In this document: piece after piece, positions 1 to 48,607 of the stretch
Position numbering within the stretch: position 1 is the first letter of the stretch
How the letters are laid out: each line of letters begins with the position of its first letter
Assembly (NCBI GenBank): GCA_033442325.1
Contig: JAWQFM010000019.1
Span: 95,046 to 143,652, forward strand
DNA length: 48,607 bases
From: Salpingoeca rosetta
Lineage: Eukaryota; Protista; Choanoflagellata
Reading direction: 5' to 3'
Made by a program: the position numbers and the translations under genes
The notes under the pieces: generated by a model
The model's database searches: none
The model's input: only the letters and a program-made list of their open reading frames with translations
Told to the model about the DNA's origin: nothing

Positions 1-455
1 CATGCACAAGCACACAAAATTAGCACAAGACACATACACCCACCCGTCCACGATGCGGCGAAAGCACTGCGCGCCATCAACGTTGCCTGGATAGCATTTG
101 TCGTCGGTTCGTGATGGCCACGGCTGCGATGATACACCACGAAAACGCAGAGGAGTGGGCGTTTTGGTGAGTGGCTGGGTTGGAAAGGCACGCAGACAGA
201 AATGAATGTAGCAAGCTCGAGATGGACACCAGCGATAACACAGGTGAACGGAGAATCAGGCAAAACGGCAGCCGCAGGCGTGTCACCTGGCATCGAAACG
301 TGACCGCCTTGTGCCACCCGTCGTTGTCCAGTACAACGTGAGCTGGGATCGTCTGCACCCTGGCAAAATGGAAAGGACAAGGAGGCGGATGAGCAGGAAC
401 GTCGGCAACACAAGTGTGTGTGTGTGTGAGTGAGTGAGTGAGTGAGTGAGTGAGC

Positions 456-515
<60 letters not shown>

Positions 516-724
516 TGTAAGGCTCAGGCAAGACAGCAGAAGCAAGTCAACACACCACAAGAACCAAAATGGCAATGAATCGTGTCACACTTCACATCAC
601 TGCACTGCACATCACAGCGCAGGAATCATCAGCCTCTCCTCGTTCTCACTCACTCTGCAGAGACTGCTGTAACGAGCGCTGCCATCAGCAGCGACAGGAG
701 TGCGGGTTGCAGGCACGATTGCAT
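1..724 (-). CDS. Secreted/ER protein, 5' part (3 exons visible; gene runs off the window). Weak resemblance to the N-terminus of OGFOD3-like 2OG-Fe(II) oxygenases
   Basis: ATG at 724 opens MQSCLQPALLSLLMAALVTAVSA (signal peptide-like) followed by a gtgagt donor. Next exons read VQTIPAHVVLDNDGWHKAVTFRCQ (~287-360) and PWPSRTDDKCYPGNVDGAQCFRRIVDG (~45-123), with GT-AG boundaries. The family assignment is tentative. Confidence 0.6.
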
Positions 725-957
725 CTCTTTTATCTTCACAAGATGGTGATTTGATACGAGAGCAGCAGCACATCAAACAAACGACGATGGGTGGGTGGGT
801 GGCAAAATGGATGTGGGCGGGCATGACGACGTTGCTTGCTGGCAAAGTGTGTGAAAAGGTCAAATTGCAAACAAAACACTGAGGGAGGACAGCAGCGGTA
901 GAAAAATGGCAGGGATCTGCGGGAAAATTATTGCCAGCGTTGTCTCTTCAGAACGGT

Positions 958-5246
<4,289 letters not shown>

Positions 5247-5978
5247 CTTTGCCTGTCGCCCTGTCGCCAAAGCTCAGTACATCAATGTGATTTGTGCTGT
5301 TGATACCTGCGCAATCAGTGTTTAGGGATGTTTCCACCCAAATTTCGCAGACGCAACCAACACATCCTGTAATCAGGCATTGAATCCAACAGCGCTGACA
5401 GAAAACCTCCACAATCCGTGTGATGTGAAGCGTATTTAACGAAGGATAGGTTCGTTCGTCCTTGATGGCGTGGTGGCGATGATTGCACGTTTGTGTTTAC
5501 CCCTTTGTGGCTGTGCGCCTTCTCCGCTTTGCCCAGCTGTCCTGTCAGCGCAAGCAAGCACACGCCGCACAACGATGCACAACCAATCCACCACTCGACC
5601 GAACAGCGGCATCTCTCGCTCGCTCGCTCGCTTGCTTGTTGTTCCCCCCGCCTCACCACTCTCTCTGCCCAGCCAGAGTCACACATTCTCACCTGACACA
5701 CACACACGCCGCACGCGCTGAGTGCGAAATCAAAACAAACAAACAAACAAACCAAGCAAGCGCAAGGTGCAGCCACGCCAACTACCAACCACAAGTCGTC
5801 GCCACATTCACCCACAACCACAAATCAAAACAAACCAAAGCAGGCCCACTCAGGTGCCCGACCTATTTCTCTTGGATGCATGCAGGTTCTGGGAAGCGCG
5901 CACACCCAGATCATCGCGTTCTCCCTGTGGTAGGTCCGGCTTGGCGCAATCCCTGCAACGCCACAGTGATGCGCCGTG

Positions 5979-6023
<45 letters not shown>

Positions 6024-6260
6024 GGTGTGTATGTGTGTTTTGGGGTATTGTTCGTAAGGATAGATGGAAGGACAGACAGAGTGTAAACAAGTGTGAACCG
6101 ATTCCTCCTCCACCTTATTGCTGCAAAGACAAACCAAGCCCCCACTCATTTCCCATTCCCTCCGCTTGCGCGTCCCTTCCACACCCAGACCAAGCAGTGA
6201 CCAGCGACAACACGGAACTCCCCCTCTGCGCACCTCTGCCGTCTTCCTCAACCCAACACC

Positions 6261-7834
6261 ATGGCATCGCAGCAGCAGCAACAACAGCAAGATGGCTCAC
6301 AGCCACGACAGCAGCAGGCGCTGCCAGCAGCTGAGGTGACCGAGCTGGCACAAACGCTGGAGCGCGATGTCACTGCGGGCCTTGGCGTGTCCTCGGAGCT
6401 TTCCGACGCCCTTGTCTCCCTGTGCCAGGCAGGCGACGTGAACCAGCTCATGCTCATCGTCTCGCGTGTCAGCCTGGAGCAGACTGTCCTCACAGACGAC
6501 TACGACTGCGCGTCCATCCTCCACATCGGTATGCGCTCGTTTTCTTGTGGGTGTATTTGTCTGTCTGTGGAAGGGGGGATATTTGTGCGCGTGGCTGTGT
6601 GTGTTGGGGGGGGAGGTTGTGTGTGTGTGTGTGTCTGTGTGTGTGTGTGTGTGTCTGTGTGTGTGTCTGTGTGTGTGCGCGTGTGTCCCTCGTACACTGG
6701 CTCACCAACTAATCGCTTTCGCTTGCGCTGTTTGCTGTTGCTATTTTTCTTTTTTTGTCAGCTGCTGCGAGTGGCCGCCAAGACATTGTTCACAGCATCA
6801 TTCCGTACGTCCAACTCACACACAATATGTGCCAGCGCCATAATGAACCTGTGCTGAGCCACTTGTGTGCACACAACTGCATTCACACACGCACACACAC
6901 GCACACACACACGCACACGCACACACTCACACACACACGCGCACACGCACACACGCACGCACGCACACACTCACACACTCACACACTCACACACCAACAC
7001 ACAAACACTAACACACATTCACGCGCGCACACTGCAGGCTTGGAGCGCGTGTGCATGCGCAGGACAACAACGGGCGGATTCCCCTTCATGCAGCAGCAGC
7101 ACACGGACGCGTGCAGGTGGTGCAGGACCTGCTGCGCCCCGCACCACAGACCATCGACGCGCAGGACAACGACGGCAACACCGCCCTCCACCTCGCCGCC
7201 AACAACAACGACGCACAGCTGTGCCTCAAGCTCATGCACGCCAACGCAGACCCAGGCGTGCGCAACAACAAAGGCAAGACAGCCCTCGACCTTGCATCGG
7301 ACGAGCACGTGATCCAGGTCATGTCACCGCAATTCAACGGGCCGCAGCTTGTCGACGCCGTCAAGACAGGAAGCTTCTGCACCCTGCAGTCCCTCCTCAC
7401 CCGCAGCAACGTCAACTACACCATCCCCGAGCAACAGTACGTGTGTCTGTGTGTGTCTGTGTGTGTCTGTGTCTGTGTGTGCATGTGTGGGTGCGTGTCT
7501 GTGTCTGTGTGTGCCTGTGTGTCTTTGTGTGTTGGCTGCTCGTCCATCTACTCAACCACGTCTTCCGTCTCACTTTGGCACTTTCCTTCATCTCCTCCTC
7601 CCTTCACTGTCCCCCCCCCCTTTCTCCTGGCCAGACTTGCGTCGCTGCTGCATCTTGCTGCCACGTTGCACAACCCGTCCCTTGTTCATCTGCTGATTCG
7701 CTCCGGCGCCGACATTGACCGCGGCGACGCCCAGCACATGACCCCGCTCCACTGGGCCGCAGCTGCCTGCGACATTGAGGTAGGTGTGTGTCTGTGTCTG
7801 TGTCTGTGCGTCTGTGTCTGTGTCTGTGTGTACG

Positions 7835-7928
<94 letters not shown>

Positions 7929-9326
7929 TGTGTGTGTGGGTGGGTGGGTGGGTGAAATGAGGTCGGGCCGCACTTCACTCTCCCGCTGTCTCTCTCTCTT
8001 TCTCTCTTGCCCCCCCCCCCCGCATCACCTCACCTCCATACCACCACCATACCTCCGCTTCGCTTGTTCTCACCGAACCCAAACCCCACCACCCGTCCAC
8101 CCGTCTTCCCGCTTCTTGTGCAGGCTGCACATGCGTTGCTGACACACGGCGCGACTGTGGACGTGTGCGACGCAACCCTGACCACTCCTCTCCTCAAGGC
8201 CGTCAAATGGTATGCGCCAATGCAAGCACCCGAGTCTGCTTTGATGCATGCTTCGGCCTTCCTGTTATGGCGTCTCGCTCACGCTGTGTCGTCACGCACA
8301 CACGTGAATATGTGCACATGCACACATGCACCCACGCACACACACACACATGCACCCACGCACACATGCACACACACGCACACACTCATATGCACATACG
8401 CACGTGTCTCGTTTCCAGCTGCTGCTATTACATGTTGATGTACCGGAAGGCCACCGCGGCGTCGCCAACCACCCCGCCCTCAGCTGCGTCCAACGCCTCT
8501 CCTCGCGGCCAACCCACAACACGCGCCCGCGCAGCAACGTACCCATACCGGCTGCAGGGCTCCCCCAGCGGCGTTGCGGGCCGATCGGCCGTTGCTCCAG
8601 GCATTCTGCAGGCACCCGCCACCCAGCATGCAGAGGGCAGTGCCACCTCACCCCCACATCATCATCATCATCAGCAGCAGCAGCAGCAGCATCATCAGCA
8701 GCAGCAGCATCATCAGCAGCAACAGCGCGAGTCGCCAGCTGCGCAACAGTTTGCCGCCAAGTACCGCCAGGCAGTCGAGTACGTTAGCTCTTTGTGTTGT
8801 GTTGTGTTGTGTTGTGTTGTGTTGTGTGTCTGTGTTGTGTTGTGTCTGTGTCTGCCTGCCTGCCGTTGGTCTGCCTGCTTGTCTGCCTGATTGTCTGTCC
8901 CCCGATCCTTCTTCGGTCTCACCACGCCACAACACCGCCACGGCCCACCCGTGTACAGGTTCGTGAAGCTGCTGCTGCAGTGTGGTGCCAGTCCCAACAT
9001 TGCCGACAGCAAGGGAAACTGCGCCCTCCACTACACCGCCATCCACTGCCTCCCAGACGTACGCCTCCGACGCGTGATTGCTTTGTTGACATTGTTGGGC
9101 AGAAAACTTGCATGTAGATCACCACTGCTCTTCATAGTGCACGTGTGCTCACACGACAACACGCTCTGCTTTTCGTGCTGTTCAGGTCACGCATGCGCTG
9201 CTGATGCATCCCAGCACGGACGTGGACATTCGCAATCAGGACGGCAACTCCCCTCTCCACCTCGCCTGCCAGCACGACTCGGTGTGTTAGTGTGTTTGTG
9301 TGTGTGTCTGTGTGTGTGTGTGTGTG

Positions 9327-9381
<55 letters not shown>

Positions 9382-9434
9382 GTGTGTCTGACTGTCTGTT
9401 ACTGTGACTGTGTGTGTGTGTGTGTGTGTGCGTG

Positions 9435-9469
<35 letters not shown>

Positions 9470-10374
9470 GTCCGCGTCCTGTGTTCTTCGTCATCGCTTC
9501 GGCCCTCACACACACGTCACCTACCACCTGCACCCGAATTCAGGAGCGCGTGGTGGAGATGCTGCTGCCCAAGGTCGCCGATGCACTGCTGTGTGCGTGG
9601 ACAGACGACCTCGATGACGCCGACCCGGCCACCGAACATCAGGCCCAGACCGACAGCGCGTTCACCTCTGCGCCACCCACGCCGTGCAGCGGCCACCACA
9701 CCGCAAAGACGGGCGACGCACCAGAAGCAACCAACAGCAACAGCAATGTGCATGAAACCACGTTTGCTGCTGTCGATGGTTCAAAACGGAAAGTATCCCC
9801 GGCTGCCAACAAGTTTGGATTCACCCCACTCGACCTCTGTCCCCCAGGATCAACGTGCCTGGTGCGGTTCTGCAACGTGTGTGCGTGCATGTGTTTACGT
9901 GTGTGTACGTATGCGTGTGCGTGTGTGCGTCTGTGTCTGTGTTTGTTTGTGTGTGTGTGTGTGTGTTTGTGTGTGTGCGTCTCTCTGTACTGTCTGTCAT
10001 TGCCTGTCTGTACATGCGTGTCTGTGTCTGTGCTACCTGTTCAGCTTCTGTTTACACCACTTGCCTTGCCTCACAAGGTTGCTTTCTGTATCCTGTTGGT
10101 GTGTACAGACCCTGTTGCTGGCTGCTCGCGTTCTCAGCCTCTGATCCCCTAGATGCCCAACTACTGCAACTACTCTTCAAGCACGCCTCAGTCACTCTTG
10201 CTCTTCTTGCTATTCTTGCTCTTCTTGCCTGCCTTCGTTTTTGGCGTTGTTCGTGCATGCGTTACTGTGCGGTTCTTCTTTGTGACCCAACAAAGCCGCT
10301 TGTTCCCAGTGCTCCCTTCTCTGTCCTGCCCGCCGTCGCATATGAGCTGTGCTCAATCGCAATCGTATCAGTGA
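6261..10374 (+). CDS. Ankyrin-repeat protein with a polyQ/H insert and a Ser-rich C-terminus, multi-exon
   Basis: Canonical ankyrin motifs across exons: [96 protein letters not shown] introns separate them. Confidence 0.85.
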
Positions 10375-10797
10375 CCAAGAATCGTAACAGAATGATAAAC
10401 TTGAGCGGAAACGGAAGTAGGGAGGACGAGAGGTGATGTGTACGCTTGGACGGACTGCAGGACAACGAACGTTTGAAGGTTTTAGTGGGCGTGGTGGTGC
10501 TTGTTGGTTTCGGCAAACACGAGGTGGATTGACTGGAAGCTAGGAGAGGGAATTGGTTCTGGTTCTTCTGGTTGTCTGCTGTTATTCTAACACAAAAGCA
10601 CAAAGTAGCAAAGCAAGTGAGCAATCTAATGATAATGAGTTGTCAAACAGAAACTTCCTTCCCCTTTTCCAACAGAACAAAATAAAACAGAGAGAGAGAG
10701 AGCCGCGTGCAGACCAGATGAGGAGGACGAATGCTGGAATAGTCAACCAGACAACACACAGCGGCGACAAAGGAAAGCTCCTTCGTTGATGTGAAGG

Positions 10798-10804
10798 AAA
10801 AAAA
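10798..10804 (-). terminator. Pol III T-run terminator of the left tRNA-Ala
   Basis: A7 on the + strand (T7 on the - strand), about 10 nt past the tRNA 3' end. Confidence 0.7.
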
Positions 10805-10814
10805 TATACAGCGT

Positions 10815-10887
10815 TGGAGCTGCCGGGTATCGATCCCGGTACCTCTCGCATGCTAAGCGAGCGCTCTACCACTTGAGCTACAGCCCC
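10815..10887 (-). tRNA. tRNA-Ala (anticodon AGC), intronless
   Basis: Reverse complement reads GGGGCTGTAGCTCAAGTGGTAGAGCGCTCGCTTAGCATGCGAGAGGTACCGGGATCGATACCCGGCAGCTCCA: 73 nt, G3:U70 alanine determinant, anticodon loop TT-AGC-AT. Confidence 0.96.
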
Positions 10888-11187
10888 GTTGCTAACAAGT
10901 GTATGAAAATAGTACTTATGTAATACTCATGAATGCAGTAGATTATTCATGCATAATATATTTGAATTTTCCTTTCGTGCAGCATGTGAAGGAAGACAGG
11001 CATTTGGTGCCACACCCCAACCACTGTCGCACCGCACTGTGTTGTGTTGTGTCCTGACCAGAGGCGAGCTTTGAGTGTTGTCCCTCCTGCTCCCTCCTGC
11101 GGACGACTCCTGAACTCGGGAAGAGCGAGTTGTATCCCCTCTTTCCCTACCGACGTGCCTGCAAGCTAGGGGACGAAATCCGCAAGG

Positions 11188-14100
11188 ATGAGCTCACCAA
11201 AGTCAATGCAGAGGAAGGCATCCCAACGCAGCCATCGCAAGAAGGTGTTCATTTCGCTGCGTTTTGGGGAGGCCGGCCATGCAGGCAAGCTGCTCCAGCG
11301 AGAGTTGGAGCAGGTGCACGGCCTGGACGTGTTTTTGTGTGACGTCAAGCCTGGTGGCAACATGGAAGAAGAGATCATCACGGCTCTCGCGGTCTGTGAC
11401 TTGGCTGTCATCATGGGCACCAAGACGTACGGCAAGAAGACGCCTTCCACTTTCAGCACTTTCGAGGAGCTGCGGTTCATCACAACTGAGCGCAAGCCAT
11501 TCTTTTTCATCAAAATGTGCGAGCGGCTTGAAGAGTCATTTGCGCGGTTTCATCTCCCCGACTCCATCTCCTTTTTTCAGTGGATCCCTGCTTCAAGGGA
11601 TCCAGAATCCATGTCCCTACCACACGATCTCGCCCCAGCCATCGTGGACAAGCTCACCCACATCAGCACCTCTAGCAGCGCGAAGGGCGGCAAAGGTCAC
11701 TCCTCCGTCATCACACGACAGCTCCCAACGACACTGGACGCTAGCCTGACACAGTGGCTGCAGCGCTACAACATGTTGTCCTCCATGGGGCTGGTGCTTG
11801 AGAAGCGCAACATCACAAGTCTTCACAAGTTGGAGCAGGCAACAGAGGCCATGCGGAATCCGAGAAAGCATGCACTTGCGAAGCGACGACGGCAACAGCA
11901 AGAGCAGCAGGGAATGAAACGAGGAGAGCAGAGAAGTAACCCCAAATCAGAAGGAGGCCTGCAACAGTTACATGAGAGCATGTTGATGAAAGAGAAGGAG
12001 TTGAAGCCAGCCGAAATTGCCAAGTTCCGGCGGGCGTGCAAGGCGAGGACCTGGCACAACAACGAGATGGACAGTGAGGGAATGGTGGAGAGCACTGAGG
12101 GGGTGCGCGGACAAGCAGCTGAGAAGCAGGAAGACGACGAAGAGGAATACCACGAAGAAGAACAGGAAGAGATGCAGCAGCAGCAGCAAGCGAGTGTTGC
12201 GCCGACACCTGTGCGTGAAGGTGTGGCAGATGAAACCCTGTTTCGGGAGTGCCTGCAAAAGGTGAGCGACGAGGACGCCAAGGAAAAGATTCTCAGCATT
12301 TGGAACAACACGTGTGGCGAGGAGGTTCGGTGAGTACAGCCTTGACGGCAAGACATGCTCATGAGCTGAGTTGTTGCGGGAATCTGGGATACTTCTTCGT
12401 GTTGTGTTTCAGCGTTACATTATGTCTGTCAAAGGCACGACCTGACAAAGTGCGTGAGATATTCTGAGTGGTTATGATAGCCAATAATTGCACGACGTGT
12501 GTGATGACCGACGAACGCCAGTTGCACACAACATGCACTCTGACACACACACACATGCATACATACACACGCACACAATCACAATCACAACAACCCAGGC
12601 TTCTTTGGGGAAACAACCTTGGAGATATAGGCGGGAAGGCGCTTGCAGAGGCATTGAAGGTCAACACGACGCTAACAGGCCTCTAGTGAGTTGCTTGCTG
12701 TGGTTGCATGGGTGTGAATGTGTGCTTGTGCGTGCGTGTGTGCGCGCACAGGCGTGTGATTGTGTGGTACTGGCACATTGTGTTGATGCTATGGAGTGCA
12801 CACCTGACACAAGGACGTGGTTGCGGTGATAGGAATGAGCAATTGGTTTGGTTGATGACATTTCGAGCCTGGTGTGCTGTTGTGCGCGATTCACCCCCCC
12901 CCCTTGCACACGCACTTCGCACCATGACACAACCACGCACAGCCTTGAAAACAACGACCTTGGACTTGAAGCGGGAAGAGCGATTGCGGAGGCATTGAAG
13001 TTCAATGCAATGCTGGCAGTACTTGAGTGAGTTGTCTGTTGTGGCTGGGTATGAGTGATTGCGTATGTATGCGCTTGTGTTGCAGGTGCACAGTGTGCTG
13101 TTGATACCGTAGTGTGCTGTGTATTGGCTGGCATGGATGACACCGCATTTTATTTTGTATTCGTGTGCGCTTGCCTGGATGGATAGCACTCGTGGTGTAG
13201 TGGCGTGATAGCGATTGTGCTGTGGTATGTGGTAAATGTTGTGATTCAGTCTTCGTCCTGTGGTCGTTGGATATGGTGTGACAGTGTCTGGAGTCCTATG
13301 CTTCGTACGCTGTTGTAGTCGTTGGACGGACATGGTTCTTTGATTCACGGTGATTTGGTATGCGTCTTTATCAGGTGTGAGATTCACTGAACACTACACA
13401 CATGTACACGCACGCACACGCACACACACACACAAACACGCACACGCACACACACACACACACACACAACACCACCCATGGTAACAACATACAGCCTAAG
13501 CTACAACATCCTTGGACCCGAAGGCGGGAAGGCAATTGCAAAGGCACTGAAGGTCAACACGACGCTAACAACGCTTGAGTGAGTTGTTTGTTTTGGCTCT
13601 GTGTAGATGTGATTCTGTGCGTGTGCGTGCGTGGCATTGTCGTATTTGGACTGTTGATGTGATGTGCTCTGATGTATTGTGTGTTGGGTGATTGTGGTGA
13701 ACTATTTTGAATGCGTACGTGATGTGTGCTGTGAATACATGAACTGCGCGCCACGCGAACACTCTATCCAAACTCACACGAATGCATCCAGCCTGTATAA
13801 CAACGGCGTAGGCTTTGAAGCCGGAATCGCGATTGCAGAGGCTCTGAAGGTCAACACGACGCTTACGGAGCTGGAGTAAGCAAAATTCTGCCGTGGTGTG
13901 GGCATGAGATCGTTGTGTCACGTTCCTGGCGCATGGGTGTTACATACCCATTTGTTGGAATGACGCCGCCTGTGCTTCGTCGTGCAGACGTACATTTCAT
14001 GGCTAACGCCTTCATTCCCCCCCCCCCATCGTTGGTGTTCAACTAATTGCACTTCAACAGTGTTGATGACAACTTCATCCCGGGCAAAATCAAATCAGCC

Positions 14101-16377
14101 ATCAATTCGGCTCTGAGGAGAAACAAGAAACTCGCACCTCGCATGCAAGAGCTGAATGCGCTACTTGAGTACGGCTCCGTACCCCTGTCCACGGCCAAGG
14201 TGTTTGTTTGCGGGCATTTTGGCATCGGCAAGACCACCCTAATCAAGACGCTGCAGTCGTCTCCACACGTCTTCAACACCATGGTGCGCCGCCGTCGCAA
14301 AACATATGACGAGCCCGATCGCCCAGATCAGCGCACGCCCGGCATTGAGATGCACAACTTTGCACTCAAGAGAGGCAGGTCGTCTGGCAGCGTCTCCCTC
14401 ACACCATCGCCCGTCAACGCAGCAGAAGGGAGCGAAGACTCATCCCGTCACGAGACAGCGCTCCCGCCGTGCAAGCTGCGGGTGTATGACTTCGCTGGGC
14501 AGGTGGAGTACCACGTGGTGCACGAGCTACTGTTTGCGGACCACAACGCCGTCTTTGTTGTGTGCGTGGACCTGTCCAAGGACATGGCCAACGTGGAGGA
14601 GTCTGTGCTGTACTGGCTTCGCTTCATCAAGACGCGCCTGCACCAAGCCGTGCACCGTTCACCGCATCCGCCACACGTCTTCATTGTCGGCACGAAGGCA
14701 GACAAGCCACACGAGCACAACACGCTGGTGGAGACAGCAGCAGAAGCTATACCACATGCTTCTGGTGTCTCTTTGCCGCCAATGCAGTTTCCGAGTGGTG
14801 ACACGCTGTTGCAGAGCCGACGACTGCAGGAGTGGTTTGGTGACACGATGCGTATCCATCCACACGTGATCCCCCTCAACTGCCATGACTTGGGCAGTGC
14901 CTGCATGCATCACTTGCGCGATTTGCTTCACGCTACCTGGTTGGAGGTCGTGCAGCAAGACATTCAAGTGCCCAAAGTGGTGGAATTGATTGGCGAGGGG
15001 CTGCAACTGTGCAGGAAAGAACATGATGGGGTATGGCAGCTACAGCGGCTGTTTTCCTTCCTTGTTGGGAACGTGGAGGAGTTGACACATGCCCCAGCCA
15101 TCACGAAGACATTTTCTTGAAGGCGCTCAGGTGTGTGTATGTGTGTGTGTTGTGTGTGTGTGTGTGTGTGTGTGTGCGTTCGCATCTGTTCCTGACTTTG
15201 TTGCTGTGCGAACACCTACTACGACCAATGCTCACCACTATCCCCCATACCCACACCGCCTCCTCATTCAGCTACCTACATGTGCGTGGAGACATTTTGT
15301 GGTTCCAGTCCATCCCATCTCTTGCCGACCATGTCTTCGTCTCCCCTTCCTGGCTGCTGAGCAAAGTAGTTGGCCCAGCGCTGGCACCGGCCCACTTTCC
15401 CGTCCACTTGCGAGCGAGGGAAGGGCGCGTGATGTTCTCGGAGATGCAGCGTGTGTTCGGGCGGGTGATGGATCCAGACCTCGTGGTGGACGTGCTGAGC
15501 AGCATGCTGCTGTGCTATGAAGAGGACGCCGCCCTGCATGAGGGTAATGGTGACCGTGTTTTCATGCTGCCGTCGCGGCTGGAGTGGCGCCCAGAGCGTC
15601 TGTGGGGAGAAGATGGGTCTGTGGAAGTGTTTGCCGGCCGCCGCCTGCAAATTGCGCAACACCACGGGATGATTTTCCCCCCTGGCGTGTTCCCGCGTGT
15701 GCAGTCACGCATCGTGCAGTGTTTGGATTACACCACAAGCCTATGGCAGACAGGGTTCTTTGGCCTGCTGTCTTCTGTTGAGTGCTTGGGCCGTATTGTT
15801 AGCGACACGTGCATTGATCTGTGGGTCCGCTGCCCCGCCACACACAAGGAGCACGCTTGGCTGGCCTTGGACATGGTGAGTTATGATGATGTTGGTGGTG
15901 GTGGTGGTGATGGTGGTGGTGTAGATGTGTATGTGTCGATGTGTCGTGTGTGGGTGAAAAGTAGTTTGCGACACGGCTTTTCTGTGGTGATGCTAAAGTT
16001 CTCACGTTCGTTCACACACACACAACACACACACACAACACACACAACACACACAACACACACAACACACAACACACACACACATACACACATCATGTTA
16101 GATGCTGAGCGAGGTTGAGGAGGAGGTTGAGGGCATCGAGTACGACCATCTCGTGCTGAGCCACGCCCACCTGTCCTCCTACCGGCGCCATCCAGCCGGA
16201 TACCCGCTCCAGGACGTGGAGGACGCCGCCGCCGCCGGTGAAACGCTCATCATTCGCTCGGTGGACGATACATCCAGCCCTGGCAAGAAGGAACACGCGC
16301 GGGACGAGCTGAAGAACCTCCTCCGTGAAGACCTGTTCCTGGCCTACGTAGCTGATGCGTCTGATGTGTGTGTTTGA
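11188..16377 (+). CDS. Roco protein TIR-SAM-like-LRR(RI-type x4-5)-Roc-COR; frameshift in COR (possible pseudogene or assembly error)
   Basis: Exons 11188-12329, 12599-12685, 12943-13026, 13495-13578, 13792-13875, 14061-15130, 15272-15875, 16102-16377. TIR: KVFISLRF...CDLAVIMGTKTY...TFEELRFI. SAM-like: SLTQWLQRYNM...ITSLHKL...LKPAEIAKFRRA. Roc: GHFGIGKTT, RTPGI, VYDFAGQVEY, IVGTKAD. COR: LKALSYLHVRGDILWF, FMLPSRL, FPPGVFPRVQ. Confidence 0.9.
12599..13875 (+). repeat. Tandem exon-intron modules, each exon encoding one ribonuclease-inhibitor/NLRC3-type LRR
   Basis: Exons of 87, 84, 84 and 84 nt, all with phase-2 boundaries. Consensus LxxNxLGxEGGKAIAEALKVNTTLTxL. Confidence 0.9.
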
Positions 16378-16704
16378 CATTCTGATTTATGTTAAGGCGT
16401 GATTCCCACTCCACTCATGTGCTCCTCCTGAATTTTGAGTTCCTGCCCTGCGTCTTTGGAGGGAGCTGACGGACCGCTCCAAACCGAACCTTCTTCGGCA
16501 CTTTCTTGATGCATTGGGTTGTTTGCTTTGTGTGGCGCCTGTTTCGACGTCAAGGAGTTCATTGACGAATACATACGAAGAGCGCAAGGAAGTGGTGTTC
16601 AGCGTACACCGTCACAAGAAGGAGGCGCTCGTCGACCTCCACAAACAGACACACACACACGCACCAATTTTCATGTATGCAATTTCCACCGCTTTCAGCA
16701 ATTC

Positions 16705-16777
16705 GGGGCTGTAGCTCAAGTGGTAGAGCGCTCGCTTAGCATGCGAGAGGTACCGGGATCGATACCCGGCAGCTCCA
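16705..16777 (+). tRNA. tRNA-Ala (anticodon AGC), identical to the copy at 10815-10887
   Basis: Same 73-nt sequence GGGGCTGTAGCTCAAGTGG...CGGCAGCTCCA on the + strand. Confidence 0.96.
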
Positions 16778-16789
16778 ATGCTGTTTCAA

Positions 16790-16797
16790 TTTTTTTT
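16790..16797 (+). terminator. Pol III T-run terminator of the right tRNA-Ala
   Basis: T8 starting 13 nt after the tRNA 3' end. Confidence 0.7.
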
Positions 16798-16887
16798 CAT
16801 TTTGGGCAGAAGAAGCAGTCTATCAACTGTGTCACAGCTTGCTCCATTCCTCACACCACACGCCCTCACTCAGCATCAGCGAGCGCG

Positions 16888-17103
16888 ATGTTCAAGTTCA
16901 AGGACTGGGCCGGCGGTGGCAGTGGCGGTGGAGGCAGAAGCCGGTCACAGCAGTCAGCGCAGGACTCATCACCAGCAGGCGAAGCATCAGACGGGAGCCA
17001 AGTGCGTGTGCATGCTGCGATGTTGTGCATGCTGCGATGTTGTATGTATGTTGCTGTTCCTTTGCCGCATGGCCAGCTGTCTCCAACACACACACACACA
17101 CAC

Positions 17104-17177
<74 letters not shown>

Positions 17178-17536
17178 TCTCTCTCTCTCATTCAGGCGTC
17201 GTCGTTATCCCGGGATCAGCTGCTCCAGCGACTACACACACTCTCGGAGAAGAACGAACGCTTTGAGCTGAGATTCAGAGGTTCGCACCACCACTTGACA
17301 CTTTGATACACCACTCGACACCGACCGCCACGCCGTGCGTTTATCCGACGTGCCTGGCGCACAGCTCACTTCACGCACGCACTTGTTCTTCACAGATGTT
17401 GTCGCCGCTTACAAGTCGCTGCTGAAGGAGAAGCAGGCGCTAGAACTGACGGTACGGGTGTCTTGCGCCATATCGCACGGCAGCGATTGCGCACCTCTGC
17501 CTTTCTCAAACCCATCACTTACACTTTCCCCTTGCA

Positions 17537-17628
<92 letters not shown>

Positions 17629-18645
17629 CAGGTTAGCGCATTGACGGGGAGTGGGGAGGCTGAGACGCCGCAACCAGCGCCTGCACAAGCAACAGCGTCA
17701 AGTGGTACAACAGCATCTCCGTCAGGGGATGAAGCAGATGGCGAAGCAACCCAGGACAAGCCAACAGGCGCTGACAGCACACCTGAGGATGCCGGCAAGA
17801 GGTGCACACCAAAACCCATATGTGTGTGTGTGTGTGTGGTGTTGTCGCGGAGGTGTGCTGGAAGCGCACTCACGCTTTGCGCGTGTAACTCATCGCACCA
17901 CATTGCAGTGCCGAAGAGAGCGAAGCCGGTGACATTGCGGCCACGTCGGCATCAGAGGAGCAGCCGCCTGACGCGGGTGCGTCTGCGAGTGCCCTCACCT
18001 CCCTCAAGCAGGCCATCCAGACCTTGACGCAAGAGAAGGCCACCATCATGGAGCGGTGCGTGCGCGTGTGTGTGCGTGTGTACATGTGTGTGTGTGTGTG
18101 TGTGCTTGCGTGTGTGCGTGTGTACATCTGTGTGTGTGCGTGCGTGTGTACGTTTACGTCTGTGGGTTTACGTGTACAGTTCACATCACGTCTTCATCTT
18201 CCTCTCTAATCATCGTCCTCTGATAGGTTCCAACAGGACAAGCGAATCAGCGCCGAGAACCACCGGCGCGAGCTCGAGCAACTGCACACAAAGGTACGAA
18301 CACCGCATGCGCTTGCACGCGTGAGGTGGTATCAAATTGAACCATTGCGATGGCCAAAGCAAGCAACCAAACACATCACATAATGACTTGGTCGTCGCTC
18401 TCTTCCTCCTCCTCCTCCTCCTCCTCCTCCTCCTCCTCCTCCTCCTCCCCCTCGCCTTCCTTCCCTCCCTCTTCCTCGCTCGCTTGCTTGCCAGTTTGAG
18501 AATGCGTTGGCGCAAGAACAGGAGAAGACACAGGAACTGAACGACAAGTGCTCGCGACTTGAGAAGCAGGTGTGAAGCCCGTCGTAGCTGCGCTGTGTAT
18601 CAAGTTGTGCGCTGTTGCATAACACTTGACATGTCACCCCACGAG

Positions 18646-18690
<45 letters not shown>

Positions 18691-20678
18691 CTCATCGCCT
18701 GCTTTGACTTTTCACATATGTACGCCTACACGCGTGTGCCACACACACACACACACATACACACACACACACCCACACACATGCACATGCACACACACTT
18801 GTCATTGCCTGCTGTTCAGGTTGAGTCGCTGACGCAGCAGCTGTCGATTGCACATCAGTCCAACGACGAGAAGGACGCGAAGATCAAGGATCTCAGAGAA
18901 GTGAGTGTATGCAACGCATAGGGGAAACACACGTCCACTTGCACATGCGGATTCGTGTGTGCATGTATGTGTGTGTGTGTGTGTCCGTGCACGAGACTAT
19001 AACACATCCATCAACCTGCTCCTCCATTTGTCCAACACCAAACCACTCTCATCCTACCATCATCCTCCTCCCCCCTCCATCGTTCTACCAGGCACACGCG
19101 GCCGAGGTAGCGCGGCTGCGAGAGGAGCTGGTGCCTGTGGATACGGACGTGCAGAAGCGACTGCTGGATCTGAACGACAAATTGCAGACGGCGCGAGATG
19201 CCGAGATTGAGGCCATCACCAAACTCAACGACGAGGCGGCACGCAACAGGGTGAGTCGCCCCTGACGCTACTGGTCATGTGTATGCGTGTGTGTGTGTGT
19301 GTATGCGTGTGTGTGTGTGTGTGTGATTGAGTGTGTATTCGTGCGTGTACGTGAGTGTGCGTGTTCTTGTATGTAAGTGTGCGTGTGCTTGTATGTGTGT
19401 GCATGTGCTTGGGTGCGTGTGTTTGTTTGTGATCTTATCTGACTACTATACGTCCACACAGCACGCGCGTGTAGCCTTGCTGCACTTTTTCTTCCCTCCC
19501 TCACATCCATGTCCGCATCGTCACTCCACACACAGGAGCGGGAGCTTGCGCTTGAGCAGGAGTTGTCGCGACTGAAGGCGCGAGCGGCCTCGGCAGAGTA
19601 CAGAGGAGAGAGCAAGGCCATGCTCAAGCTCAAGGCTGTACGTCTCCGTATGTGTGGGAATGTGTGATTGTGCGTGTGTGTGCACATGTGTGATTGAATG
19701 CGTGCATATATGTGTGTATGTGTGTATGTGTGTGTGTGTATGTGTGTATGTTTGTGTGTGTAAAGTGGTTGCAAAGTGCTACAGCGTGCATACACCGTCT
19801 GGTGCACGCGTGAAGAACACATGTCTGTGCTTACCTCCATCCTCTGTTCCCATCGCCCATCAGGAGTTGGTGGCGCAGCAGAAGGAAGTTGAGCGATGGA
19901 AGGAGGCAGCAGAGGCCGCACAACAGGGCAAGGTGTGTGTGTGTGTGTGTGCTTGTGTGTGTGCTTGTGTGTGTGTGTGCATTGGGGTGAAAGTAGGCGA
20001 ATCTGAATGTGCGTGCGGGCTGTAATCGTTCGCTTCCTTGTCTCATCATCTGACACGCCACCTTCATCTTCGTTGACCGTACCACCCATCCTCAACGCAC
20101 CATCTCCTCCAGGACCAAGCGCTGCTGGCCGCCCAACAACAGATACAGGAGGCACAACAGCGGGCGGAGTTTACGGTGCAGCAGCAGCAGCACTCCATGC
20201 AGCTAGACAGCAGGGAGAAGGACCTGCAGGTGCGAAAATGCGTCATGTGTGTGTGGGTGGGTTGTGCGTGCGTGTGCGTGGGTGGGTGGGTTGTGCGTGC
20301 GTGTGTGTGCGTGTGTGGGTTGTGTGTGTGTGTGTGTGTGGGTTGTGCGTGTTTGCATTTGTGTGTGGGTTGTGCGTGCTGTGCGTGTTTGAATTTTACA
20401 TGCGTGTGTGTATGTGTCTGCGTGTGTTTGCATATGTTTGTATTTGTGCTCGTCTCGTGCCTTTATTCATTTACGCTGACCACCACCACCACCACCACCA
20501 CGCCCACGCGTCTCGCCATCTGCGCCTTCGTCCGGGTTTGAACAGGAGAAGAGGATTGTTGAACTGTCGAATATGATTAGCAGATACGAGCACTCCCGAT
20601 TGGAGGACCAGAAGGTGATGGACGCAGGACACGCATGGTGTCGTGGGATCGTGCGCAGGCACATGTGTGATTTGTGTG

Positions 20679-20756
<78 letters not shown>

Positions 20757-21257
20757 CAAGTGGCTTGAACGTTGTGCGGACCTCACACCGATTCTCACAC
20801 CCGTTCTCACACCCATTCTCACACCCGTTCTCACACCCGTTCTCACGCCACTTCCGCCCCATCTTCCCCTTCAGAAAATCGACGCTCTTCGCGATGAAAC
20901 GTCCGATTACAAGGATCAGGTCTTTGCCCTCAGAGAACGCGTCAAGGTACGTGCGAGAGGGTGTGCCATGTGTGTGTGTGTCTGTGTGTGTGTGTGGGGC
21001 TGAGCGCGCATATGTTCACCGCATTCAGTGTGCGTGTGTGTGTGTGTGCGCAATGGAACATCGTGTTCCGCGCTTTGTGTTGCCAACATCCACACCCAAT
21101 TGACCCCCCCCCCCTCCACGTCACCACAGGAATTGCAGGATGCACTGGACGAGGACGACAAAATTGTCATCGCCAAACTCCAGGACACGGTTCGTTACAC
21201 CATGGTGCACACCACAATTGTACACGCGCACATCAACACAAAACAGACTTGCACGCG

Positions 21258-21332
<75 letters not shown>

Positions 21333-21424
21333 CAACACAACACAAAACAGACTTGCACACACGCACACACGCACACACACACACACACACACAACACAAC
21401 ACACACACACACACAACACAACAC

Positions 21425-21457
<33 letters not shown>

Positions 21458-21964
21458 CACGAACCCATCCAACTTGCTTCCTGCCTCCCTTTTCAGATTT
21501 CGCGGCTCAAGTCGCGATTGCATCATGCGCTGAGTGCCAATCACGCCGACGGGGCGGAGGAGGAGCCCGAGGGTGACGGTGTGGTTCGCCAACCGTCCTG
21601 GCTCAGGGAGGACACTGATGATGAAGACGCCATGACGCAGGCAGATAGCGACATTGTGAGGCGTGGATGCATGGGCGTGGGTGCGTGGGTGGGTGGATGT
21701 GTGGACGTGTGTGTGTGCGCATGAACGCGTGAACGTGTGTGCTTGTGTCATACACGCACTGTATCCAACACAAACCCATTCTAATCACTACATCGTCTCC
21801 CTATCTCCTTCTCTCTCCTTCCACTGTGCAGACTGCTGATCTTCAGGCGAATCTGGACGCAGCGCGACAGGAGGCGATGGCGTACTACAAAAAGGCCAAG
21901 GTGCGCGAACAGTCGAGAAGGGCAACTTCACTTGCGTCATGCACACACACACACGCACACACAT

Positions 21965-22033
<69 letters not shown>

Positions 22034-23127
22034 ACCNNNNNNNNNNNNNNNNNNNNNNNNNNNNNNNNNNNNNNNNNNNNNNNNNNNNNNNNNNNNNNNN
22101 NNNNNNNNNNNNNNNNNNNNNNNNNNNNNNNNNNNNCCCTCCTTCCCCCTCTCTCTCTCTCGATCTCCCACTCACACACACGTCGCCGTGAGCAGGGACC
22201 TGAGCCAGCAGAAATAACGAGCTGAGCCGGCAAGTTGCGATCCTGACACGGCAGCGGGGACAAACTGGAGTCATCGCTGCGGGGCAACGGCGGAGCAGCA
22301 GGAGGCCGCCATGAAGGACGCGTGTGATCGATGGGAGTCAGAGAAGGAGGCTGTCAGGAGCGAGTACGTATCATTGGGGAAACGTGTTGAGGAGGAAGGG
22401 GGCACGTTTTTGGCGTGTTTCTGGTGTCGCGTTGCTGTTCAGTCCCCTCGTTCATGTTTCACATCCCCCAACACACACTCACACACACTCACTCACACAC
22501 ACACACACACACACACACAATTGCAGGCTGGAGTCTGAGATTTCGCGGTTGAAATCGGAGCACCGGAAAGCGGTGGAAGAATTGCACGTGAAACAGCAGC
22601 GGACGCGACAGAGACAGATGGCTCTGCTCGCTGACAAGGTGCAGATGGTTGATTGTTGTTGTCGTCATGTCAGCACTTCAATGCACCAACGCGATCGTCA
22701 TGTCAGCGAACTCCTCTGCGATGCTTCTCTGTCTCCACCACCACTGTCTTCACCACCAACTCACAACGATTATGGACCACATTGTTCCCATCGCCACGTG
22801 CATGTCAGGACGCCGAGATTTCGCGTCTTCGCGGCAGTTCATCGGGAGTGGCAACGCTGACGGTTCAATCACCGTCGTCATCGTCAACACCGCCATCGCC
22901 ATCAAAGACGACGGGGGATGCGCAGCGGCCGGCACCACGCGACGTGTTGCGGACGGGGGATCCTCTTCTCCACATCAACAACCTCGAGGTGTCTTGGGCT
23001 TGGGCTTTGGCATGTTGGTGGTTGGAGCCTCGCCTGGGGTATGGTCGCAGGCTTGCGCTCACTCGCCTGTTCACTCTGATGTTCACTCACTCACTCCCCA
23101 CTTACTCGCACTCACTCACTCACTCAC

Positions 23128-23162
<35 letters not shown>

Positions 23163-23781
23163 ACTGTCAGGCCGATCACATGAATCAGCGGGAGGTTGCG
23201 CGTCAACGAGAACGTGAACTGACGGGAAAATGCATCCAACTCGAAGAGGCAAACGCATCTCTGCAGACAAAGCTCAATCTCTTGCAGGTAATGGGCAGTA
23301 GAGTGGTGATTGGTTGGAGTGCTGTGCAATGAACCACGGCTCGGATGTACATGTACATATNNNNNNNNNNNNNNNNNNNNNNNNNNNNNNNNNNNNNNNN
23401 NNNNNNNNNNNNNNNNNNNNNNNNNNNNNNNNNNNNNNNNNNNNNNNNNNNNNNNNNNNNNNNNNNNNNNNNNNNNNNNNNNNNNNNNNNNNNNNNNNNN
23501 NNNNNNNNNNNNNNNNNNNNNNNNNNNNNNNNNNNNNNNNNNNNNNNNNNNNNNNNNNNNNNNNNNNNNNNNNNNNNNNNNNNNNNNNNNNNNNNNNNNN
23601 NNNNNNNNNNNNNNNNNNNNNNNNNNNNNNNNNNNNNNNNNNNNNNNNNNNNNNNNNNNNNNNNNNNNNNNNNNNNNNNNNNNNNNNNNNNNNNNNNNNN
23701 NNNNNNNNNNNNNNNNNNNNNNNNNNNNNNNNNNNNNNNNNNNNNNNNNNNNNNNNNNNNNNNNNNNNNNNNNNNNNNNNN

Positions 23782-23848
<67 letters not shown>

Positions 23849-24222
23849 ATGCACAGGAGGAGGTGCGTCGCTTCGAGCGGAATTCAAGACGGGAGGGCGC
23901 GAATTTGGAATACCTCAAGAACATCGTCTACAAGTACATGATCACAGACATGGGTCGTGACAGGTGAGGGCATACACACACACACACACACGTGTGTGCT
24001 CTTCGTTGAATGCCTTGGGCATACGTTGGCTTGCGTGTACTCAACTCGCTTGTTGCCTCTTCCTTTGTGCTTCCATTCACACACACACACACACACACAC
24101 GCACGCACGCACGCAACAGGATGGCCAAAGCGATTGCTGCTGTGTTGCAGTTCAGTCCAGAGGAGGAGAGACGGGTGATGGCCGCGTGCAGTTCAACACA
24201 GCAGTCGTCGTGGCTGTGGTAG
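16888..24222 (+). CDS. GCC1: GRIP and coiled-coil domain golgin (GCC88-like), multi-exon
   Basis: N-terminal RFRDVVAAYKSLLKEKQALE, many short coiled-coil exons, and a C-terminal GRIP domain REGANLEYLKNIVYKYM...AIAAVLQFSPEEERRV...SWLW* match recalled GCC88 motifs (DVVRAYKSLLKEKEALE; REGANLEYLKNIIYRF). Confidence 0.88.
20782..20841. repeat. Intronic 12-bp minisatellite CTCACACCCGTT x5
   Basis: Five head-to-tail near-identical units inside a GCC1 intron. Confidence 0.85.
22037..22136. other. Assembly gap (100 N)
   Basis: N run next to a (CA)n tract. Confidence 1.
23361..23781. other. Assembly gap (421 N)
   Basis: N run inside a GCC1 intron. Confidence 1.
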
Positions 24223-24629
24223 CAGTGCAAACTACAAAGCTGCAAAGCTGTGCGAAAAGACATATGCACACGTGTGCATGTGCATGTGTGTGCGAGTAGA
24301 TCAGGTTACTTTTGTGTGTACATATCTCTGCCCCTCGTGTGTTTGGTTGGTTGTGTCACATCAGCGCGTGGATGGAGGAGGTGCGGTTACAAGTCATCAT
24401 CGTCCATTCCATCACTGCCACGTCTTCATGTTCATTTTCAAATGGATGTGTACAGTGAACAACGCAAGCGCTACGACGAAAACAACAACCAATAAGCAAA
24501 GTGTCTACTATGAAGCAAAGTGCGAGAAAGCAAAGTATGCGTGGATGTGTCTTGCAGTGACGACAACAACGGAAACAACAAAGTCGATGAAAAGCAACCA
24601 AATCGACACTCAAACCCAGACTTTGATGA

Positions 24630-35934
<11,305 letters not shown>

Positions 35935-36504
35935 GCTGCCACGCTGTTGCTCGTTGTTTGTTTGGTCACTTGTGTCTACCAATCAACAGAGGCACCCAGC
36001 AGCAGCAGCACCTGTCGCTAGCCACGACTTGTGGCCTCCTCCTCTCCTCTCCTCAAACGGCCACTCAACCAAACTCCACCAGCCAAGCCAGTCAAGTGGA
36101 GTGGAGAGCCAGTCGAGCGTCAAGTGTCCCCACGCCACACACACAAACAAACACACACACTTGCTTCCCCCTTCGTCTTGTTCGTCTTCAACGTTTCAAT
36201 GCACAAAAAAACCTTTTGCCATTCATTCACACACACACACACACACAGCAGTTGAGAGTGGTGTGCTGGTGTGCTGAGGACCTTTGTTGCTGTTGCTGGC
36301 TATCGTCGTTGACTGCTGGCGGCTTTGGACGTGCGTGCGTGTGTGGACGGTGCAGGGGTCTGTCTGACAACTGCAGGCGATAGACATTGGCGCTGCCTGG
36401 ACGCAGTGGCTGACACCACGCCCACATCAATGGAGTGACACCCGTCGCTTGCACAACCCATCATAAGCAACCCCCCCCCCACCCTCCCAATCGACCCATC
36501 GGTC

Positions 36505-42963
<6,459 letters not shown>

Positions 42964-43167
42964 ACAATAGTCCACACAACGCAAGCCAAATCAGTTGCGT
43001 GTGTCGGTTGCTGCTGGTTCTTGCCATTATCGCATCGTGCGTTGTGGTGGTTGTGACACAAACTGGGGGTGGATGCATGTGAGACGCGTGGTGCACACAG
43101 TAGGATACAGCGCGGCACAGCATACCATCAAAGTGGGTTTGTGGTCCCATCTGCTCGCCTCCTTTGC

Positions 43168-48607
<5,440 letters not shown>

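What the first reader, a model, noticed from the sequence alone, without database searches (positions are those of the whole stretch)
10815..16777. Two identical, outward-facing tRNA-Ala genes bracket exactly the Roco gene, forming a ~6-kb inverted-repeat cassette
Seen: identical 73-nt tRNA-Ala(AGC) copies at 10815-10887 (-) and 16705-16777 (+). Their 3' trailers are related (A[C/T]GCTGT...T-run), and both have AGCAA just upstream. The only gene between them is the immune-like Roco, and the wider neighbourhood is conserved housekeeping genes. The Roco lies in the 5' upstream zone of both tRNAs. Known: tRNA upstream regions are integration targets (Ty1/Ty3, Dictyostelium TRE5/DGLT-A), and tRNA genes act as chromatin barriers. 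Inference: this may be a tRNA-anchored accessory 'defence slot' that was inserted, is insulated, or is invertible/exchangeable by recombination between the tRNAs.
Basis: partly seen in the sequence, partly recalled or inferred. Interest (0 to 1): 0.75.

Follow-up and report, generated by a model that had tools for sequence, protein, structure and literature searches.

The report
Inverted tRNA-Ala pair around Roco gene
Two identical alanine tRNA genes do flank one immune-like Roco gene in reverse orientation. This is one of about 19 such reversed tRNA pairs in the genome, not a mobile cassette, yet these pairs enclose Roco genes far more often than chance allows.

Summary
Identical tRNA-Ala(AGC) genes lie at 10815-10887(-) and 16705-16777(+), facing outward, and one TIR/LRR/Roc/COR gene lies between them.

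- **Identity.** It means little, because all five AGC copies in the genome are identical.
- **Local duplicate.** The two copies alone share a 3' trailer and an AGCAA leader. Similarity stops after about 91 nt.
- **Not mobile.** I found no target-site duplication, no mobility gene and no shared ends with similar loci.
- **Age.** The left tRNA sits 300 nt upstream of the Roco start. A paralogue on another contig has the same tRNA 270 nt upstream, so this adjacency predates that gene duplication. Four other paralogues have no tRNA.
- **Genome-wide.** I located about 104 tRNA genes, and 38 sit in 19 same-type inverted pairs 0.4-17 kb apart.
- **Enrichment.** Leaving this locus out, 3 of 18 pairs (Thr, Trp, Lys) each enclose one Roc-COR gene, against 0.12 expected (P about 2.5e-4).

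Best reading: a local inverted tRNA duplication that persisted beside a fast-turnover gene. Insulation and inversion remain untested.

Earlier notes of this scan describe sister cases in the same genome (Thr, Trp, Met, Glu, His pairs), each judged alone.

The parts
10815..10887 (-). Left tRNA-Ala(AGC) gene, 73 nt, transcribed leftwards, away from the Roco gene
   Evidence: ARAGORN. Rfam RF00005 at 58.9 bits. 100% identical to the four other AGC copies in the genome.
16705..16777 (+). Right tRNA-Ala(AGC) gene, 73 nt, transcribed rightwards, away from the Roco gene
   Evidence: ARAGORN. Rfam RF00005 at 58.9 bits.
10798..10888 (.). Left arm of the inverted repeat: the tRNA, about 17 nt of 3' trailer with its T run, and 1 nt of leader
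   Evidence: the repeat finder pair I2, 91 nt at 95%. The trailer is shared only by this pair. No similarity beyond it.
16704..16794 (.). Right arm of the inverted repeat
   Evidence: the repeat finder pair I2. Sequence read.
10888..11187 (+). 300-nt promoter and 5' leader region of the Roco gene, lying inside the tRNA-bounded interval. Blocks of it are conserved with the paralogues.
   Evidence: Upstream regions of the four paralogues align above shuffles, z 3.1 to 18. Shared motifs are visible. The tRNA-to-ATG distance is 300 nt here and 270 nt at the C2 paralogue.
11188..12333 (+). Roco gene, first long exon, beginning at an ATG, with a TIR-like N-terminus
   Evidence: ORF list. TIR_2 at 17.1 bits, below the cut-off. 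The C29 paralogue, whose 26467-26665 stretch aligns to this exon at 79% nt identity, scores TIR_2 29.9 bits at C29:26466-26747, over the cut-off.
12590..13895 (+). Array of four related 116-nt units, probably one LRR exon plus the start of its intron each. This is the sensor part of the same gene.
Evidence: Direct-repeat family D12.
14047..15120 (+). Roco gene, exon with the Roc GTPase domain
   Evidence: Pfam Roc at 36.1 bits, cut-off 27. Genome search hit at C19:109503-109748.
15033..16118 (+). Roco gene, exon with the COR-A-like region. Paralogue homology continues to about 16370.
   Evidence: Pfam COR-A at 23.4 bits, below the 35.3 cut-off. Genome search hit. DNA homology to paralogues runs to query position 5483.
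7051..8142 (+). Left neighbour: ankyrin-repeat gene, outside the interval
   Evidence: Pfam Ank at 67.4 bits.
16889..17266 (+). Start of the right neighbour gene. Its ATG lies 112 nt downstream of the right tRNA. It is outside the interval.
   Evidence: Sequence. ORF list. No Pfam match.

Best explanation
The two tRNA-Ala(AGC) genes are a local inverted duplicate of one working Pol III gene. The surviving copied unit is only about 90-100 nt: a few bases of leader, the tRNA, and the trailer up to the T-run terminator. The Roco gene is simply the resident of the interval. Its upstream tRNA neighbour is old, being shared with the paralogue on contig C2. The second copy was placed, or survived, just past the gene's 3' end.

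Such same-type inverted tRNA pairs are a general feature of this genome: 19 pairs holding about 37% of the tRNA genes I could locate.

Inferred steps. The pairs arise by DNA-level local inverted duplication or gene conversion of tRNA-bearing modules. Younger examples still have 1.1-kb arms at 94-97% identity, and at the C26 locus the arm includes the Roco promoter and its first 19 codons. Inverted copies persist because recombination between them inverts rather than deletes the DNA in between, whereas direct copies a few kb apart would delete it. They accumulate next to dispensable, fast-turnover gene families such as Roco, which tolerate or undergo such rearrangements. On this reading the pair is not a mobile element and not a purpose-built switch.
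For: - **Pair-specific ancestry.** The trailer and AGCAA leader are shared only by the C19 pair. The repeat is limited to 91 nt, and the flanks beyond are at chance level.
- **Uninformative identity.** All five AGC copies are identical.
- **Old adjacency.** The C2 paralogue (81-88% nt identity) has the same tRNA, divergent, 270 nt upstream of its ATG against 300 nt here. The promoter regions are homologous.
- **Not required.** The C19b, C17, C29 and C1 paralogues have no tRNA within 8-10 kb.
- **Genome-wide pattern.** I located about 104 tRNA genes. They form 19 adjacent same-type inverted pairs and 11-12 direct pairs within 20 kb. On the first 89 genes alone, 26 such pairs stood against 0.09 expected at random.
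- **Spacing.** All but one direct pair are 2.9 kb apart or less. Inverted pairs reach 17 kb.
- **Young versions.** C26 has 1.13-kb arms at 96.8%, C10 at least 1.17 kb at 94%, C5 at least 1.16 kb at 95.4%. The C26 arm includes the start codon and 19 codons.
- **Turnover.** C4b is an inverted 92-98% segmental copy of part of C4a, with a tRNA at the truncation point.
- **No shared element.** Arms of different loci have nothing in common.
Against: - A neutral by-product does not by itself predict the strength of the Roco excess (3 of 18 intervals against 0.12 expected, P about 2.5e-4). The 'permissive neighbourhood' step is inference.
- The five Roco paralogue loci without tRNA pairs show no flanking inverted repeats. 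Roco genes as such therefore do not visibly generate them.
- There is no pair of intermediate age, with arms at 70-85% identity, in my sample. The 91-nt pairs may therefore have a different origin from the 1.1-kb ones.
- The unit's borders coincide with the Pol III transcription unit, which would also fit an RNA-mediated copy.
- My tRNA list is incomplete.
Confidence: 0.6

Rival explanations
1. Paired tRNA genes act as chromatin boundaries. TFIIIC/Pol III-bound tDNAs on both sides isolate a Roco/TIR gene, whose mis-expression could be harmful, from its neighbours. Selection keeps such brackets once a duplication has made them.
For: Four independent loci, each with a different tRNA (Ala, Thr, Trp, Lys), each enclose exactly one Roc-COR gene. 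The excess is P about 2.5e-4. Both tRNAs here look fully functional, with a cloverleaf and a T-run terminator. tDNA barrier activity is established in budding and fission yeast and in human cells; this last point rests on my own knowledge and was not checked here.
Against: Four of six close paralogues have no tRNA nearby, and 51 of 55 COR-A loci are not bracketed. Other pairs enclose unrelated genes: a TPR gene, a large BLTP-like ORF and, by unchecked earlier notes, KDM6-like and propeller genes. Some intervals are too short to hold a gene (0.4-1.4 kb). No chromatin or expression data were available.
Confidence: 0.2
2. The second tRNA copy is a retro-copy of the primary Pol III transcript. The pre-tRNA, from its start site to its terminator, was reverse-transcribed and inserted into the next intergenic region. 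It stayed active because tRNA promoters are internal.
For: Similarity covers about 8 nt of leader, the tRNA, and the trailer up to the T run, and then stops abruptly. The Lys-CTT copies at C4a show the same limits, about 10 nt of leader to the terminator.
Against: There is no poly(A) tail and no target-site duplication. Only two partial non-LTR elements are reported for this species (PMC6875170). A retro-copy has no reason to land 5.8 kb away on the same chromosome, or to be inverted so regularly. Other pairs have 1.1-kb arms of plainly genomic DNA. Constraint on leader and terminator could by itself preserve just this stretch of an older, larger repeat.
Confidence: 0.1
3. Recombination substrate. 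The inverted tRNAs let the interval flip, or be exchanged with other tRNA-flanked Roco cassettes, so diversifying or switching the receptor gene.
For: There are 73 nt of perfect inverted identity. Three of the five AGC copies lie next to members of this Roco subfamily. Gene conversion is frequent in this genome according to earlier notes, which I did not check.
Against: The promoter region conserved with the paralogues lies inside the interval, so flipping moves the gene and its promoter together and cannot turn the gene on or off. At 73 nt the repeat is short for efficient homologous recombination (own knowledge). Each Roco locus uses a different tRNA, so cassettes could not be swapped between most loci. 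No recombinase gene was seen. Only one assembly could be examined.
Confidence: 0.07
4. Mobile element or targeted insertion. A Roco-carrying element inserted at a tRNA gene, or between a tight tRNA pair, as Ty3 or TRE5 elements do.
For: Tight 'empty' inverted pairs exist (Gln 0.4 kb, Pro 1.0 kb, Ile 1.4 kb). The unit shared by the dispersed paralogues, about 10955-16370, almost fills the interval.
Against: No target-site duplication. No reverse transcriptase, integrase or transposase was found in the ORFs of the interval that I scanned. Four of five paralogues elsewhere lack the tRNA ends. Arms of similar loci are unrelated. Orientation relative to the tRNA is mixed. At C26 the arm overlaps the gene's own first codons.
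Confidence: 0.03

Closest known systems
Homogeneous tDNA pairs and clusters in eukaryotic genomes, including the choanoflagellate Monosiga (Bermudez-Santana et al. 2010, PMC2888827)
   Same: Neighbouring tRNA genes are nearly always of the same type, which points to local duplication. That paper reports almost exclusively homogeneous pairs for Monosiga.
   Different: Judging from the passages I read, the paper considers tRNAs that lie close together, and it reports that most pairs are parallel. Here the pairs are inverted, lie 0.4-17 kb apart and enclose whole protein-coding genes. An excess of one gene family inside them is not described there.
tDNA chromatin barriers (yeast HMR tRNA-Thr, fission-yeast centromere tRNA clusters in inverted repeats, human tDNA insulators); from my own knowledge, not checked here
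   Same: Active tRNA genes stand on both sides of a domain. In fission yeast they sit in mirror-image repeats.
   Different: No chromatin evidence exists for this locus. Most Roco paralogues lack flanking tRNAs. The enclosed unit is a single ordinary-looking gene, not silent chromatin.
Spaced palindromes kept alike by arm-to-arm gene conversion (for example human Y-chromosome palindromes); own knowledge
   Same: Inverted arms with a unique spacer. The arms at C26, C10 and C5 are 94-97% identical and contain 100%-identical blocks.
   Different: The arms here are tiny (91 nt to about 1.2 kb). The gene of interest sits in the spacer, not in the arms. At this locus only the tRNA itself is shared.
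tRNA-targeted retrotransposons (Ty1/Ty3, Dictyostelium TRE5-A and DGLT-A)
   Same: Extra DNA lies in the upstream zone of tRNA genes.
   Different: There are no retroelement genes, no LTRs and no target-site duplication. At other loci the Roco gene lies downstream of both tRNAs. The published TE survey of this species lists 13 LTR and 7 DNA transposon families plus two partial non-LTR elements, and the passages I read say nothing about tRNA targeting (PMC6875170).
Brown-algal LRR-ROCO candidate immune receptors with one LRR per exon
   Same: The cargo gene combines LRR exons with Roc-COR and a TIR-like domain, and it belongs to an expanded, fast-changing family.
   Different: I know of no report linking those genes to tRNA genes. 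The tRNA bracket is the new element here.

Membership tests
tRNA gene (Rfam RF00005), tRNA-Ala(AGC) | Cloverleaf scoring above the family's gathering score | tested here: met
   58.9 bits against 29 for both copies. ARAGORN calls both tRNA-Ala, anticodon AGC.
tRNA gene (Rfam RF00005), tRNA-Ala(AGC) | Pol III terminator (T run) shortly after the 3' end | tested here: met
   A run of 7 T's or more begins within about 12 nt downstream of both copies.
tRNA gene (Rfam RF00005), tRNA-Ala(AGC) | Transcribed and aminoacylated | not testable with these tools
   No expression data were available.
DNA transposon with terminal inverted repeats | Target-site duplication directly outside the two arms | tested here: not met
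   The bases outside 10798 and 16794 are unrelated.
DNA transposon with terminal inverted repeats | Transposase or other mobility gene inside, or several copies sharing the same ends | tested here: not met
   The three long + strand ORFs of the interval that I scanned with Pfam match only TIR_2, Roc/Ras and COR-A. Smaller and opposite-strand ORFs were not scanned. Arms of similar loci share nothing. Four of five paralogues lack tRNA ends.
tRNA-targeted retroelement insertion (Ty3 / TRE5-A type) | Reverse transcriptase, integrase or LTRs in the inserted DNA | tested here: not met
   None was found among the interval ORFs scanned. No long direct repeats bound the interval.
tRNA-targeted retroelement insertion (Ty3 / TRE5-A type) | Fixed side and distance relative to the tRNA | tested here: not met
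   Across the 19 pairs, 10 are divergent and 9 convergent. Roco genes lie upstream of both tRNAs at C19 and C4a, and downstream of both at C26 and C10.
Invertible DNA switch | Inverted repeats at both ends | tested here: met
   91 nt at 95%, of which 73 nt are identical.
Invertible DNA switch | Promoter or coding part placed so that inversion changes expression | tested here: not met
   The promoter and leader conserved with the paralogues (about 10955-11187) and the whole gene lie inside the interval.
Invertible DNA switch | Both orientations present in a population; a dedicated recombinase | not testable with these tools
   Only one assembly was available. No reads.
tDNA chromatin boundary | TFIIIC/Pol III occupancy and a change of chromatin state at the tRNAs | not testable with these tools
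   No chromatin data.
tDNA chromatin boundary | If needed by the gene family, brackets should recur in paralogues | tested here: not met
   Two of six close paralogues have any adjacent tRNA. Four of 55 COR-A loci are bracketed.
Roco protein (Roc GTPase followed by COR) | Roc domain above the Pfam cut-off | tested here: met
   36.1 bits against 27.
Roco protein (Roc GTPase followed by COR) | COR domain directly after Roc | tested here: inconclusive
   COR-A at 23.4 bits, below the 35.3 cut-off, but in the expected place. The paralogues give the same weak hits. The spliced protein was searched exon by exon only.
Homogeneous tDNA pair (Bermudez-Santana et al. 2010) | Adjacent tRNA genes of the same isoacceptor family | tested here: met
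   Both are Ala(AGC) and no other tRNA lies between them.
Homogeneous tDNA pair (Bermudez-Santana et al. 2010) | Close enough together to fall within that paper's definition of a tDNA cluster | tested here: inconclusive
   The spacing is 5.8 kb, with a whole protein-coding gene between the two tRNAs. The passages I read do not state the cluster threshold, so I cannot say whether 5.8 kb exceeds it.

The most novel reading that the evidence does not exclude
In this choanoflagellate, inverted pairs of identical tRNA genes preferentially enclose single Roco/TIR immune-like genes. This has happened at least four times independently, each time with a different tRNA. The paired tDNAs may serve these genes as boundary elements, or as a deletion-proof frame that isolates or stabilises them. 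That would be a tRNA-based way of packaging innate-immune-type genes in the closest relatives of animals.
Probability: 0.2. Interest if true: 0.75.

Novelty: new variant of a known kind. Interest (0 to 1): 0.5.

Why it matters
tRNA genes are usually treated as scattered housekeeping genes. Here about a third of those I could locate sit in mirror-image pairs that enclose whole genes, and Roco/TIR genes are over-represented inside them.

If the excess reflects function, it would give a simple, testable case of Pol III genes organising the expression or stability of immune-type receptor genes in a genetically tractable relative of animals.

If it reflects only where rearrangements are tolerated, it still marks where this genome is structurally fluid. 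It also explains several 'cassette' sightings of this scan with one process.

Tried and rejected
- **Forward scan blocked.** I planned to fetch 20 kb around all 55 COR-A loci and scan them for tRNAs. I replaced this with coordinate-only tests using an Rfam search and three tRNA patterns.
- **RF00005 genome search incomplete.** It scored only 63 of about 498 candidates and missed all five Ala-AGC genes. The pattern searches, which carry their own controls, filled most of the gap. No Gly or Phe gene could be identified, and the tRNA-Met pair of note s1-440305 was not found.
- **TPR_12 genome search unusable.** It was too incomplete for statistics, with 107 of 656 candidates scored.
- **Proximity of any tRNA cluster to COR/TIR loci.** This is only modestly enriched: 5 of 41 clusters against 1.15 expected, P about 0.007. 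The signal lies in the inverted pairs, not in tRNAs in general.
- **Residual similarity beyond the 91-nt repeat.** None found.
- **A shared transposon end among loci.** None found.
- **Remnant tRNA-Ala in paralogues without a tRNA.** None found.
- **Roc search for hidden Roco genes in the seven unexplained intervals.** None found.
- **The search for homologous proteins on the 1346-aa ORF at 25448-29488(-).** I hoped to reach an annotated record and a second assembly. It found nothing at E <= 1e-50. That ORF is probably not a real protein.
- **ESM Atlas on the 1273-aa ORF inside the Arg pair.** It gave only weak lipid-transfer-protein leads.
- **Species name.** Salpingoeca rosetta comes from earlier notes of the scan.
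- **Human DNA.** I took no contig for human.
Full report
**What is there**

The window is contig C19:95046-143652 of a 55.4-Mb genome in 68 contigs. It is a spliced eukaryote. Earlier notes of this scan name it Salpingoeca rosetta; I did not verify that independently.

ARAGORN finds just two tRNAs in the window, tRNA-Ala(AGC) at 10815-10887(-) and 16705-16777(+). Infernal confirms both at 58.9 bits and finds no other Rfam family between 9000 and 19000. The two genes are identical and face outward. The inverted repeat is 91 nt long, 10798-10888 / 16704-16794, at 95%.

The 5,817 nt between them hold one + strand gene. Its parts are:

- a first exon from the ATG at 11188, with a weak TIR_2 match;
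- an array of 116-nt repeat units at 12590-13895;
- a Roc exon at 36.1 bits;
- a COR-A-like exon at 23.4 bits.

Because the gene is spliced, I searched it exon by exon by reference and did not build the joined protein.

**Is the pair more than chance, and is identity informative?**

All five AGC copies in the genome are 100% identical, so identity says nothing about age. The flanks are informative. The C19 pair alone shares the trailer A[C/T]GCTGT plus T run, and an AGCAA in the leader. The three copies on contig C2 have CGGT[G/T] trailers.

Two of five copies lying within 5.9 kb has a chance probability of about 0.002. The pair is therefore a local duplicate.

Similarity stops abruptly. The 300-600 nt on either side align no better than shuffled sequence, and BLAST finds only the 100-nt core. 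The surviving unit runs from about 8 nt of leader to the terminator.

**History of the locus**

The gene has close paralogues, 81-88% identical in DNA, at these places:

- C2:395861-402351(-)
- C19:338145-346584(+)
- C17:478318-490767(+)
- more distant ones on C29 and C1.

The C2 paralogue has a tRNA-Ala(AGC) in the same divergent layout. Its 5' end lies 270 nt upstream of the ATG, against 300 nt here. The upstream regions of all four close paralogues are homologous (z 3 to 18 over shuffles). The tRNA-Roco adjacency therefore predates the C19/C2 gene duplication.

The C19b, C17, C29 and C1 paralogues have no tRNA and no tRNA remnant within 8-10 kb. The 3' end of the C2 paralogue abuts a 7.4-kb run of N, so a second tRNA there cannot be excluded.

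**Not a mobile element**

- There is no target-site duplication outside the arms.
- No mobility gene appears among the three long + strand ORFs of the interval that I scanned.
- GC content is not aberrant.
- The arms of comparable loci share no sequence.
- The published TE survey of S. rosetta lists 13 LTR and 7 DNA transposon families and two partial non-LTR elements. The passages I read say nothing about tRNA targeting (PMC6875170).

**The genome-wide picture**

I combined an Rfam tRNA search with three tRNA patterns. The two class-I patterns gave 85 matches, against 8 for their reversed controls. The third, looser pattern was noisier, with 38 matches against 23 for its control, so there I accepted only repeated or clearly tRNA-like matches. 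Together with the Ala search, this located about 104 tRNA genes.

Thirty-eight of them form 19 adjacent same-type inverted pairs, 0.4-17 kb apart. Seventeen pairs are identical over the matched core. Ten are divergent and nine convergent. There are also 11-12 direct pairs, and all but one of those are 2.9 kb apart or less. On the first 89 genes, random placement predicts 0.09 same-type pairs within 20 kb, against 26 observed.

This fits the report that tDNA pairs in the choanoflagellate Monosiga are almost all of one type (PMC2888827).

**The Roco excess**

I crossed these pairs with the complete list of COR-A matches, 55 in all with every one of the 56 candidates scored. Three further pairs each enclose one Roc-COR gene.

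| Locus | tRNA pair | Interval | Gene inside |
|---|---|---|---|
| C10:625792-637009 | Thr-CGT | 11 kb | Ank, Roc, COR-A, COR-B |
| C26:196530-201675 | Trp-CCA | 5 kb | COR-A, TIR-type tail |
| C4:2148464-2155840 | Lys-CTT | 7.2 kb | Roc, COR-A, COR-B, TIR |

Leaving out the discovery locus, the 18 pairs enclose 118.5 kb in total. That predicts 0.118 COR-A matches, and 3 are seen (Poisson P = 2.5e-4).

The signal is specific to inverted pairs. No direct pair encloses a COR match. tRNA clusters in general are only mildly enriched near COR/TIR loci, 5 of 41 against 1.15 expected.

The other pairs enclose:

- a TPR_12 gene (Ser-AGA);
- a 1273-aa ORF with weak lipid-transfer-protein leads (Arg-ACG);
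- a TIR-only fragment (second Lys cluster);
- according to unchecked earlier notes, a KDM6-like paralogue (Glu) and propeller-family genes (His).

Seven intervals are unexplained, but they contain no Roc, COR or TIR match.

**How such pairs form**

The Trp, Thr and Ser pairs sit in inverted arms of 1.13 kb (96.8%), at least 1.17 kb (94%) and at least 1.16 kb (95.4%). These arms contain stretches of 100% identity. They are DNA-level duplications, probably kept alike by gene conversion.

At C26 the arm contains the tRNA, the promoter, the start codon and the first 19 codons of the Roco gene. A copy of the gene's 5' module therefore sits, reversed, past its 3' end.

The second Lys cluster, C4:2360418-2363300, is an inverted copy at 92-98% identity of the first cluster's two tRNAs plus its TIR exon. 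A third tRNA sits at the point of truncation.

The Ala pair here and the Lys pair at C4a retain only about 90-100 nt. These may be old, decayed versions in which only the constrained transcription unit survived. They may instead be copies of that unit alone. I could not decide between the two, and I found no pair of intermediate divergence.

**Reading**

Shown:

- The pair is a local duplicate.
- The left tRNA is an old neighbour of the gene.
- The locus is one of many inverted tRNA pairs.
- Such pairs enclose Roco genes far more often than expected.
- There are no transposon hallmarks.

Inferred:

- Inverted copies persist because recombination between them does not delete the interval.
- They accumulate beside dispensable, fast-changing gene families.

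An on/off inversion switch is unlikely, since the conserved promoter lies inside the interval. Insulation by paired tDNAs remains a live minority reading. It cannot be a general requirement, because 4 of 6 close paralogues and 51 of 55 COR loci are not bracketed.

**Relation to earlier notes of the scan**

Sister loci (Thr, Trp, Met, Glu, His pairs) were noted before in this same genome and judged one at a time as local duplications. I re-derived the Thr and Trp loci independently and found the Lys locus here. What this report adds is the count across the genome and the statistical excess of Roco genes.

Noticed in passing
G000:C4:2360418-2363300 (loci L026, L027, L031): This second tRNA-Lys(CTT) cluster is an inverted copy, at 92-98% identity, of the first cluster 210 kb away. 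It carries two tRNAs and the TIR exon but lacks the Roc-COR part, and a third tRNA sits about 120 nt beyond the point where homology ends. A 371-aa TIR-only ORF remains.
   Followed up: partly
G000:C9:1766823(-) and 1770962(+); also C9:1566467 and 1649139: This inverted tRNA-Ala pair has cores that differ only in the anticodon (TGC against CGC) over the 54 matched bases. That looks like an anticodon change within a duplicated pair.
   Followed up: no
G000:C11:132321-132392(+): The best-scoring tRNA of the genome (71.9 bits) has a class-I-length body, but its anticodon loop reads CTTAAAA in the matched string. That would be anticodon UAA, which is normally carried by long-arm Leu tRNAs. I read this by eye from a partial sequence only.
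   Followed up: no
G000:C14:79253/82141(+), C14:143952/146815(-), C28:28132/31028(-): There are three sets of direct tRNA-Asp(GTC) pairs with almost the same spacing (2,888, 2,863 and 2,896 nt). This suggests a 2.9-kb unit copied to three places, two of them in opposite orientation on one contig.
   Followed up: no
5' leaders of tRNA genes: window 10888-10920 and 16675-16704, and loci L003-L005, L010, L011: Many tRNA genes carry an AATTTC- or ATTTTC-like word 15-35 nt upstream of the mature 5' end. It may be an upstream Pol III promoter element. I did not test it against shuffles.
   Followed up: no
G000:C2:388403-395840 (locus L012): A 7,438-nt run of N starts 20 nt beyond the last homology of the C2 Roco paralogue. 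It is either an assembly gap or a withheld stretch, and it hides that gene's 3' neighbourhood.
   Followed up: no
About 1.4-1.5 kb upstream of the C17 paralogue (near C17:476.8 kb) and about 0.7 kb upstream of the C19b paralogue (near C19:337.4 kb): A 104-nt element, 97% identical, lies in opposite orientation upstream of two Roco paralogues. It may be a small repeat or MITE.
   Followed up: no
window 25448-29488 (-): This 1346-aa open frame lies in a stretch of strongly skewed base composition and has no protein relative at E <= 1e-50. It is probably a low-complexity artefact or lies on the wrong strand.
   Followed up: partly
G000:C10:625.8-627.7 kb and 636.1-637.0 kb (loci L008, L009): Next to each tRNA-Thr(CGT) lies a tandem array with a unit of about 124 nt that matches the region beside the other copy at 83-90%.
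   Followed up: partly
COR-A, TIR and TPR_12 matches genome-wide: Many Roc-COR-TIR and TPR genes lie within 100 kb of contig ends, for example C26:19551, C30:20314, C4:36589, C12:4482 and C34:17010. The four tRNA-bracketed Roco genes are all internal.
   Followed up: no
G000:C2:2656422(-)/2661442(+), C12:1345321, C12:1685758, C34:160371: The tRNA-Tyr(GTA) genes carry introns that differ in sequence and length between copies. Two of the genes form another inverted pair 5 kb apart.
   Followed up: no

Follow-up and report, generated by a model that had tools for sequence, protein, structure and literature searches.

PTSG_07288 of Salpingoeca rosetta is a TIR-first Roco gene, apparently damaged, from a paralogous family that may gate TIR domains with a Roc-COR switch

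A Roco protein with a TIR domain at its N-terminus

The choanoflagellate Salpingoeca rosetta carries, in PTSG_07288, a gene for a cytosolic Roco-family protein with the domain order TIR, SAM-like module, acidic linker, four RI-type LRRs, Roc GTPase and COR-A/COR-B, and this gene belongs to a family of paralogues. For that family the most likely function is a nucleotide-gated switch that would bring TIR domains together for NAD+ cleavage, a reading that we hold with about as much doubt as confidence. The gene occupies positions 11188-16377 of the window, the whole stretch of DNA analyzed (48,607 nucleotides of contig JAWQFM010000019.1), and all features given below lie on its plus strand. The public label is "hypothetical protein", and a literature search turned up no paper that names the gene or its paralogues.

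PTSG_07288 has eight exons with GT..AG introns throughout and no in-frame stops inside them, and its product is without a kinase and without NACHT/NB-ARC. Bacterial contamination or a prokaryotic gene is ruled out by the GT..AG introns, by their (CA)n-rich sequence and by the matches to S. rosetta records. Translation, profile searches and structure prediction recovered every domain that the initial annotation had named, each where it had been placed. That annotation was silent on the 1-nt frame break in COR-A, on the LRR count of four and on the close paralogues.

Exon 1 (11188..12329; 380 codons plus 2 nt, ending in phase 2 at a GTGAGT donor) stays open for 380 residues, among them VFISLRF, CDLAVIMG and TFEELRF, and its translation matches aa 1-381 of PTSG_07288 at 100% identity. 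It covers the TIR domain and the SAM-like module as well as an acidic, Gln-rich linker. An N-terminal TIR fold had been proposed from the sequence, and an AlphaFold2 model that covers aa 19-165 (pLDDT about 95) bears this out for the domain at aa 18-165 (11239..11682). In VIA-align the model superposes on the RPV1 TIR with Z 14.4 (rmsd 2.8 A over 138 residues) and on the SARM1 TIR with Z 13.4; its 50 best rows consist entirely of TIR and SEFIR domains, and the best 50 Foldseek matches are almost all TIR. A profile of this TIR-like family matches the Roq1 TIR sequence at E 1.9e-5, the best match among PDB sequences, and that of SARM1 at E 2.6e-3. Pfam TIR_2 reaches 17.1 bits on this domain (E 0.0078), which is under its gathering cut-off of 28, and its scores on relatives run from 17 to 29.8 bits with P0117 alone above the cut-off. 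Membership of DUF4062/TeTIR was rejected, as the matches are weaker than to TIR_2. The best matches in both sequence and structure are TIRs of the NADase type, namely Roq1, RUN1/RPV1, SARM1, SPARTA and AbTir.

A glutamate had also been assigned to the alphaC position, and the GAG codon at 11467..11469 indeed encodes E94 at the start of helix alphaC, the catalytic position of such enzymes, in both the alignment and the model. In the HMMER alignment the family motif 'fEEl' falls on 'CLEEL' of Roq1, with E94 opposite the second E, which we take to be the catalytic residue of Roq1. E94 lies in the first turn of the model helix 91-100, and at least 90% of 60 homologues retain this residue. No 'RWG' sequence was noticed on reading through the TIR domain.

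Behind the TIR domain lies a predicted five-helix module (aa 183-289; 11734..12054) with a basic insertion of about 35 residues at aa ~222-260. In an exhaustive VIA search with its model (pLDDT 79), nearly all of the top rows were SAM domains at Z 7.4-5, including those of p73 (Z 7.4, below 8; rmsd 2.4 A, 61/61 residues) and SARM1 (Z 5.7). Pfam, Foldseek against the PDB and an ESM-Atlas shape search returned nothing for the module, and a language-model atlas gave weak leads to SAM families (0.75-0.79). A complex prediction with two copies, run without controls, scored 0.00 and speaks neither for nor against self-association. The SAM-like module of the initial annotation is a putative SAM fold, so called from a predicted structure with a middling Z and not from a match to any sequence profile.

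The next four exons each encode one LRR, begin and end in phase 2 and measure 84-87 nt, every length being a multiple of 3. They lie at 12599..12685 (87 nt, one RI-type repeat, repeat family D2), 12943..13026 (84 nt), 13495..13578 (84 nt) and 13792..13875 (84 nt). The GT..AG junction 13578/13792, which uses the donor of the third of these exons, was seen in one spliced contig, from run X5. Pfam LRR_6 scores 45.9 bits on the annotated protein, in agreement with the RI-type repeats called from the sequence. The number of LRRs differs among paralogues. PTSG_12575 has five that barely differ among themselves, a pattern that suggests recent duplication of exons more than diversification driven by a ligand.

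Exon 6 (14061..15130), which is 100% identical to aa 495-810 of PTSG_07288, encodes the Roc GTPase and reaches into COR-A. Pfam Roc scores 36.1 bits, above its cut-off of 27, and the motif check found G1 to G4 intact, as had been claimed: GHFGIGKT at 14212-14235 (G1), TPGIE with the G2 region at 14332-14349, DFAGQ at 14488-14502 (G3) and TKAD at 14692-14703 (G4). A long, low-complexity insertion separates switch I from G3. COR-A and then COR-B follow, in the order first described, with both scores under the Pfam cut-offs (COR-A E 1e-4 to 6e-4; COR-B 22.7 bits on the annotated protein). Exon 7 (15272..15875) holds the rest of COR-A and the start of COR-B (E 1e-4 and 0.08), and exon 8 (16102..16377), which is kept in paralogues, holds the end of COR-B and the stop codon. 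Pfam COR-A gives about 20 bits here vs about 70 bits in the other Roco genes of the genome, so that by sequence score this COR is very divergent. The G domain is of the Roc/Ras kind, as expected from the reported absence of NACHT/NB-ARC; NACHT matches are of the chance, P-loop-level sort (E 0.015 over 19 residues). Having no STAND ATPase core, PTSG_07288 is not a member of the NLR/STAND proteins.

An apparently damaged copy

There is a substantial probability, a little short of even, that PTSG_07288 itself is a pseudogene or null allele, with the architecture being real for the family and no full-length protein made from this copy. The reading frame shifts within COR-A at 15085..15101, where the gene is 1 nt shorter than the paralogues C2 and C19b, and a contig resembling the paralogues shows an additional G after 15101. 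The NCBI model keeps its frame only by splicing from 15008 to 15272, which bypasses the break at the cost of about 41 COR-A residues; no support for this splice was found in the reads examined. Pfam did not recognize the corresponding COR-A segment in the paralogue PTSG_12575, and for this reason it leaves the choice between a frameshift and a real intron undecided. A second lesion appears near the start of the gene. Locus-specific contigs from runs X1 and X5, which come from two studies and show 0 mismatches, contain an 8-nt insertion, AAGAAGAG, after 11238 that breaks the frame at codon 18 and puts the TIR domain out of frame with the ATG. This insertion is missing from all three close paralogues. 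RNA-seq reads over the gene are very few and some are intronic, indicating very low expression; in every case the first mate maps to the minus strand, the orientation that a stranded library should give for a plus-strand mRNA.

However, the exons are free of in-frame stops, and both indels are short and lie in low-complexity sequence, where they could be errors of assembly or contig or else strain polymorphisms. Because the DNA-like run X1 has no coverage over 15048-15231, the 1-nt deletion is known from the reference assembly and is unconfirmed by reads. Moreover, dN/dS against paralogues is 0.1-0.4 (TIR 0.11-0.23, Roc 0.20, COR 0.13-0.29), values that show purifying selection on all three domains and constraint over most of the time since duplication. 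PTSG_07288 may be a recently inactivated member of its family.

Proposed function of the family

Roco GTPases run through a nucleotide-dependent cycle of Roc-COR dimer and monomer. In SARM1, SAM domains drive the assembly of a Glu-dependent TIR NADase, and in plant TNLs the TIR is activated by induced proximity. From analogy with these three systems, we infer that a nucleotide-gated switch is the most likely function of the TIR-SAM Roco family. In the scheme that we propose, the state of self-association would respond to an input at the LRR/Roc-COR part, and this response would bring TIR domains together and lead to cleavage of NAD+, with cell-autonomous signalling or death as the outcome, possibly as part of defence. 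NADase activity and oligomerisation would be expected on the same analogy, and the family may plausibly act in immunity.

Conservation of the TIR-like family is unusually high, with about 50% identity to metagenomic relatives, and its fusion partners elsewhere (WD40/NPHP3_N, kinase, SecA-DEAD and receptor-like ectodomains) are those usual for immune or conflict effectors. Both this conservation and these partners count in favor of a switch with an effector. Searches with two motif patterns confirmed no relatives of the TIR-like family in genomes of bacterial or archaeal species or in viral contigs. The small number of LRRs in PTSG_07288 and the near-identity of those in PTSG_12575 count against the proposed switch, as do the TIR score under the Pfam cut-off, the middling Z of the SAM-like fold, the very low expression and the two indels of this copy.

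Could the protein instead be a signalling Roco with a non-enzymatic adaptor TIR, like the scaffolds of animal TLR pathways, that serves ordinary cell signalling, e.g. in response to bacterial cues or in colony development, and not NAD+-depleting immunity? Many animal TIRs are scaffolds. In Dictyostelium and animals, Roco proteins have roles in trafficking, development and the cytoskeleton (PMC6337361). The at least 55 COR-A loci of S. rosetta are compatible with a general expansion of signalling, and LRRs that are few and little diversified would suit such a role. Yet a near-invariant Glu at the catalytic position and a very highly conserved motif around it, with about 50% identity across distant relatives, are typical of enzymes and not of scaffolds, and the closest matches are NADase-type TIRs. 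We consider an adaptor TIR rather unlikely, and we prefer the nucleotide-gated switch.

Paralogues and the wider repertoire

The TIR-first order is shared by at least 5-7 paralogues in S. rosetta. At five loci, with two more in addition, a same-strand TIR-like exon precedes COR-A, in the five by 4-6.5 kb, and the collinearity persists down to 31-40% identity. NCBI models of four paralogues join the TIR part to the LRR-Roc-COR part. It is very improbable that exon 1 (TIR-SAM) and the downstream LRR-Roc-COR part are two separate genes fused only by gene prediction: although none of the reads and contigs recovered spans the exon 1/exon 2 junction, exon 1 has no stop before its donor, its phase-2 end fits the phase-2 LRR exons and the Roc exon exactly, and both the shared order and strand of the paralogous loci and the four joined models speak for a single gene. 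Word-based protein searches for full-length relatives found S. rosetta proteins and one metagenomic protein only, a result of limited sensitivity that does not imply absence from other choanoflagellates.

A second arrangement, with TIR_2 lying 1.0-1.75 kb downstream of COR-A and thus C-terminal of COR, is found at 14 or more loci. We suggest, as a speculation in which we place little confidence, that S. rosetta has an intracellular receptor repertoire of at least 20 genes built on Roc-COR and not on STAND, with putative TIR NADases at either end (N-terminal TIR-SAM or C-terminal TIR) and single-repeat phase-2 LRR exons open to duplication or shuffling. If the proposed function is true, a Ras-like Roc-COR could take the place of a STAND ATPase in gating TIR NADase effectors, and such receptors would exist in the sister group of animals, in a species where gene editing is possible. 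The coupling of TIR and Roco at about 20 loci in two orientations offers a testable link from LRRK2-type GTPase biochemistry to NAD+-based immunity. PTSG_07288 itself is less valuable for this purpose because it is apparently damaged; the intact paralogues PTSG_12575, PTSG_12838 and PTSG_08667 are better experimental subjects.

Relation to other Rocos and TIR receptors

Fusions of TIR and Roco have been noted in silico before, in Trichoplax adhaerens (PMC4104024), in Aplysia californica (PMC9334734) and, as TPR-ROCO-TIR in Chondrus crispus and TIR-Roco in other organisms, in PMC11378527. In brown algae, LRR-ROCO genes that encode each LRR on a phase-2 exon of its own have been proposed as immune receptors (PMC3341825), and a survey of choanoflagellate TIRs does not list Roc among the TIR partners that it gives (PMC6040629). 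The novelty claimed in the initial annotation is weakened by these TIR-Roco and LRR-ROCO precedents and by the frame-breaking indels in PTSG_07288. The protein shares with the Trichoplax, Aplysia and Chondrus fusions, all of them uncharacterised, a TIR and a Roc-COR on one polypeptide, with immunity suggested for all, and differs from them in its N-terminal TIR of a divergent, sub-Pfam subfamily, in the SAM-like module that follows and in its choanoflagellate host.

Like the Chlorobium tepidum Roco and human MFHAS1/MASL1, PTSG_07288 has LRRs directly before a Roc with G1-G4, then COR-A/COR-B and no kinase. Simple LRR-Roc-COR Rocos go through a nucleotide-dependent dimer/monomer cycle (PMC6337361, PMC11052575), and this mechanism is expected for PTSG_07288. 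It departs from both proteins by its N-terminal TIR and SAM-like module, its LRRs, which are of the RI type and number only four, the low-complexity insertion between switch I and G3 and a very divergent COR. The brown-alga LRR-ROCOs also have one LRR per phase-2 exon (72 nt there vs 84-87 nt here; PMC3341825, PMC11378527) and LRR numbers that vary between paralogues, an exon layout that permits duplication and shuffling; unlike PTSG_07288, they have no TIR or SAM, another LRR subtype and many more repeats.

With SARM1 the protein shares a TIR with Glu at the catalytic position, paired here with a putative SAM fold. However, SARM1 is built as ARM-SAM-SAM-TIR, whereas here the order is reversed, a single SAM-like module bears a large insertion, there is no ARM and the regulatory part is LRR-Roc-COR; orthology to SARM1 was rejected on this order. 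Plant TNLs and TeTIR/DUF4062-NACHT-WD40 (TEP1) likewise combine an N-terminal TIR-type effector, here a putative NADase, with an NTP-dependent switch and repeats. PTSG_07288 departs from both in that its switch is a Ras-like Roc-COR GTPase and not a STAND ATPase and its LRRs come before the switch and not after it, and from TEP1 in that its TIR resembles TIR_2 more than DUF4062 (10.64898/2026.09.21.753143).

Gene model and public annotation

The gene at 11188-16377 on the plus strand is already in public annotation as PTSG_07288, a 1102-residue "hypothetical protein" with 100% identity to exon 1 and the Roc exon of the window, and exon 1 retrieves PTSG_* proteins of S. rosetta as relatives. 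The window itself spans 95046-143652 of contig C19 in a 55.4-Mb assembly. Our literature search found no mention of PTSG_07288 or its paralogues by name. We rebuilt the gene model from the window sequence. Exon 1 (11188-12329) ends in phase 2, is followed by four LRR exons of 84 or 87 nt each (12599-12685, 12943-13026, 13495-13578 and 13792-13875), and exon 6, which encodes Roc (14061-15130), starts in phase 2, so that the frame is unbroken from the ATG into Roc. Exons 7 (15272-15875) and 8 (16102-16377) complete the plus-strand model. All seven introns are bounded by GT..AG, and most contain (CA)n/(GT)n tracts. Each LRR exon holds exactly one ribonuclease inhibitor (RI)-type repeat, and the four units form a direct-repeat family with 62-72% identity.

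An inverted pair of tRNA-Ala(AGC) genes flanks PTSG_07288 (10815-10887, minus strand; 16705-16777, plus strand), with arms of 91 nt that are 95% complementary. The paralogue on contig C2 likewise has a divergent tRNA-Ala(AGC) nearby, roughly 270 nt upstream of its ATG (L013:8117-8190, in the region carrying that paralogue), and the duplicated unit therefore seems to include the tRNA gene.

Domain architecture

By profile, the N-terminal domain is faint: Pfam TIR_2 reaches PTSG_07288 only below threshold (17.1 bits, E 0.0078), and NCBIfam gives a weak match between the TIR region and the Thoeris type III protein ThcB4 (E 2e-5). An exhaustive HMMER search with aa 19-165 recovered 613 relatives, 359 of them at E<=1e-10, and an alignment of 60 of the 613 was given to AlphaFold2. 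The predicted structure is a beta-alpha flavodoxin-like domain (pLDDT ~95) whose best 50 PDB matches in Foldseek are almost all TIR domains. Re-scoring with VIA-align placed it closest to the RPV1 TIR (Z 14.4, rmsd 2.8 A over 138 residues), followed by RUN1 (Z 13.7) and the SARM1 TIR (Z 13.4), with the SPARTA and AbTir TIRs at Z 13-14. The family profile, which uses sequence only, matches the TIRs of Roq1 (E 1.9e-5) and SARM1 (E 2.6e-3). The TIR fold that the initial annotation had read at the N-terminus is thus borne out by model and profile alike.

The same annotation had put a glutamate codon at the alphaC position, and this holds: the codon at 11467-11469 is GAG, encoding E94. In the HMMER alignment the family motif "fEEl" pairs with "CLEEL" of Roq1, which places E94 at the position of the catalytic glutamate of plant TIRs and SARM1; we take the aligned Roq1 residue to be catalytic. 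E94 is kept in at least 90% of 60 homologues, and conservation of the TIR-like domain is unusually high, with S. rosetta and metagenomic proteins sharing about 50% identity.

The SAM-like module proposed to follow the TIR fared less evenly. Neither Pfam, searched with aa 183-289, nor Foldseek, searched with a model of that segment alone (pLDDT 79), returned a match, yet when 48,161 chains were searched exhaustively by structure, nearly all top-ranked entries were SAM domains. The p73 SAM led (Z 7.4, rmsd 2.4 A, 61/61 residues), followed by EphA1, SHIP2, CASKIN2 and tankyrase; the SARM1 SAM scored Z 5.7. The match takes in helices before and after an insertion of about 35 residues that is basic and partly disordered. 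In shorter relatives within the TIR-like family, a compact SAM-like module lacking this insertion comes directly after the TIR. On this modelling we consider it likely, with a sizeable margin of doubt, that aa 183-289 adopt a SAM fold.

The remaining domains were correctly recognized from the sequence. The annotated protein matches Pfam LRR_6, the RI type, with 45.9 bits, and Roc passes its 27-bit cut-off at 36.1 bits, with the motifs GHFGIGKT (G1), TPGIE (switch I), DFAGQ (G3) and TKAD (G4) and a long low-complexity insertion ahead of G3. COR-A and COR-B follow Roc in that order, both under their Pfam cut-offs. COR-A scores about 20-25 bits in the PTSG_07288 subfamily, compared with about 60-74 bits at most Roco loci elsewhere in the genome, and these low scores mark the subfamily, as judged from sequence, as a divergent Roco branch.

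Integrity and expression of this copy

The PTSG_07288 copy may be broken. Its Roc-carrying frame meets a stop at 15118-15120, and the continuation, "HEDIFLKAL" and then exon 7, lies in a different frame from Roc. Compared with the paralogues on C2 and C19, PTSG_07288 is 1 nt short between about 15070 and 15101, and a paralogue-like contig from sequencing run X5 has an additional G following 15101; the DNA-like run, X1, gives no coverage of this COR-A site. The NCBI model stays in frame with a splice that joins 15008 to 15272 at the cost of about 41 COR-A residues; 0 reads in the runs examined support this junction. At the other end of the gene, locus-specific contigs from both X1 and X5, which come from two studies, carry with 0 mismatches an 8-nt insertion, AAGAAGAG, after 11238. 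It is found neither in the reference nor in three close paralogues, and would change the reading frame at codon 18, so that TIR and ATG no longer shared a frame. Against long-standing decay stands the low dN/dS relative to the paralogues (TIR 0.11-0.23, Roc 0.20, COR 0.13-0.29, SAM-like 0.24-0.39, at dS 0.26-0.56).

At the poly-C tract of intron 5 (14017), contigs from X1 and X5 are 3 bases shorter than the reference, so the reference and the later data disagree at homopolymers. In one X1 contig (depth 22), 13633 is connected to 12727, further upstream, by 36 other letters; the sample may differ in its number of LRR exon units, or the sequence may be an intron of a paralogue.

Expression of PTSG_07288 is low. 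Two 2026 RNA-seq runs each gave about 20 reads over the gene, many of them only 95-99% identical and so derived from paralogues, and some intronic. The first mate lies on the minus strand in all of these reads, as expected for a plus-strand mRNA in a stranded library. The GT..AG junction 13578/13792 is present in one X5 contig exactly as in the rebuilt model; the exon 1/2 junction was not seen in reads or contigs of the runs examined.

TIR-Roco genes across the genome

The TIR-like domain has at least 35 matching places in the S. rosetta assembly (55.4 Mb searched). At five loci a COR-A match follows it on the same strand, 4-6.5 kb downstream: PTSG_07288 and loci on C2, C29 (PTSG_12838), C1 and C26 (PTSG_08667). 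Two further close paralogues, PTSG_12575 (C19b, elsewhere on C19) and one on C17, have the same exons wherever the assembly is ungapped. The number of LRRs varies, from four in PTSG_07288 to five or six in PTSG_12575, where they are nearly identical among themselves, and more in PTSG_12838. A second arrangement, Roc-COR-TIR, is found at 14 other COR-A loci, each followed on the same strand, 1.0-1.75 kb downstream, by a Pfam TIR_2 match. Examples are C1:990557-992239 (L021:1071-4334, minus strand), C26:19551-21119 and C13:1706318-1707893; in the first, the one frame checked, COR-A, COR-B and TIR_2 fall within a single open frame of 1088 residues. Taken together, the N-terminal and C-terminal cases link a TIR, in two orientations, to about 20 Roco loci out of at least 55.

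In the three closest paralogues (regions L013, L014 and L015), the LRR-exon arrays or the Roc region are interrupted by runs of N, 1.3-5.2 kb long. Contigs about 95% identical to the Roc-COR of PTSG_07288 probably derive from the gapped C17 copy, since they fit neither of the two alignable paralogues. In public annotation, another close paralogue, P0160 (1299 aa), is modelled with a TsaD (tRNA threonylcarbamoyltransferase) domain, probably through a gene-prediction merger of adjacent genes.

The TIR-like domain is also fused to a SecA-DEAD helicase (PTSG_06287, P0002), to NPHP3_N with WD40 (at either end), to protein kinase and to ankyrin repeats, and occurs on a protein with an NHL/laminin-G/ephrin-receptor-like ectodomain; beside P0002, the proteins concerned are P0130, P0142, P0073, P0048 and P0117. 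One metagenomic relative adjoins DENN and PDZ genes, which indicates that its contig is eukaryotic, and motif scans with two patterns for bacterial, archaeal or viral relatives of the family found none.

Comparison with known systems

The idea of a TIR on a Roco protein, or of a Roco protein as an NLR analogue, is already known. TIR is listed among the domains of Trichoplax ROC-COR proteins (PMC4104024), and in Aplysia ROC-COR is part of two TLR-like proteins, two MyD88-like proteins and one further protein with a TIR (PMC9334734). Bacterial conflict systems use Roc-COR GTPases in place of STAND NTPases (PMC7159879). TIR is absent from the text of the main Roco review (PMC6337361). The TIR partners given in a choanoflagellate survey are kinase, Ank, Arm and SH2, Roc not among them; the survey also reports SARM1 with the catalytic Glu (PMC6040629). 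Recent preprints on TIR-like NADases (DUF4062/TeTIR in TEP1) mention neither Roco proteins nor choanoflagellates.

The novelty suggested by the initial annotation is therefore narrower than proposed: the TIR-Roco concept is not new, but we found no published description of the N-terminal Glu-TIR with a SAM-like module, nor of TIR-Roco coupling on the scale seen in S. rosetta. The mechanism of PTSG_07288 is one that we infer. In exon structure it resembles published LRR-ROCO genes in which every repeat has a 72-nt phase-2 exon to itself, and for which a role as immune receptors has been proposed (PMC11378527, PMC3341825); the LRR exons of PTSG_07288 measure 84-87 nt.
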